From: Angustibacter luteus
Lineage (GTDB): Bacteria > Actinomycetota > Actinomycetes > Actinomycetales > Angustibacteraceae
DNA: 64,000 bases
Assembly: GCF_039541115.1 (NCBI RefSeq)
Contig: NZ_BAABFP010000002.1
Span: 62,001-126,000, forward strand
Direction: 5' to 3'
The notes under the pieces were generated by a model, which saw only the letters and a list, made by a program, of their open reading frames with translations, did not search any database and was not told the DNA's origin. Positions 1 through 64,000 of this stretch are shown piece by piece (position 1 is the first letter of the stretch; each line of letters opens with the position of its first letter). Both the position numbers and the translations under genes were made by a program.

Positions 1-971
1 ACGACGTCCTCGTGGTGACCGGCCCGCCGTCCGAGGTCACCCACTTCGCGCTCGCTGAGGGCCTGGCGGTGCACATGACTGGTTCGGCCGACGCCGCGGA
101 CCTCCTGACCCGCGAGGGTGGCGTGGCCGAGGTCGTTGTGCCACCACGCTCCCGACTGGTCGGCGAGACGGTCTACCCGGGGATGCAGCGCCAGCACGAG
201 CTGGTGATCCTGGCCGTCCAGCGGCTCGGCAAGGACCTGGGCAGCGGTCCGCTGGAGCTCGCCGAGGGTGACGCGATCCTCCTGCACGGGCGCTGGTCGG
301 CGCTCGACCAGCTGAACCGGGACCGGGACGTGCTGCTGGTGGACTCCCCTGACGTCGTGCGACGGCAGGCCGTGCCGTGGGGGCCGAAGGCGACCCGGGC
401 GGTCGTGGTGCTGGCCGGGCTGGTGGCGATGCTCGCCTCGGGACAGGTCCCGCCCGCGATCGCCGGACTGGCCGCCGCGCTGGCGATGGTGCTGGCCCGG
501 GTCGTGACCGTCCCGCAGGCCTACCGCTCCGTCTCGTGGCAGACCGTGGTGCTGGTCGGCGCGATGATCCCGTTGTCCACCGCGATCCAGAGCAGCGGAG
601 CGGCGGACCTGGTCTCGGGCTGGATCATCGACCTGGTCGGCGGCGGCAGCCCGTACCTGCTGCTCGTCGCGCTGTTCGTCCTGACCGCCACCCTGGGGCA
701 GGTGGTGAGCAACACCGCGACGGTGCTCGTGGTCACGCCGATCGCGGTGGCGGCCGCGCAGGCCACCGGCACCTCGGTCCAGCCCGTGCTGATGCTGGTC
801 GCCGTCGCCGGCTGCGCCGCCCTGCTCACCCCGATCGCCACCCCGGGCAACATGATGATCATGACGCCCGGCGGCTACCGGTTCGGCGACTACTGGAAGC
901 TCGGCCTGCCGGTGATGCTGTGGTGGTTCGCGGTCGCGATCGGGGTGATCCCGCTGGTCTGGCGGCCCTAG
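1..971 (+). CDS. SLC13/DASS-family transporter with TrkA-C domain (5' truncated by window edge)
   Basis: TrkA-C-like segment (EVVVPPRSRLVGET), multiple TM helices, SNTAT and TPIATPGNMMIM..GGYRFGDYWKLG motifs. Confidence 0.85.
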   Translation, partial: DVLVVTGPPSEVTHFALAEGLAVHMTGSADAADLLTREGGVAEVVVPPRSRLVGETVYPGMQRQHELVILAVQRLGKDLGSGPLELAEGDAILLHGRWSALDQLNRDRDVLLVDSPDVVRRQAVPWGPKATRAVVVLAGLVAMLASGQVPPAIAGLAAALAMVLARVVTVPQAYRSVSWQTVVLVGAMIPLSTAIQSSGAADLVSGWIIDLVGGGSPYLLLVALFVLTATLGQVVSNTATVLVVTPIAVAAAQATGTSVQPVLMLVAVAGCAALLTPIATPGNMMIMTPGGYRFGDYWKLGLPVMLWWFAVAIGVIPLVWRP

Positions 972-1369
972 CCGACGCCGGCTCGCTTGACCGCGAGGAC
1001 CGGGCAGTCCGCCTCCAGCAGGATGCGCTGGGCGGTGCTGCCCAGGATGAGCTTGCCCACGGGGGTGCGCCGGCGCAGCCCGATCACGATCATCGAGGCG
1101 TCGCGCGAGCGCGCCTGGGTCAGGATCTCGGTGGCCGGGTCGGCGGTCGGGTCGTGCGGGACGACGACGTTCTGGAGGTCCAGCCGGTCAAGCTTGTCGC
1201 TGAGCGCGTCCGCGTGCTGCTCGGGCGAGATGTCGAAGTCGCTGTCACTCACGGCGTCGACGCCGCTGACGACCACGAGGCCCGCCGCGAGCCGGCGCGC
1301 CTCGACGATCGCGGCTTCGAGCGCCGCTTCGCCCTCGGGGGTGGGTAGGTAGCCGATCACGATGGTCAT
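968..1369 (-). CDS. Universal stress protein
   Basis: IVIGY N-terminus; IVIGLRRRTPVGKLILGSTAQRILLEADCPVLAV USP signature. Confidence 0.9.
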   Translation of the reverse strand: MTIVIGYLPTPEGEAALEAAIVEARRLAAGLVVVSGVDAVSDSDFDISPEQHADALSDKLDRLDLQNVVVPHDPTADPATEILTQARSRDASMIVIGLRRRTPVGKLILGSTAQRILLEADCPVLAVKRAGVG

Positions 1370-1400
1370 GACGCCGTCCCTTCTCGCTGCGCTGGATCGT

Positions 1401-2900
1401 TCACGTCAGGCTCTTGATGGCGCCTCGTGCGCCGTGTCGTTGCAGGCTGGTCCGGGCGTCGGCGAACGCGGCCCGCAGCACCGGATCCGCGCCGAGGTCG
1501 CCGAACACCGGAGGGTAGTCCAGGAAGGCTCCGGGCTCGTCCTGCTCGGCCGCCACGGCGCGGAGCAAACCGTCGATCCGCTTGTCCTGCACCGAGATCG
1601 GTGCACCGGCATCGTCCACGCCCTCCAGGAACCGGCACCAGGCCGCCAGCACGAGGGCACTCCGGGCGATCGACCTCCCGGCGGCGAGCTGGTCGCGCAC
1701 CACCGGCAACAGGAACTTGGGGATCCGGTCGGACCCGTCCACGACCTGGCGTCCCAGCGTGTCGCGGATGGCTTCGCTGCTGAACCGCGCGATCAGCTGG
1801 TCGCAGTAGGCGTCGACGTCGATGCCGGGCACGTCCCGCAGCGTCGGGATCGCCTCGTGGTGCATGTAGTCGAGCAGGAACCCGGCGAACAGCGGGTCCC
1901 GGCACACGTCGTGGACGAAGGTCTCGCCGGCCAGGACGGCCAGGTAGCCCATCGCCTGGTGGGACGCGTTGAGCAGCCTCAGCTTCATCAGCTCGTACGG
2001 CAGGACGTCGTCCACGAGCTGCACGCCGACGGCGTCCAGGGCGGGGCGACCGTCGCTGAAGCGGTCCTCGAGGACCCACTGGGTGAACGACTCCGACCGG
2101 ACCGGCCAGCGGTCCTGGACGCCGAGGGCCGCCACCGCGGCCACGGTCTCGTCCGTCGTCGCGGGGGTGATCCGGTCGACCATGGAGCTCGGGAACGCGA
2201 CGTGCTCGGAGATCCACTCCGCCAGGTGGGGATCGCGGCGACGGGCGAAGGCCGTCACCGCCTGCTCGGCCACGTGCCCGTTCCCCTGGATGTTGTCGCA
2301 CGACAGCACCGTGAACGGCGCGGTCCCGGCGGCTCGCCGGGCGGACAGCCCGGCCACGACCAGACCGAGGACACTGGACGGCGGCTCGACGCCGGCGGCG
2401 TCGGTCAGGTCCCCCAGGTCCGCCAGGTCCGCGAGGTCCGCCAAGGTCGCCGGGTCGTGCGGGTCGAACTCGCCGGTGGCGTCGTCGATCCCGTACCCAC
2501 CCTCGGTGATCGTCAGGGAGACGATGTGCGTCGCGGGGTCGGCGAGCCGGTCCACGACGGCCTGCCGGTCGTCCGGTGCGTGCAGGTGGGCGACGTGCGA
2601 GCCGATCACCCGGGCGTCGGTCACGCCGTCCGGGGACACCGTGAGCAGCGTGTAGAGGCCGTCCTGCTCGTCGAGGACGTCGGCGATGGTGCGATCCCCG
2701 GCCAGCACGCCGACGCCGCAGATGCCCCAGTGCGACTGGCCGTTGGACAGCAGCCGGTCGACGTACATCGCCTGGTGGGCGCGGTGGAACGCGCCGACTC
2801 CGAAGTGCACGATGCCGGCCGCCACGGCGTCGCGGTCGTACGCCGGAACCGGCACTCCCCCAGCGATGTCGCTGAGTCCGGCCGCATCGAGGTGGGTCAT
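1401..2900 (-). CDS. Mannitol dehydrogenase family polyol dehydrogenase
   Basis: GIVHFGVGAFHRAHQA, SLTITEGGY, SCDN, FPSSMVDRITP, KLRLLNASH motifs; start set at MTHLD. Confidence 0.92.
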   Translation of the reverse strand: MTHLDAAGLSDIAGGVPVPAYDRDAVAAGIVHFGVGAFHRAHQAMYVDRLLSNGQSHWGICGVGVLAGDRTIADVLDEQDGLYTLLTVSPDGVTDARVIGSHVAHLHAPDDRQAVVDRLADPATHIVSLTITEGGYGIDDATGEFDPHDPATLADLADLADLGDLTDAAGVEPPSSVLGLVVAGLSARRAAGTAPFTVLSCDNIQGNGHVAEQAVTAFARRRDPHLAEWISEHVAFPSSMVDRITPATTDETVAAVAALGVQDRWPVRSESFTQWVLEDRFSDGRPALDAVGVQLVDDVLPYELMKLRLLNASHQAMGYLAVLAGETFVHDVCRDPLFAGFLLDYMHHEAIPTLRDVPGIDVDAYCDQLIARFSSEAIRDTLGRQVVDGSDRIPKFLLPVVRDQLAAGRSIARSALVLAAWCRFLEGVDDAGAPISVQDKRIDGLLRAVAAEQDEPGAFLDYPPVFGDLGADPVLRAAFADARTSLQRHGARGAIKSLT

Positions 2901-2991
2901 GTCCTGGTCTCCAGACGGTCTGCCGACACGGACGGCACGCGGCTCCCCCGCCGGGGCAGGGAAACCGCGTGCCGCTTCACCGAAGGTCCGT

Positions 2992-3963
2992 TCAGCAGCT
3001 GGACTTGTACAGGTACTGGGCGCCCTCACCGTCGACGTTGTCCTTGGTGACGATGTGGAACCCGGTCTGGATCTTCGCCTCGGTCGCGCCGCCGGTCAGG
3101 GAGGCGACCGCCTGGTCCACGCCGTCGACGCCGATCTGGTACGGGTCCTGGGCGATGAGCGCCTGGACGGTGCCGTCCTTCAGCTGGCCGACCTGGTCCG
3201 GACCGGCATCGAAGCCGATGACCTTGACCTGGTCCTGCTTGTTGGCCTGCCGGACGCCGGTGGCCGTACCGGCCGCGGAGAAGGTGTTGGTGGCGAAGAC
3301 GCCCACGATGTCAGGGTCCTTGGCCAGCGCTGCCGTGATCAGCCGGGCGGCCGTCGCGGTGTCGTTGTGGCTGTACTGGACGCCGAGGTAGTTGAACTTG
3401 GAGTCGGCCTTGGCCGCCGTCTCGAAACCCTTGACCCGGGCGTCCACGGTGGAGATGCCGGGGTCGGTCGACATGATGAGGATCTTGCCGCCATTGGGGT
3501 TCAGGTCGGAGATGGCCTTGAACGCGGCCGCCCCACCACCCTCGTTGTCGGAGGCGATCTGGGAGACCGCGAACGACGGGTCGTTGACGGTGGTGTCGAC
3601 GAGCACGACCTTGATCTTCTGCGACGCGGCGGCCTGCAGCGGTGCCTGCATGGCCGAGACGTCCGTGGGGGCGATCAGGATCGCGTCGGGCTTGCTGGCC
3701 ACGACGGAGTCGACGATCGGCTTCTGCAGCGTCGGGTCGAACTTCGCCGGTCCCTGGGTGTTGACCGTGACGCCCTTCTTCTTCGCCTCGGCCTCGATGC
3801 CGCACTGCATGGTGACGTAGAACTCGTCACCGGCGACGCCCTGGATGAAGCTGAGCTTCTTGGCGCCGCTCGAGCCCGCGCTGTCGCTGTCGTTCCCGCC
3901 GCACGCACTGAGCGCCACGGCGCTCACGACGAGCAGCGGCACGAGCTTGGTGGTGGTCTTCAT
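2992..3963 (-). CDS. Sugar/polyol ABC transporter substrate-binding lipoprotein (RbsB-like)
   Basis: Lipobox LSAC, Peripla_BP_4-like sequence, GGAGG RBS before MKTTTK. Confidence 0.9.
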   Translation of the reverse strand: MKTTTKLVPLLVVSAVALSACGGNDSDSAGSSGAKKLSFIQGVAGDEFYVTMQCGIEAEAKKKGVTVNTQGPAKFDPTLQKPIVDSVVASKPDAILIAPTDVSAMQAPLQAAASQKIKVVLVDTTVNDPSFAVSQIASDNEGGGAAAFKAISDLNPNGGKILIMSTDPGISTVDARVKGFETAAKADSKFNYLGVQYSHNDTATAARLITAALAKDPDIVGVFATNTFSAAGTATGVRQANKQDQVKVIGFDAGPDQVGQLKDGTVQALIAQDPYQIGVDGVDQAVASLTGGATEAKIQTGFHIVTKDNVDGEGAQYLYKSSC

Positions 3964-4046
3964 GATGTGCTTCCTCCGGGGTGTCGGGTGGTGCGCGCCG
4001 GTGGCGCCGTCGGGGTGACTGGTTCGGTGCAGCTGCGACGGCGTTC

Positions 4047-5216
4047 TCACGCGGACCGTCGGAACAGGTGTGCGAGCGAGCGCTTGCCAGTGCCAGAGGC
4101 ACGGGAGGCGGCCGCCCGGCGGCGCTGGTCGATGTAGACCGCGACGACGAGGACGGCGCCGACAGCGACCTGCTGCCAGAAGGGCTGGACGCCGGTGATC
4201 ACGAAGCCGTTCTGCAGGATCGCCGGGATGAACAGGCCGACGACCGTGCCGAAGATGGTGCCGATGCCGCCGAACAGGCTCGTCCCGCCGATGACGACGG
4301 CCGCGATGACCGCCAGGCTGGTGTTGGACTGACCGGCGATCGCGGTCGTCGAGTACTGGGCGAGGGACAGGATGCCCGCGACGCCGGCCATCGCGCCGGA
4401 CAGGGCGTAGATCAGGATCAGGTGCTTGTCGACCTTGACGCCGACCCGTCGCGCCGACTCCTCGTTGGAGCCGACGGCGTAGGTGTACAGGCCGAACTTC
4501 GTCTTGTGCAGGATGATCCCGAAGACGATGACGAAGACCAGGGCGATGACCGAGATGGTCGGGATGGTCGTCCCGGGGATGTTCCCGTAGCCGATGTTGG
4601 TGGCCAGGACCGACGGCACCTCGCGGATGTCGACGCCGTCGGTGATCACCTGGGCCAGACCAAGCGCCCCGCTCAGGGTGCCGAGCGTCACGATCAGCGG
4701 CGGCACCTTCGCCTTGGCGATGAGGTACCCGTTCAGGACGCCCCACAGGATCCCGCAGATGACGGACAGGACGATGCCCAGGATGGCCGTCCCCCACCCG
4801 TCGCCACCGGAGGCCTGCATCGCCTTCGCGGCGACGACGCCGGAGAACACGAGCACCGAGCCGATGGACAGGTCGATGCCGCTGGTGATGATCACGTAGG
4901 TCATGCCGACGCCGAGCACCGCGAGGATCGAGACGTTCTGGATCACCAGTCGCATGTTCGCCCAGGTGGGGAACGTGTCCGGGGCGAGCGCCGCGAAGAT
5001 CAGGAAGATCGCGAACAGGACGAGCAGGATCTGGAACGACTGGACCTTGACGACCCGGCCCAGCAGGCCGCGCACACCCCCGCTGGTGTCGTGCGAGGAC
5101 AGGGCGGCGTCGGGGCTGACCGCCGCCTCGCTGCGGGGCTCACCCGAGGGCTGTGCGTCCGCGGGGGCCCCGACGGCGTCGGCGGTCGCGTTCTTGGCCG
5201 GCATGCTGTCGCTCAT
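4047..5216 (-). CDS. Sugar ABC transporter permease (RbsC-like)
   Basis: GIDLSIGS, IAAVVIGGTSLFGGIG motifs; start at MSDSM overlaps the upstream ATPase stop. Confidence 0.9.
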   Translation of the reverse strand: MSDSMPAKNATADAVGAPADAQPSGEPRSEAAVSPDAALSSHDTSGGVRGLLGRVVKVQSFQILLVLFAIFLIFAALAPDTFPTWANMRLVIQNVSILAVLGVGMTYVIITSGIDLSIGSVLVFSGVVAAKAMQASGGDGWGTAILGIVLSVICGILWGVLNGYLIAKAKVPPLIVTLGTLSGALGLAQVITDGVDIREVPSVLATNIGYGNIPGTTIPTISVIALVFVIVFGIILHKTKFGLYTYAVGSNEESARRVGVKVDKHLILIYALSGAMAGVAGILSLAQYSTTAIAGQSNTSLAVIAAVVIGGTSLFGGIGTIFGTVVGLFIPAILQNGFVITGVQPFWQQVAVGAVLVVAVYIDQRRRAAASRASGTGKRSLAHLFRRSA

Positions 5217-5992
5217 CACTTGGCTCCTGCGTCTAGGGCCCCGGTCATGGCGCCGACGAGCTGCTCGACGCTGGTGTCCTTGGCTTGGAAGGTGGCCACC
5301 CGCCGGCCGAGCCGCAGGACCTGCACGCGGTCCGACACCTCGATCACGTGCGGCATGGAGTGGCTGATGAAGACGACGCCGACGCCCTTGTCGCGAACCC
5401 GGCGGATCGTCTCCAGCACGTTCTTGGTCTGCACCACGCCGAGGGCAGCGGTGGGCTCGTCGAGGAACACGACGCCCTTGGCCCACGCGACGGCGCGGGC
5501 GATGGCGATCGCCTGGCGCTGACCACCCGACATGCTGCCGACCGGGCTGGTGAAGCTGCGGACCGTCGCGCCGAGCTCGTCGAACGCCACCTTCGACTTG
5601 GCCCGCATCGTCTTGTTGTCCAGGAACCCGAAGTGACCGAGGAACCCGGGAGCCGGGATCTCGCGGCCCAGGTACATGTTCTGCGGCGGGGTGAGGTGCG
5701 GGGCGAGGGCCAGGTCCTGGAAGACGGTCTCGATCCCCAGGTGGCTGGCCACGCTCGGCGAGCTGAGGTCGACCTCGGTGCCGTTGAAGAGGATGGATCC
5801 GGCGTCCAGGGCCAGGTTGCCCGACATCGCCTTCACCATCGTGGACTTGCCGGCGCCGTTGTCACCGATCAGGGCGACCACCTCGCCGGCGTGCACGTCG
5901 AAGTCGGCCCCGTCGAGGGCTCGCACGGCTCCGAAGCTGCGGGTGATCCCGCGGGCCTCGAGAATGGGAGTGGACGTGCTCGTCGACGTCAT
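5216..5992 (-). CDS. Sugar ABC transporter ATP-binding protein (single domain)
   Basis: GDNGAGKST, MSGGQRQ, LDEPTAAL. Confidence 0.93.
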   Translation of the reverse strand: MTSTSTSTPILEARGITRSFGAVRALDGADFDVHAGEVVALIGDNGAGKSTMVKAMSGNLALDAGSILFNGTEVDLSSPSVASHLGIETVFQDLALAPHLTPPQNMYLGREIPAPGFLGHFGFLDNKTMRAKSKVAFDELGATVRSFTSPVGSMSGGQRQAIAIARAVAWAKGVVFLDEPTAALGVVQTKNVLETIRRVRDKGVGVVFISHSMPHVIEVSDRVQVLRLGRRVATFQAKDTSVEQLVGAMTGALDAGAK

Positions 5993-6135
5993 CGTCAGCG
6001 CTCCTTCGATGGGTGGGACGGTTCAGATCCGGGAAGGGCACCAGCCGGGCGACTGGATCACCGGGCTGCGAGTGGCCTCGAACGGGCTCGAGGTCGATCC
6101 GTCGGTATCGAGTTGACGAGGAACCTATTCCTCCA

Positions 6136-6196
6136 TGTCACCGGTGTCAAGGGTTTCTGTCACCGGTGACATAAATATCGATGTCACCGGTGACAT
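6136..6196. promoter_or_regulatory. Three palindromic LacI-type operators TGTCACCGGTG(T/A)CA
   Basis: Copies at 6136-6149, 6158-6171, 6182-6195 in the divergent ABC/SDR intergenic region; perfect palindrome ATGTCACCGGTGACAT at 6181-6196. Confidence 0.8.
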
Positions 6197-6296
6197 GACG
6201 GTCGCTTCTGGGCTACATTGACGGCGTCCGACAAGGCCGGCAGCTGCGCGGCGCAGTCCCCGAGCAGGCCTTCCACCGCAAGCTGAGGATGCTCCC

Positions 6297-7025
6297 ATGA
6301 CGGATTTCGACGGCCGAACGATCCTGGTGACCGGCGCCAGCGGAGGCATCGGAGGAGCCACCGTCCGCCATCTCGTGCGGGCTGGTGCGGACGTCGTCGC
6401 GAGCGGCCGTTCCTCGGACGGGCTCGAGGCCATCGCCGCCGAGACCGGCGCCCGGACGCTCCCGTTCGACCTCACGTCGGAGGACAGCGTGCGCGACGCC
6501 CTGGACGGGCTCGACGTGTGGGGAGTGGTGAACTGCGGCGGCTGGGGCGGCGAGATCGCCACGCCGATGGACACCGACATCGACGTGTTCGACCAGGTCA
6601 TCGCGATCAACGCCCGGGGCACGCTGCTGGTCACCAAGTACGTGTCGCGCTCGATGATCCGGCTCGGCCGCGGCGGCTCGATCGTCAACGTGTCCAGCCA
6701 GGCCGGCCTCGTCGCCCTGTCCGGTCACATCTCGTACGGGTCGTCCAAGGCGGCGGTGGACAACATCACCCGGGTCAGCGCCCTCGAGCTGGGTCGGTAC
6801 GACATCCGGGTCAACAGCGTGAACCCGACCGTGGTGATGACCCCCATGTCGGCCTGGTACTGGGGCCGCCCGGAGATCGAGGGCCCGTTCCTGGAGGCGA
6901 TGCCGCTCGGCCGGTGGGCCACCGAGGACGAGATCGCCGCGCCGATCACGTTCCTGCTCAGTGACGCCGCGTCGATGATCTCCGGCGTCTGCCTGCCGAT
7001 CGACGGTGGCTACACCGCCCGCTGA
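6297..7025 (+). CDS. Short-chain dehydrogenase/reductase (L-xylulose reductase-like)
   Basis: TGASGGIG, NVSS, YGSSK, IRVNSVNPTVVMTPM. Confidence 0.88.
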   Translation: MTDFDGRTILVTGASGGIGGATVRHLVRAGADVVASGRSSDGLEAIAAETGARTLPFDLTSEDSVRDALDGLDVWGVVNCGGWGGEIATPMDTDIDVFDQVIAINARGTLLVTKYVSRSMIRLGRGGSIVNVSSQAGLVALSGHISYGSSKAAVDNITRVSALELGRYDIRVNSVNPTVVMTPMSAWYWGRPEIEGPFLEAMPLGRWATEDEIAAPITFLLSDAASMISGVCLPIDGGYTAR

Positions 7026-7061
7026 CCACACGCTCCGCACCACCGGGAAGGGGGACCGAGG

Positions 7062-8054
7062 ATGGCGACCATGCGGGACGTGGCGGCCCTCGCAGGGGTC
7101 AGCGCGAAGACCGTCTCCCGGGTGTTCAACGACGACCCGCACGTACGCCCCGAGACGAAGGAGCGGGTCGACTCGGCGCTGCGCGAGCTCAGCTACGTGC
7201 CGAACACGCTCGCCACCACCTTCCGGTCCGGGCGCGCACCGGTCATCGGGGTCGCCGTCCCGGACATCGCCGACCCGTTCTTCGGCGCCATCGCCAAGGC
7301 GATCGAGACGTTGGCGGCGCAGCACGACATGTCCGTCGTCATCACCAGCCTGGGGGACGACGGGACGCGCGAACCGCGGATCGTGCAGTCGCTGCTGCGG
7401 CAGGCACTGAGCGGCCTGATCATCGCGCCGCTCTCGCACGACCAGTCGTACCTGGGCTCGTGGACCGATCGCACGCCACTGGTGTTCGTCGACCGTCAGC
7501 CCACCGGCGTGCTCGCCGACTCATTCACCGAGGACGACCACGCCGGCGCCCACCAGGCCACGACGCACCTGGTCGGGCACGGCCACGTCCGGATCGGCTT
7601 CGTCGGCGACGACGCGAGCATCCCGACGACGAGCGGCCGGCTCGCCGGCTACCGGGCCGCGCTCGACGAGGCAGGAATCGAGGCCGATGACGACCTCGTC
7701 GCGCTCGGCGCCTTCGACCGGGCGTCCGCTGCCGCGGCCTGCACGGCGCTCGCGGGGCTGGCCGACGGACCCACGGCGCTGTTCTCCTCCAACGCCCGGG
7801 CCACGATGAGCCTGGTCCCCCTCATCCGGACCGGCGGGCTCACTGTCGCGGGCTTCGGTGACTTCCCGATGGCGGACATGCTCACGCCCGCCATCACGGT
7901 CGTCGACCAGGACCCCGCCGCCCTGGGAACCCTTGCCGCCCAACGGGTGCTCGACCGGCTGGCCCACCCGCAGCGCCGGTACCGGCGCCGGACCGTGCTG
8001 CCCGTCAGGCTGGTCGAGCGTGAGTCATGCCGGAGTCGCGCACCACGAGGCTGA
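7062..8054 (+). CDS. LacI-family transcriptional regulator
   Basis: TMRDVAALAGVSAKTVSRV HTH, YVPN hinge. Confidence 0.93.
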   Translation: MATMRDVAALAGVSAKTVSRVFNDDPHVRPETKERVDSALRELSYVPNTLATTFRSGRAPVIGVAVPDIADPFFGAIAKAIETLAAQHDMSVVITSLGDDGTREPRIVQSLLRQALSGLIIAPLSHDQSYLGSWTDRTPLVFVDRQPTGVLADSFTEDDHAGAHQATTHLVGHGHVRIGFVGDDASIPTTSGRLAGYRAALDEAGIEADDDLVALGAFDRASAAAACTALAGLADGPTALFSSNARATMSLVPLIRTGGLTVAGFGDFPMADMLTPAITVVDQDPAALGTLAAQRVLDRLAHPQRRYRRRTVLPVRLVERESCRSRAPRG

Positions 8055-9006
8055 CCGGCAGGACGGTCCGCCGGCGCATCCGGCGGTCCGGTGACTCGAT
8101 CCGCGCGAAGAGCCGCTCCGCCGCGAAGCGCCCGACCCCCGCCGGGTCCTGGTCGATCACGGTGACCGGTGGGGTCAGCGACTCCGCCATCGGGAAGTCG
8201 CCGAAACTGACCAGCCCGACGTCCTGCCAGTACAGCCGGCGCAGCGCCGGGACGACGTCCAGCGTGCAGCGCGCGTTGGAGGAGAAGATGGCGGTGGGCG
8301 GATCGGGGAGGGACCGCAAGGCCTGCAGCGCAGAGTCCACGGCCTGCGGGTCGGTCGCGCCGAGGTACACGAGCGCCTCGTCGGCCAGCGCCCCCGCCGA
8401 GCTCAGCGCGGCCCGGTAGCCCTCGAGCCGCAGCGCGGTCGTGCGGAACCGGTAGTCGTCCCCGATGAACGCGATCCGCCGGTGACCCAGCTCCAGCAGG
8501 TGCGCGGTCGCGACCTCGCCGCCGCCGCGGTCGTCCTCGATCACCGAGTCCGCGACGAGCCGGCCGGGGGTCCGGTCGATGAACACCATGGCCGTCCGCG
8601 ACTGCCAGGGCCGCAGGTAGGACTGGTCAGGGCCGACGGGGCACGTGATGAGCCCCACGATCTGGCGCTTCAGCAGGTTCTCGACGGCCTCCTGCTCGTG
8701 CGCCGCCTCGTTGCCGAGGCTGCTCACGATGACCCCGATGTGCCGCGCCTTGGCCTCGGCCTCCACCGCGCGGATGATCTGGGCGAAGAACGGGTCGGCG
8801 ACGTCGGGCACGGCGACCCCGATGGCCGCCTCACGACCGGCCCGGAAGCTGACCGCCAGCGAGTTGGGGACGTACTGGAGCTCCTTGACAGAGGCCTGCA
8901 CCCGCTCGCGCACCTGGTCGCGGACGTAGCCCTCGTTGCGCAGCACCCGAGAGACGGTCTTGGTGCTGACGCCGGCGTGCAGCGCGACGTCGCGCATCGT
9001 GACCAT
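8005..9006 (-). CDS. LacI-family transcriptional regulator (paralogue)
   Basis: TMRDVALHAGVSTKTVSRV HTH, YVPN hinge. Confidence 0.93.
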   Translation of the reverse strand: MVTMRDVALHAGVSTKTVSRVLRNEGYVRDQVRERVQASVKELQYVPNSLAVSFRAGREAAIGVAVPDVADPFFAQIIRAVEAEAKARHIGVIVSSLGNEAAHEQEAVENLLKRQIVGLITCPVGPDQSYLRPWQSRTAMVFIDRTPGRLVADSVIEDDRGGGEVATAHLLELGHRRIAFIGDDYRFRTTALRLEGYRAALSSAGALADEALVYLGATDPQAVDSALQALRSLPDPPTAIFSSNARCTLDVVPALRRLYWQDVGLVSFGDFPMAESLTPPVTVIDQDPAGVGRFAAERLFARIESPDRRMRRRTVLPVSLVVRDSGMTHARPA

Positions 9007-9046
9007 GGATGGACTCTCCCTCCGACCGGGTGGCTCAGGGACACTA

Positions 9047-9060
9047 TGACACCGATGCCA
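9047..9060. promoter_or_regulatory. Degenerate LacI-type operator TGACACCGATGCCA
   Basis: 12/14 match to TGACACCGGTGTCA, ~40 bp upstream of second lacI. Confidence 0.55.
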
Positions 9061-9066
9061 GAGCCC

Positions 9067-9624
9067 TCAGGGCAGCATCTGCTGAATCGCCTCGGCGATC
9101 TCGCCCGGCGACCGGGCGGCGTCGGCGCGAAGGTGCGGGACGTCCGGCGGCGCCAGGTCCACCGCGACCGCGCCAGGTGCTCGTTCGGCCTTCCAGGCGT
9201 CACGGTCGGCGCCGCGCCGGCGCAGCCGTTCCGCGACCGCAGGGGCATCGACGTCCAGCCACACCAGGGACGGCGTCCCCCCGGCGGCGCGAAGGCGGGC
9301 CTCGAGCGCCGCCCAGGCCGCGCCGTGCCGGCGCTCCGTCGTGAACGGCGCGACGAGGACGACGCTCAGGCCCAGCCGCAGGTTCTCCACCGCGACCGAG
9401 ACGATCGCCTCGTACCGGGCCCGTCGGGTGAGCTGGGCCAGCCGCGGGTCGTCGAGGTCGCGCACGCCTACCTGGTCGGCGACCACCGCCGTCAGGTCGG
9501 CGGTCGCGGTGTCCAGGTCGAGCAGCGCCGCGGAGAGCCGCCGGGCGAGCACGGCGCCCACCGTGCTCTTCCCGGCCCCCGGCGCACCCGTCACGAGGAC
9601 GGCGCGGACGACCGGCTCAGTCAC
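9067..9624 (-). CDS. P-loop small-molecule kinase (AAA_33/gluconate kinase-like)
   Basis: VLVTGAPGAGKST, LDLD, ERLRRRG lid; GTG start overlaps aldolase stop (GTGA). Confidence 0.75.
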   Translation of the reverse strand: MTEPVVRAVLVTGAPGAGKSTVGAVLARRLSAALLDLDTATADLTAVVADQVGVRDLDDPRLAQLTRRARYEAIVSVAVENLRLGLSVVLVAPFTTERRHGAAWAALEARLRAAGGTPSLVWLDVDAPAVAERLRRRGADRDAWKAERAPGAVAVDLAPPDVPHLRADAARSPGEIAEAIQQMLP

Positions 9625-10517
9625 CCTGCTCGCGGACCCTCGACGGCCGCCGCGAGCTCGCGCAGGCGGGGCAGGGCCCGGGTGGTCAGCAGGTCCTCCC
9701 GGGTCTCGGGCGACACCGCGAGGCTGTCCTTCCACAGCGAGCGGCCCGCCATCGCCCCGCTGGCGCCGTTGGCGACGGCGATCGCCACCTGCTTGATGAA
9801 CGTCTCGTGGTCGACGCCGGCCGAGAGCACGGCCCACGGCACGCCTGCGGCAGCCGCCGTGACGGCAGCGCTGGCCTCGGCCGAGCCGGGGTACGGAAGC
9901 TTCAGCACCTTGGCGCCGCACTCGACGCTGATGCGCGCGGCGTCGGCCACCAGCTGCGGGAACGCCGCCTGGTAGTCGGCCTCGCTCTCACCCTCGAGCC
10001 GGTAGGTGAGGATCTCGACGATGAGCAGCAGCCCCTCGGCCTCGCAGGCCTTCACCAGGTCGCGGATCTCGTCGCCCACCCGGGACTGGGCGTCCTGCTT
10101 GTCCGGCCGCAGGTACCAGAGCATCTTGGCGACGTCGCCGCCGAGCTCGCGCACCGTCCGGGCGGTCACTCCCTCGACGAAGTGCGTGTACTTCAGGCCG
10201 TCGACCGTCTCGAAGCCCGAGGCGTCCATGCCGACGACGAGAGCCGTTCCGCGGGCGAGCGTCCCGTCGTCCACCAGGGCGGGCAGCGCGACCTCCGGGT
10301 CGAGCAGGATCGCCGGCGCCTCGTTGCCCAGGTACCGCACGAGGTCGGACTTCGCGGCCGCGAGCTGCTCCAGCGTCACGGAGCCGGGCCCGTCCGGCGC
10401 GTCGGTCATCACGGCCTTCATCCCGTTGCGCTGGTCAGCGGCGACGATCAGCATCCGTCCCGAGTCGGTCGAGATGGCGGCCATGGCCCGTCGCTCGAGC
10501 GTCGTGAGTTCGTTCAT
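9621..10517 (-). CDS. Class I aldolase, LacD/YihT (tagatose-bisphosphate aldolase) family
   Basis: AADQR, ILLDPE, KVLKLPYP, WAVLSAGV, GASGAMAGRSLW. Confidence 0.85.
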   Translation of the reverse strand: MNELTTLERRAMAAISTDSGRMLIVAADQRNGMKAVMTDAPDGPGSVTLEQLAAAKSDLVRYLGNEAPAILLDPEVALPALVDDGTLARGTALVVGMDASGFETVDGLKYTHFVEGVTARTVRELGGDVAKMLWYLRPDKQDAQSRVGDEIRDLVKACEAEGLLLIVEILTYRLEGESEADYQAAFPQLVADAARISVECGAKVLKLPYPGSAEASAAVTAAAAGVPWAVLSAGVDHETFIKQVAIAVANGASGAMAGRSLWKDSLAVSPETREDLLTTRALPRLRELAAAVEGPRAG

Positions 10518-10534
10518 TGCGGTTCTCCGATTCA

Positions 10535-11902
10535 TCAGGTGTTCGAGCAGGTGCTCGTGGTCTGGAGGAGGCCCAGGGCGAACATCGCCGCTCCGTAGGC
10601 CGTGTCCTGCGCGCGGTCGGACACGATCAGTCCGGGCAGGACGGTGCTGCGTGCGCGCTGCACGCTCTTCATCGCGGCCCAGCCGCCGGTGAGCAGCGTC
10701 GAGCGGGCGGGCGGGATCTCGGCGTCCATGGCCTCGATGAGCAGCTGGACCTCGTCGTTGCCGTGTCGCAGGACGGCGTTGAACAGCTCCGCGCTGGTGA
10801 CGCCGTCACCGCGGACGGTCAGGGACAGCACGCCGTCGTCGTTGCGAGCACCGCGGACGTCGACGGCGCCGTCGCCGAGCTCGCCGTCGAGCGGGAGCGC
10901 GGAGGCCTCCCGGTCCAGCCGGTCGCGGCCCTCGTGGTCGGAGATCCCGGACAGCAGCAGGGCGCGGCGCATCAGCAGCCCCGTCTTCACGCCGGCGACG
11001 ACCACCGTCTTGCCTGGCACGACATGGCGCACGCAGTTGATCAGGTGGTCGGCCAGCCGGGCCCGGGCCGCGAACGGCAGCGGCTCGTCCAGGACGCGCA
11101 GCAGCACCTCGGCCGTGCCCATCGAGACGTGGTAGCGGTCGTCAGGGATCGCGCCGGCGGAGACCGCCGAGACCAGGTGGTCGTGGCCGGCCACCGTGAC
11201 CCGCGCACCGTCGAAGCCAGCGGGGACCCAGTCCGCGTCGGCGACGCCGAGGTTGGCGCCCGCCTCGACGAGCGGGGGCAGCAGGTCGGCACCGACTCCG
11301 AGGTGCTCGAGGAGCTCGGGCCAGGGCTGCCCGGTGTCCTGGTCGATCAGGCCGGTCCGTGAGGTGAGCGAGTACTCGCTGACCTCGTCCGCCCCGAGGG
11401 CCGCGGCGACGAACTCGGGAAGGTTGAACCAGCGCAGGCCGCGCAGGTCCAGGCCCGCGTCCCGCAGGTGGAGCAGCTTCGCGACCGAGACCTGGGCGCC
11501 GGCGGGCAGCCCCGTCCGGCCGGCGAACTGGGCCCGGAGGACGATCGGCAGCGCGTCGATCTGGTCGACCCCGCGCGGGTCGAACCAGGCGAAGCCCGGC
11601 GCGACGGCCTGCCCCCGACGATCCACCAGGAAGCCGGTCTCCCCCATGCCCGACACGGCCAGGGCGGCAACGGACGCGTCGGCTTCGCCCGGGCTCTTGC
11701 GCAGCTGCGCGGCGGCGGCAGTGAGCAGCTGGCGCACGCTGTCGACGAGGCTCGTGGCGTCGATCTCCGTGGTCCCGTTGGCACCCTGGCGCCACGGCGT
11801 CGGGCACTGCCGGACGAGCACCTCCGCGCCGTCCTCGTCCACGACGAGCACCTTGAGCCCGGTGCTGCCCAGGTCCAGACCCGCGACCAGTCGACGACTC
11901 AC
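10535..11902 (-). CDS. FGGY-family carbohydrate kinase
   Basis: GLDLGSTGLKV, WFDPRG, SRTGL, AGHDH, SMGTA, TAYGAA; start at VSRRLV. Confidence 0.88.
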   Translation of the reverse strand: MSRRLVAGLDLGSTGLKVLVVDEDGAEVLVRQCPTPWRQGANGTTEIDATSLVDSVRQLLTAAAAQLRKSPGEADASVAALAVSGMGETGFLVDRRGQAVAPGFAWFDPRGVDQIDALPIVLRAQFAGRTGLPAGAQVSVAKLLHLRDAGLDLRGLRWFNLPEFVAAALGADEVSEYSLTSRTGLIDQDTGQPWPELLEHLGVGADLLPPLVEAGANLGVADADWVPAGFDGARVTVAGHDHLVSAVSAGAIPDDRYHVSMGTAEVLLRVLDEPLPFAARARLADHLINCVRHVVPGKTVVVAGVKTGLLMRRALLLSGISDHEGRDRLDREASALPLDGELGDGAVDVRGARNDDGVLSLTVRGDGVTSAELFNAVLRHGNDEVQLLIEAMDAEIPPARSTLLTGGWAAMKSVQRARSTVLPGLIVSDRAQDTAYGAAMFALGLLQTTSTCSNT

Positions 11903-12001
11903 GATCCCTGCACCGCTTCCTCCTGTGTGCGATTGATCCCGTTGCGCCAGAGCGGGTCCTGCTCCGTGAGCGGTCGCTTGCCGCTCGAGGTTCGAACTTT
12001 C

Positions 12002-12015
12002 TGACACCGGTGTCA
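12002..12015. promoter_or_regulatory. Palindromic LacI-type operator TGACACCGGTGTCA
   Basis: Perfect 14-bp palindrome 100 bp upstream of FGGY kinase operon; same core as 6136-6196 sites. Confidence 0.78.
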
Positions 12016-12069
12016 CATTGGCCACCATGGTACGCAGGGGAAGGCAGGGGTTGTCAATCGTCCGGAGGG

Positions 12070-13158
12070 CTACCGGTTGGGCAGGGCGAGGCGGATGACC
12101 TTGGACCAGGCCGACGCGACCTGCTTCGGCAGCGGGCCGGTCGTGTAGGTCAGGCCGTACTCCTCGAAGATGCCCTGCACCTGCGGCGCGATCTCCTGGT
12201 AGCGGTTGCTCGGCAGGTCGGGGAACAGGTGGTGCTCGATCTGGTACGAGAGGTTGCCCGTCATGATGTGCATCGCCCGGCCGCCGGAGATGTTCGCCGA
12301 GCCGAGCATCTGGCGCAGGTACCACTCGCCGCGGGTCTCGCCATCGATCGAGTGCCGCTCGAAGGTCTGCACACCCTCGGGGAAGTGCCCGCACATGATC
12401 ACCGAGTGGGTCCACAGGTTGCGGACGAGGTTGGCCGTCGCGTTGGCGCCCAACGTGTGCAGGAACGACGGGCCGGACAGCAGCGGGTGCACGACGTAGT
12501 CCTTGGTGACCTGGCTGCGGATCTTCTTCAGCACCTGGCGGGTCCGGGCCTTGAACTCCGGGCTCTGCCGGCGCTTCTTCGAGCGCAGGTTCTTGCCCAG
12601 CTCGAGGTCGTACGCCGCGATGCCGTACTCGAAGAAGCAGGCGTTGAGGAAGTTCCACAGCGGCTGGGCAAGGTAGATCGGGTACCAGCGCTGGTCCTCG
12701 TCGACCCGCATGATGCCGTAGCCCAGGTCGTTGTCCCGGCCGATCACGTTGGTGTACGTGTGGTGCAGCTCGTTGTGCGAGTGCTTCCACTGCTCGGACG
12801 GCGAGGCGTTGTCCCACTCCCAGGTGGTGGAGTGGATCTTGGGGTCACGCATCCAGTCCCACTGGCCGTGCATGACGTTGTGGCCGATCTCCATGTTCTC
12901 CAGGATCTTGGCCACCGACAGTCCCACCGTGCCGACGAACCAGGCGGGCGGGAACAGCGAGAACAGCAGCACCCCGCGGCTGGAGAGCTCGAGCTTGCGC
13001 TGCACGTCGATCACCCGTCGGATGTACGCCGCGTCGCTGGCGCCGCGGGCGGCGACGACGTCCGCGCGGATCGCGTCGAGCCGCCGGCCGATCTCCTCGA
13101 CGTCCTCGGCGGTCAGGTGCGCGACCGGGCTCACGGCCTTGCTCTGCATCACGGTCAT
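12070..13158 (-). CDS. Acyl-CoA fatty acid desaturase (DesA3-like)
   Basis: His boxes HNVMH, HNELHH, QIEHH. Confidence 0.92.
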   Translation of the reverse strand: MTVMQSKAVSPVAHLTAEDVEEIGRRLDAIRADVVAARGASDAAYIRRVIDVQRKLELSSRGVLLFSLFPPAWFVGTVGLSVAKILENMEIGHNVMHGQWDWMRDPKIHSTTWEWDNASPSEQWKHSHNELHHTYTNVIGRDNDLGYGIMRVDEDQRWYPIYLAQPLWNFLNACFFEYGIAAYDLELGKNLRSKKRRQSPEFKARTRQVLKKIRSQVTKDYVVHPLLSGPSFLHTLGANATANLVRNLWTHSVIMCGHFPEGVQTFERHSIDGETRGEWYLRQMLGSANISGGRAMHIMTGNLSYQIEHHLFPDLPSNRYQEIAPQVQGIFEEYGLTYTTGPLPKQVASAWSKVIRLALPNR

Positions 13159-13171
13159 GGTTGGTCCTCCG

Positions 13172-14272
13172 TCACAGGTCGATGTCGCAGGCCCCGGCCG
13201 CAGCCGAGACGCAGGTCTGGATGAGCACGCCGTCACCGGGCGCGGCGGTGGTCAGGTCGCCGGAGCGCAGGTCGCGCACCGTCCCCTCGCGCAGCGGCAG
13301 GACGCACGAGTAGCAGATCCCCATCCGGCAACCCGAGGGCATCAGCAGGCCGGCCTGCTCGCCGGCGTCCAGGATCGGGGTGGCGCCGTCCACCTCGAGT
13401 ACGGTCCCGCTGCCGCTGAAGGTCAGCGTGCCGCCGTCCCCCGGTGCGGCGAGCGCGGTACGGAACCGCTCGGTGTGCAGCTGGTCCGGGCCGAGGGTCG
13501 ACCAGTGATCCTCGATCGCGTCGAGCAGCCCGGCCGGGCCGCACGCCCACGTCTGCCGTTCGGCGAGGTCGGGGACCAGGGCCGCCAGCTCGGCGACGTC
13601 CAGCCGGCCGTGCTCGTCGGTGTGCTGCTCCACCAGCCGCAGCCGCCCCGCATCGGCGAGGGACCGCAGCTCGGCGCCGAAGATCACGGCGTCCGCGCTG
13701 GCCTCGGAGTGCACGAGCACCACGTCGTCCAGCCGGTCGAGGCCGGCGCGCAGCATCCCCATCACGGGGGTGATGCCGCTGCCGCCGGTGATGAACAGGA
13801 CCTTGCCCGGCGCCGGGTCGGGCAGCACGAAGTCGCCGAGGGCCTGGTCGATCTGCACCAGCTGGCCCGGTCGCAGGTGCTGGGCCAGGTGGGCGCTGAC
13901 CAGGCCGTCCGGCACGGCCCGCGCGGTGATCGTGATGAGGCCGTCGGCGGAGCCGGGCACGGAGGTGAGCGAGTACGAGCGCCACAGCCGGACGCCGTCC
14001 ACGTCGAGCCCCACCCGGACGTACTGGCCGGGCCGGTGACCGCGCCAGGCGGCCCCTGGCTGGAGCACGACGGTCACGGCGTCCGCGGTCTCGGGACGGA
14101 CCTCGACGACGCGGGCGCGCAGGTCCGCTCCGGCGCGCAGCGGTCGGAACATGTCGAGGTAGTCCGCCGGGGTACGTGGGTACGCCGCGGCCTCCGCCAC
14201 CCGCCAGAGCCGGTCGCGCAAGCCGCGTCGCGGTCCGCCGGCGGCACCGGGGTCACGCAAGAGAGTGGCCAT
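13172..14272 (-). CDS. Ferredoxin-NADP reductase/2Fe-2S partner of the desaturase
   Basis: RSYSL, GGSGITP, CGP, GCRMGICYSC and C-terminal Cys. Confidence 0.9.
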   Translation of the reverse strand: MATLLRDPGAAGGPRRGLRDRLWRVAEAAAYPRTPADYLDMFRPLRAGADLRARVVEVRPETADAVTVVLQPGAAWRGHRPGQYVRVGLDVDGVRLWRSYSLTSVPGSADGLITITARAVPDGLVSAHLAQHLRPGQLVQIDQALGDFVLPDPAPGKVLFITGGSGITPVMGMLRAGLDRLDDVVLVHSEASADAVIFGAELRSLADAGRLRLVEQHTDEHGRLDVAELAALVPDLAERQTWACGPAGLLDAIEDHWSTLGPDQLHTERFRTALAAPGDGGTLTFSGSGTVLEVDGATPILDAGEQAGLLMPSGCRMGICYSCVLPLREGTVRDLRSGDLTTAAPGDGVLIQTCVSAAAGACDIDL

Positions 14273-14353
14273 GTACCTAGGGTGCGCCCCGCTGCGAGTA
14301 AGTTCATGACCGCAGGAAGTGAATCAACGGCTCAAAACTGTGCGGAGCGAACA

Positions 14354-15595
14354 ATGAGTGAGAACGACGCGTCCCAGCAGCCCAGCCACACCGCACGTGG
14401 CGCGGCCGAGCTCGAGCTCGGCCAGGACACGCTCGACCTCCTGCGGTCCCGACTTGCCGCGGTCGCCGAGGACACGGTCCGGGCGATCACGGAGGAGGTG
14501 CCTGGGTACGCCGGCGCGTTCACCGGTCCGATGGGCGCCACCATCCAGGCCGCGGTGCAGCTCGCACTCGGCGGGTTCCTGAACCTGGCCGGGCAGCCGC
14601 GGGCCGGTGACCCCGGTACGCCGATGGCACCGGCCCTCGAGGGCGCCTACGCACTGGGCCGAGGTGAGGCGCGCGGAGGGCGCAGCATGGACGCCCTGCT
14701 CGCCGCCTATCGGGTCGGCGCCCGCGTCGCCTGGCGCGACCTGTCGGCGACCGCCGTCGACGCGGGCCTGCCGGCCGGCACCGTCTCGAAGTTCGCCGGC
14801 CTCGTGTTCGCCTACATCGACGAGCTGTCCGCCGCCAGCGTCGCGGGCCACACCGACGAGCTGGCGACCACGGGGCGGGTTCGACAGCGGTACCTGCAGC
14901 GCCTCGGCCACAGCCTGCTGCGTGGCGACCCGGTCGACCGCCTGGCCGCCGCGGCCGAGCGCGCTGACTGGGCACCCCCGCGCACGCTCACGGCCGTCGT
15001 CCTGCCGGCTGGGCGGGTCCGCACCCTGCTGACCGCCCTCGATCCGCGCACCCTGCGCCCGGACGAGGACCTGCCCGACCTCCAGGCGGACGAGGACGAG
15101 TCCGAGCTCGGCGTCCTGCTCGTGCCGGACGCCGACGGGCCGCGTCGGCGCGCGCTCCTGCGCACCCTGCAGGGCCACGACGCCACCGCCGGACCGGCCC
15201 GACCGTGGGCCGACGTCCGGGAGTCGTACCTGCGGGTGCTGCGCGCCCGACGGCTCGGCCTCATCGATCAGCCCGGCCAGGGCGAGGCAGCGGTCGACAC
15301 CGAGCAGCACCTCGCCGCGCTCGTCGTGAGCAGCGACCCCGCGGCGCTGGCCGACCTGCGCCGCCGCGCCCTCGCGCCGCTGGACGGCGTGCGACCGAGC
15401 ACCGCCGAGCGGCTCGCCGAGACGCTCCGCGAGTGGTTGCTGCACCAGGGTCGGCGGGACGACGTCGCAGCGGTGCTGCACGTGCACCCGCAGACCGTCC
15501 GCTACCGCATGGGCCAGATCCGCGAGCTCTACGGTGACCGGCTCCAGGACCCGGACGTCGTCCTCGACCTCACCGTCGCGCTGGCGCGCGGCTGA
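14354..15595 (+). CDS. PucR/CdaR-family transcriptional regulator
   Basis: C-terminal HTH LHVHPQTVRYRM; divergent from desaturase operon. Confidence 0.87.
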   Translation: MSENDASQQPSHTARGAAELELGQDTLDLLRSRLAAVAEDTVRAITEEVPGYAGAFTGPMGATIQAAVQLALGGFLNLAGQPRAGDPGTPMAPALEGAYALGRGEARGGRSMDALLAAYRVGARVAWRDLSATAVDAGLPAGTVSKFAGLVFAYIDELSAASVAGHTDELATTGRVRQRYLQRLGHSLLRGDPVDRLAAAAERADWAPPRTLTAVVLPAGRVRTLLTALDPRTLRPDEDLPDLQADEDESELGVLLVPDADGPRRRALLRTLQGHDATAGPARPWADVRESYLRVLRARRLGLIDQPGQGEAAVDTEQHLAALVVSSDPAALADLRRRALAPLDGVRPSTAERLAETLREWLLHQGRRDDVAAVLHVHPQTVRYRMGQIRELYGDRLQDPDVVLDLTVALARG

Positions 15596-15600
15596 GGTCG

Positions 15601-17835
15601 CTAGTCCTCGGTGACCGTGAGCTCTCCGACCAGCGGGGCGTCCGAGTCGCCGCCGACCCAGATGTCGAAGGTCGTGGGCTCGCCCACCCAGTCCCGGACG
15701 GCGGCGTTCCAGTACCGCCGCTCGTCCGGGCCGACCGTGAACTGGACCGTGCGGGACTGCCCCGCCTCGAGGCGGATGCGCTGGAAGCCCTTGAGCTCGC
15801 GGACCGGGCGGGAAGCGGACCCGTACCGCTGGTGCAGGTAGAGCTGCACCACCTCGTCGCCCGCGCGCTCCCCCGTGTTGGTGACGTCGACCGACACCGT
15901 GACCGTGCCCTGCGTCGGCACCGTCGGCGGATCCACGACCAGGGCGCTGTACTCGATCCGGCCGTAGCCGAGCCCGAAACCGAACGGGAACAGGGGGGTG
16001 CTGACCTCGTCCCAGTAGCGCTGCGCCTGCTTCTCCGGCTCGTGGGACCTGGAGTGGGAGTAGATCATCGGCACCTGCCCGACCGTCCGCGGCCAGGTGA
16101 ACGGCAGCTTGCCGCCGGGCGCGACGTCGCCGAAGAGCAGGTTCGCCACGGCCTCGCCGCCGCGGGTTCCGGGGTACCAGATGTCCAGGATCGACGGCAC
16201 GTGCTCCGCGGCCCACCGCAGGTCGAGCGGACGCCCGTTCATCACGAGGAGCACCACGGGCGTGCCGGTCCCGACCACGGCCTGCAGCAGCTCGAGCTGG
16301 CGTCCGGGCAGGTCCAGCGACGACCGCGAGGCCGCTTCGCCGATCATGTTCTGCCACTCGCCGACCACCACGACCGCGACGTCGGCGGCGGCGGCCAGGT
16401 CGACGGCCCGGCGGAGCTCGGCCTCCTCGTCGAAGCCCTCGGGGTCCTGCGGCCGGTTCCGCCCGAACATGTCGAACATCGAGGCGAACTCGCGCTGGAC
16501 GACCGGCACACCCTGGGCGTAGTCGACCCGAAGTGCGTCGCCCGCTCGGGCGCGCAGGCCGTCGAGCACCGTGACCGTCTCGTCCAGGTCGAAGTCGAAC
16601 ACCCACGGCCCGAGGATGTCGCGACGGGAATCGGCCAACGGCCCGATCACGGCCACCGAGCCGAGGGTGCTGATGTCGAGCGGCAGGAGGTCACCCTCGT
16701 TCCGCAGCAGGACCGCGGAACGCTCCGCCGCCGTGCGGGCCACGTCCCGGTGCGCGGGATCGGCGAGCACCTCACGCGCGCGGTCCTCGTCGACGTACGG
16801 GTCGTCCAGCAGACCCAGCCGGATCTTGGCCTCGAGCACCCGCCGGACGCTGGCGTCCACGGCCTGCGCGCTCGCCGCACCGGAGTCGAGCGCCTCGGGC
16901 AGGTGCGCGAACGCCGGGTCCGCGATCGCCATCTCCAGGTCCACCCCGACGTTCACCGCCCGTGCCGCCGCATCGGGCAGGTCGACCGCGAAGCGGTGGT
17001 TGACCAGGCTCCGCACGACGTTCGCGTCGCTGACGACGAAACCCTCGAAGCCCCAGGTCTCCCGCAGCACCTCGGTGAACAGCCAGTGGTTGCCGCCGGC
17101 CGGGATCCCGTTCAGCGGCATGTACGCGGTCATCACGTTGCCGGCACCGGCCGCGACCGCGGCGGCGAACGGCGGGAGGTACACGTTCCACAGCTCGGAG
17201 TCGGAGAGGTTGACCTCGTCGTAGTCCCGGCCGCCGAGCGCGGCGCCGTAGCCGGCGAAGTGCTTCGGACCAGCGATGACCCGCTCGGGGGCGCCGAGCT
17301 CCGTGCCCTGGAACCCCCGCACCTGGGCGGCCGCCACCGCCGCGCCCAGGAACGGGTCCTCGCCGGCGCCCTCGACCATCCGGCCCCACCGCGGGTCGCG
17401 GGCGATGTCCACCATGGGTGCAAAGGTCCAGTGGATGCCGACGGCGCGGGCCTCACGGGCAGCCACGGCCTGCCCTCGTTCCACGGTCTCCGGGTCCCAG
17501 GAGGCCGCCATCGCAATCGGCACCGGCAAGATCGTGCGGAGCCCGTGGATGACGTCGAAACCGAACAGCACCGGGATGCCGAGGCGGTTGCCCTGCACGG
17601 CCATCCGCTGCAGCCGGTTGATCTCGGCCGGATCAGTGACAAAGAGCAGCGAGCTCGCCCCGCCGGCCCGCAGCGCCGACTCCACCATCAACGGCTGGGC
17701 GTCCGCCTCGAAGCCGGCGGGCGGCTCAGCCCCGGCGGGCAGCCGGAAGTAGAAGTACTGGGTGAGCTGAGCCGCCTTCTCGGTCGGCGTCATCTGGGCG
17801 ACGAGCGCGTCCACCCGTGACTCGATGGATCCCAT
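15601..17835 (-). CDS. GH3 beta-glucosidase (BglX-like, Fn3 C-terminus)
   Basis: DVIHG, APMVDIARDPRWGR, KHFAGY, GFVVSD, ELKGF. Confidence 0.92.
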   Translation of the reverse strand: MGSIESRVDALVAQMTPTEKAAQLTQYFYFRLPAGAEPPAGFEADAQPLMVESALRAGGASSLLFVTDPAEINRLQRMAVQGNRLGIPVLFGFDVIHGLRTILPVPIAMAASWDPETVERGQAVAAREARAVGIHWTFAPMVDIARDPRWGRMVEGAGEDPFLGAAVAAAQVRGFQGTELGAPERVIAGPKHFAGYGAALGGRDYDEVNLSDSELWNVYLPPFAAAVAAGAGNVMTAYMPLNGIPAGGNHWLFTEVLRETWGFEGFVVSDANVVRSLVNHRFAVDLPDAAARAVNVGVDLEMAIADPAFAHLPEALDSGAASAQAVDASVRRVLEAKIRLGLLDDPYVDEDRAREVLADPAHRDVARTAAERSAVLLRNEGDLLPLDISTLGSVAVIGPLADSRRDILGPWVFDFDLDETVTVLDGLRARAGDALRVDYAQGVPVVQREFASMFDMFGRNRPQDPEGFDEEAELRRAVDLAAAADVAVVVVGEWQNMIGEAASRSSLDLPGRQLELLQAVVGTGTPVVLLVMNGRPLDLRWAAEHVPSILDIWYPGTRGGEAVANLLFGDVAPGGKLPFTWPRTVGQVPMIYSHSRSHEPEKQAQRYWDEVSTPLFPFGFGLGYGRIEYSALVVDPPTVPTQGTVTVSVDVTNTGERAGDEVVQLYLHQRYGSASRPVRELKGFQRIRLEAGQSRTVQFTVGPDERRYWNAAVRDWVGEPTTFDIWVGGDSDAPLVGELTVTED

Positions 17836-17951
17836 TCCGCGTCTTCCCTTCGGTGGGCAGTGCCATCGTCACCTCACCACGGGAGCCCTTCGTCCCGGAA
17901 CCCCGGCGTGCTGGCGAGCCCTCTTCGGCCGATCACGCGGTCTCCGCAGCG

Positions 17952-18074
17952 CTAGCTCGCACCATGGGGTCGCCGGTGCATCGCATCCAGGCGCTCGCAG
18001 CCGCCGAGGAAACCAGCGATCACGGTGCCGGCAGCGAACCACAGCATCGCGAGGATGATCAGGATCAAGATCAC
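17952..18074 (-). CDS. Putative 40-aa single-pass membrane microprotein
   Basis: VILILIILAMLWFAAGTVIAGFLGG...; TAGGGT hexamer 7 nt upstream of GTG (leaderless layout). Confidence 0.4.
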   Translation of the reverse strand: MILILIILAMLWFAAGTVIAGFLGGCERLDAMHRRPHGAS

Positions 18075-18154
18075 GAGGCCGACCCTAGGGGCGCAGCGAC
18101 AGAATGCACGCCGACGCGCCGCAGCCGGAGGCGCCGTCCTCGCGGTTTCTCGGG

Positions 18155-18228
18155 TGGGGCGGGTGGGGCTCGAACCCACGACCGACGGATTATGAGTCCG
18201 CTGCTCTGACCGGCTGAGCTACCGCCCC
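18155..18228 (-). tRNA. tRNA with CAT anticodon, most likely tRNA-Ile2 (lysidine); CCA not encoded
   Basis: GGGGCGG/CCGCCCC acceptor stem, TAGCTCAG D-arm, GGACT-CAT-AATCC anticodon arm, GTTCGAG T-loop; lacks initiator features. Confidence 0.9.
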
Positions 18229-18229
18229 G

Positions 18230-18470
18230 TCAACTACAAGAGCCCAGGTCAGACGGCGTCAACCCACCGCGACGACCCAGGTCAACCACACGAGCGGCCT
18301 CCCTGGTCCGCAGGTAGTCCGCACCGGCCCGGGTAGCCGCCTCGCCCAACCTGTCGACGAACTGGTGGACGTCGCCCGGGTACAAGAAACCGTAGCGGTC
18401 CAGCGTGATGGCCACGGACGAGTGTCCCTTGCCGGATGTGCAGGCTGGCGCGCGTGTGCTTGAGGTCCTC
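18230..18470 (-). pseudogene. C-terminal remnant of tyrosine recombinase/integrase
   Basis: DLKHTRASLHIRQG (HxxRH box) then frameshift to GHSSVAITLDRYGFLYP (catalytic Tyr box); N-terminal part absent. Confidence 0.8.
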
Positions 18471-18736
18471 GGCCGCTGGACATCCCCGTCACGCTGGGCG
18501 ACGATACCGCCGAGACCCCGAGGCGCGCGGTCGCGGGACGTTCGACCGCTGCCCTTAGTCTTGAGCTGGCCTCCACGAACCGGCGACTTTAGGGTCAGGT
18601 CGTCGGATAGCTACGCCGGAACAGTCACGGTGCAGGCGTGCTCCACCGAGCTCAACCAGTTGGTCCAAGTTCCGGCGATCTCGCAGCCGGGTGGCTAGCT
18701 TCGATTCGCCGCGCCCAAACGCTTCCGGAGGATCAC

Positions 18737-19181
18737 ATGCGCCGCCTGCTCACCGCCGCCGTCCTGACACCCCCACAAACTCCACCGTGGCTCTGACCAC
18801 GCACGCTGACGCTACGACGGGCGGGGTGCGCATCTCGAAGGTGCAGTACGACTCGCCTGGGGCGAGCTGCCTGTGACGAACTGCAAAGCTCAACGCCGAG
18901 TGGGTCCGGCTCACGAACACGAGCAAGACCAGGAAAACGATCACCGGCTGACGTTGCGCGACAAGCAAGCGACACGCCTACAAGTTCCCGACCACGAAGC
19001 TCGGGCCGGGCAGGTCCCTGGAGCGAGCACCGGCAAGGGAACCAACTCGTCGTCTATGCGTTTCCAGACCGCACCTAACACATCTAACAACGACGGCGAC
19101 CAGGCGTGCCTGCGGCACGCCCTTGGGCGCACTCGTCGCCTCAGCGCCTGGGGCGACGCGAAGGGCTACACATACTGCTAG
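18737..19181 (+). pseudogene. Frameshifted secreted lamin-tail-domain (LTD) protein
   Basis: GGAGG+MRRLLTAAVLT leader; frame-hopping pieces VRISKVQYDSPG / LNAEWVRLTNTS..TITG / TLRDK / HAYKFP..LGPG / TGKGTN / NNDGDQA.L. Confidence 0.72.
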
Positions 19182-19256
19182 ACGCCTACCGGTTCGGGTA
19201 GATCAGACTGAGGCGGGCCAAGCTCCCCAGAGGTGTCGCCTCCGCGCCAGCGATTC

Positions 19257-20243
19257 CTATCTCGTAGGTCCGACAAGCTGCGGTATCCCGCCTCTGTTAT
19301 CCGTTGACCAGAGACCGCCAAGTGCGTCCATCCAATAGGCCTCTACCTGCGCCCTCGAGTTGAGCTCGGGTGTCATGATGAACGGCTGACGCTCGCCATC
19401 CACATACCTATACCAGTTTCCAATAACTTGGATCATATTGCCGACGCCGATTTCTCTAGCGTAATCCTGATGCTCTGAGGGCGCAAAGCTACATACGTAT
19501 GAATTGCCGTCTATTACCTTTCCCTCAAGAACTACGAAAGACCGAATGCCACCAGCTGAACTATTCTTCACTTCCAGTATTCCGATATCATCGGCTGGAG
19601 AATTCGATCGAAACCCGAAGAAGACATGGCGTCCCAGTGCCAACTTCTCCAGGATGGCCTCCTGAACTATCTCCTCTGCGCAAGGCGAAGGGTCGGCCGT
19701 GTCGGCCGCTGCCGACCTCGTCGGGGAGTCCGTCCTAGCACGAGTCAACTTCTCGACGTCGAGTACAAGCGCCTGCTGGACGTGATAGCCCAATCCTTCA
19801 GGCGATGAAAAGGTACCATTCAGCCCCATCTTGTCGACTCTCTTGCGAAATTTGCGGAGCGCTTTGAGTTGACCCTCAGCAACGTCTCCCGGATGGGACG
19901 CTTCTGAAAAGTAGATATGTGTCGGCTTGCGCGCCGAAAGGCCTAGCAGTACTTCCTCGGCGGTGCCAGATTCGTGTTCCTTCGTCGGCGTTCCAAGACG
20001 ACTGTGGAATACGGCCACCACAATGTCGCATAGTGCCGCTTGTGCGTTGATAGCGTCCTGGGCTGGCTCACCTAAAATAGCGGCGGAGTCCAACTCCCAG
20101 CGCCACGGTCTCAGAATTGTGCCGGAAGTTGTGCTGTGTAGGCTGTTCCAAGCGCGGATTTGATCCTCTATCACCCTTCGCTCGGAGGCGCAGTCGCCTG
20201 GTGAAGAGATCATCACCGTTAGCACAGTGGCCGCATAGCTCAT
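19257..20243 (-). CDS. DUF4062 (TIR-like fold) protein with unrecognised C-terminal domain; candidate defence protein
   Basis: VMISSPGD..ER, RWE, QDAIN, CDIVVAVFHSRLGTPT...SGTAEE; much lower GC than flanks. Confidence 0.72.
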   Translation of the reverse strand: MSYAATVLTVMISSPGDCASERRVIEDQIRAWNSLHSTTSGTILRPWRWELDSAAILGEPAQDAINAQAALCDIVVAVFHSRLGTPTKEHESGTAEEVLLGLSARKPTHIYFSEASHPGDVAEGQLKALRKFRKRVDKMGLNGTFSSPEGLGYHVQQALVLDVEKLTRARTDSPTRSAAADTADPSPCAEEIVQEAILEKLALGRHVFFGFRSNSPADDIGILEVKNSSAGGIRSFVVLEGKVIDGNSYVCSFAPSEHQDYAREIGVGNMIQVIGNWYRYVDGERQPFIMTPELNSRAQVEAYWMDALGGLWSTDNRGGIPQLVGPTR

Positions 20244-20573
20244 GTGCGGATACTAGAACGTGTCGCGGCCACAGGGCGGTGGCCATGGCGGCCAATAGCC
20301 AGAACGGCTGGCCAAAGGAGACCAGTACCGGAGAAATACTTCACGAGACGGTAGTCGGGGAGTTGGCCGACGGTTAAGCATGCCTTGGTCAAGCGGGAAC
20401 TCCGCCTCAGTAGGATCAGAGCCACGCGCGTCCGTCCGCATGCGGTCCGCAGGTCGACAGAACCAGGCGAAAGCCCTGACCAACCGGCGGCCCTGCGCTC
20501 GGAGCATTGGACCCGGCCGCGCATCGGACGGGCCAGGCATCAACGCTCGGGGGGCAGCCGAGAAGGATCCGAG

Positions 20574-20617
20574 CGGACTATGCGTCCGCTGCTCTGACCG
20601 GCTGAGCTACCGCCCCG
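20574..20617 (-). repeat. Truncated 5' half of tRNA-Ile(CAT) (att junction)
   Basis: Matches the tRNA from the 5' G to the anticodon arm, then diverges. Confidence 0.9.
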
Positions 20618-20668
20618 ACGTCCGGCCCTGCTCGGCGGTCGTCGGGACGAGAGTATCGGCTCGCCTCC

Positions 20669-21193
20669 CTACCTCGGCTGAGCCTCGGCCTTCGTGGACC
20701 ACGCGGCCTTCGCGCCGCTGTGCCCGATGCGGGCGACCTGCACGACGGTGCCGGCCACACCGACCACGGTGAGCACCGCGACGACCGCGCTGACCAACCG
20801 AGCGCGTTGCAGCACAACGGATCTGGCCCAGCCGAACCGTGCGTGCCAGCGCACCTCGGGGTCGGAACCGTGGATCCACTGCACCGCGTGGAGCGCGGCG
20901 GCAGCGACCGCCAGGACGATGACCCAGACGAGCAACCCGTCGGCGATCTGGGTGTGCTCGCGCAGCAGGGCGGTCTGCGGGACGCGACGCTCCAGCGACT
21001 CCCCCGAGCTGGTGGACAGCGGCACGAGCACCACCGCGAGGAGCGAGAGCACGAGTGGCAGCGGACCGGCCCAGCGCCGGAAGCGCGGCCAGGCGGCAGC
21101 CGTACCCACGGCGACAGCGGCCGTCGGCACCACGACGACCGTCGCGTGGACCACCAACGGGTGCATGGGCAGGCCGAAGATCGTGTCGAGCAT
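20669..21193 (-). CDS. DUF2231-like membrane protein
   Basis: GLPMHPLVVHATVV motif, 4 TM helices, GHSGAKAAW C-terminal motif. Confidence 0.75.
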   Translation of the reverse strand: MLDTIFGLPMHPLVVHATVVVVPTAAVAVGTAAAWPRFRRWAGPLPLVLSLLAVVLVPLSTSSGESLERRVPQTALLREHTQIADGLLVWVIVLAVAAAALHAVQWIHGSDPEVRWHARFGWARSVVLQRARLVSAVVAVLTVVGVAGTVVQVARIGHSGAKAAWSTKAEAQPR

Positions 21194-21272
21194 GCGCGTC
21201 CCCTCGTCGCGGCGGACCCGGACGGTCCACCGCCTGGTGCCGCCAGCATCAGTTGACGCTCTCGGAGGTTTC

Positions 21273-22490
21273 TCAGAGCGCGGGACGCGGCGCCCGAGGC
21301 AGTCGCAGCGTCAAGGTCGCACCCTGGCCGGGCTCACCTTCGACCAGCAACGTGCCCCCGTGCGCCCGGGCGACCTCGGCGACCAGGGACAACCCCAGGC
21401 CGAACCGGCGGCCCGCGTCGCCCGTCGTGCCCCGGCTGAACCGGGCCAGCAGCCGGTGCGCCTCGCGCGGGTCGATGCCGTCGCCGGCGTCGGCCACGCT
21501 CAGCCGCACGGCCGCCGCGTCGACGGCGACGTCGACCACTACCCGGCCACCGTCGTCGGAGTGCGCGATCGCGTTGTCCAGCAACGAGGTCAGCGCCCGG
21601 CGCAACGCCGCCTCGGCGCCGCGCACCACGGCCGGTTCCCGGCCGACGTGCACCGTCAGCCCGATACCGCGCGGGTCCGCGAGCGCCTGCAGGCTCGTCG
21701 TGACGTCGACGGCGAGTGCAGCGACGTCGACGTCCTCCCCACCCTGCGGTCGGTGGTCCAGCTCGGCCGACAGCAGCAGGTCGTTGACGACCCCGCCGAG
21801 GTTGCGGGCGTCGTCCACCAAGCGGTCGACCTCACCGACCCGCTCCTCCGGGACGACGCCACGCAGGTGGCGGCGCAGCAGCTGCGCCCGGGTGAACAGC
21901 ACGGTCGTGGGGGTGCGCAGCTCGTGGCTGGCGTCGGCCACGAAGCGTCGTTGCAACGCGAGCGCCTCGGCGAGCGGCTTGACGGCGCGCCGTCCGATGA
22001 TCGCGCCGACCGCCGCCGCCCCGAGGACGCCGACGAGCGCAGCGATCCCGAGCGAGGCGAGCAGGCGGCGCTCCTCGGACTCCCGAGGTGTCAGGTCGTA
22101 GACGGCGCTGACCCGCCCGATGTCGCGCTGACCCGTCCACACCACGAGCTCTCGGTCGTCGCGCTCGAGCCGGGTGACGCCGTCGGGCAGGCTCGCCGGG
22201 TCGAGGTCGTCCAGCCCGTCCGGCGCGCCGGCCGTGACCTCGCGCTCTCCGCCGGTGCCGAGGGCGATCAGCCAGGTGCCGGCGGGCGGGTCCCGGACGT
22301 CGTCCGCGGTTGCCCAGGCGCTCCGAGCGCTCTGGTCCGCCTGCCGGTGCTGCTGGCGCTCGTCGAGCAGGAGCACCGAACCGGCCATGACCAGGACGAC
22401 GAGCGCTACGGCGGCGGCGGTCTGCACGGCGACGGTGCGGGCGGCCCGGCGCAGCAGCGCCTCGTCCGGGTCGGTCGCCCGGGAGCTCAC
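21273..22490 (-). CDS. Sensor histidine kinase
   Basis: Two TMs, DASHELRTP, LLDNAI, DAGDGI, GLGLS. Confidence 0.9.
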   Translation of the reverse strand: MSSRATDPDEALLRRAARTVAVQTAAAVALVVLVMAGSVLLLDERQQHRQADQSARSAWATADDVRDPPAGTWLIALGTGGEREVTAGAPDGLDDLDPASLPDGVTRLERDDRELVVWTGQRDIGRVSAVYDLTPRESEERRLLASLGIAALVGVLGAAAVGAIIGRRAVKPLAEALALQRRFVADASHELRTPTTVLFTRAQLLRRHLRGVVPEERVGEVDRLVDDARNLGGVVNDLLLSAELDHRPQGGEDVDVAALAVDVTTSLQALADPRGIGLTVHVGREPAVVRGAEAALRRALTSLLDNAIAHSDDGGRVVVDVAVDAAAVRLSVADAGDGIDPREAHRLLARFSRGTTGDAGRRFGLGLSLVAEVARAHGGTLLVEGEPGQGATLTLRLPRAPRPAL

Positions 22491-23170
22491 GCGGACCCCA
22501 TCCGGTACCCGCTGCCGCGCACGGTGCGGACGACGTCGCGGCCGAGCTTGCGGCGCAGGTAGTAGACGTAGGTGTCGACGGCGCCGGGGGTGTCCGCGTC
22601 GTCGAACACCCGGTCCAGCAGCTCCTCGCGGGTGAACACGCGGGTCGGACGGCGGGCCAGCACCTCCAGCAGGCCGCACTCCCGCGGCGAGAGGTCGACC
22701 GGACCGTGCGGCCCGTCGACCACCCGGCGGTCGGCCACCAGCAGGCGGGACTCCCCCAGCGCGAGCTTCTCGGCCACCTCGCCGTGCCGGCGCAGCAGCG
22801 CGCGCAACCGGGCGAGCAGCTCGTCGACGTCGAAGGGCTTGACCAGGTAGTCCTCGGCGCCGGCGTCCAGGCCCTCGACCCGGTCGCGGACGGTGCCGCG
22901 GGCGGTGAGCACCAGCACGGGGGCCGCGATGCCCTGCCGGCGCAGCCGTCGCACGAGGTCGAGCCCCTCGATCGCGGGCAGCCCACGGTCCACCACGAGC
23001 ACGTCCGGTCGGTGCGTCAGGGCCAGGTGCAGGCCCCGCTGCCCGTCGCGGGCGACGTCCACCTGGTACCCCTCGTCGGTCAGGAGCTCGGCGAGCATGG
23101 CGGACAGCTGCCGGTCGTCCTCGACGACGAGGACGCGCGGTCCGGCGGTGCCCTGCGCGTTCGAGTCCAC
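22487..23170 (-). CDS. OmpR-family response regulator
   Basis: VVEDD, DRGLP, VLTA, DYLVKPF, wHTH TVRGSGYR. Confidence 0.93.
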   Translation of the reverse strand: MDSNAQGTAGPRVLVVEDDRQLSAMLAELLTDEGYQVDVARDGQRGLHLALTHRPDVLVVDRGLPAIEGLDLVRRLRRQGIAAPVLVLTARGTVRDRVEGLDAGAEDYLVKPFDVDELLARLRALLRRHGEVAEKLALGESRLLVADRRVVDGPHGPVDLSPRECGLLEVLARRPTRVFTREELLDRVFDDADTPGAVDTYVYYLRRKLGRDVVRTVRGSGYRMGSA

Positions 23171-23347
23171 ACCGGGATCGTGGCACGCGGACTCTCAGAT
23201 CCCTCTGAGATGTCGGGAACAGAACGGGCCCGTTCAGTGCTGAACCACCTGGATGGGACGCAGCCGCGGCCAGCAGCCGTTGAGCGCGACCGTCCACACC
23301 ACGGCGGGTCATCGGCTCGCTCCACCGCACCGTCGTCAGGAGACGCC

Positions 23348-23509
23348 ATGTCCCCCCAGCAGAGCTCATGCACCCAGACCGAGCCCAACGAGCACGGCGA
23401 CAACGTGGTGGACCTGCGCGACCTGCCGCTCGCCGCCCAGGGCCGTATCGCCCAGCGGCTGCTGGCGACCCGACCGGCCAAGGGTCAGGCCGCGCGCTCG
23501 TTCGGCTGA
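23348..23509 (+). CDS. Putative 53-aa small protein
   Basis: CAGGAG RBS 5 nt before ATG; MSPQQSS...VVDLRDLP...ARSFG. Confidence 0.45.
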   Translation: MSPQQSSCTQTEPNEHGDNVVDLRDLPLAAQGRIAQRLLATRPAKGQAARSFG

Positions 23510-23658
23510 GCGAGCGCTCGCATGGCGAGCGTGCGACGGCGGTTGCGCCGCACGGCGGCGCTCTCCACGGCCATCGCGGCGGGGACGCCGAGCGCGGCTG
23601 CGAGCAGTCCGCCCAGCACCCCGCCGGCGACGGCGAGGCTGCGTTCGGTGGTGGTCAT
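23485..23658 (-). CDS. Putative 57-aa membrane microprotein
   Basis: GAAGGGA RBS; MTTTERSLAVAGGVLGGLLAAALGVPAAM followed by Arg-rich tail. Confidence 0.45.
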   Translation of the reverse strand: MTTTERSLAVAGGVLGGLLAAALGVPAAMAVESAAVRRNRRRTLAMRALAQPNERAA

Positions 23659-23827
23659 GGCTGGTTCCCTTCACGTGGTCTCTCCAGGAGATGACCCGGC
23701 TGGGGCGTGCGGTGATACGTCGGCCCATCGAGGATCCGGTGCTGGCCGGTCACAAAGCAGCCACATCCGTCACACGAGAGGCGCAACGTCGACCCGGTTG
23801 GCGGCGATCCGGGGCTAGGTTGCCGCT

Positions 23828-24487
23828 ATGCCTTTCGGACTTGAGCTGATCGTCCAGACCGTCGTCGACGGTGAGCTGCGCGAGCGCACCTGGGACGCCT
23901 ACAGCGACTCCTTCGCCGAGCTGCGGTCAGCCGCGATCCAGCGGCACGTGATGACCCGCGAGGAGTTCGACGCGGTCATGGCGGACGAGCGCGTCACCAT
24001 CTACCTGGCGGTCCGGCCGGACGGCGTGGTGGCCGGCATCGCGTCCCTGTCCAACGACCTGCGCTCGATGCCGTTGGTCTCCCCCGAGTTCTTCGAGGCC
24101 CGCTGGCCGCGGGAGTACGCGGCCGGGCAGTGCTGGTACATCGGCTTCGTCGGGGTGCGGCCCAGCGAGCAGGGTGGCGGCGCGTTCCAGCTCATCGTCG
24201 GCACGGTCGCCAGCACGCTGGGCCCGCGCGGCGGCGTCCTGGTGCTCGACGTCCCGCAGCGCAACATGGAGGGCTTCCACGTCCCCCGGGCCGTCAAGCG
24301 GATCGCCGACGCGGTGGTGGCCGACGTCTCGTACGAGATGGTCGACAGCCAGGGCTACTGGGCGTACACCACGCCGGTACCGGCCGAGATCGACCTGCGC
24401 GATCCCGCGCCGTCCACCATCGACCTGCGCGAAGGCGTCAGTCGGACGACGGACGAGGGGCCGGGGGCAGCCCCATCGCCACGTTGA
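23828..24487 (+). CDS. Uncharacterised GNAT-like fold protein
   Basis: WYIGFVGVRPSEQGGG resembles acyl-CoA binding motif A; TAGGTT 6 nt before ATG. Confidence 0.6.
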   Translation: MPFGLELIVQTVVDGELRERTWDAYSDSFAELRSAAIQRHVMTREEFDAVMADERVTIYLAVRPDGVVAGIASLSNDLRSMPLVSPEFFEARWPREYAAGQCWYIGFVGVRPSEQGGGAFQLIVGTVASTLGPRGGVLVLDVPQRNMEGFHVPRAVKRIADAVVADVSYEMVDSQGYWAYTTPVPAEIDLRDPAPSTIDLREGVSRTTDEGPGAAPSPR

Positions 24488-26744
24488 CGGCCGGCGTCCA
24501 CAGCTGACCGACGAGCTCGGCGGCTCCGCTGGCCGGCAACGGTCGCCCGAGCCACCAGCCCTGCCCGCGGGTGATGCCGAGCTCGACGAGCGACTGGCTC
24601 TGCTCGCGCGTCTCGATGCCCTCGGCGACGACGTCCAGCCCCAGGGCCTGGGCCATGGCGGCGGTCGCCCGCACGATCGCGTGGTCCTCGGGGCGGGTCG
24701 TGAGACCGGCCACGAACGAGCGGTCGATCTTGACCTCGTGGACCTGCAGCTTGCTGACGTAGCTCAGCGAGGAGTAGCCGGTGCCGAAGTCGTCGACGGA
24801 GACGCGCACCCCGGCGCGCTCCAGGTCACGCAGTGACTGGACGGCGACGGCGTCGTCCCCGACGAGCGTGGACTCGGTGACCTCCAGCCGCAGCGAGCAC
24901 GCCGGCAGGTCGCGGTGGGCCAGGGCGGCGAGCACCCGTCCGGTGAACTGCGGGTCCTGCAGCTGGCGTCCCGACACGTTCACGTTCACGCTGATCTCGC
25001 GGGGGGATGTCGAGCGCCAGGTCAGCAGCTCGTCGAGGGCGCGACCCAGGATGAAGTCGCCGATCGGCAGGATCAGGCCGTTCTCCTCGGCGGCGGCGAT
25101 GAAGACGTCCGGGGTCGAGGGGCCTTCGTCCGGCCGGTTCCAGCGGGCCAGCGCCTCGAAGCCCAGCAGGTGCCCGGTGACCAGGTCGACGATCGGCTGG
25201 TAGGCGACGTCCAGCTCGCCGCGGCCCATGGCCTGGCGCAGCGCGCGGTCCAGCTCGACCCGGCCGCGCACCAGCGCGCCCATCGACGGCTCGTAGACCA
25301 CGGCCCGGTTGCGGCCGGCGTCCTTGGCCCGGTACATCGCGGTGTCGGCGTCCCGGATCAGGTCGCTGGCGCCGCGCTTGACCAGGGCGGACGACGACGC
25401 GATCCCGATCGAGCAGGTGATCGTGGCCTCGCCGACCGACAGCAGGTACGGCTGGGACAGCTCGGCGATGACGTTCTCGGCGAACACCAGGCCGTCGGGG
25501 TCCTGTCGGCGGACCGGCAGCACGAGGATGAACTCGTCGCCACCGGCCCGGGAGACCAGCACCTGGCCCGGCAGCACGCCGCGCATGCGCTCCGCGACCT
25601 GCTGGAGCAGCTCGTCACCGATCGCGTGGCCCCACGAGTCGTTGACCAGCTTGAACCCGTCCAGGTCCAGGAACAGCACGTTGACGGCGCGACCCAGGTC
25701 GAGCTGCTCGTCGAGTCGGTCGCTGACCGCGCCACGGTTGGCCAGGCCGGTCAGCGCGTCGTGCGTGGCCATCTGCTCGAACACCTGCCGCGAGCGGGTC
25801 TGCTGCCCGACGGCTCGACCGGCGCGGACCAGGATCGCGCCCATCAGCGCCGCCGTGCCCACCGCCTGCACCCAGCGGACGGCCAGCGGCAGGTTCGCGT
25901 CCGGCAGGATGAGCAGGGACGGCACGAGCAGCGCCGGGACCAGCACCAGCAACCGCTGCCAGGACCACGCCTGGACCTGCTGCTGGCGGCCGGCGGTCAA
26001 CCGCACCATCGAGGGGTGCAGCGCCGCCACGCCGAGCAGGCCGAACGAGACCAGGAACGGGACGTCGAGCAGGGCCGGGCCGGCCAGCAGCCCGCGCCGG
26101 GCCAGCACCTCGTAGCCGAGGTCGCCGATGAGCAGGCAGATGGCTGACGCGCGGATCAGCTGCAGGGACGGGACGCGGTCACCGGCGGTGAAGGACAGCG
26201 TCACCAGCAGGGCGAGCACGACGACGTCCAGCACCGGGTAGACCGCGGTCATCACGGAGATCCACTGCGGCAGGCGGTCCTGCTCCACGGTGGGAGCGAT
26301 GAGGTAGCTGATCGACAGCAGCGTCGCGCCACCGGTGATCACGGCGACGTCCAGCACGGCGTCGGCGTCGCGGGCGCCGCGCAGGCGCAGCACACGCATC
26401 ATCGTGGCGAGCAGCAGCAGGTACCCCGGGAGCAGGACGAAGTCCGGCAGGGCCACCGCGATCCCGCCTGCGTCCGGGTTCGTCCGCAGCGCGGGACCGA
26501 TGGCGAACAGCACGCAGACCAGCAGGAGGCGACGCCAGGTGACCATGTCGTCCGGGCGGTGCAGGCGCGGTCCGATCACCATCGCCAGGCAGGTGGACAG
26601 CCCGGTCAGCAGCATCGCCGCGGCCCGCAGCTCGCTCGGCAGGGGCAGCAGCCACACCACGACGCACGCGGACACCAGCACCACGTGCGCGCGGATCCAC
26701 GCACGGGCGCTCGGTCGCGCGCCGTCGGCGACTGCCTCGCTCAT
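24438..26744 (-). CDS. Membrane GGDEF-EAL diguanylate cyclase/phosphodiesterase
   Basis: Multi-TM N-terminus, HDALTGLANR, DLDGFK, GGDEF, FEALARW, DDFGTGYSSL, AEGIE. Confidence 0.93.
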   Translation of the reverse strand: MSEAVADGARPSARAWIRAHVVLVSACVVVWLLPLPSELRAAAMLLTGLSTCLAMVIGPRLHRPDDMVTWRRLLLVCVLFAIGPALRTNPDAGGIAVALPDFVLLPGYLLLLATMMRVLRLRGARDADAVLDVAVITGGATLLSISYLIAPTVEQDRLPQWISVMTAVYPVLDVVVLALLVTLSFTAGDRVPSLQLIRASAICLLIGDLGYEVLARRGLLAGPALLDVPFLVSFGLLGVAALHPSMVRLTAGRQQQVQAWSWQRLLVLVPALLVPSLLILPDANLPLAVRWVQAVGTAALMGAILVRAGRAVGQQTRSRQVFEQMATHDALTGLANRGAVSDRLDEQLDLGRAVNVLFLDLDGFKLVNDSWGHAIGDELLQQVAERMRGVLPGQVLVSRAGGDEFILVLPVRRQDPDGLVFAENVIAELSQPYLLSVGEATITCSIGIASSSALVKRGASDLIRDADTAMYRAKDAGRNRAVVYEPSMGALVRGRVELDRALRQAMGRGELDVAYQPIVDLVTGHLLGFEALARWNRPDEGPSTPDVFIAAAEENGLILPIGDFILGRALDELLTWRSTSPREISVNVNVSGRQLQDPQFTGRVLAALAHRDLPACSLRLEVTESTLVGDDAVAVQSLRDLERAGVRVSVDDFGTGYSSLSYVSKLQVHEVKIDRSFVAGLTTRPEDHAIVRATAAMAQALGLDVVAEGIETREQSQSLVELGITRGQGWWLGRPLPASGAAELVGQLWTPAVNVAMGLPPAPRPSSD

Positions 26745-26890
26745 GCCGCTTGGTCCCCGGGGTACGGGCAACGTCCGGGACCTGGGGCGCCCGCGATGCC
26801 GTGAGTGGTGTCCCTGTCTTCTTCGACACCCCGGACGGAGTTCTGTAGGGCGCCCAACAAACTCGACGGGAGACCGGAGCGGGACGTGCG

Positions 26891-26919
26891 AGGCCCCCGT
26901 CCACGCAGGACGGGGGCCT
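26891..26919. terminator. GC-rich hairpin downstream of tRNA-Asn
   Basis: AGGCCCCCGTCC-n5-GGACGGGGGCCT, 12-bp stem. Confidence 0.7.
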
Positions 26920-26931
26920 GACACCTGAGGC

Positions 26932-27006
<75 letters not shown>

Positions 27007-27048
27007 TCGGCGGCGCAAACACTAGCAAGGAAAATCGCGAGGTCCGAA

Positions 27049-27597
27049 TCACACCGACAGACCGGCCTGCTCCGCCAGCTCTCGGGTCAGCGAGGCGACC
27101 TGGTCCGCGACCGGCGGACGCTGCGTGCTGACGCCCTGGTCAGGCACGGTCTGGGTGAACAACGACCCGGTCACCGCATGACGGCGCACCGCGACCGTCA
27201 CGCCGCGCCGGCCCTGCACCGGGATGCGCTGGGACAGCACGAACGTGCTCATCACGCGTTCGCGCAGTACCTCGGGGAACCGGCCCAGCGGCTCGCTGAG
27301 GCCGATCGTCGTGTCGGGGTCGCCATCCGCCCAGCGGACCTCAACGGCCTGGGCGTCCGGGTCCCAGGACGCCTCGGCGATCTCGTGCCACAACCGGCGC
27401 AGCGACGGCGTCCCCGGGCCCGGGACGGGACCGTCGACCGGGTCGACCAGCACCATCGCGTTGGTGGTCGCGATGGCCCAGCCGCCGTCCGGCCGCAGGG
27501 CGTGCGCGAGCACGCGCTCCCCCCGCGGCAGGCCCAGCCCCTCACGGACCATCGCCGGCAGCGGCAGGACGCGCTCGGAGCGGTGCCACCACGACAT
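27049..27597 (-). CDS. Hypothetical protein downstream of dnaG
   Basis: W..I..ASW and P..LRERV patterns resemble the actinobacterial post-dnaG hypothetical; TACCCT 6 nt before ATG. Confidence 0.65.
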   Translation of the reverse strand: MSWWHRSERVLPLPAMVREGLGLPRGERVLAHALRPDGGWAIATTNAMVLVDPVDGPVPGPGTPSLRRLWHEIAEASWDPDAQAVEVRWADGDPDTTIGLSEPLGRFPEVLRERVMSTFVLSQRIPVQGRRGVTVAVRRHAVTGSLFTQTVPDQGVSTQRPPVADQVASLTRELAEQAGLSV

Positions 27598-27697
27598 GGT
27601 GAAAGGGTAAGCAGGCCCGAGGCGGTGCCCGCTCCTCCGGGCATCACATCTCCGCAACAGGTTGGACACGCCTGGTGGGTGCCGAGGGGCGGTGCGC

Positions 27698-29599
27698 TCA
27701 GTCCGTGCGCGCGGTGAGCGCCCGCCGTCGCTCGACCAGCACCTGGGCCTCGCGCAGGGCGGCGTTGTAGCCGATCGCGTCGCCCGCCGCGTCCAGCCGC
27801 TGCATCCGGCTGTGCACGTCCCGCTCGCGGCGCACGAGATCGCGCTGGGCGATCTCGATCTGCAACGACGCCCCGAGCCGGGCCAGCCCCTCGTCGGAGA
27901 CGACGGGGAGCTCGGCCACGGTCAGGTCCGTCACGTAGCTGCGGACGTCGTCCGGAACCGCGGCGGCCACCTGCTCGTGCCAGCCCGCGCCGGCCTGCGC
28001 CAGGCCACCGAGACCGCGCACCGCGACGTGCACGACGCGGTGCATCTCGGCGGTGAAGGCATCCTCCCCCAGGGCATCGAACTCCGTGGTGTCCAGCACC
28101 CAAGGAGCCTGCAGCACGCACTGCAGGAGCTGCCGCTCCATGGCCACCGTCGGGTCGCGCGGGTCGGGGCGAGGGACCACCGGGCGCTCGACCACCTGGT
28201 CGGGGGCCGCGGGCTGCAGCTCGACGCTCGAGCGTCCCCGATCGGGCGCGGACTCCGCGGCGCGCCCGGCGGCGGCGACGGCCCGCCGGGCCTCCTCGAC
28301 GTCGAGCCCGACGTGCCCGGCCAGGCGGCGCGCGTACTCGGGGCGCAGCGACCGGTCCTTGATCTGGGCGACCACCGGGGCAGCGGCGCGCAGTGCCTGG
28401 ACGCGCCCCACCGCCGTGTTCAGGTCGAACCGCGCGATGGTGGTGGCGATCGCGAACTCGAAGAGCGGCACCTTGCTCGCGATGAGCTGGCGGACCGCCT
28501 CGTCACCGTGCTGCTGACGCAGCTCGCAGGGGTCCAGACCGTTCGGCTCGACCGCCACGTAGGTCTGCGAGACGAACCGCTGGTCCTCGCCGAACGCCCG
28601 CAGCGCGGCCTTCTGGCCGGCCGCGTCACCGTCGAACGTGAAGACGACCTCAGCTGGGTACACGTCGTCGTCGTCGCGCATCAGCCGCCGCACCACCTTG
28701 ATGTGGTCGGTACCGAAGGCGGTGCCACAGGTGGCGACGGCGGTCTCGACGCCGGACAGGTGGCAGGCCATCACGTCGGTGTAGCCCTCGACGACGACCG
28801 CCTGGCGCTGCGTCGCGACCGCCTTCTTGGCCAGGTCGAGCCCGTAGAGCACCTGGGACTTCTTGAACAGCGGTGTCTCGGAGGTGTTGAGGTACTTCGC
28901 CTCGATGCGGTCGTCGTCGAACAGCCGCCGCGCACCGAAGCCGACGCAGTCCCCCGTGACGTCGTGGATGGGCCACACGAGCCGGCCACGGAAGCGGTCG
29001 TAGAGACCGCGCGAGCCCCGAGCCGCCAGACCGACGGTGACGATCTCGTCGTCGGTGAACCCCTTGTCGCGCAGGTGCCGGGTCAGCGCCTCGCCCGAGC
29101 GCGGCGCGTAGCCGACGGTGAAGCGGGCCGCGGCCTCACGGTCGAAGCCGCGCTCGGCCAGGAAACGGCGGCCGGGTACGGCCTCGGCGCCGGACGCCAG
29201 CTGCTCGGCGTACCACTGCTCGGCGACCCGGCCGGCCTCGACCAGCCGGGTCCGCCGCCCGACGTCCTCGCGCCGGCGCGGTGCGCCGCCGCCCTCCTCG
29301 TACTCCACCGCGATGCCGGCCCGGTCGGCGAGCCGCTCCACGGCCTCGCTGAACGTGAGGTGGTCCACCTTCTGCACGAAGGACAGGACGTCGCCGCCCT
29401 CGCCGCAGCCGAAGCAGTGCCAGACGCCGAGCTGCGGCCGCACGTTGAACGACGGTGACTTCTCGTCGTGGAACGGGCACAGCCCCTTGAGCGAACCGAC
29501 ACCACCCTGACGCAGGGTGACGTGCTCCCGGACGACGTCCTCGATGGACGTCCGCTCCTTGACGGCCGCGACGACCTCAGCCTTGATCCGACCCGGCAC
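27698..29599 (-). CDS. dnaG: DNA primase
   Basis: CPFHDEKSPSF..CFGC zinc finger, KYLNT, VEGYTDV Toprim, FDGDAAG. Confidence 0.97.
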   Translation of the reverse strand: MPGRIKAEVVAAVKERTSIEDVVREHVTLRQGGVGSLKGLCPFHDEKSPSFNVRPQLGVWHCFGCGEGGDVLSFVQKVDHLTFSEAVERLADRAGIAVEYEEGGGAPRRREDVGRRTRLVEAGRVAEQWYAEQLASGAEAVPGRRFLAERGFDREAAARFTVGYAPRSGEALTRHLRDKGFTDDEIVTVGLAARGSRGLYDRFRGRLVWPIHDVTGDCVGFGARRLFDDDRIEAKYLNTSETPLFKKSQVLYGLDLAKKAVATQRQAVVVEGYTDVMACHLSGVETAVATCGTAFGTDHIKVVRRLMRDDDDVYPAEVVFTFDGDAAGQKAALRAFGEDQRFVSQTYVAVEPNGLDPCELRQQHGDEAVRQLIASKVPLFEFAIATTIARFDLNTAVGRVQALRAAAPVVAQIKDRSLRPEYARRLAGHVGLDVEEARRAVAAAGRAAESAPDRGRSSVELQPAAPDQVVERPVVPRPDPRDPTVAMERQLLQCVLQAPWVLDTTEFDALGEDAFTAEMHRVVHVAVRGLGGLAQAGAGWHEQVAAAVPDDVRSYVTDLTVAELPVVSDEGLARLGASLQIEIAQRDLVRRERDVHSRMQRLDAAGDAIGYNAALREAQVLVERRRALTARTD

Positions 29600-29629
29600 T
29601 CACCCTCCCGACGACGCGCTGCGGCGAGT

Positions 29630-30391
29630 CTAGGTGGCGCGTCGGACAACGAGTGCCTCGACTCCGTCGAGGATGCGCTCGAGGCCGAAGCCGAAGTCCA
29701 GGTCCGGGTCCTGGTCGTCCGACCAGGCGCCCGCCGCGATGGTCGCCGACAGCGCCGGGAAGCGGGCCGGGTCGACGAGCCGGGCCAGCACGACGTCGTC
29801 CGGGGTCCTGGGCTGCCCCTTCGCGATGGCGGCTCGCACCGCGGCGGTGATGTCCGCCCGGATCAGCGTCTCGTGCCGCACAAAGCTGGCGATCAGCCCG
29901 ATCACGCCCACCTTCTCGATCTCGGTGAGCCCGATGCCGTCCAGCTCGGCCAGTCCCTGGTCCACCCAGGTCAACGTGTTCGGCGTGTTGGGTGCCCCGG
30001 TGATCGGCAGCTGGACGATCCACGGGTGCACGGCCAGGCCAGCCATCTGGGCCCACACCCACGCGGCGAGCCGGTTCCGCCAGCCGACGACGTCCGGACC
30101 GATCACCGGTGGCGGGCCGGTCGCGGTGTCCGCCAGCAGCACCAGCAGCTCGTCCTTGCTCGAGACGTACCGGTAGAGCGACATTGTGGTGAAGCCGAGC
30201 TCCTTGGCGAGCCGGCTCATGGACAGCGCGTCCAGGCCCTCGGCGTCCGCGATGGCGATGCCGCGCTCCAGGATGCGGTCCAGGCTCAGCCCGGGCTTGG
30301 GCCCGGGCCGGGGCCGCGTCCCCAGGCCCCACAGGGTCTGCAGGGCGCGTGGCAGCTGCTCGACCGCCTCGATGTGGGCCTCGTCCGGCAT
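29630..30391 (-). CDS. TetR-family regulator
   Basis: GLDALSMSRLAKELGFTTMSLYRYV HTH; FGLERILDG C-terminus. Confidence 0.92.
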   Translation of the reverse strand: MPDEAHIEAVEQLPRALQTLWGLGTRPRPGPKPGLSLDRILERGIAIADAEGLDALSMSRLAKELGFTTMSLYRYVSSKDELLVLLADTATGPPPVIGPDVVGWRNRLAAWVWAQMAGLAVHPWIVQLPITGAPNTPNTLTWVDQGLAELDGIGLTEIEKVGVIGLIASFVRHETLIRADITAAVRAAIAKGQPRTPDDVVLARLVDPARFPALSATIAAGAWSDDQDPDLDFGFGLERILDGVEALVVRRAT

Positions 30392-30437
30392 CCGCAGCGC
30401 GCTCCTCCCGATCGTCCTTGACCGCCAACCCTAGGCG

Positions 30438-30475
30438 TGTGTATAACGTACACAGTTGAGTGTGCGACATACACA
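30438..30475. promoter_or_regulatory. Two putative TetR operators (TGTGTA-n5-TACACA and GTGTG-n5-TACAC)
   Basis: AT-rich palindromes between divergent tetR and ABC exporter. Confidence 0.6.
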
Positions 30476-30509
30476 GATCGTGTCGCAACCGAGGCAGAAG
30501 GGGGCCACC

Positions 30510-31495
<986 letters not shown>

Positions 31496-31499
<4 letters not shown>

Positions 31500-32299
31500 G
31501 CACTGTTCCGTTGCCGCGCAACGAGTCCGTCCGGCTCGAGCAGAACCGCCCGCGCTTCGTGGCCGACTCCGCGCAGATGATCGGGCGCAGCCTGCGGCAC
31601 ACCGTCCGCGGCGTCGAGACGCTCCTCGTCTCGGTGATGCTGCCGGTGATCCTGCTGCTGCTGTTCGTGTACGTGTTCGGCGGCGCCATCGGCGGTGCCG
31701 GCTACGTCGACTACGTGGTGCCCGGGATCATCGTGCTGTGCGCGGGCTTCGGTGCGTCCCAGACCGCGGTGAGCGTGGCCACCGACCTGTCCAGTGGCAT
31801 CATCCGCCGCTTCCGGACCATGGCGATCGTCAGCTCGGCCGTGCTGACCGGGCACGTCGTGGCCAGCGTGGCGCGCAACATCGTGTCGACGCTGCTGGTG
31901 TTCGGGGTCGCGTTCCTCGCCGGCTTCCGGCCGCACGCCGGAGCGGCCGGGTGGCTGGCCGTCGCCGGCGTGCTGCTGCTCTTCGTGGTGGCCATCTCGT
32001 GGCTCTCGGCCGCGCTCGGACTGCTGGCCGGGAACCCGGAGGCCGCGAACGGCGTGACCTTCGCGGTGATGTTCCTGCCCTACCTGAGCAGTGCGTTCGT
32101 GCCGATCGACACCATGCCCGGTGTGCTGCAGGCGATCGCGCGGCACCAGCCGCTGACCCCGGTGGTCGACACGCTGCGCGGGCTGCTCCTCGGCACACCG
32201 GTCGGCAGCAGTGGCTGGCTTGCCGTGGTGTGGCTGGTGGGCATCGGGCTGGGCTCGGCCGTGCTGTCCGCCTGGCTGTTCCGCCGTCGCACCACCTGA
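31496..32299 (+). CDS. ABC-2 exporter permease (DrrB-like)
   Basis: YVDYVVPG, 6 TMs, SSAFVP..MP. Confidence 0.9.
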
Positions 32300-32325
32300 G
32301 GCCTGCTCACCCCGGGCCGCTCTGC

Positions 32326-33288
32326 TCAGCTGCTCTCGGCCCTGCCCTCGCGCCAGTAGCCCATGAACGCGACCCGGCGCCGGTCGATGCCGCACTCCCC
32401 CACGAGGTACCGGCGCAGGTCGCGCACCATCGCGGCCTCTCCGGCCAGCCACGCGTACCAGCCGTCGGCAACCGGCTCCCCCGTCTCCCAGAGGATCTCC
32501 TCGTCCACGTCCACCTCGGGCAGCGCCTCGGCGGCGGCCGGGCTCACGCCCACGTCGGCGGACGCCAAGCCCGTCCGCACGAGCTCGGACAGGGCCTGCC
32601 CACGCGGCCGTTCGCCACGGACGCACCACCGGACGTCGACGCGGGCGGCGGTCGCCAGGTCGAGGACGTCGGCCGCGTCCGGCACCTCGATCAGCGCCTG
32701 GCCACGGACGTCGGCGGGCAGCGTGGCGAGGACGGACCCGATCGCCGGGACCGCCGTCTCGTCGCCCACCATCAGCACCTGGACGCCGGACCCGGTCGGC
32801 GGCGCCCACTCGACGCCGGGCGGCGCACCCCCGGTCGCGGCGGCCGCGTTGGGCCCGAGCAGGACCAGCCGGTCCCCCACCCGGACGTCGGCCGCCCAGC
32901 GGGCCGCCGGGCCTACCGGGCCCTGCCCCGGATGCAGCACGAAGTCGATGTCGATCTGCGGCGGTCGGTCCCCGCGGACCCGGGCCGCCCGGATCGTGTA
33001 CGTCCGCATCGACCCGCGCCGGGCCGGGTCCATGGCCAGCCACTGGCTGTACCAGCCGCCGGAGAGGTCGCCGAAGTCCGGCAAGGCGAAGCCGGGCGAG
33101 GCGAACATCAGCTTGACCCGCAGGTCCCGCGGGCCCAGGTGCCCACCGTCGTCCAGGCCGGCGAGGTCGTCCCCGCCGAACGTCACCCGCAGGAAGTGCG
33201 GCGACAGCCGGGTGAGCGCCACCACCTCGATCTCGAAGGCCAGCAGCGGCGACACAGCAGATGCCTTCTCGCTCGGCTGCGCGCTCAC
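32326..33288 (-). CDS. Siderophore-interacting protein (ViuB family)
   Basis: MRTYTIR, DFVLH, GDETAVPA, AGEA, FMGYWR. Confidence 0.93.
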   Translation of the reverse strand: MSAQPSEKASAVSPLLAFEIEVVALTRLSPHFLRVTFGGDDLAGLDDGGHLGPRDLRVKLMFASPGFALPDFGDLSGGWYSQWLAMDPARRGSMRTYTIRAARVRGDRPPQIDIDFVLHPGQGPVGPAARWAADVRVGDRLVLLGPNAAAATGGAPPGVEWAPPTGSGVQVLMVGDETAVPAIGSVLATLPADVRGQALIEVPDAADVLDLATAARVDVRWCVRGERPRGQALSELVRTGLASADVGVSPAAAEALPEVDVDEEILWETGEPVADGWYAWLAGEAAMVRDLRRYLVGECGIDRRRVAFMGYWREGRAESS

Positions 33289-34130
33289 GCCGACGCCCCG
33301 GAGGCGAGCGACCGGGACGACGCCCCGTGGTTGGCGGTCCGATGACGGCCGACCGGCACGACCAGCGGGGTCCCGGACACGGGGTCGGTCAGCACCCGGC
33401 TCTCCATCCCGAACACCAGGCGCACCAACGCCTCCGTGACGACCTGGGACGGCGGCCCCTCGGCGACCAGCCGTCCCTCCCGCATGGCTACCAGGTGGTC
33501 GGCGTAGCGCGCGGCCAGGTTCAGGTCGTGCAGCACGATGACGACCGTGGTGCCGTGGGTGCGGTTGAGGTCGGTCAGCAGGTCCAGCACCTCCACCTGG
33601 TGCGCGACGTCCAGGAAGGTGGTGGGCTCGTCGAGCAGCAGCAGGTCCGTCTCCTGCGCGAGCGCCATGGCGATCCAGACCCGCTGCCGCTGACCGCCGG
33701 ACAGCTCGTCGACCGGTCGGTCAGCGAGGTCCAGCGTGTCGGTCGCCGTCATGGCGCGGGCCACGGCCTCGTCGTCCTCGTGGGTCCACCGGCGCAACCA
33801 GCCCTGGTGCGGGTACCGACCGCGCCCTACGAGGTCGGTCACACTGATCCCCTCCGGCGCCATGGGTGACTGCGGGAGCAGGCCGAGGGTGCGGGCCACA
33901 TCGCGGGTGGGCAGCTCGTGGATGGACCGCCCGTCGAGCAGCACCGCTCCGGTGGTCGGCTTCGCCAATCGCGCCAGGCCACGCAGCACCGTGGACTTGC
34001 CGCAGGCGTTCGCCCCGACGACGACACTGATCAGGCCCGGCGGCACCGCCAGGTCGAGGTCGTGCACCACCGTGCGGTCGTCGTAGGCCAGGCTCATCCG
34101 CTGCGTGTGCAGCGTGTGCTCGGTCGTCAT
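33285..34130 (-). CDS. Iron-siderophore ABC ATPase (FepC-like)
   Basis: GANACGKST, LSGGQRQRVWIAM, LHDLN. Confidence 0.93.
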   Translation of the reverse strand: MTTEHTLHTQRMSLAYDDRTVVHDLDLAVPPGLISVVVGANACGKSTVLRGLARLAKPTTGAVLLDGRSIHELPTRDVARTLGLLPQSPMAPEGISVTDLVGRGRYPHQGWLRRWTHEDDEAVARAMTATDTLDLADRPVDELSGGQRQRVWIAMALAQETDLLLLDEPTTFLDVAHQVEVLDLLTDLNRTHGTTVVIVLHDLNLAARYADHLVAMREGRLVAEGPPSQVVTEALVRLVFGMESRVLTDPVSGTPLVVPVGRHRTANHGASSRSLASGASA

Positions 34131-34131
34131 C

Positions 34132-35190
34132 TCAGCCTCCCCGGCCGACTCGGTTGGTGGACACCAGCAGGTAGAGCAGGAACGGCGCACCCAGCGCACC
34201 GGTGACCACCCCGACGGGCAGCGCCGTGCCGCGGACCAGGTTGGTCGCGACGAACTCGGCCGTCAGCATGATCAGGGCGCCGACCAGGGCCGACGCGACG
34301 AGCGAGACGTTGCCGCGCAGCAGCCGGCGCGCGATGGGGCCGGCGAGGAACGCGACGAACGCGACCGGCCCCGCGGCGGCGGTCGCGATCCCGGTCAGCA
34401 GCACGGCGACCACCAGGAGCGCCAGCCGGGACCGGTCCACCGGCACCCCGACCGCGCTGGCGACGTCCGGCCCGAGCTCCAGCGCACCGAGCTGGCGCGC
34501 CCACAAGCCCGTCGCGGGCAGCAGCACGAGCAGGCCGAGCAGGAGCAGGACGACCCGCGGCCAGGTGCTGCCGCCGAGCGAGCCGTTGAGCCAGACGAAG
34601 GCGGTCGCCGCGGTGTTCATGTCCGAGCGGCTGAGCAGGTAGGTCGTGACGGCGCCCAACATCGCCGCCACGCCGATCCCCATGAGGATCAGCCGCTGCC
34701 CCGGCGCGGCACCACCGCGGGCCAGCAGGTGGATCAGCAGGGCGATCGCGAGGCCACCGACCAGCGCGGCGAGCGAGACGCTCGAGCCGGCCGCGCCGAG
34801 GACGACGATCGCGAACACCGCGCTCGCGCTGGCCCCGGCACTGATGCCGATGATGTCCGGGCTGGCCAAGGGGTTGCGCAGCATCGTCTGGAAGATCGTG
34901 CCCGAGACGCCGAACGCGATGCCGACGCCGACCGCGGTGACTGCGCGCGGGAGCTTGTCCTCCATCACGATGAACGTCGCCCCCGGGATCTGCGCACCGT
35001 CGAGGATCCGGACGAGGTCGGCGAACGTGACGGTGTAGCTGCCCAGGAGCACGTCGGCGAAGAACAGCCCGACGGCCAGGAGCACCAGTGCTCCGACGAC
35101 GACCCGCCCCCGGCGCTTGGAGCGCGAACGGCTGGACCGCACCACCTCGGCCGGCGACGCCGCCGGGCGGCCGAGCACCTCGGTCACCAT
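34132..35190 (-). CDS. FecCD-family permease (FepG-like)
   Basis: RNPLASPDIIG, FVAFLAG, PVGVVTG. Confidence 0.9.
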   Translation of the reverse strand: MVTEVLGRPAASPAEVVRSSRSRSKRRGRVVVGALVLLAVGLFFADVLLGSYTVTFADLVRILDGAQIPGATFIVMEDKLPRAVTAVGVGIAFGVSGTIFQTMLRNPLASPDIIGISAGASASAVFAIVVLGAAGSSVSLAALVGGLAIALLIHLLARGGAAPGQRLILMGIGVAAMLGAVTTYLLSRSDMNTAATAFVWLNGSLGGSTWPRVVLLLLGLLVLLPATGLWARQLGALELGPDVASAVGVPVDRSRLALLVVAVLLTGIATAAAGPVAFVAFLAGPIARRLLRGNVSLVASALVGALIMLTAEFVATNLVRGTALPVGVVTGALGAPFLLYLLVSTNRVGRGG

Positions 35191-36251
35191 CCCGGCACCC
35201 GATGACGTCGGACCAGCCAGATGAACACGGGCGCACCGATGACGGCGGTCGAGATCCCGGCCGCGACCTCGGCCGGCGGCAGGACGACACGGCCGACGAC
35301 GTCCGCACCGAGCACCAGCACCGGCGCCACCAGCAGGCTGAGCGGCAGCACCCAGCGGTTGTCCGCACCGACCAGGGCACGAACGGCGTGCGGGACGACG
35401 AGCCCGACGAAGGCGATCGGCCCCGCGAGCGCGGTGGCGGCGCCGCACAGGATCACGACGCCGAGCGCCGTCACGGCACGACCGAGCCCCACCCGCTGCC
35501 CCAGACCGCGCGCGACGTCGTCCCCCAGCGCCAGCCCGTTCAGCAGCGGGCCGGTGCCCAGGGTGATGGCGATGCCGACCACGAAGAACGGCGCGGTCGC
35601 CCGGATCGCCTGCCAGTCGTGCAGCCCGACGGACCCCACCTGCCAGAACCGGTAGCTGTCCAGGGTCTGGCGGCTGGTCACCAGCAGCGCGTTGGTCAGC
35701 GAGGCCAGACCCGCCGTCATCGCCGCGCCCGCCAGCGCCAGCTTGACCGGCGTCGCCCCCTCTCGACCCAGGCTCGCGACGCCGTAGACGACGACCGCCG
35801 CCAGCGCCGCGCCGACGAGCGCGAACCACACGTAGGCCGAGATGCCGGACAGCCCGAAGACCGCGAGCGCGACGACCACGGCGAGCGCCGCACCCGCGTT
35901 CACCCCCAGGATGCCCGGGTCGGCCAGCGGGTTGCGGGCAACGGCCTGCATCGCCGCCCCGGCCAGACCGAGCGCGCCGCCGACGAGCAGGCCGGCCACC
36001 GTGCGCGGCAGCCGAGCCCGCACGACCACCTGGTCGCCGTTGGTCGGGTCGAAGTGGAACCACGCGTCGTACAGGGTCTGCGCCGAGACGTGCTTGGCGC
36101 CGATGGCCAGCGAGCAGACCACCAGGACCGCGAGCAGCAGCACGACCGGGACGAGCAGCGCGAACGGCGAGATCCGGCGTCGGCGGCCGAGGGACGGGTC
36201 GTCCCCCGGGCCGGCCGGCGCCGGACTCGTCGTGAGGGTGGAGTGGGCCAC
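35184..36251 (-). CDS. FecCD-family permease (FepD-like)
   Basis: RLPRT, RNPLADPGILG, GPIAFVGLVVPH. Confidence 0.92.
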   Translation of the reverse strand: MAHSTLTTSPAPAGPGDDPSLGRRRRISPFALLVPVVLLLAVLVVCSLAIGAKHVSAQTLYDAWFHFDPTNGDQVVVRARLPRTVAGLLVGGALGLAGAAMQAVARNPLADPGILGVNAGAALAVVVALAVFGLSGISAYVWFALVGAALAAVVVYGVASLGREGATPVKLALAGAAMTAGLASLTNALLVTSRQTLDSYRFWQVGSVGLHDWQAIRATAPFFVVGIAITLGTGPLLNGLALGDDVARGLGQRVGLGRAVTALGVVILCGAATALAGPIAFVGLVVPHAVRALVGADNRWVLPLSLLVAPVLVLGADVVGRVVLPPAEVAAGISTAVIGAPVFIWLVRRHRVPGW

Positions 36252-36254
36252 GCG

Positions 36255-37304
36255 TCAGCTGGCGGTGTCGGCCGCCGCTCCCAGCTGCGGCAGGACCTTG
36301 TCCAGTGCCCAGGGCAGGCTGAGCGGGTTGGACGCCGAGATGGACAGCGTGAGCGTGTTGTCTGAGTCCGCCACCAGCGCGCCGCTCTTGACGGCGGGGA
36401 TCTGGCCGATCAGCGGGTCCTTGGTGATCGCGGCCTTGGTCTTGGCGTCCGGCACCCACGTGACGAACACGTCGGAGGCGAGCTCGCTGGCCCGCTCCGG
36501 CGACCACTCGATGAAGAACTCCTTGCCGCCCTTGGTCTTGTCCTCGATGACCGGCGCGAGCTTCATGCCGATCTCGGTGAGAAACCGCGGCCGGTTGTCG
36601 TTCGGCGTGTAGATGTTGATCCCGGCGCCGCTGTCGGGCTCGAGGTTGCCGTAGATGAAGGTCTTGCCGGCCAGCTGCGGGTAGGCGGCCGCCTTGTCCT
36701 TGATGGTCTGCTCGGTGTCGGCGACGAGCTTCTCCGCCTGGGCCGACTTGCCGAGCGCCTTGCCGATCATCGCGGTGGACTGCTGCCAGGGCGTCCCCCA
36801 GGCGACGTCGGGGTAGGCGACGACCGGCGCGATCTTGCTGAGCTTGTCGTAGTCGGCCTTCGTGAGGCCCGAGTAGGCGGCCAGGATGACGTCGGGCGTG
36901 GTCTTGGCGATCTCGGCAAAGTTGATGCCGTCCGCCTCGGAGTACTGCGCGGGTGCCTTGGCCGTGCCGATCGCGGCGCCGAGCTTGTCTAGCGCGGCGT
37001 CCTTCCACGGCGTGGAGCCCTTGTCGTTGCCGCCCCACTCGTCCTTGGGCATCCCGACCGGGACGACGCCGAGGGCCAGGGCGGTGTCGGCGTTGACCCA
37101 GGCGACGGTGGCGACGCGCTGCGGCTGCTTCGCGATGGTGGTCTCACCGAAGGCGTGCGTGATGGTGACGGGGAAGGCGTCCGCGGCGGCGGGGGCGGTG
37201 GCGGCCTCGTCCGTGGAGCCGGCCGAACCGGTCGAGCAGGCCCCGAGGGCCAGGACGGCGACGGCCGCGGCGGCGATGGCTCCGCGCAGGCGAGTGCTGG
37301 TCAC
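36255..37304 (-). CDS. Iron-siderophore-binding lipoprotein
   Basis: Lipobox LGAC, FPVTITHAFGETTI..QPQRV, LSKIAPVV. Confidence 0.92.
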   Translation of the reverse strand: MTSTRLRGAIAAAAVAVLALGACSTGSAGSTDEAATAPAAADAFPVTITHAFGETTIAKQPQRVATVAWVNADTALALGVVPVGMPKDEWGGNDKGSTPWKDAALDKLGAAIGTAKAPAQYSEADGINFAEIAKTTPDVILAAYSGLTKADYDKLSKIAPVVAYPDVAWGTPWQQSTAMIGKALGKSAQAEKLVADTEQTIKDKAAAYPQLAGKTFIYGNLEPDSGAGINIYTPNDNRPRFLTEIGMKLAPVIEDKTKGGKEFFIEWSPERASELASDVFVTWVPDAKTKAAITKDPLIGQIPAVKSGALVADSDNTLTLSISASNPLSLPWALDKVLPQLGAAADTAS

Positions 37305-37312
37305 GCTTCTCC

Positions 37313-37346
37313 TTAGGTCAGGCTTACTTAGGTCTGCCTAACCTAA
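37313..37346. promoter_or_regulatory. Two overlapping IdeR/DtxR iron boxes
   Basis: TTAGGTCAGGCTTACTTAG (37313-37331) and TTAGGTCTGCCTAACCTAA (37328-37346) vs consensus TTAGGTTAGGCTAACCTAA. Confidence 0.9.
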
Positions 37347-37407
37347 CATCACCCGCCTTCGTCACACCACGCCCTCCCCCACCAGCACCCACGCACCCAC
37401 CCCCTCC

Positions 37408-37472
37408 CCGCAGATGTCCCGCTATCGGGTGCTATCAGACCGGTTTCGCACCGGATAGCGGGACACGTGCGG
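37408..37472. repeat. REPIN-like imperfect inverted repeat
   Basis: 25-bp arms (22/25 complementary), 15-nt spacer. Confidence 0.75.
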
Positions 37473-40208
37473 TCAGGGCGGGGACGACGGGAGCTTGGCC
37501 GAGAGCTCGGCCCGCGAGGTGATGCCGAGCTTGATGTACACGTTGCGCAGGTGGTACTCGATCGTCTTCGGGCTGAGGAAGAGGGCCGCCGCGGCTTCCC
37601 GCGTCGTCCGACCACCGGCGAGCAGGCGGGCGACCTGGAGCTCCTGCGGGGTGAGCTCGCGGATCCCGCTGGCGTCCCGGCGCTGGGCGCTCTCCCCCGT
37701 CGCCAGCAACTCGGCCGCCGCCTGCTCGGCCCACGGGGCGGCGCCGAGCCGGTCGAACGTCGCGAGCGCGGCCCGCAACGGTTCGCGGGCGTCCGTGCGC
37801 CGGCGCGCCCGCCGGAGCCGCGCGCCGTGCGCCAGCTGCGTGCGGGCGACCTCGAAGGAGTCCAGGGTGTGCTCGTGGTGCCGCAAGGCTTCGGTGATCT
37901 GCTGGTCCACCTCGTCGTCCGGGCAGGTCATCGCGAGGGCGCGCGCGGCCCGGGCGAGCGACCAGGGCTGCCCCTTCGCCACCGCCCCCTGGGCGTAGCC
38001 GGCGGCCAGCTCGCGTGCGTCGTCCGGGCGACCGAGCCGGACCAGCGCGTCCACCAGCTCGGGTGCCGGCGACAGGTCGACGTCCTCGAACCCGAGCCCG
38101 ACCAGCAGCTGCTGCAGCTGCTGGAAGTGCTGCAGCGCAACGTCCGGACGGCCGAACCCCAGCTCGAGGTCGCCGAGCGCGAACAGCGACCACGCCTCGA
38201 ACAGGCCCAGGTGTCGCTCCCGGGCGATCAGCAGCGCCTCCTGGGCATGCTCTCGACAGCGCGTCTCGTCACCGCGACGCGACTCCAGCCAGGTCAGTCC
38301 GGCCAGGCAGGCCACCAGGTCCGTGGTGTGCCCGGCCTCACGAGCCAGGTGGATCCCTTCGCTGTACGTGGCCTCCGCGTCCTGCCACCGGTCCGTCGTC
38401 GCCTGGTCACGACCGACGGCGAACAGCAGGAAGGGCAGGTCGCCGATCGCGCTGGCTCGGCGCAGCGAGGCCATCACGGCGCTGACCAGCTCGCGGCTGA
38501 TCCCGCTCTCGCGCAGGAACAGCGGCCCGATCACCAGCCACGGTGCGAGCACCGTGTCGTGCCGCAGGACGTCGTCCGCCACCGCCCGCTGGACCGCGCG
38601 GCGGATGCGTTCGGGGCCGCCATGTCCCGTGAGGACCCCGGCGACGCCGGCAGCCATCTGTCCGAGCCAGCGCGCCCGGGTCGAGGTCGCCCTCGCGTCG
38701 AGCTCGTCGATGGCGGCCGCAGCGCGCACGACCGTGGCGGTGTCGGCCAGGAAGAGGCAGTCCACGATCGCGTCGGCGAGCAGCGAGATCGCGGCATCCG
38801 GGTCGGCGTCGGCGAACTCGAGGCCGGCTCTCAGGTGGACGTCCCGGGCGTCCTGAAGCGAACCCGTACGCGCCGCGACGGCACCCGACAGCGCGGCCGC
38901 TCGGATCCTCAGCCCGACCCGGTCCAGCGGGCCGGCCCGCGCCAGCAGGTCGACGGCCGTCGCCGTCAGCCCCGCCAGCCAGGCGCACTCCGCCGCGCTG
39001 ACCAGCCGCTCGACCTGGCGGTCCGGATCCGGGCTGAGCCGGGCGGCGCGCTCGTACGCGGACGCCGCGACCGCCGGCCCGGACCGGTCCCGGGCCCGCT
39101 GCGCCGCGGCGTCCAGCAGGGCCGCGGTGCTCTCGTCGGGGCCGAGGGTCGCCTCACCGAGGTGCCAGGCCCGCCGGTCGGCGTCCGCCTCGGGGAGCGC
39201 GTCGGCCAGCGCCCGATGGACCGCGCGGCGCTGGGCCGGCGTGGCATCCGTGTAGACCCCCGACCGAACCAGGTCGTGCCGGAACCGCACCGTGCCCAGG
39301 TCGAGCCGCACCAGCTCGACCTGCTCGGCCTCGTCCAGGTCCTCGACGGACACCCCCAACGCGGTGCAGGCCCGAGAGACCACCACCAGGTCCCCCGCAC
39401 CGGCGGCCGCCACCAGGAGCGCGGTGCGCGCCGCCGGTGAGAGCCGGTCGGCGCGGCGCGCGAACGCCCGGGCCAGCGACGCGGGCACCCGGACCGGCAC
39501 GTCCGGGGCGAGCGACTCCAGTGAGTCCGCCTCGTCGGCCAGCTCGATCAGCGCCAGCGGGTTGCCCCCGGTCGCCGCGCACAGCCGGGCCACCACGTCC
39601 GGGGCGAGTCGTCGTCCGGACGTCGTCACCAGCGTCCCGGAGTCCGACTCCGACAGCCCCACCACCAGGCGGGTCGGCAGGCCGGCCTCGATGACGGCGC
39701 ACGGGACGTCGTCCCGGGCGGCGAGCAGCAGCACCACCGGGTCGGCGGTCAACCGTCGCGCGGCGAAGCAGAGGGCCTGGGCCGACGGGCGGTCGAGCAG
39801 GTGCGCGTCGTCCACCAGCACGGCGACCGGCTGCTCCTCGGCCAGCCGGCTGAGCAGGCTGAGGGTGGCCGCTCCGATGGCGAACCGGTCACCACCGGTG
39901 CCTGGTCGCAGCGCCAGGGCGGAGGCCAGTGCCTCGGCCTGCGGCTGCGGGATCCGGTCCAGCAGGTCGAGGCCGGGGCGCAGCACCTGCAGCAGCGCGC
40001 CGAACGGCACCTCGGACTCCGACTCCGCACCGGTCGCGCGCAGCAGCCGCATCCCGGCCGCCGCGGCCGTGGCGGCCGTGTCCTCCAGAAGTGCGCTCTT
40101 GCCGATCCCCGCCTCGCCGATCAGCAGCAGGGACCCGCTCTCACCCACCCGCGCACCAGCGACCAGGGCCTCGATGGCCTGGCGCTCGGCCTCGCGACCC
40201 ACCAGCAC
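37473..40208 (-). CDS. LAL-family (AAA ATPase + LuxR HTH) regulator
   Basis: LVGR, GEAGIGKS, VDDAH, GGNPLAL, C-terminal LTPQE..LFLSPKTIEYHL. Confidence 0.93.
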   Translation of the reverse strand: MLVGREAERQAIEALVAGARVGESGSLLLIGEAGIGKSALLEDTAATAAAAGMRLLRATGAESESEVPFGALLQVLRPGLDLLDRIPQPQAEALASALALRPGTGGDRFAIGAATLSLLSRLAEEQPVAVLVDDAHLLDRPSAQALCFAARRLTADPVVLLLAARDDVPCAVIEAGLPTRLVVGLSESDSGTLVTTSGRRLAPDVVARLCAATGGNPLALIELADEADSLESLAPDVPVRVPASLARAFARRADRLSPAARTALLVAAAGAGDLVVVSRACTALGVSVEDLDEAEQVELVRLDLGTVRFRHDLVRSGVYTDATPAQRRAVHRALADALPEADADRRAWHLGEATLGPDESTAALLDAAAQRARDRSGPAVAASAYERAARLSPDPDRQVERLVSAAECAWLAGLTATAVDLLARAGPLDRVGLRIRAAALSGAVAARTGSLQDARDVHLRAGLEFADADPDAAISLLADAIVDCLFLADTATVVRAAAAIDELDARATSTRARWLGQMAAGVAGVLTGHGGPERIRRAVQRAVADDVLRHDTVLAPWLVIGPLFLRESGISRELVSAVMASLRRASAIGDLPFLLFAVGRDQATTDRWQDAEATYSEGIHLAREAGHTTDLVACLAGLTWLESRRGDETRCREHAQEALLIARERHLGLFEAWSLFALGDLELGFGRPDVALQHFQQLQQLLVGLGFEDVDLSPAPELVDALVRLGRPDDARELAAGYAQGAVAKGQPWSLARAARALAMTCPDDEVDQQITEALRHHEHTLDSFEVARTQLAHGARLRRARRRTDAREPLRAALATFDRLGAAPWAEQAAAELLATGESAQRRDASGIRELTPQELQVARLLAGGRTTREAAAALFLSPKTIEYHLRNVYIKLGITSRAELSAKLPSSPP

Positions 40209-40226
40209 CCCACGAGTCTAGGAGGG

Positions 40227-40245
40227 ATCAGGGGGGTCCCCTGAT
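40227..40245. promoter_or_regulatory. Palindrome ATCAGGGG-n3-CCCCTGAT, putative LAL-binding site
   Basis: Perfect 8-bp arms in the 100-bp divergent gap. Confidence 0.6.
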
Positions 40246-40308
40246 GCGAGCGGACCGGCCCAACGCGCAGCCTCGAACGAGAGACACCATCCGAACGAGG
40301 AGAAGCCC

Positions 40309-41418
40309 GTGACCACCATCGATCGACCGACCACCCCGACGACCCCGACCACCACCGAGCGCCCGATCGACCCGTACAAGCTGATGGCGTTCGTGTTCCG
40401 CGCCGTGGACGAGGTCGGCGCCGCGCTGAACACCGCCCTCGTCGTGATGGGCGACGAGCTCGGCTACTACCGCGCGCTGGCCGACGGCACCCCGACGACG
40501 CCGGCCGAGCTGGCCGAGCGGACGAGCACCGACGAGCACTACGCCCGGGAGTGGCTGAGCGCGCAGGCGGCCGGCGGCTACGTCGAGTACGACGCGCAGA
40601 CCCGACGCTTCACGCTGCCCGCCGAGCAGGCCGCGGCGCTGACCGACCCGAGCAGCCCGGCGTACCTGCCAGGGTTCTTCCAGATCGCGCACGGCACGGT
40701 CCGGGACGCCCCGAGCATCATCGAGGCCGCGCGGGACGGCGACGGACTCGGCTGGCACGCGCACAACGCCGACGTGCACGTGGGCTGCGAGCGGTTCTTC
40801 CGCACCATGTACAACGCGCACCTGATCGGCGAGTGGCTGCCGGCGCTGGACGGCGTGGTCGACAAGCTCGAGCGGGGCGGCAAGGTCGCGGACGTGGGCT
40901 GCGGCCACGGTGCGTCGACGATCCTGATGGCCCAGGCGTTCCCGAACGCCACGTTCGTCGGCTCGGACTACCACGAGGGGTCCATCGAGATCGCCCGCCA
41001 GCGCGCGCAGGAGGCGGGGGTGGGCGACCGGATCACGTTCGAGGTGGCTCCGGCCACGGGCTTCAGCGGGTCGGACTTCGACCTGGTGACGATGTTCGAC
41101 TGCCTGCACGACATGGGTGACCCGGTCGGTGCGGCCCGGCACGTCAAGGAGGCCATCGCCGCCGACGGCACCTGGATGGTCGTCGAGCCGATGGCCGGCG
41201 ACCACGTGGAGGACAACCTCAACCCGGTCGGCCGGGCGTTCTACGGCTTCTCGACGCTGCTGTGCACGCCGGCCTCGCTCTCCCAGGACGTCGGGCTCGC
41301 GCTGGGCACCCAGGCCGGCCCGGCCAAGATCCGGGACGTCGCCACCGCAGCCGGGTTCGGACGTTTCCGTCCGGCCGCGAGCACCCCGTTCAACAACGTG
41401 CTCGAGGTCCGGCCTTGA
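40309..41418 (+). CDS. Class I SAM methyltransferase with N-terminal wHTH (Rv2258c-like)
   Basis: GDELGYY, YAREWL, DVGCGHG, FDCLHD, LGTQAG. Confidence 0.88.
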   Translation: MTTIDRPTTPTTPTTTERPIDPYKLMAFVFRAVDEVGAALNTALVVMGDELGYYRALADGTPTTPAELAERTSTDEHYAREWLSAQAAGGYVEYDAQTRRFTLPAEQAAALTDPSSPAYLPGFFQIAHGTVRDAPSIIEAARDGDGLGWHAHNADVHVGCERFFRTMYNAHLIGEWLPALDGVVDKLERGGKVADVGCGHGASTILMAQAFPNATFVGSDYHEGSIEIARQRAQEAGVGDRITFEVAPATGFSGSDFDLVTMFDCLHDMGDPVGAARHVKEAIAADGTWMVVEPMAGDHVEDNLNPVGRAFYGFSTLLCTPASLSQDVGLALGTQAGPAKIRDVATAAGFGRFRPAASTPFNNVLEVRP

Positions 41419-41477
41419 GCGCGGCCAGCGCGACGCCGGCTGCTGACGCGGACGCCGCGCAGGAGCACACTGCCAGG

Positions 41478-43616
41478 GTGGGACACGACCCCAGCCGGGC
41501 GGCCGACCCCGACGTCGAAGGCGTCGTGGAGCGGGACGGCGTCGCGCTGGCCTACGAGGTGTACGGCCAGGACCACCGCCCGACGGTGGTCCTGGTCCCG
41601 ACCTGGTCGATCGTGCCGTCGCGGTTCTGGAAGGCGCAGATCGGCTACCTGTCCCGGCACTACCGGGTCGTGACGTTCGACGGGCGAGGGAGCGGTCGGT
41701 CCGGTCGGCCGGAGGGGGCGGCCGCGTACAGCAACGAGGAGTACGCCGCGGACATCGTGGCGGTGCTGGACGCGACCGAAACCGACCGGGCTGTGCTGGT
41801 CTCGTTGTCCTGCGGGGCGGCGTGGACCGTGCACGTCGCCGCCGGTCACCCCGACCGGGTGCTCGGCCTGTTCTCCATCGCCCCCTCCTGCGGCCTTCGC
41901 GTGCCGAACCAGCAGCGCGACCACATCCCCTGGCTCGAGCCGATCGAGTCCCATGAGGGCTGGGAGAAGTACAACGCGCCGTACTGGCTGGGTGGTGGCT
42001 ACGACGACTTCGTCGACTACTTCTTCGGACGCATGTTCACCGAGCCGCACTCGACGAAGCAGGTCGAGGACTGCGTCGGCTGGGCCCACGAGATCAGCCC
42101 GAACACGCTGGCGGACACCGTCTCCGGCCGGATCGGCTGCGACGGCGCCGTGTGCACGGACATCGAGCCGCTGTGCGCTCAGGTGACCTGCCCGGTGACC
42201 GTCGTGCACGGCACCGAGGACCAGATCAGACCGCACTCCATCGGCGAACGGCTGGCCGAGCTCACCGGCGGGTCGCTGGTGCTGCTGGACGGCGTCGGGC
42301 ACGGCCCGCCGGCCCGGGACCCGGTGCGCACCAACCACTTGATCGCCGAGTTCGTCGACCGGGTCTGCCCGCGTCCGCCCGCCACCACCACGTGGGTGCG
42401 CGCGGCCCGGCGTCCGCGCCGCGCCCTGTACCTGTCCTCCCCCATCGGCCTCGGGCACGCGCAGCGCGACGCCGCGATCGCGGCCGAGCTGCGCCAGCTG
42501 CACCCCGACCTGCAGATCGACTGGCTCGCCCAGCACCCGGTCACCACGGTGCTGGGCGAGCGCGGCGAGCGGGTGCACCTGGCCTCCGCCCTCTTGCGCA
42601 ACGAGTCGGGTCACATCGAGCACGAGTCCGGCGAGCACGACCTGCACGCGTTCCAGGCGATCCGGCGGATGGACGAGATCCTGGTCCACAACTTCATGGT
42701 GTTCGCCGACGTCGTCGAGCAGGAGCCGTACGACCTGGTGATCGGCGACGAGGCCTGGGACGTCGACTACTTCCTGCACGAGAACCCCGAGCTGAAGCGG
42801 TTCTCGTTCGCCTGGATGACCGACTTCGTCGGCTGGCTGCCGATGCCGGACGGCGGGGCGCGCGAGGCCGCGCTGACCGCCGACTACAACGCCGAGATGC
42901 TCGAGCAGCGCGCCCGGTTCTCGCGGGTGCGGGACCGATCGGTCTTCGTGGGCAACCCGGACGACATCGTGGACGACGAGTTCGGGCCGGGCCTGCCCCG
43001 GATCCGGGACTGGACCGAGCAGAACTTCGACTTCGCCGGCTACGTCACCGGCTTCGACCCGGCCGCCGTGCAGGGCAGCGAGCGGGTGCGCGAGCACCTC
43101 GGGATCTCCCCGGACGAGCGGCTGTGCCTGGTCACCGTGGGCGGCTCCGGGGTCGGCGGCTCGCTGCTGCGCCGCGTGGTGGACGCCGTCCCGCTGGCTC
43201 GTCAGCTGGTGCCCGAGCTGCGGTTCGTGTTCGTCACCGGTCCGCGGATCGACCCGGCGTCGTTGCCGATGCCGGCCGGCGCCCAGGTGGTCGGCTACGT
43301 GCCGGACCTCTACCGGCACCTCGCCGCGTGCGACCTGGCCGTGGTGCAGGGCGGTCTGACCACGTGCATGGAGCTGACCGCGCTGCGGAAGCCGTTCGTG
43401 TACGTGCCGCTGCGGAACCACTTCGAGCAGAACCGGCACGTGCGGCAGCGGCTCGACCGCTACGAGGCCGGACGCTTCCTACCGTACGAGGACGCCGTGG
43501 ACCCGGACGGGCTCGCCGAGGCGATCGGCAAGGAGGTCACCCGCTCGGTGGCGTACCGGCCGGTCGAGACGGACGGCGCCGCGCGGGCTGCCGCCCTGCT
43601 CGCCGACCTCCTCTGA
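41478..43616 (+). CDS. Alpha/beta-hydrolase fused to GT-B glycosyltransferase-like domain
   Basis: FDGRGSGRS, VSLSCG, VHGTED, VGH in N-half; SSPIGLGHA, VTVGGSG, QGGLTTCME, HFEQ in C-half. Confidence 0.82.
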   Translation: MGHDPSRAADPDVEGVVERDGVALAYEVYGQDHRPTVVLVPTWSIVPSRFWKAQIGYLSRHYRVVTFDGRGSGRSGRPEGAAAYSNEEYAADIVAVLDATETDRAVLVSLSCGAAWTVHVAAGHPDRVLGLFSIAPSCGLRVPNQQRDHIPWLEPIESHEGWEKYNAPYWLGGGYDDFVDYFFGRMFTEPHSTKQVEDCVGWAHEISPNTLADTVSGRIGCDGAVCTDIEPLCAQVTCPVTVVHGTEDQIRPHSIGERLAELTGGSLVLLDGVGHGPPARDPVRTNHLIAEFVDRVCPRPPATTTWVRAARRPRRALYLSSPIGLGHAQRDAAIAAELRQLHPDLQIDWLAQHPVTTVLGERGERVHLASALLRNESGHIEHESGEHDLHAFQAIRRMDEILVHNFMVFADVVEQEPYDLVIGDEAWDVDYFLHENPELKRFSFAWMTDFVGWLPMPDGGAREAALTADYNAEMLEQRARFSRVRDRSVFVGNPDDIVDDEFGPGLPRIRDWTEQNFDFAGYVTGFDPAAVQGSERVREHLGISPDERLCLVTVGGSGVGGSLLRRVVDAVPLARQLVPELRFVFVTGPRIDPASLPMPAGAQVVGYVPDLYRHLAACDLAVVQGGLTTCMELTALRKPFVYVPLRNHFEQNRHVRQRLDRYEAGRFLPYEDAVDPDGLAEAIGKEVTRSVAYRPVETDGAARAAALLADLL

Positions 43617-43704
43617 CCAAGGTCTGTCCCACGTCGCCGACCGGCGAGGCAGCGCGCCTGGGGCCCTGGCGCCCTGGCGCCGATGAGACTGGGGTGCTCG
43701 CGAG

Positions 43705-44643
43705 CTAGGTGAGCGAGCTGCGATAGGAGTTCAACGACGCATGAAGAGCGAGCAGGCGCTCACATGCCTGCCCGGCCTGCACCTTGCCGAGGTCGGTGTC
43801 GATGCGCGCAGTGGCGTTGTACACGAGCCAGCCGCCTTGCGAGGAGACCCAGCCGCCGAAGGGCCACAGCTCGCCCACGACGTCCGTGTCCGTGGCGCGG
43901 CAGTAGGAGGCCAGGACTCGTCGGAACCCCTCGGCGTCGGTCGACCAGTCAAGCGCCACCGAGACGGCCTCCCGGATGACCGGCTGGGCACCGGCAGCGT
44001 CCCAGTCCAGCGCTACCAACGTGCCCCCGACCACCAGGGTGTTCTTGGGGTCCAGGTCCCCGTGGGACATCGCGTGCGCAGTGACCAGCCCAGGTGCTGC
44101 AGTCGCTGCCTCGAGCGCCGCGAGATCCGGGGCCGCCCGCCACAGCCGATCGGCGAGATCGCCAGGCATGCTGGCGTGGTGGGCCAAGGCCGCCCACCGA
44201 TCGACGTCCCACGGCTCGTCGTCCAACGGCTGGTTGAAGGTCCTTCCAGCTCCGTGGATCTGCGCGAGGAGCGCACCCGCGTGCTCCAGGTGGTCGAGGG
44301 GTTCCGGTGGTCGTCCGTCACACCAGCGGTGAACCCGCACGAGATCGCCATCCACCTCGGCCAGACACCGTCCGTCCGGAAGCTGGATCGGCTCGGGACA
44401 TGGGACCCCCCGCTCGAACGCGGCCGCCTCGACGGCGTAGGCAGCCTCGATATTGCCCCTGAAGTCGGCGCGATCCGCGTTGGCGCGCATGACCTTCACC
44501 GCGAACGTCCCAGCATCGGCCTCAAGCTTCCACAGCTCGTTGGACAGACCCCCTGCCACCTGCTCGACGGCGTACGAGCTCCCCAGACCAAAGGCTTGCG
44601 CGACCTGGCTCGAGTTGCTCAGCACGATGGGAGCCTGCCCCAC
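43705..44643 (-). CDS. APH/choline-kinase-like phosphotransferase
   Basis: GGLSN, AVK, HGDLDPKN, LDWD. Confidence 0.8.
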   Translation of the reverse strand: MGQAPIVLSNSSQVAQAFGLGSSYAVEQVAGGLSNELWKLEADAGTFAVKVMRANADRADFRGNIEAAYAVEAAAFERGVPCPEPIQLPDGRCLAEVDGDLVRVHRWCDGRPPEPLDHLEHAGALLAQIHGAGRTFNQPLDDEPWDVDRWAALAHHASMPGDLADRLWRAAPDLAALEAATAAPGLVTAHAMSHGDLDPKNTLVVGGTLVALDWDAAGAQPVIREAVSVALDWSTDAEGFRRVLASYCRATDTDVVGELWPFGGWVSSQGGWLVYNATARIDTDLGKVQAGQACERLLALHASLNSYRSSLT

Positions 44644-44672
44644 TCAAACGTCGTCGAGCAACGCAGTCGTGC

Positions 44673-45830
44673 TCAGGGACCGCGCGGCAGGTCGATGCCG
44701 ACCGGCAGCTGGTCGACCGGCCAGTCCAGCCGCTCGACGGCGGTGTGGAACGCGAAGCGGTCCGTCATGCCCCCGACGTAGGTCACGGCCGCGGCCACGG
44801 CGGGGTCGACGTCCAGGCTGCTGGGCAGGCGCGGTGCACCGGGCTGGAAGTCGGCCGGCAGGTCCTGCGGGTGGGCGAGGTAGTACTCGACCAGGGCACG
44901 CAGGATCCGGACGACGGAAGCGCTCTGCGCCAACGCTTCCGGCCTGGTGTAGATGCGCTCGTAGTTGAAGGTCCGCAGGCCGGCGAGGGCGGCCGCGTAC
45001 TCCGCGCGCATGCCGATCACGCCGGTCTCGCTGGTGCAGCGCACCAGCTCGCCGACGAACGTGCCGAGCTGGTCGCGCCGGGTGCGCCCGCAGACCGCGG
45101 CCACGTCGTCCGGCAGGTCCGCGGCGTCCACGATCCCGGCGTGCACGGCGTCCTCGAGGTCGTGAGCGGTGTACGCGACCCGGTCCGCCCAGCTCACGAC
45201 CACGCCCTCGGGGGTGCCCGGCGAAGGACGCGACCACGAGTGGTTGCGGATGCCGTCCAGCGTCTGGGTGCACAGGTTCAGCGGCGTCAGCACGACGTCG
45301 GCGCCCCACACGGCGTGGTCGTAGCCGTCCGGCAGGAAGGTGTCGAACGCCTCCTCGCTGGCGTGCCCGCCAGGGCCGTGGCCGCAGTCGTGACCGATCG
45401 CGATCGCCTCGGTGAGCGCCACGTTGAGCCCGCAGCCGCGCGCCACCGCGGTGGCCACCTGGGCGACCTCCAGGGCGTGGGTCAGCCGGGTGCGCTGGTG
45501 GTCGGCCGGGTAGACGAACACCTGGGTCTTGCCGGCCAGCCGCCGGAACGCCGCCGAGTGCAGGATCCGGTCCCGGTCGCGCTCGAAGCAGGTGCGCTCG
45601 GGGTCGGCCTCCTCGGCGCGGGCCCGGTCGCCCGCACCGCGGGCCCGGGTCGCACCGGGTTGCAGGACCTGCTCCTCCAGCTCCTCGCGCTGTTGGCGGC
45701 CGCGGGGGGCCCGCGGGGTGACGGTCGGCTCGGCGTCGGAGTGCGCGGTCGTCACGCCGCCGGTGACCTGGTGACCCTCGGCAGTCGACGCCCAGGCCTG
45801 GCTGCGTCGGGACGGTCCCGCGCCAGTCAC
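44673..45830 (-). CDS. dgt: Deoxyguanosinetriphosphate triphosphohydrolase-like HD protein
   Basis: FERDRDRILHS.AFRRLAGKTQV, RTRLTH, HDCGHGP.GH, YVGGMTD; exact start uncertain. Confidence 0.9.
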   Translation of the reverse strand: MTGAGPSRRSQAWASTAEGHQVTGGVTTAHSDAEPTVTPRAPRGRQQREELEEQVLQPGATRARGAGDRARAEEADPERTCFERDRDRILHSAAFRRLAGKTQVFVYPADHQRTRLTHALEVAQVATAVARGCGLNVALTEAIAIGHDCGHGPGGHASEEAFDTFLPDGYDHAVWGADVVLTPLNLCTQTLDGIRNHSWSRPSPGTPEGVVVSWADRVAYTAHDLEDAVHAGIVDAADLPDDVAAVCGRTRRDQLGTFVGELVRCTSETGVIGMRAEYAAALAGLRTFNYERIYTRPEALAQSASVVRILRALVEYYLAHPQDLPADFQPGAPRLPSSLDVDPAVAAAVTYVGGMTDRFAFHTAVERLDWPVDQLPVGIDLPRGP

Positions 45831-46495
45831 GACAGGGCTCGGTGGAAGCGGTAGTACAGGTACGCGGCGGCCTCCCGGACCACGTACTTGGCGTCGGCCG
45901 CGGGGCTGGCCACGCTCGGGCCGGTCGTGGTCGGTGAGCCGTAGGCGGTGATGCCCTGGTCGGCGAGCATGGTCGTGCTGCGCAGCTCGTGCCAGCGGTC
46001 GGTGACGACCACCGCCGACGTCCAGTGGTGGGCGCTCAGGACGGGCGCGGCCAGCTGGACGCTCTGCAGGGTGTCCCGGCCCTTCTCGACGGCGACGACG
46101 TCCCCGGCGGGCACACCGTGCCGCACCAGCCAGTCGCGCCCGCTGCCACCCTCGGTGTAGGTGTCCCCCGGCTGCTTGCCGCCGACGGTCACCACCTTCG
46201 TGGCCGTGCCCGACTGGTAGAGCGCCAGGGCGTGCTCCAGGCGGGCGAGCAGGTACGGCCCCGGGGTGCCGTTGAACTGGGCGGCACCGAGGACCACCAC
46301 GGTGTCGGCTCCGCGGGCGTCGTCGGCCCGGCCGTGGGTCACCACGAGCGCCGCGCTCCAGACGAAGAGCGCCACCGCGACCGCCAGCAGCGCGACCAGG
46401 GCGCCCAGGACCAGGCGCAGCGGCGAGCGGCGCCGGCGCGATGGCGCTGCTGGTGGCGTGCTCGGACGCGACGCGGTCGCCGCGCCGCTACCCAC
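45827..46495 (-). CDS. YdcF/DUF218 family membrane protein
   Basis: VVLGAA, ARL, GG....TE, VVTD.WH.LR, REA. Confidence 0.85.
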   Translation of the reverse strand: MGSGAATASRPSTPPAAPSRRRRSPLRLVLGALVALLAVAVALFVWSAALVVTHGRADDARGADTVVVLGAAQFNGTPGPYLLARLEHALALYQSGTATKVVTVGGKQPGDTYTEGGSGRDWLVRHGVPAGDVVAVEKGRDTLQSVQLAAPVLSAHHWTSAVVVTDRWHELRSTTMLADQGITAYGSPTTTGPSVASPAADAKYVVREAAAYLYYRFHRALS

Positions 46496-47720
46496 CGCTC
46501 ACCGACAGCTCGGCCTCGCGGATCATCCGGGCGGACTCGCCCTGCAGCTCACGGCTGTCCAGCCAGCCGTCCGGCAGGGCAACCCGCTTCTGCGGCGTGC
46601 CGGCCCGACCCCGCTGGCCCTCGGCCGGGTCGCCCGGCCACGGCTGGCTGAGGTCGAGCTCGGCGACCAGCGCGTCGAGGTCGGCGAGCGTGTCGACCAT
46701 CGCGAGCGCGGCGCGGGACGGCTGGCCGACCGCGAAACCCTTGAGGTACCAGGCGACGTGCTTGCGGATGTCGCGGCAGGCCTTGCGTTCGCCGTCCGGG
46801 TAGCCGGCCTCGGCGTAGTGCTCGGCCAGCAGCTCGACGTGCCGGCGCATCGCCGCAGTGACCTCGGCGAGGGTGGGCGTCACCCGGACCTGCTGGCCCG
46901 CGAACGCGGCCGCGAGGTCGGCGAACAGCCACGGCCGGCCCAGGCAGCCGCGGCCCACGACGACGCCGTCGCAGCCGGTCTGGCGCACCATCTCGAGCGC
47001 GTCGTCGGCGCTCCACACGTCACCGTTGCCGAGCACCGGGATGCTGGTGACGGCCTCCTTCAGCTGGGCGATCGCCGTCCAGTCCGCGCGCCCCGAGTAG
47101 TACTGGGCCGCCGTGCGGCCGTGCAGGCTGACCGCAGCGACGCCCTCCTGCTCGGCCGTGCGTCCGGCATCCAGGAAGGTCAGGTGGTCGTCGTCCACGC
47201 CCTTGCGCATCTTGACCGTGACCGGGACGCCGGCCGGGCCGGCCGCGCGAACCGCCTCGCGGACGATGTCGCGAAAGAGGGTGGCCTTCCAGGGCAGGGC
47301 CGAGCCACCGCCCTTGCGGGTCACCTTGGGGACAGGGCAGCCGAAGTTGAGGTCGATGTGGTCCGCGCGGTCCTCGTCGACGAGCATCCGGACGGCCGCG
47401 CCCACGGTCGCCGGGTCGACGCCGTACAGCTGGACGCTGCGCGGGCTCTCGCCCGGGCCGTGCTGGATGAGCCGCATCGACTCCGGCGAGCGCTCCACCA
47501 GCGCCCGCGACGTCACCATCTCGCTCACGTACAGGCCCGCGCCGACGCCGGGCAGGCCGGCGTCCGCCAGCGCCTGGCCAGCGAGCTCGCGGCAGAGCTG
47601 ACGGAACGCCGCGTTCGTGATGCCCGCCATCGGCGCCAGCACCACGGGCGTGCCGATCCGGTGCGGCCCGATCGACAGCTCGGGCACGGCCGGTGCCTCG
47701 GGCAGGGCGATCGTGGTCAT
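46488..47720 (-). CDS. dusB: tRNA-dihydrouridine synthase
   Basis: LAPMAGIT, DLNFGCP, HGRT, GNGD, GRGCLGRPW. Confidence 0.94.
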   Translation of the reverse strand: MTTIALPEAPAVPELSIGPHRIGTPVVLAPMAGITNAAFRQLCRELAGQALADAGLPGVGAGLYVSEMVTSRALVERSPESMRLIQHGPGESPRSVQLYGVDPATVGAAVRMLVDEDRADHIDLNFGCPVPKVTRKGGGSALPWKATLFRDIVREAVRAAGPAGVPVTVKMRKGVDDDHLTFLDAGRTAEQEGVAAVSLHGRTAAQYYSGRADWTAIAQLKEAVTSIPVLGNGDVWSADDALEMVRQTGCDGVVVGRGCLGRPWLFADLAAAFAGQQVRVTPTLAEVTAAMRRHVELLAEHYAEAGYPDGERKACRDIRKHVAWYLKGFAVGQPSRAALAMVDTLADLDALVAELDLSQPWPGDPAEGQRGRAGTPQKRVALPDGWLDSRELQGESARMIREAELSVSGG

Positions 47721-47780
47721 CCCCCCATTGTCCCAGGTTCGGCCGAGTGATCGAAATCCTCGACCCGCCACGGGCCCCAG

Positions 47781-47837
47781 GTGTGTCGCGGCGCAACGCC
47801 ACTGCGCACCTATTGGAGTAGCGGCACGCAGTCCCAA
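47781..47837 (+). repeat. Left 57-bp inverted repeat
   Basis: 55/57 identical to reverse complement of 48937-48993. Confidence 0.95.
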
Positions 47838-47853
47838 CCGAGCCGGCCGCCCC

Positions 47854-47862
47854 TTGTCCACA
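47854..47862 (+). promoter_or_regulatory. DnaA-box-like 9-mer TTGTCCACA
   Basis: Exact actinobacterial DnaA box, 50 bp upstream of ORF start. Confidence 0.5.
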
Positions 47863-47912
47863 GATTCGCGTCCGGAGCGTTGGGACCCGCACAGGACCGG
47901 CAGAGTGATCCA

Positions 47913-48893
47913 GTGCCCCGCCGCCGCGACGTCGACCCCGCCGCAGTCGACGAGCTCCTTCGATCGCGAGAGCGAGTCGTCACGCACGCCGAGCTCGTCG
48001 CCGCCGGGATGCCGTTGAGCACCGTGTGCTCGCGGATCCAGCGAGCCGGCGCATGGCAGCGCCTCCACCCCGGCGTCGTCCTGGCCCACTCCGGCGTCCC
48101 GGCCCGTCGCGAACGCCTGCTGGGGGCCCTCGCATACGCCGGCCCGGGAGCCGTCCTCACGGGCAACGCGGCGCTCGGCCTCCACGGCCTGGGTGCGGCA
48201 CGCCACCACCGCGATCTGCATGTGCTCATCCGTGAGAAGGCGCGGCGTCAGTCACGACCTGGCCTCATCATCGAGCGCACGAGACGGCTCCCCGACCCGG
48301 TCGTCCGCGGCGGGCTGCCGGTCGCCCCGCCGGCTCGAGCACTCATCGACGCGTGCCGGCAGATCGAGCGGCTGGACGATGTCCGGGCCCTGGTCGCGGA
48401 CGCCGTCCAGTCACGTTTGTGCTTGGTGTCCGACGTCCAAGAGGCTCTGGTCGCCTCCGCACGCCAGCGCACCGCCTTGGCCCGGGAGGTGCTGGCCGAG
48501 GTCGCGGCAGGTGTGCGATCCGCTGCGGAGGCTCGAGTGCGGGTGGTCTTCGCCAGGCACCACATTCCGCAGCCGAGGTGGAACTGGGCGCTCCACGGCG
48601 AGGACGGCACGCACCTGCTCACGCCCGACGGATGGTGGCAGGACATCGGGTGTGCGCTGCAGATCGACTCGATGGCATGGCACCTGCTGCCGGCGCTCTA
48701 CAAGAGGACCCAGCAGCTGCAGCGGCTGATGAGCGTGCACGACATCCCGTTCCTGCCGGTAGCGCCGGGGGATGTCTTCACCGACGAGGCGGCCTTCGTG
48801 CGCGAGGTCCGAGCCTTTCTGGCCAGGCATGCCGACCACGTCCCCAGTCCGGGGGTCGTGGCCCGCCCGCCTCTGACCGACCTCCGCCGCTAA
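47913..48893 (+). CDS. AbiEi-like wHTH protein with C-terminal DUF559/Vsr-like PD-(D/E)XK nuclease domain
   Basis: VVTHAELVAAG..WQRLHPGV, AVLTG.AAL.LHG, PPARALID, RSAAE, PQPRWN, TPDGWW..LQIDSMAWH; CAGAGT 6 nt before GTG. Confidence 0.78.
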   Translation: MPRRRDVDPAAVDELLRSRERVVTHAELVAAGMPLSTVCSRIQRAGAWQRLHPGVVLAHSGVPARRERLLGALAYAGPGAVLTGNAALGLHGLGAARHHRDLHVLIREKARRQSRPGLIIERTRRLPDPVVRGGLPVAPPARALIDACRQIERLDDVRALVADAVQSRLCLVSDVQEALVASARQRTALAREVLAEVAAGVRSAAEARVRVVFARHHIPQPRWNWALHGEDGTHLLTPDGWWQDIGCALQIDSMAWHLLPALYKRTQQLQRLMSVHDIPFLPVAPGDVFTDEAAFVREVRAFLARHADHVPSPGVVARPPLTDLRR

Positions 48894-48936
48894 CCTCATC
48901 TGCCACGAGCTTCGACCCTTTTGCGGCGCCCGCCCA

Positions 48937-48993
48937 TTGGGACTGCGTGCCGCTACTCCAATAGGTGCGTAGTGGCGTTGCGCCGCGACAGAC
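48937..48993 (-). repeat. Right 57-bp inverted repeat
   Basis: Reverse complement of 47781-47837 with 2 mismatches. Confidence 0.95.
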
Positions 48994-49022
48994 CAGAGTG
49001 GCCCGCGCCACAGTGGGGGCGG

Positions 49023-49340
49023 TTAGAAGCCGGAGCCCTTGGGGAGCTCGATGTCGGGCTTGGCGAGCTCCTCGACGTTGACGTCCTTGAACGTGATCAC
49101 CTTGACGTTCTTGACGAAGCGGGCCGGACGGTAGACGTCCCACACCCACGCGTCGTTCATGGTGACCTCGAAGTACACCTCGCCGCCCTCGCTGCGGGCC
49201 TGGACGTCGACCGAGTTGGCCAGGTAGAACCGGCGCTCGGTCTCGACCACGTGCGAGAACAGGCCGACGACGTCCCGGTACTCCCGGTACAGCGAGAGCT
49301 CCATCTCGGTCTCGTAGTTCTCGAGGTCCTCGGCGCTCAC
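49023..49340 (-). CDS. DUF2469 family protein
   Basis: [24 protein letters not shown]...[15 protein letters not shown]; follows rnhB. Confidence 0.93.
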
Positions 49341-50089
49341 AACGACACCTCCGTCATCAGGCCATCATCGACCACGACGGCCGCGGGCGCCTCGCCGGGC
49401 GCGCCGACGGGCACCAGGTCGTCGTAGGGCGGCAGCCGCCACGAGCGGCGGTGGTGCTCGCTGGCGCCCAGCTCGGTCAGCGCGGCGAGGTGCTCGGGGG
49501 TGGCGTAGCCCTTGTTCACGTCCCACCCGTAGGCGGGGAAGGCGGGCGCGAGCTCGGTCATCATGGCGTCCCGCTCGACCTTGGCCAGCACGCTCGCCGC
49601 GGCGACGGACGAGCACTTCAGGTCGGCCTTGATCATCGTTCGCACCGGGGGGCACGGCTCGGCGTCCGCGGCGAAGGCGAGCAGCCCGGCGGACGACGGG
49701 TCGGTCAACCAGTCGTGGTTGCCGTCCAGGAGCACCAGGTCCGGGACGGCGGGGAGCGTAGCCAGCGCCCGTCGAGCCGCCAGCCGCAGCGCACCCAGGA
49801 TGCCGACGGCGTCGACCTCGTCCGGGCCGGCGTGCCCCACCGCGCTGGCCAGCGCCCACCGCTGGATGCGCGGGACCAGCGACTGCCGGGCCGCGGGCGT
49901 GAGCAGCTTGGAGTCCCGGACGCCGGACGGCGCGGTCCGCACGGTGGCGTTCACCAGCACCACGCCCACGCTGGCCGGCCCGGCCAGCGCACCGCGGCCG
50001 ACCTCGTCCATCGCGGCGAGCAGCAGGCACCCATCGCGCAGCAGGGAACGCTCGACACGAAGGGACGGCGCCCGGCCGGCGGGGCTCAT
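49337..50089 (-). CDS. rnhB: Ribonuclease HII
   Basis: [36 protein letters not shown]. Confidence 0.95.
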
Positions 50090-50197
50090 CGCGCTGCCTG
50101 CGGCATCGCCTGCACGGGTACCTGGCGGGCTGAGGAGGTCATGTCACCTGTCGGGTGTCGGAGTCGTCGACGTCCGGAACAGCCTACGTCGTGCGCC

Positions 50198-51154
50198 TCA
50201 GGGACCGACGTCGACCGGCGGGCGGCCGTCGAGCAGGCCCGCGCGCTCGTCCGCGAGCAGCTGGGGCAGCAGCGCACCGAGCGCACGCGGCGCGAAGACG
50301 TCGGAGTGCTCGGCGAGGATCTCGTCGACCGTCCACCAGCGCACGTCCTCGATCGTGGCCACCTCAAGGTCCGTCCAGCCCGAACGGTCGACGTCGATGC
50401 CCTCGACCCGCAGCAGGAACCAGCGCTCCCGGACGTCGAGCCCGCCGTCCTCGACGGGCAGCACGTGCCGGCGGCGCCACACGCAGTCCCCGAGGGCCGA
50501 CGGCCCGACGTCCAGCCCGAGCTCCTCGCGCAGCTCGCGGCGAGCGGCGTCGAGGGTGCTCTCTCCGGGGTCGACCCCGCCACCGGGCGGGAACCAGAAG
50601 GCGTGCCGGGCGTTGTGCGCACGCATCAGCAGCGCGCGGTCCTGGCGGTCGACGACGAGCACCCGAGCGGTGGGGCGCACCGGCTGGACGGGCAGCCGGT
50701 GGTGCACGTCGCGAACCCACCCGGCCATGGCTGACGGGGCGACGTCCGCACCGTCGGCCAGCAGAGCGTCCAGCTGGTCCGGCGTCCACCAGGCCACCCC
50801 GCGGGTGAAGCCCCGCTCGACGTCGTCCATCCCGCGCGGAACGGGCTCGAAGCGCTCGGTGCGCAGCGCGTAGAAGGTGTTGTGGCCGAGGTAGCGCTGC
50901 CCGTCGAAGCCGAACTCGTTGCTCATCACCTCGACGGGCTCGCCCAGGTCGTCGAGGGTGAGGCCGAGCTCCTCCCACGCCTCCCGGCAGGCCGCGTCGT
51001 GCGCCGACTCGCCCGGGTCGATGCCACCGCCCGGGCTCACGTAGCGCAGGACGTCCGGGACGGCGGGGTCGACCACCGACTGCAGCAGCACGGCGCCGCT
51101 CGGATCGATGCAGAGCAGGCGGGCGGCACGGCGGTCGATCACCGACACGCTCAC
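50198..51154 (-). CDS. Tandem two-domain NUDIX hydrolase
   Basis: Two Nudix boxes GGGIDPGES..AACREAWEELG and GGGVDPGES..AARRELREELG. Confidence 0.85.
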   Translation of the reverse strand: MSVSVIDRRAARLLCIDPSGAVLLQSVVDPAVPDVLRYVSPGGGIDPGESAHDAACREAWEELGLTLDDLGEPVEVMSNEFGFDGQRYLGHNTFYALRTERFEPVPRGMDDVERGFTRGVAWWTPDQLDALLADGADVAPSAMAGWVRDVHHRLPVQPVRPTARVLVVDRQDRALLMRAHNARHAFWFPPGGGVDPGESTLDAARRELREELGLDVGPSALGDCVWRRRHVLPVEDGGLDVRERWFLLRVEGIDVDRSGWTDLEVATIEDVRWWTVDEILAEHSDVFAPRALGALLPQLLADERAGLLDGRPPVDVGP

Positions 51155-51912
51155 GGCCCGGACGCCTCGACCTTCTCGAACGTCGCCGCGTGGCGCGACA
51201 GCCAGGTCGCCCGGGAGAACGGCCACACCAGTGCGACCGCCCGGCCGGTGACGTGGTCGATCGGCACGAAGCCCTTGTACCGCGAGTCCTCCGAGTGCTG
51301 GCGGTTGTCGCCCATCACCCACAGGCTGTTCGCCGGGACCGTGGCATCGAACGGGTCCTGCGACGGCTCCGAGCCCGGCTTGAGGTACGGCTCGTCGAGC
51401 GGGACGTCGTTCACGCTGACCCGGCCCTGCGCATCACAGCACACGACGTGGTCGCCGGGTAGGCCGATGATGCGCTTGATCAGGTGGTTGCCGGAGTCGT
51501 TGGGCAGCAGGCCCACGAAGGTCAGTGCCTTGCGCACCGGCCCCGCCGGCGCGGCTGGCGGCTGCTGCTCGAGCCAGTCGTTCGGGTCGACGAAGACCAC
51601 GACATCGCCGTGCTTGAGGTCGAACGGTCCGGGGGTCAGCTTGCTCACGATGACCCGGTCGCCCACCTGGAGCGTGTCCTCCATGGACTCCGACGGGATG
51701 TAGAACGCCTGCACCAGGAACGTCTTGATGAGCAGGGACAGCCCGAGGGCGATCACGACGACGATGACGGTCTCGCGCAGCAGCGCCATGGGGCCGGTGG
51801 CCTGCTTGCGCGGGCGGTGCCGCGGCTCGCCGAGCGCCTCGCGGCGGGTCTGTGGCTGGTCTGAGGACTCAGGCTGGTCGGACGCGTCCGCCTGCTCGGG
51901 AGGGGTGCTCAT
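51151..51912 (-). CDS. lepB: Signal peptidase I
   Basis: IPSESM, IKRIIGLPGD, MGDNR.HSEDSR. Confidence 0.93.
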   Translation of the reverse strand: MSTPPEQADASDQPESSDQPQTRREALGEPRHRPRKQATGPMALLRETVIVVVIALGLSLLIKTFLVQAFYIPSESMEDTLQVGDRVIVSKLTPGPFDLKHGDVVVFVDPNDWLEQQPPAAPAGPVRKALTFVGLLPNDSGNHLIKRIIGLPGDHVVCCDAQGRVSVNDVPLDEPYLKPGSEPSQDPFDATVPANSLWVMGDNRQHSEDSRYKGFVPIDHVTGRAVALVWPFSRATWLSRHAATFEKVEASGP

Positions 51913-52682
51913 TTCCCGCTCACCGACGTCCCGTCGTCCAGCCCGCCGAAGTGGCTGAGCGGCCAGAACCGCAGCACGATCTTGCCGATGACCCGGTCGA
52001 CTGGGACCGTCCCGCCACCCGGGTCCCCCAGGTGCGAGCGGGAGTCCGCGGAGTCGCTGCGGTGGTCCCCCATGACCCAGAGGCGACCCGGCGGGACGAC
52101 GACGTCGAACGGGCTGGCGCTGGGGGCGTCGCCCTCCATCACGTACGGCTCCTCGACGCCGACGCCGTTCACGCTGACCCGGCCGGCGGCGTCGCAGCAG
52201 ACGACGTGGTCACCGGGCAGGCCGATGACGCGCTTGGTGAAGTCCTTCTCGGACGCGGAGACGCCGAAGAACGAGCCGATGCCGCGCACGACCTTGGCCA
52301 CGACGCCGTGGGCGGGCTCGACCTCGCCCGAGCCGGCGAACGAGTCCGTGCCGTCGAAGACGATGACGTCGCCGCGCTGGATCTCGCCCACCCGGTAGGA
52401 CAGCTTCGAGACCAGCACCCGGTCGCCGACCATCAGCGTCGGCTCCATCGAGCCGGACGGGATGTAGAACGCCTGCACCAGGAAGGTCCGCACGATGAGC
52501 GTGACGAGCAGCGCGGCAATAATCAGCGTGGGCAGCTCCTGCCACCACGCGCGGTTGCCGCTGTGCAGCCGCCCACCGAACGGCCCGCGGGACGACGGCG
52601 CGACCTCCGTCGGGTCAGCGGAGGTGTCGGCAGGTTCGGCAGCAGGAGCGGCCGAGGCCGCGTCGCCTCGGGCAACGTCCAT
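51909..52682 (-). CDS. lepB: Signal peptidase I (paralogue)
   Basis: IPSGSM, KRVIGLPGD, MGDHRSDSADSR; TAGGCT 7 nt before ATG. Confidence 0.92.
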   Translation of the reverse strand: MDVARGDAASAAPAAEPADTSADPTEVAPSSRGPFGGRLHSGNRAWWQELPTLIIAALLVTLIVRTFLVQAFYIPSGSMEPTLMVGDRVLVSKLSYRVGEIQRGDVIVFDGTDSFAGSGEVEPAHGVVAKVVRGIGSFFGVSASEKDFTKRVIGLPGDHVVCCDAAGRVSVNGVGVEEPYVMEGDAPSASPFDVVVPPGRLWVMGDHRSDSADSRSHLGDPGGGTVPVDRVIGKIVLRFWPLSHFGGLDDGTSVSGK

Positions 52683-52787
52683 CAGCACGAGCCTATCTCG
52701 CGGGCCGGGTCCGACGACGGCGCGTCGGGTGCCGGGCTGGGTGCCGCGCTGGGGAGGGGACGGGGGCGGGTCGTGCCAGTCCGGACA

Positions 52788-52829
52788 CGGCACCGCCCGG
52801 GCCGCTTGAAGCGGACCCGGGCGGTGCCG
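52788..52829. terminator. Hairpin downstream of rplS
   Basis: CGGCACCGCCCGGG...CCCGGGCGGTGCCG 14-bp stem. Confidence 0.75.
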
Positions 52830-52848
52830 GAGAGCAGATCCGTGAGGA

Positions 52849-53208
52849 TCAACGCGTGACCGGGGTCTCGCGCTTCTCCTTGATCTTGGCGGCCTTGCCG
52901 CGCAGGTCGCGCAGGTAGTACAGCTTCGCGCGGCGCACGTCACCACGGGTGACGACCTCGATCTTGTCGAGGACCGGGGAGTGCAGCGGGAAGGTGCGCT
53001 CGACACCCACGCCGAAGCTGACCTTGCGGACGGTGAAGGTCTCACGCACCCCGTCGCCCTGCCGGCGGATGACCGCGCCCTGGAAGACCTGGACGCGCGA
53101 GCGGCTGCCCTCGACGACCTTCACGTGCACCTTGAGGGTGTCACCGGGGCGGAAGTCGGGGACGTCGTCGCGCAGGCTGGCGGCGTCGAGTGAGTCGAGG
53201 ATGTGCAT
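52849..53208 (-). CDS. rplS: 50S ribosomal protein L19
   Basis: [31 protein letters not shown]. Confidence 0.98.
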
Positions 53209-53351
53209 GGCTCTTCACTTTCTCGCAGGTGCCACGGGTCACCCACGACTTCGGTTGGTCTGAGGTCGCCACCCGATCGGCGTGCGTCACCCCCGTGGCG
53301 GGGACGCGGCCGGTACGTGGCGCGACTGCCCAGTCTGCCACAGCAGGGGGT

Positions 53352-54116
53352 TCAGCCTGAAATCGAGCGTCCCGGGTCCGGGTTGGGCGGCGGGCTGATC
53401 CGCGCGGACGGGTCCAGCAGGTCAGGACGCCTGGACGCGGTGCGCGCGAGTCGCTGCTCGTGCCGCCACCGGGCGATCGCGCCGTGGTGCCCGGACAGCA
53501 GGACGTCGGGCACGTCCCGACCCCGCCAGGACGCGGGCTTGGTGTAGACGGGGTACTCCAGCAGGCCGTCCTCGTGGCTCTCCTCGACCAGGCTCTCCGC
53601 GTTGCCCACGACGCCAGGCAGCAATCGGGCGACGGCCTCGACGATCGCCAGCACGGCCACCTCGCCGCCGTTCAGCACGTAGTCGCCGAGGCTGATCGGG
53701 GTGACCCGCCAGCGGCTCGCGGCGTCCTCGACGACCCGCTCGTCGATGCCCTCGTACCGGCCGCAGGCGAACGCGAGCCACGGCTCGTCCGCGAGCTGGT
53801 GCGCCATCGCCTGGGTGAACGGGGTGCCGGACGGGCTGGGCACCAGCAGGTACGGCGAGGCGTCGGGCCGGTCCAGCGCCGTGCGACCGGCCGCCTCGAC
53901 GTGGTCGAGCGCAGCGCCCCACGGCTCGGGACGCATGACCATGCCCGGTCCCCCGCCGTACGGGGTGTCGTCCACGGTCCGGTGCCGGTCGTGGGTGAAG
54001 TCCCGCAGGTCGTGCACGGCCAGGTCGAGCAGCGCCTGCTCGCGCGCCTTGCCGATCAGGGACAGTTGCAGCGGCTCCAGGTACGCCGGGAAGATGCTGA
54101 CGACGTCGACCCGCAT
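53352..54116 (-). CDS. trmD: tRNA (guanine-N1)-methyltransferase
   Basis: [41 protein letters not shown]. Confidence 0.97.
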
Positions 54117-54646
54117 CAGCGCTGGTCCTCGATCGCGTTCTCCGGGTCGAAGAGCCCGCCGGGCGGGTCGACGACGACGAAGCCGCCGGGCACGTCGACC
54201 TCCGGTACCAGGGCGTGCACGAACGGGACGAGCACGTTCGGGCCGTCCGCGCGGCGCACCACGAGCAGGTCCTGCGCGCCGCCGGTGTCGAGCCGCGCCA
54301 CCTCGCCGAGGTCCTCACCCTGCGGGCTGCGCACCCGCAGCCCGACCAGCTCGTCCTCGTACCAGGCGTCGTCCTCGTCCGAGGCCGGCGTGCTGACCAG
54401 CAGCATCACCCCGCGCAACCCCTCGGCCGACGTCCGGTCGGTGCTCTGCTCGAACCGCAGGAGCAGCGTGCCGCTGTGCTCGTGCACGTCGGCGAGGGTC
54501 AGCGGCCCGGCCGCCGCGGGATCGGTGACGAACACCGCGCCGGGGACGAATCGCTCCTCGGGGACGTCGGTGCGCACCTCGACGGTCACCTCGCCACGCA
54601 GCCCGTGGGCCCGGCCGATCCGGCCGACGACGCGCTCCATGCTCAC
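54116..54646 (-). CDS. rimM: Ribosome maturation factor
   Basis: [22 protein letters not shown]; position between KH gene and trmD. Confidence 0.95.
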
Positions 54647-54740
54647 TCCCGTTGGTGGTGCACCCGTGCTGGGTGCGCAAACGACGACGTCCGAGGTCCC
54701 GGCCGGTCAGGCCAGGATCCTCGGACGCACGCCGTACGGT

Positions 54741-54983
54741 CTAGCGGACCCGGTCGGTGTCGACGATGTCGACCCGGATCGAGCGGCCGTTCGCGAGCGC
54801 CCCGACGACGGTGCGCAATGCGCTGGCCGTGCGGCCGGCGCGGCCGATGACCCGACCGAGGTCGTCCGGGTGCACGCGAACCTCGAGCATCTCGCCGCGG
54901 CGGCCGTCGTGCCGACGGACGACGACGTCGTCCGGGTGCTCGACGATGCCGCGGACGAGGTGGTCGAGCGCGTTCTCGAGCAC
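54741..54983 (-). CDS. khpA: KH-domain RNA-binding protein
   Basis: VHPDDLGRVIGRAGRTA.ALR; follows rpsP. Confidence 0.92.
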   Translation of the reverse strand: MLENALDHLVRGIVEHPDDVVVRRHDGRRGEMLEVRVHPDDLGRVIGRAGRTASALRTVVGALANGRSIRVDIVDTDRVR

Positions 54984-54985
54984 GC

Positions 54986-55531
54986 TCAGGCCTCGGTGCT
55001 GTCGCCGGTCGCGGCCTCGTCGGCCTTGGGCTCCTCAGCCTTGACCTCGTCGGCCTTGGCCTCGTCAGCCTTCGGCTCCTCAGCCTTGACCTCGTCGGCC
55101 TCAGCCTTGGGCTCCTCAGCCTTCGGCTCCTCGGCCTTCTTGGCGCTCTTCTTGGCCTTGGCCGTGGTCGCGCCCTCCTTGGGCTCGTCCGCGGACTGCT
55201 TCGCAGCAGCGTTGAACAGCTCGTCACGCGACGGCTTCGCCTCGGCGACGCGCAGGGTGCCCTCGGCGCCCGGCAGGCCCTTGAACTTCTGCCAGTCACC
55301 GGTGATCTTGAGCAGCACGAGCACCTGCTCGGTCGGCTGCGCGCCGACACCGAGCCAGTACTGCGCCCGCTCCGAGTCGATCTCGATGACCGACGGGTCG
55401 TGGGTGGGGTGGTACTTGCCGATCTCCTCGATCGAACGACCATCACGCTTGGTGCGCGAGTCGGCGACGACGACGCGGTAGTACGGGGCCCGGATCTTGC
55501 CCAGGCGCTTGAGACGGATCTTGACGGCCAC
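54986..55531 (-). CDS. rpsP: 30S ribosomal protein S16 with acidic repeat extension
   Basis: [25 protein letters not shown]-terminal KAEEP/KADE repeats. Confidence 0.97.
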
Positions 55532-55704
55532 GGGTGTGGTCAACTCCTGAATCTGCAGTGGGTGGCGCGGCGGGCTCCCGGGTGGGGGTTCTCGGGTGCC
55601 GTGGCGCTCGGGACACGGTGCGAGACGGAGAGAGGGGCCGTCACCACCGGGTACGGCGGACCATTCTGCCAGATCCTGGCCCCGCCCACGACCACGCACC
55701 CACC

Positions 55705-55800
55705 CGCTTCCGCCGCTCAGTCCGGTTTCCGCCGCTCGAACCGGATCCCAGCCTCGAAGACCGGACTGAGCGGCGGAAACCGGACTGAGTGGCGGAAGCG
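55705..55800. repeat. Long inverted repeat with internal 19-bp periodicity
   Basis: 33-bp arms 55705-55737 and 55768-55800 (32/33 complementary); subunit TTCCGCCGCTCAGTCCGGT. Confidence 0.88.
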
Positions 55801-55804
55801 TGGG

Positions 55805-56929
55805 TCAGGGGGTGAGGGCGCGGACGTCGAGGGCGAGCCGCGCGACGGCGGCCCGGCTCAGCGCGGGGCGGGTGTCGAATCGCACGACCGGCCCCAACGC
55901 CAGCGGCGCAGCGGCGGCGGGTGCCGGCCCGTCCCACCACGGAAGGTCGAGCGAGGGCCCGTGGACGACGGATCTGGTGCGCGTCTCGTACCGCTGGCGC
56001 GCCACGGCCGCGGGGACATCGCACCAGACCTCCACAGCCGATTCCGGGTTGACGCCGGCCGAGTGCAAGCCGGTCAGCGCCAGGTCGACGTACTCACGCG
56101 CCCACCAGTTCTCCACGACCGCCCCGGACGGGCAGCCGGCCAGCAAGGCCCACACCGCCTCGATCGACCCCGCGCCCAGCAGCGAGCTCGATCCGCCGAG
56201 CCGGGCCGCGTCCCCCGGCGGGAGCCGGTCGCCGACCGCCTCCTTCACCAGGTCCTTCGACAACAGGGGCAGCGCCAGCTCCTCGGCCAGCGCGCCGGCC
56301 AGCGTCGTCTTGCCGGACCCCGGCAGGCCGTTGACCAGGACCACCCGGCGGGCCCGGCGGTGCGGGGCGTACGGCGTCGCTGGCCACTCCTCGATCGTCA
56401 CGGCGTACCGCTCGTGACCGCGCCAGGCGTGCCCGCCCGGACCGTTCAGCCAGAGCATCCGTGGGGTCTCGCCCTCGTGCCGGAACCCCAGCGACCGCAG
56501 CACCCCCGCGGATCGGCTGTTGGCCGGCTGCACGTTCGCCTCGATCCGGTGCAGGCCCAGCCCGCCCTCGTCCTGGGACCGGAACGCCAGGTCCACGACG
56601 AGACCGAGACCCTCCCGGAACAGCCCGCGCCCGGCGTACGGGTCGTAGGCGTCGTACCCCATGGACGCGGACTGGAAGGTGCCGCGGACCAGGTTGGACA
56701 CGTTCACCCGGCCGACCAGGCCGTGCGCTCCCCCGGGGTCGTTGGCCACGATCATCAGCGTCCGGCGGGTGGGCGACTGATCGGCCAGGTCGAGCTGGAT
56801 CCGCTCGGCGTCGACCGGGTTCCAGCGGCTGATCCGCTCGTTGGACGCGGCGACGGCGGCGCGGAACGGCTCGACGTCCTGCGGCGCGACCGGACGCACG
56901 TGCACCCGCTCGCCGCGAGCGCTCAGCAC
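55805..56929 (-). CDS. RimJ-like GNAT acetyltransferase fused to P-loop kinase (AAA_33-like)
   Basis: GY....AGRG, LHRIEANVQPAN.RS..V..SLGF..EG then LVNGLPGSGKTT, SKDLVKE. Confidence 0.82.
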   Translation of the reverse strand: MLSARGERVHVRPVAPQDVEPFRAAVAASNERISRWNPVDAERIQLDLADQSPTRRTLMIVANDPGGAHGLVGRVNVSNLVRGTFQSASMGYDAYDPYAGRGLFREGLGLVVDLAFRSQDEGGLGLHRIEANVQPANSRSAGVLRSLGFRHEGETPRMLWLNGPGGHAWRGHERYAVTIEEWPATPYAPHRRARRVVLVNGLPGSGKTTLAGALAEELALPLLSKDLVKEAVGDRLPPGDAARLGGSSSLLGAGSIEAVWALLAGCPSGAVVENWWAREYVDLALTGLHSAGVNPESAVEVWCDVPAAVARQRYETRTRSVVHGPSLDLPWWDGPAPAAAAPLALGPVVRFDTRPALSRAAVARLALDVRALTP

Positions 56930-58011
56930 GTGCGTCCACGCAGGACGACGGCGCTCGGCTGCCCCAGCACGGCGAGCTCCTCGCGCGGGTCGGCGGGGTA
57001 GACCACGAGGTCGGCACTGGCGCCCTCGACCAGGCCTTCGCGACCCAGCCAGTCGCGGGCCGCCCACGTCGCGGCCGCGAGCGCGTCCAGCCGGGGCAGC
57101 CCGGCGGCGTGCAGCTCGGCGACCTCCTGGGCCACCAACCCGTGCGGCAGTGAGCCGCCGGCGTCCGTGCCGCAGTACACCCGCACGCCCTCCTCGAACG
57201 CCGAGCGCACGGTGTCGTACCGCCGGGAGTGCAGGTCGCGCATGTGCCGCGCGTACGTGGGGAACTTGGCCTCCCCGCTGTCCGCGATCGACGGGAACGT
57301 CGCGATGTTGACCAGCGTGGGAACGATGGCGACGTCGCGCGCCACGGCGGCCGCGACGGTGTCGGCGGTGAGGCCGCAGGCGTGCTCGATGCAGTCGATG
57401 CCGGCGGCGATGAGGTCCGGCAGGCAGTCCTCGCCGAAGCAGTGCGCGGTGACCCGCGCCCCGTCTTCGTGGGCGGCGGCCATGGCCGCGGCGAGCACGT
57501 CCGCCGGCCAGCACGGCGCGAGGTCGCCGGTGTCCCGGTCGATCCAGTCCCCGACGAGCTTGACCCAGCCGTCCCCCGCCCTCGCCTCGGCCCGGACCTG
57601 CTCGACGAGCTGGTCGGGCTCGACCTCCCAGGCGAAGTTGCGGATGTACCGGCGGGGGCGGGCGATGTGCCGACCCGCTCGGATGATCCGCGGCAGGTCC
57701 GGCTCGTCGTCGACCCAGCGGGTGTCCGCCGGGCTGCCGGCGTCCCGGATCAGCAGCGTGCCCGCGTCGCGGTCCGCCTCGGCCTGGGCGCGCGAGGTCG
57801 CGTCGTCCACGGCGCCGTGCGCGTCCAGACCGACATGGCAGTGGGCGTCCACCAGGCCGGGCAGCACCCACCCGTCGACCCGGACGACGTCGGCGCCGCT
57901 CGCCTGCGGCACGTCGAAGGTCAGCCGACCCCCCACCACCCACGCCTGCTCGCGCTCCTCGAGCGGGCCGACGAGCACCGGACCGGTCAGGTGCAGCACG
58001 TCGTCGGACAT
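56923..58011 (-). CDS. Metal-dependent amidohydrolase
   Basis: PGLVDAHCH, RDAG, AH, IEH, GTDAG, ADLV. Confidence 0.9.
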   Translation of the reverse strand: MSDDVLHLTGPVLVGPLEEREQAWVVGGRLTFDVPQASGADVVRVDGWVLPGLVDAHCHVGLDAHGAVDDATSRAQAEADRDAGTLLIRDAGSPADTRWVDDEPDLPRIIRAGRHIARPRRYIRNFAWEVEPDQLVEQVRAEARAGDGWVKLVGDWIDRDTGDLAPCWPADVLAAAMAAAHEDGARVTAHCFGEDCLPDLIAAGIDCIEHACGLTADTVAAAVARDVAIVPTLVNIATFPSIADSGEAKFPTYARHMRDLHSRRYDTVRSAFEEGVRVYCGTDAGGSLPHGLVAQEVAELHAAGLPRLDALAAATWAARDWLGREGLVEGASADLVVYPADPREELAVLGQPSAVVLRGRTC

Positions 58012-58080
58012 GCGCGCCACCCTAGTTGGGGGCTGCTTCGTCCACCTGCCGAGGGCGCCGCACCGACGTAGCCTGACGAG

Positions 58081-59322
58081 GTGCGTCCGAACCTGGTGGC
58101 AGCGACGGTCGTCCTGCTCGCCGCCGTTGCGTCGTGCACGGGCGCCGGGTCCGACGACGCAAAGACCGGCGACACCCCGTCGTCCTCCAGCACCTCGTCC
58201 CCGAGCGCCACGTCGTCGACGACGTCTGCACCGACCACAGCCACCGACGGCGCGACGTCCACCCCGACCCCGACGCCGGACGCCGCCGAGCGCGCCCTCG
58301 CGACGATGTCGTTGGCGCAGCGGGTGGGCCAGCTCGTGATGGTCGGCACCCCGGCCACTGGCACCGGCGGCACGGCCCGCGCGGCGATCAGCGAGCAGCA
58401 CGTCGGCAACGTGATGCTCACCGGCCGCAGCACCCGCGGAGTCGCCGGGACGGCGGCCACCACCGCTGCGCTGCAACGCAAGGCGACGAGCAGGGCGACC
58501 GGCGGGGTGCGGCTGTTCGTCGCCACCGACCAGGAGGGCGGCGACGTCCAGGTGCTGTCCGGCTCGGGCTTCTCGCAGATCCCGACCGGCACGACGCAGG
58601 GCGGCTGGTCGGCCGCGCAGCTGCAGGCCAGGGCCGAGACCTGGGGCCGGCAGCTGCGCCGCGCCGGGGTGGACGTGACGCTCGGCCCGGTCGCGGACAC
58701 CGTGCCGGCGAGCCTGGGCACCGCCAACCCGCCCATCGGCCGCTTCCACCGCGAGCTGGGGCACACGCCGTCCGCGGTCTCGCGGGCCGTGGTCGCCTAC
58801 GACGCCGGCATGCGGGACGCCGGGATCGCCGTGGTGCCGAAGCACTTCCCTGGTCTCGGGCTGGTGCGTGCGAACACCGACACCGCTTCGCGGGTGACGG
58901 ACTCGGTGACGACGGCGAGCAGCCCGTCGCTGCAGCCGTTCCGCGCCGCGGTGGACGCGGGGGCGCCGTTCGTGATGATCTCCAACGCCGCCTACCCGCG
59001 CATCGACGCCGCGCACCCGGCGTGCTTCTCGCGCGCCGTCATCACGACGCTGCTGCGCGGAACGCTCGGCTTCGACGGCGTCGTGATCAGCGACGACCTC
59101 GGGGCCGCCGGGGCCGTGCAGCGCTGGAGCCCCGGCTCGCGGGCCGTGCAGTTCGTCGCGGCCGGCGGGGACGTCGTCCTCACCGTGACGCCCGCGCTGG
59201 CCGCGCCGATGGCCAGGGCACTCGTGGCGAAGGCCAAGCAGAGCAAGGGATTCCGGGACCAGGTCGACGCCGCCGCCCTGCGGGTGCTGCGCGCGAAGGA
59301 CGACGCCGGCCTGCTCCCCTAG
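58081..59322 (+). CDS. Secreted/lipoprotein GH3 hydrolase (NagZ-like N-terminal domain)
   Basis: Signal with ASC, Ser/Thr linker, ATDQEGG, KHFPG, GVVISDDL. Confidence 0.87.
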   Translation: MRPNLVAATVVLLAAVASCTGAGSDDAKTGDTPSSSSTSSPSATSSTTSAPTTATDGATSTPTPTPDAAERALATMSLAQRVGQLVMVGTPATGTGGTARAAISEQHVGNVMLTGRSTRGVAGTAATTAALQRKATSRATGGVRLFVATDQEGGDVQVLSGSGFSQIPTGTTQGGWSAAQLQARAETWGRQLRRAGVDVTLGPVADTVPASLGTANPPIGRFHRELGHTPSAVSRAVVAYDAGMRDAGIAVVPKHFPGLGLVRANTDTASRVTDSVTTASSPSLQPFRAAVDAGAPFVMISNAAYPRIDAAHPACFSRAVITTLLRGTLGFDGVVISDDLGAAGAVQRWSPGSRAVQFVAAGGDVVLTVTPALAAPMARALVAKAKQSKGFRDQVDAAALRVLRAKDDAGLLP

Positions 59323-59338
59323 CCCGACGCCCCCTCCA

Positions 59339-59401
59339 CGCACCATTCGCGCTACACGTGGCTATGGAGGCCCGAAAACCACGTCAAGCGCGAATGGTGC
59401 G
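59339..59401. repeat. REPIN-like imperfect inverted repeat between convergent genes
   Basis: 23-bp arms (21/23 complementary), 17-nt spacer. Confidence 0.78.
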
Positions 59402-59405
59402 GGGG

Positions 59406-60989
59406 TCAGGTGCCGAGGAACTTCTCGAAGCCGGCGGGCAGCTTGCCCAGCGCCGGCTGCTCGGCCTCGGGGGCCGGGGTGCCGAACGACGAGCCGATGG
59501 CGCTCTCGCGGGCCTCGACCGCCTTCTGCGACGCCGCCCGCTCCTGCTCCGCGCGCTTGGCGGGGTTGCCGCTCTTGCCCTTCTTGCGCTGCGGCGCCTT
59601 GCCCTTGGCCTTGCGACCCGGGCCCATCCCCGGCATGTTGCCCATGCCCGGGACGCCACCCATGCCGCGGCGCATCTGCTTCATCATCTTCTGCGCCTCG
59701 GTGAGCCGGGTGAGCAGCTCGTTGACGTCCGAGACGGACCGGCCCGACCCGCGCGCGATGCGGGCCCGGCGCGAGCCGTTGATGACCTTGGGGTGCTGAC
59801 GCTCGTACGGCGTCATCGACTGCACCATGGCCTCGACCCGGTCGAACTCGCGCTCGTCGATGTTGTCGAGCTGCTCCTTCATCTGGGCCATGCCGGGCAT
59901 CATGCCGAGCATCTTCTTGAGCGAGCCCATCTGCTTGACGGCCTGCATCTGCGCGAGGAAGTCGTCGAACGTGAACTCCTCCTCGTCGACGAACTTGCGC
60001 GCCATCTTCTGGGCCTGGTCGGCGTCGAACGCCTTCTCGGCCTGCTCGATGAGCGTCATGACGTCGCCCATGTCGAGGATGCGGCTGGCCATCCGGTCCG
60101 GGTGGAAGACCTCGAAGTCCTCGAGCTTCTCGCCGGTGCTGGCGAACATGATCGGTCGACCCGTCACCGTGGCGACGGACAGCGCGGCGCCACCGCGGGC
60201 GTCGCCGTCCAGCTTGGTGAGGACGACGCCGGTGAAGTCCACGCCCTCGAGGAAGGCGTGCGCGGTGTTCACCGCGTCCTGGCCGATCATCGCGTCGATG
60301 ACGAACAGCACCTCGTCGGGCTGCACGGCCGTGCGGATGTCGGCGGCCTGCTGCATGAGCACCGTGTCGATGCCGAGACGGCCGGCGGTGTCGATGATGA
60401 CGACGTCGTGCTGGCGCGCGGCCGCCTCGGCCACACCGTCGCGGGACACCTTCACCGGGTCGCCGAGACCGGTGGCGTCGGGGTCGCTGCCCTGGTTGCC
60501 CTTCTCGGGCGCGAACACCGGGACGCCGGCCCGCTCGCCGACGACCTGCAGCTGGGTCACCGCGTTGGGGCGCTGGAGGTCGGCCGCGACGAGCAGCGGG
60601 GTGTGGCCCTCCGAGCGCAGGCTCAGCGCGAGCTTGCCGGCCAGGGTCGTCTTACCCGCACCCTGCAGACCCGCGAGCATGATCACGGTCGGCGGGTTCT
60701 TGGCGTACTGGATGCGCCGGGTCTGGCCGCCGAGCACCGCAACGAGCTCGTCGTTGACGATCTTGACGACCTGCTGGGCCGGGTTCAGCGCACCGCTGAC
60801 CTCCGCCCCGAGCGCCCGCTCACGGACCGCCTCGGTGAACTGCTTCACCACGGGCAGCGCGACGTCCGCCTCCAGCAGGGCGGTGCGGATCTCGCGCACC
60901 GTGGCAGCCACATCGGCTTCGGACAGCCGCCCCTTGCCGCGCAGGTTCTTGAACGTCGCGGTCAGGCGGTCGGAGAGGGTCGCAAACAC
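59406..60989 (-). CDS. ffh: Signal recognition particle protein
   Basis: GLQGAGKTT, DTAGR, TKLDGDARGG, Met-rich M domain. Confidence 0.98.
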   Translation of the reverse strand: MFATLSDRLTATFKNLRGKGRLSEADVAATVREIRTALLEADVALPVVKQFTEAVRERALGAEVSGALNPAQQVVKIVNDELVAVLGGQTRRIQYAKNPPTVIMLAGLQGAGKTTLAGKLALSLRSEGHTPLLVAADLQRPNAVTQLQVVGERAGVPVFAPEKGNQGSDPDATGLGDPVKVSRDGVAEAAARQHDVVIIDTAGRLGIDTVLMQQAADIRTAVQPDEVLFVIDAMIGQDAVNTAHAFLEGVDFTGVVLTKLDGDARGGAALSVATVTGRPIMFASTGEKLEDFEVFHPDRMASRILDMGDVMTLIEQAEKAFDADQAQKMARKFVDEEEFTFDDFLAQMQAVKQMGSLKKMLGMMPGMAQMKEQLDNIDEREFDRVEAMVQSMTPYERQHPKVINGSRRARIARGSGRSVSDVNELLTRLTEAQKMMKQMRRGMGGVPGMGNMPGMGPGRKAKGKAPQRKKGKSGNPAKRAEQERAASQKAVEARESAIGSSFGTPAPEAEQPALGKLPAGFEKFLGT

Positions 60990-61019
60990 GGGGTCAAGCC
61001 TACGTGACCGGAGGGCCGG

Positions 61020-63368
61020 TCAGCGCACCTCGGCCGCATCGACCAGCGCGGCGACCACCCGGGCCACCCGCGGAGGGTCGAGCTGACCCTTGCCGGCCTC
61101 GGCCAGGTAGAGCGTGTCGACCGCCTGACCGGCGTGGGTGGCGACGTGCGCCGACCGGACGTCGACCCCGGCCGCCGCGAGCGCGTGACCGAGCGCGTGC
61201 AGCAGTCCGGGCCGGTCCGCGGCCCGCACCTCGACGACGGTCGCGTGCTCGGAGGCCCCGGGCACCAGCACGACCCGCGGCTGTGCCGGCACGTGCCGCG
61301 GCTGGACGTAGGCGGAGTCGCGGCGGCGCAACCGGTCCAGCACGCTCTGGTCACCGTCGGCCATCCGGCGCAGCGCCAGGGTCAGCGTGGTCACCGGCGG
61401 CAGGTCGCCGTAGGGGGCCGTGACCCACCAGCTGTCCACCGCGATCTCGTCGACGGTACGGACCAGCGCCGAGCGGACCGACAGCCCGTGCGAGGCGAGC
61501 AGCCCCGCGACGTCGCCGAACAGGCCGAGCCGATCCCTGGAGACGACGGTGACCACGTGCATGCCGTCCACCTGGTCGACGTCCACCAGCGGCGCACCGT
61601 CCGCGCGCACCCGCTCGAGGAGCTCGCCCTCGCGCTCGGTCAACGGCGCCGGCTCCGGGACCCCGGCGCCGGTCAGCACGGACCGGGCCCGCGAGACCAG
61701 GTCGTCGACCAGCCGGGCTCGCCAGGCGCTCCAGGCGGCGGGGCCGGCGGCGATCGCGTCGGCCTCGGTGAGGGCCCGCAGCAGGTCCAACACGTCGGAG
61801 CGCCCGTCGACGGCGGCCACCACGGCCTCGACCGTGCGGGGGTCGTCGGGGTCGCGGCGGGTGGCGAGGTCCACCAGCGTGAGGTGCTCGCGCACCAGTC
61901 GTTCGATGACGTCGACGTCGCCCGGCGCGAAGCCGAGGTGGGCGGCGGCCTTGCGCGCCAGCGGCGCGCCGGTTGCGCTGTGGTCCGCCGCTCCCGGCAG
62001 CTTGCCGAGGTCGTGCAGCAGGCCGGCCACCAGCAGCAGGTCCGGCCGGTCGACGTCGCGCAGGGACCGCCCGCACTCGACGACCGTCTCGACCAGGTGC
62101 CGGTCGACGGTGTGCCGGTGCACGGCGTTGCGCTGGGGTCGCGAGCGCACCCCGGCCCAGCCGGGCACCCACTGCTGCACCACACCTGCGAGGTCGAGCG
62201 CCTCCCACACCTGGACCAGCGCGGGTCCCGACCCGAGCAGCTCGAGGAACGCCTCGCGGGCCGGTGCGGGCCACGGCTCGGGCAGGGGCGCGGCGTCGGC
62301 CGCCAGGTGGGTCACGGTGACCGGCGAGAGCGGCAGCGCGTGCTGGGCCGCGGTGGCGGCGGCGCGCAGCGCGAGCACCGGGTCCTGGCTCGGGCGGACG
62401 CCGGCGCCGAGCACCAGCTCGCCGTCGTGCTCGACGAGCCCGTGGCCGAGAGGGCGCAGCTGGGGACGGCGCGGGCCGCGGCGCAGCCGCCGGGTCGGCA
62501 CGGCCTGCCGGGCCCGGCGCACGGTGATGTCCACGGCGTACGAGATGGTCCGGGCGGCGCCCGAGACGCGGGTCAGCAGGTCGTCCGCGTCGTCCGCGCC
62601 GACGAGCCCGGCGACGGTGTCCTGCTCGGCGAGCACGAGCGTGTCGGTGGCCCGTCCGGTCACCACCTGAAGAGCGTCCCGGACGTCGAGCAGCACCCGC
62701 TGGGCGTCGTCCACCGGCGCGTGCGGCCGGTCGGCCAGCCAGGACGCCGAGAGCGCGCGGAGAAGGGTGACGTCACGCAACCCGCCGCGGCTCTCCTTCA
62801 GATCGGGTTCGAGCAGGAACATGGCCTCGCCGAACCGCTCGGCCCGCTCCTCGAGGGCCCGCAGCAGCTCGGGCAGCCGGCGTCGAGCGGCACCCCGCCA
62901 GTCGTCCAGCAGCCGGCTGCGGGTGGCCGCGACGAGCTCCGGGTCACCGGCCACGACCCGGAGGTCGAGCAGTCCCACCCCGGCGGCCAGGTCGTGTCCA
63001 CCCACGTCCCGGCACTGGGCCGGCGTCCGGACGGAGTGGTCGAGCTTCACCCCGGCGTCCCACACCGGGTACCAGATGCGCTCGGCGAGCTCGGCCACCT
63101 CACCCATGGACAGCGTGTGCCCGTCGTGCAGCAGCACCAGGTCGAGGTCGGACGCCGGCCCGGCCTCGCCGCGGGCCAGCGACCCCACCGCGGTGAGGGC
63201 GACTCCCGCCTCCGCGGCCGGGCTGCCCTCGGTCGCGCTGGCCCACAGGTCGCAGAGCCACCCGTCCACCAGCTCGGTGAGCGCCTGCCGGCGACCCGCC
63301 CCGTCGTGGCTGTGCCACGACGGGGAACGGGCCGCCGACGTCAGACGCTCGGCGCGCAGGTCACGCAC
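61020..63368 (-). CDS. glnD: [Protein-PII] uridylyl/adenylyltransferase
   Basis: AVGS.ARGE....SDLDL, EPDLKE..GGLRD, HTVDRH, LLHDLGK, ACT domains; start approximate. Confidence 0.93.
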
Positions 63369-63396
63369 CAGTCCCCCCCTCGGCACGGCACGAACC

Positions 63397-64000
<604 letters not shown>

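Follow-up and report, generated by a model that had tools for sequence, protein, structure and literature searches.

A single gene in the 64,000-nucleotide stretch of Angustibacter luteus DNA analyzed here (the window) is enclosed by two long inverted repeats and belongs to a family whose members are now annotated mostly as antitoxins or hypothetical proteins. The question raised by this locus is whether it represents a mobile element, an antitoxin that has lost its partner, or the enzyme-encoding half of a repeat family organized in the manner of REP sequences and their RAYT genes. The locus comprises the following features.

46488-47720, minus strand: Dus gene, neighbor
47780-47837, plus strand: left arm, a member of the dispersed repeat family F1 (13 copies, 10 loci)
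47854-47863, plus strand: DnaA-box-like motif TTGTCCACA, 56 nt upstream of the start codon, its position conserved in homologues
47901-47906, plus strand: possible -10 hexamer, picked out by eye, 6 nt upstream of the start codon
47913-48893, plus strand: gene for a 326-aa protein with an AbiEi-fold DNA-binding part and a Vsr/EDxHD-like nuclease domain
47931-48506, plus strand: winged helix and AbiEi C-terminal domain, residues 7-198 (AbiEi 6y8q, Z 11.8, rmsd 5.7, 184 aligned)
48519-48836, plus strand: Vsr-like nuclease domain, residues 203-308 (I-Bth0305I 3r3p, Z 11.6, rmsd 2.3, 96 aligned)
48937-48994, minus strand: right arm, family F1, 32 nt past the stop codon of the convergent DUF2469 gene
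49023-49340, minus strand: DUF2469 gene, neighbor

The preliminary description of the locus had recognized inverted repeats around one ORF that runs opposite to both of its neighbors and had noted no obvious target duplication, all of which holds. The arms, 58 nt each, 97% complementary and spaced by 1099 nt, differ by 2 mismatches across a 55-nt core and form the longest of the 710 inverted pairs in the window (runner-up in length, 75%); the 326-aa ORF is the only one between them, and its start codon at 47913 is backed by alignments with homologues. No target duplication is visible by eye at the arm ends. The internal hairpin that had been ascribed to each arm is not evident in the window, where a single arm folds no better than shuffled sequences (z -0.2 to -0.7), but is present in the related genome G014, in which the orthologous repeat is a perfect hairpin (z -8.2), and the window arm is therefore a decayed palindrome. 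A search of Rfam gave no match at E 0.1, and a scan for sigma-70 promoters and terminators found nothing.

The architecture suggested earlier for the gene product, an AbiEi-like part joined to a Vsr/DUF559-like domain, is confirmed by fold comparison of a structure model (pLDDT 93.7). Its DNA-binding part matches the Rv2827c-type fold (Z 8.1) in addition to AbiEi and is detected by the PADLOC AbiEi profile (E 1e-12), and the nuclease domain, for which I-Bth0305I is followed by NGO0050 (Z 10.4) and Vsr (Z 9.9), has conserved residues E206, D239, D252 and H257, corresponding by spacing to E170, D196, N208 and H213 as given for I-Bth0305I (PMC3239194). E206 and D239 are invariant among 14 very distant members of the family. 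The last Asp of the EDxHD motif (D222 position) is replaced by T266, a position assigned by sequence spacing from H257 rather than by superposition, with Thr found in 65/83 and 126/148 sequences of the clade, and the strand Glu is replaced by Gln (Q250). Given these two substitutions, cleavage by the window copy may be poor or absent, and its catalytic activity is, as judged from sequence, uncertain; several paralogues keep Asp at that position and hence the full E-D-H-D set. Neither DDE nor HUH transposases appear among the fold matches listed, and both domains match folds other than those of DDE, serine or tyrosine transposases, although such lists cannot exclude a family. A sequence search of solved structures gave nothing below E 0.04, and matches to chorismate mutase (NCBIfam, weak) and Isochorismatase (Pfam, below cut-off) were rejected as chance. 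No RAYT (PF01797) was detected anywhere in the genome that contains the window (G000), the control being positive in 6/14 genomes. The same is true of AbiEii (PF08843; control positive in 3/14 genomes), so that the earlier remark that no AbiEii toxin adjoins the gene, whose neighbors are Dus and DUF2469, extends by this search to the genome as a whole.

The arms belong to a family that is dispersed through the chromosome as solo and doublet copies, as had been predicted. An ungapped scan of the 4.16-Mb genome detected 13 copies and a profile search 10 loci, several of which are inverted doublets. A census of intergenic repeats, based on a simple purpose-made gene caller (3719 genes), returned 16 clusters with at least 4 segments, 3 of them tRNA-like. 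A stop codon is found no more than 60 nt away from 7/13 segments of the arm family and 41/50 of the largest family, and the arm family is enriched between convergent genes (6/13, versus 186/1743 of intergenic gaps).

Profile searches of the same genome revealed eight full-length paralogues, 27-50% identical over their aligned parts, and one decayed copy. Each paralogue had been expected to have a flanking repeat of its own, and this is the case for seven of the eight, which are bracketed on both sides by repeats that are mutually unrelated among paralogues; the eighth has one copy of a 5-member family, downstream only. The seven paralogue-linked families consist of 50, 37, 27, 22, 20, 17 and 13 segments and account for 7/8 of the dispersed intergenic families with at least 13 segments. 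The repeat around the window gene is also dispersed behind stop codons chromosome-wide, and further families are represented in the window itself.

55705-55800, no strand given: inverted doublet of family F8 (24 loci by BLAST, 37 census segments)
59336-59405, no strand given: copy of family F4, cognate to the paralogue at G000:C2:731592-732485

F8 was initially an orphan family; an iterated profile independently detected the paralogue at G000:C8:333620-334702, which was then seen to be bracketed by two other F8 copies. A further candidate, at C4:250107, was rejected as an ordinary Vsr. The decayed paralogue (G000:C5:866008-866500) has an internal stop and deletions and has kept its upstream box and palindrome.

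Among control genes of 700-1300 nt, 20/1565 have a common flanking repeat at ≥30 bits. At ≥40 bits six genes do, four of which are paralogues, the other three bracketed paralogues being missing from this control because the gene caller had shortened them. Seven other same-family repeat pairs enclose ordinary genes, one of them around a single gene. Families are also found apart from a gene. A 5-member orphan family of G000 brackets a paralogue in G004, and G000, from which that gene is absent, retains one copy at the orthologous site of the clade. A family of 31 segments (29 loci) has no bracketed gene in G000; a cognate gene was sought by profile and in five relatives and none was found, the repeat itself being unmatched there. 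One copy of this family lies in the window at 37408-37472 (G000:C2:99408-99472), and at two sites where G004 and G006 contain a full cassette G000 has the 29-locus family instead. A 12-locus orphan family forms pairs 150-280 bp apart at G000:C7:235237-235579 and C8:292008-292238, and these closely spaced pairs may be what is left of deleted cassettes.

In related genomes the gene shares its descent with its arms and with the dispersed copies. The locus is filled in G002, G003, G004, G005, G007, G011 and G014 and empty in G001, G008, G009 and G013; the G010 site coincides with an assembly gap and hence is not counted as truly empty. In five genomes both arms carry the same private changes, and the arms differ between species around an invariant central CCTA. 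Four arm variants were searched against 14 genomes, a search in which palindromes can count twice. The window arm had 12 matches in G000, 17 in G003, 1 marginal match in G011 and 0 in the remaining 11 genomes; the G004 arm had 39 in G004, 24 in G005 and 4 in G001; the G002 arm had 30 in G002 and 10 in G005; and the G014 arm had 57 in G014, 55 in G007, 32 in G005 and 18 in G004, with fewer in G000 (7), G006 (7), G012 (6) and G001 (1). As the compared genomes are kin and not independent, no statistic was drawn from this matrix. The private changes and the dispersal of each arm in its own genome agree with the prediction that the arms co-vary with the gene across species. G001, the sister of G004, has lost the gene and is left with half an arm and 4 matches to the G004 arm versus 39, and G008, G010 and G013, where the gene is absent at the site, have 0 matches to any of the four arms. 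The gene-less genomes G006 and G012, with 7 and 6 matches to the G014 arm, are uninformative because they are 80% and 73% complete. Empty sites in relatives had likewise been anticipated and were found, though the same-genus empty site represents loss; the G001 site was rejected as a pre-insertion state, since half an arm is kept and G001 nests among carriers. Turnover of single repeats was followed at nine G003 repeat loci, whose orthologous sites in G000 contain the same family (five), an older variant (one), a remnant (one) or another family (one), or are cleanly empty (one). One G014 repeat pair, 1 kb apart (L183), encloses no recognizable paralogue.

A wider collection of 80 related loci, reduced to 69 by leaving out 11 with short flanks, contained a flanking repeat common to both sides at 49/69 loci, compared with 79/4692 mismatched flank pairs; the 20/69 without a common repeat at 30 bits are also close homologues. 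In an even sample of the phylum, the family is present in 50/117 Actinomycetota genomes (four unpublished genomes being left out of this count), at up to 15 copies each. Among 24 phylum-wide best hits, from which three unpublished loci and two with short flanks were left out, a common repeat at 30 bits was found in nine and none in 15, and with only 9/24 having it the association of gene and repeat is common rather than universal. In two unrelated genomes, G105 and G125, 11/11 and 6/6 of the paralogues tested matched their own downstream flank best, with 8 and 4 of these matches reaching ≥30 bits. The family as a whole contains 38,198 clusters at 50% identity, and the closest named relative of the window protein (81%) is from an Angustibacter sp. 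(L041).

The window gene has long resided at one site, evolves under purifying selection and is mostly passed on vertically. Its clade is represented by a single copy per genome at the same site in eight genomes, the trees of the gene and of Dus are congruent, the two closest pairs give a dN/dS of about 0.12, and Dus is still nearby at 11/80 loci, across several families. Matches were found in 1/72,556 plasmids and 0/50,697 phages. The suggestion that the locus is a mobile element thus stands as far as the dispersed repeats and some empty sites are concerned and falls with respect to active mobility, the agreement with Dus indicating mostly vertical descent. Occasional gain, loss and flipping of the unit between its arms is nevertheless evident. 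Cassettes of other clades (L135, L143 and L146) occupy sites in G003, G008 or G010 that correspond in G000 to gaps of 20, 54 and 1 bp behind a stop codon, and the racemase-side cassette (G000:C7:299650-300612; L130, L139) has one orientation in G000, G006 and G007 and the opposite one in G001 and G002. Three copies of one clade occur in each of G003 and G008. No strain-level insertion event was seen among the compared pairs, in which filled and empty sites are too diverged (80-90%) for fine junctions. Synonymous divergence between G000 and G003 is about twofold higher for the gene (1.01) than for its neighbors (0.51 and 0.38), which may reflect weak codon bias or local mutagenesis.

The DnaA-box-like motif in the window is identical to the high-affinity DnaA box given for Streptomyces and Mycobacterium (PMC4285127) and would be expected to bind DnaA. 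A TCCACA core is found 40-100 nt upstream of the start, at near-fixed positions, in 53/69 homologues versus 78/3718 called genes, and precedes all seven bracketed paralogues. Box and repeats co-occur, with repeats at 43/53 loci that have the box versus 6/16 that lack it, and the box is rare in the phylum sample (2/24). TCCACA boxes in G000 are located also upstream of dnaA, dnaN, dnaB, gyrB, recA and ssb, as well as of genes for ComEA-like HhH, UPF0102, secretion ATPase, DUF4192 and DUF222 proteins, and could mark a DnaA regulon or, alternatively, a regulon for DNA uptake in actinobacteria. A leaderless transcript starting from the putative -10 hexamer is possible for the window gene. Seven homologues (L067, L072, L091, L102, L113, L118 and L119) have neither box nor repeats and instead contain a TGTC(A/G)G motif about 30 nt upstream of the start, which we take to resemble a DNA-damage (PafBC-type) promoter. 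Long ORFs at G000:C2:633488, C5:306808 and C8:133780, one of which was scanned and matches DUF222, are preceded by a short conserved leader that combines a TCCACA box with a TGTCGG motif.

The reading that we favor, with a probability of roughly 0.6, is that the window gene encodes a non-jumping enzyme that recognizes its cognate repeats and on rare occasions nicks and copies them, the two together forming a two-part system organized like REP/RAYT. The one-to-one pairing of paralogues with repeats, their co-descent and the turnover of repeat sites between G000 and G003 count for it; the Thr substitution, the gene-less 29-locus family, the ordinary genes that are also bracketed and the unflanked homologues count against. 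Recognition of the cognate repeat would be a function of the AbiEi-fold part, as suggested by the AbiEi and Rv2827c antitoxins, which are reported to bind inverted repeats in their own promoters (PMC7319586), and from the left arm this part could also repress its own promoter. The Vsr/EDxHD domain would occasionally nick the repeat or a hairpin form of it, upon which host repair or strand invasion could homogenize the arms, flip the cassette and seed new solo and doublet copies, which would settle behind stop codons. Through the DnaA-like box, expression or activity may be coupled to replication or to the uptake of DNA. That the window protein itself binds or nicks the repeat is what we infer from these comparisons.

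The main rival, which we regard as unlikely, accepts the binding and dispenses with the movement: the protein would be a regulator or chromosome organizer with a nuclease that is vestigial at least in the window clade, and host recombination would spread the repeats, which would be retained as binding sites or as elements at transcript ends. The AbiEi fold is known to bind inverted repeats (PMC7319586), and the loss of acidic residues to T266 and Q250, the repeat copies behind stop codons, often between convergent genes, and the persistence of an orphan family without a gene are all in keeping with such a role. A vestigial domain would, however, hardly keep E206 and D239 invariant in 14 very distant members or the full E-D-H-D set in several paralogues, and the swapping of unrelated families at the same site between species fits turnover better than a conserved regulon. 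Less probable again is that the whole cassette transposes autonomously as an insertion sequence, with the arms as its terminal inverted repeats and the doublets as MITE-like derivatives. Such transposition would explain the L135, L143 and L146 cassettes, missing from G000 at short gaps of 1 to 54 bp, and the three copies of one clade each in G003 and G008, but not the lack of near-identical copies among paralogues that are 27-50% identical, the single copy at one site in eight genomes with a tree congruent with that of Dus, the Dus genes still nearby at 11/80 loci, or the near absence from plasmids and phages, and no target duplication is visible.

Two further explanations rank lower still. 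A replication-coupled, structure-specific nuclease guarding the host against hairpins or cruciforms, with repeats nearby since gene ends are insertion hot spots, would be in line with the DnaA-like boxes shared with dnaA, dnaN, dnaB, gyrB, recA and ssb and with the different promoter motif of the repeat-poor subgroup; the one-to-one pairing of paralogue and repeat, which neither a structure-only enzyme nor hot spots would be expected to produce, makes it very improbable. Least credible, and already largely refuted, is the reading as an AbiEi-type orphan antitoxin (type IV), with the flanking repeats serving as operators or lying there by coincidence: the AbiEi profile and fold matches that speak for it are offset by the unmatched AbiEii in a genome where the neighbors are Dus and DUF2469, by an additional 105-residue nuclease domain, and by a second arm downstream and copies genome-wide.

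The favored repeat-copying enzyme has its closest counterparts in the comparison class of REPtrons and TIRtrons (TIRYT), which includes REP/REPIN with RAYT. As described for those systems (PMC3733652; bioRxiv 10.1101/2021.07.10.451892), a non-jumping, vertically inherited enzyme gene lies between cognate repeats, each genome has several gene-repeat pairs, plasmids have almost none, and copies of the repeat, solo or as inverted doublets, are found behind stop codons and between convergent genes; the earlier comparison with RAYT genes flanked by REPs is thus upheld for the layout, in both the cognate flanking repeats and the solo and doublet copies. The enzyme differs, being a fusion of AbiEi and Vsr/EDxHD parts and not an HUH (Y1) tyrosine transposase, and for this reason the system is set apart from REP/RAYT despite its similar working. 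Other differences are the host phylum, Actinomycetota, the unit length of 30-70 bp, the DnaA-like box upstream and the ability of the cassette to be inverted between its arms. The arm alignment of five genomes contains no terminal GTAG tag, its conserved core being the central CCTA. The window system departs from AbiE systems, homing endonucleases and insertion sequences as well. It shares the winged helix and C-terminal domain fold with the AbiEi and Rv2827c antitoxins but lacks an AbiEii partner and has a nuclease domain and repeats on both sides and genome-wide. With I-Bth0305I and Vsr it has in common the catalytic fold and the E, D and H residues (PMC3239194), whereas the D222 position is Thr in the window clade, the DNA-binding domain is different, the gene is free-standing between intact Dus and DUF2469 genes with no intron or intein, and no cytosine methylase adjoins it. 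In its single ORF between inverted ends, its short copies that are non-autonomous and its filled and empty sites, the system recalls insertion sequences and MITEs, from which it is distinguished by the lack of identical copies and of a visible target duplication, by long residence and by purifying selection.

These comparisons point to an undescribed repeat-keeping system with a REP/RAYT-like layout and an unrelated enzyme. No description of the gene-repeat association was found in the literature, covered mostly without subscription papers and with supplements aside, so that an earlier description is possible. The spread of CGTC repeats without RAYT is treated as an open question in PMC3733652, and no enzyme is named for mycobacterial repeats in the available part of PMC3184786. 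The locus offers a testable candidate enzyme for short palindromic repeats in bacteria that lack RAYT, one genome with seven natural enzyme-repeat pairs constitutes a ready specificity matrix, and the family is a possible source of sequence-specific nickases. In its broadest form, to which we would give even odds, the proposal is that AbiEi-Vsr/DUF559 fusions are the missing enzymes of the short palindromic repeats of Actinomycetota. They would constitute a second REP system of independent origin, with DnaA-box control in this lineage and each paralogue recognizing, nicking and propagating its own repeat, possibly extending to mycobacterial interspersed repeats. The repeat that brackets one paralogue in G105 (L223; G105:C1:1186380-1188280), with seven matches in that genome, presumably resembles the latter.
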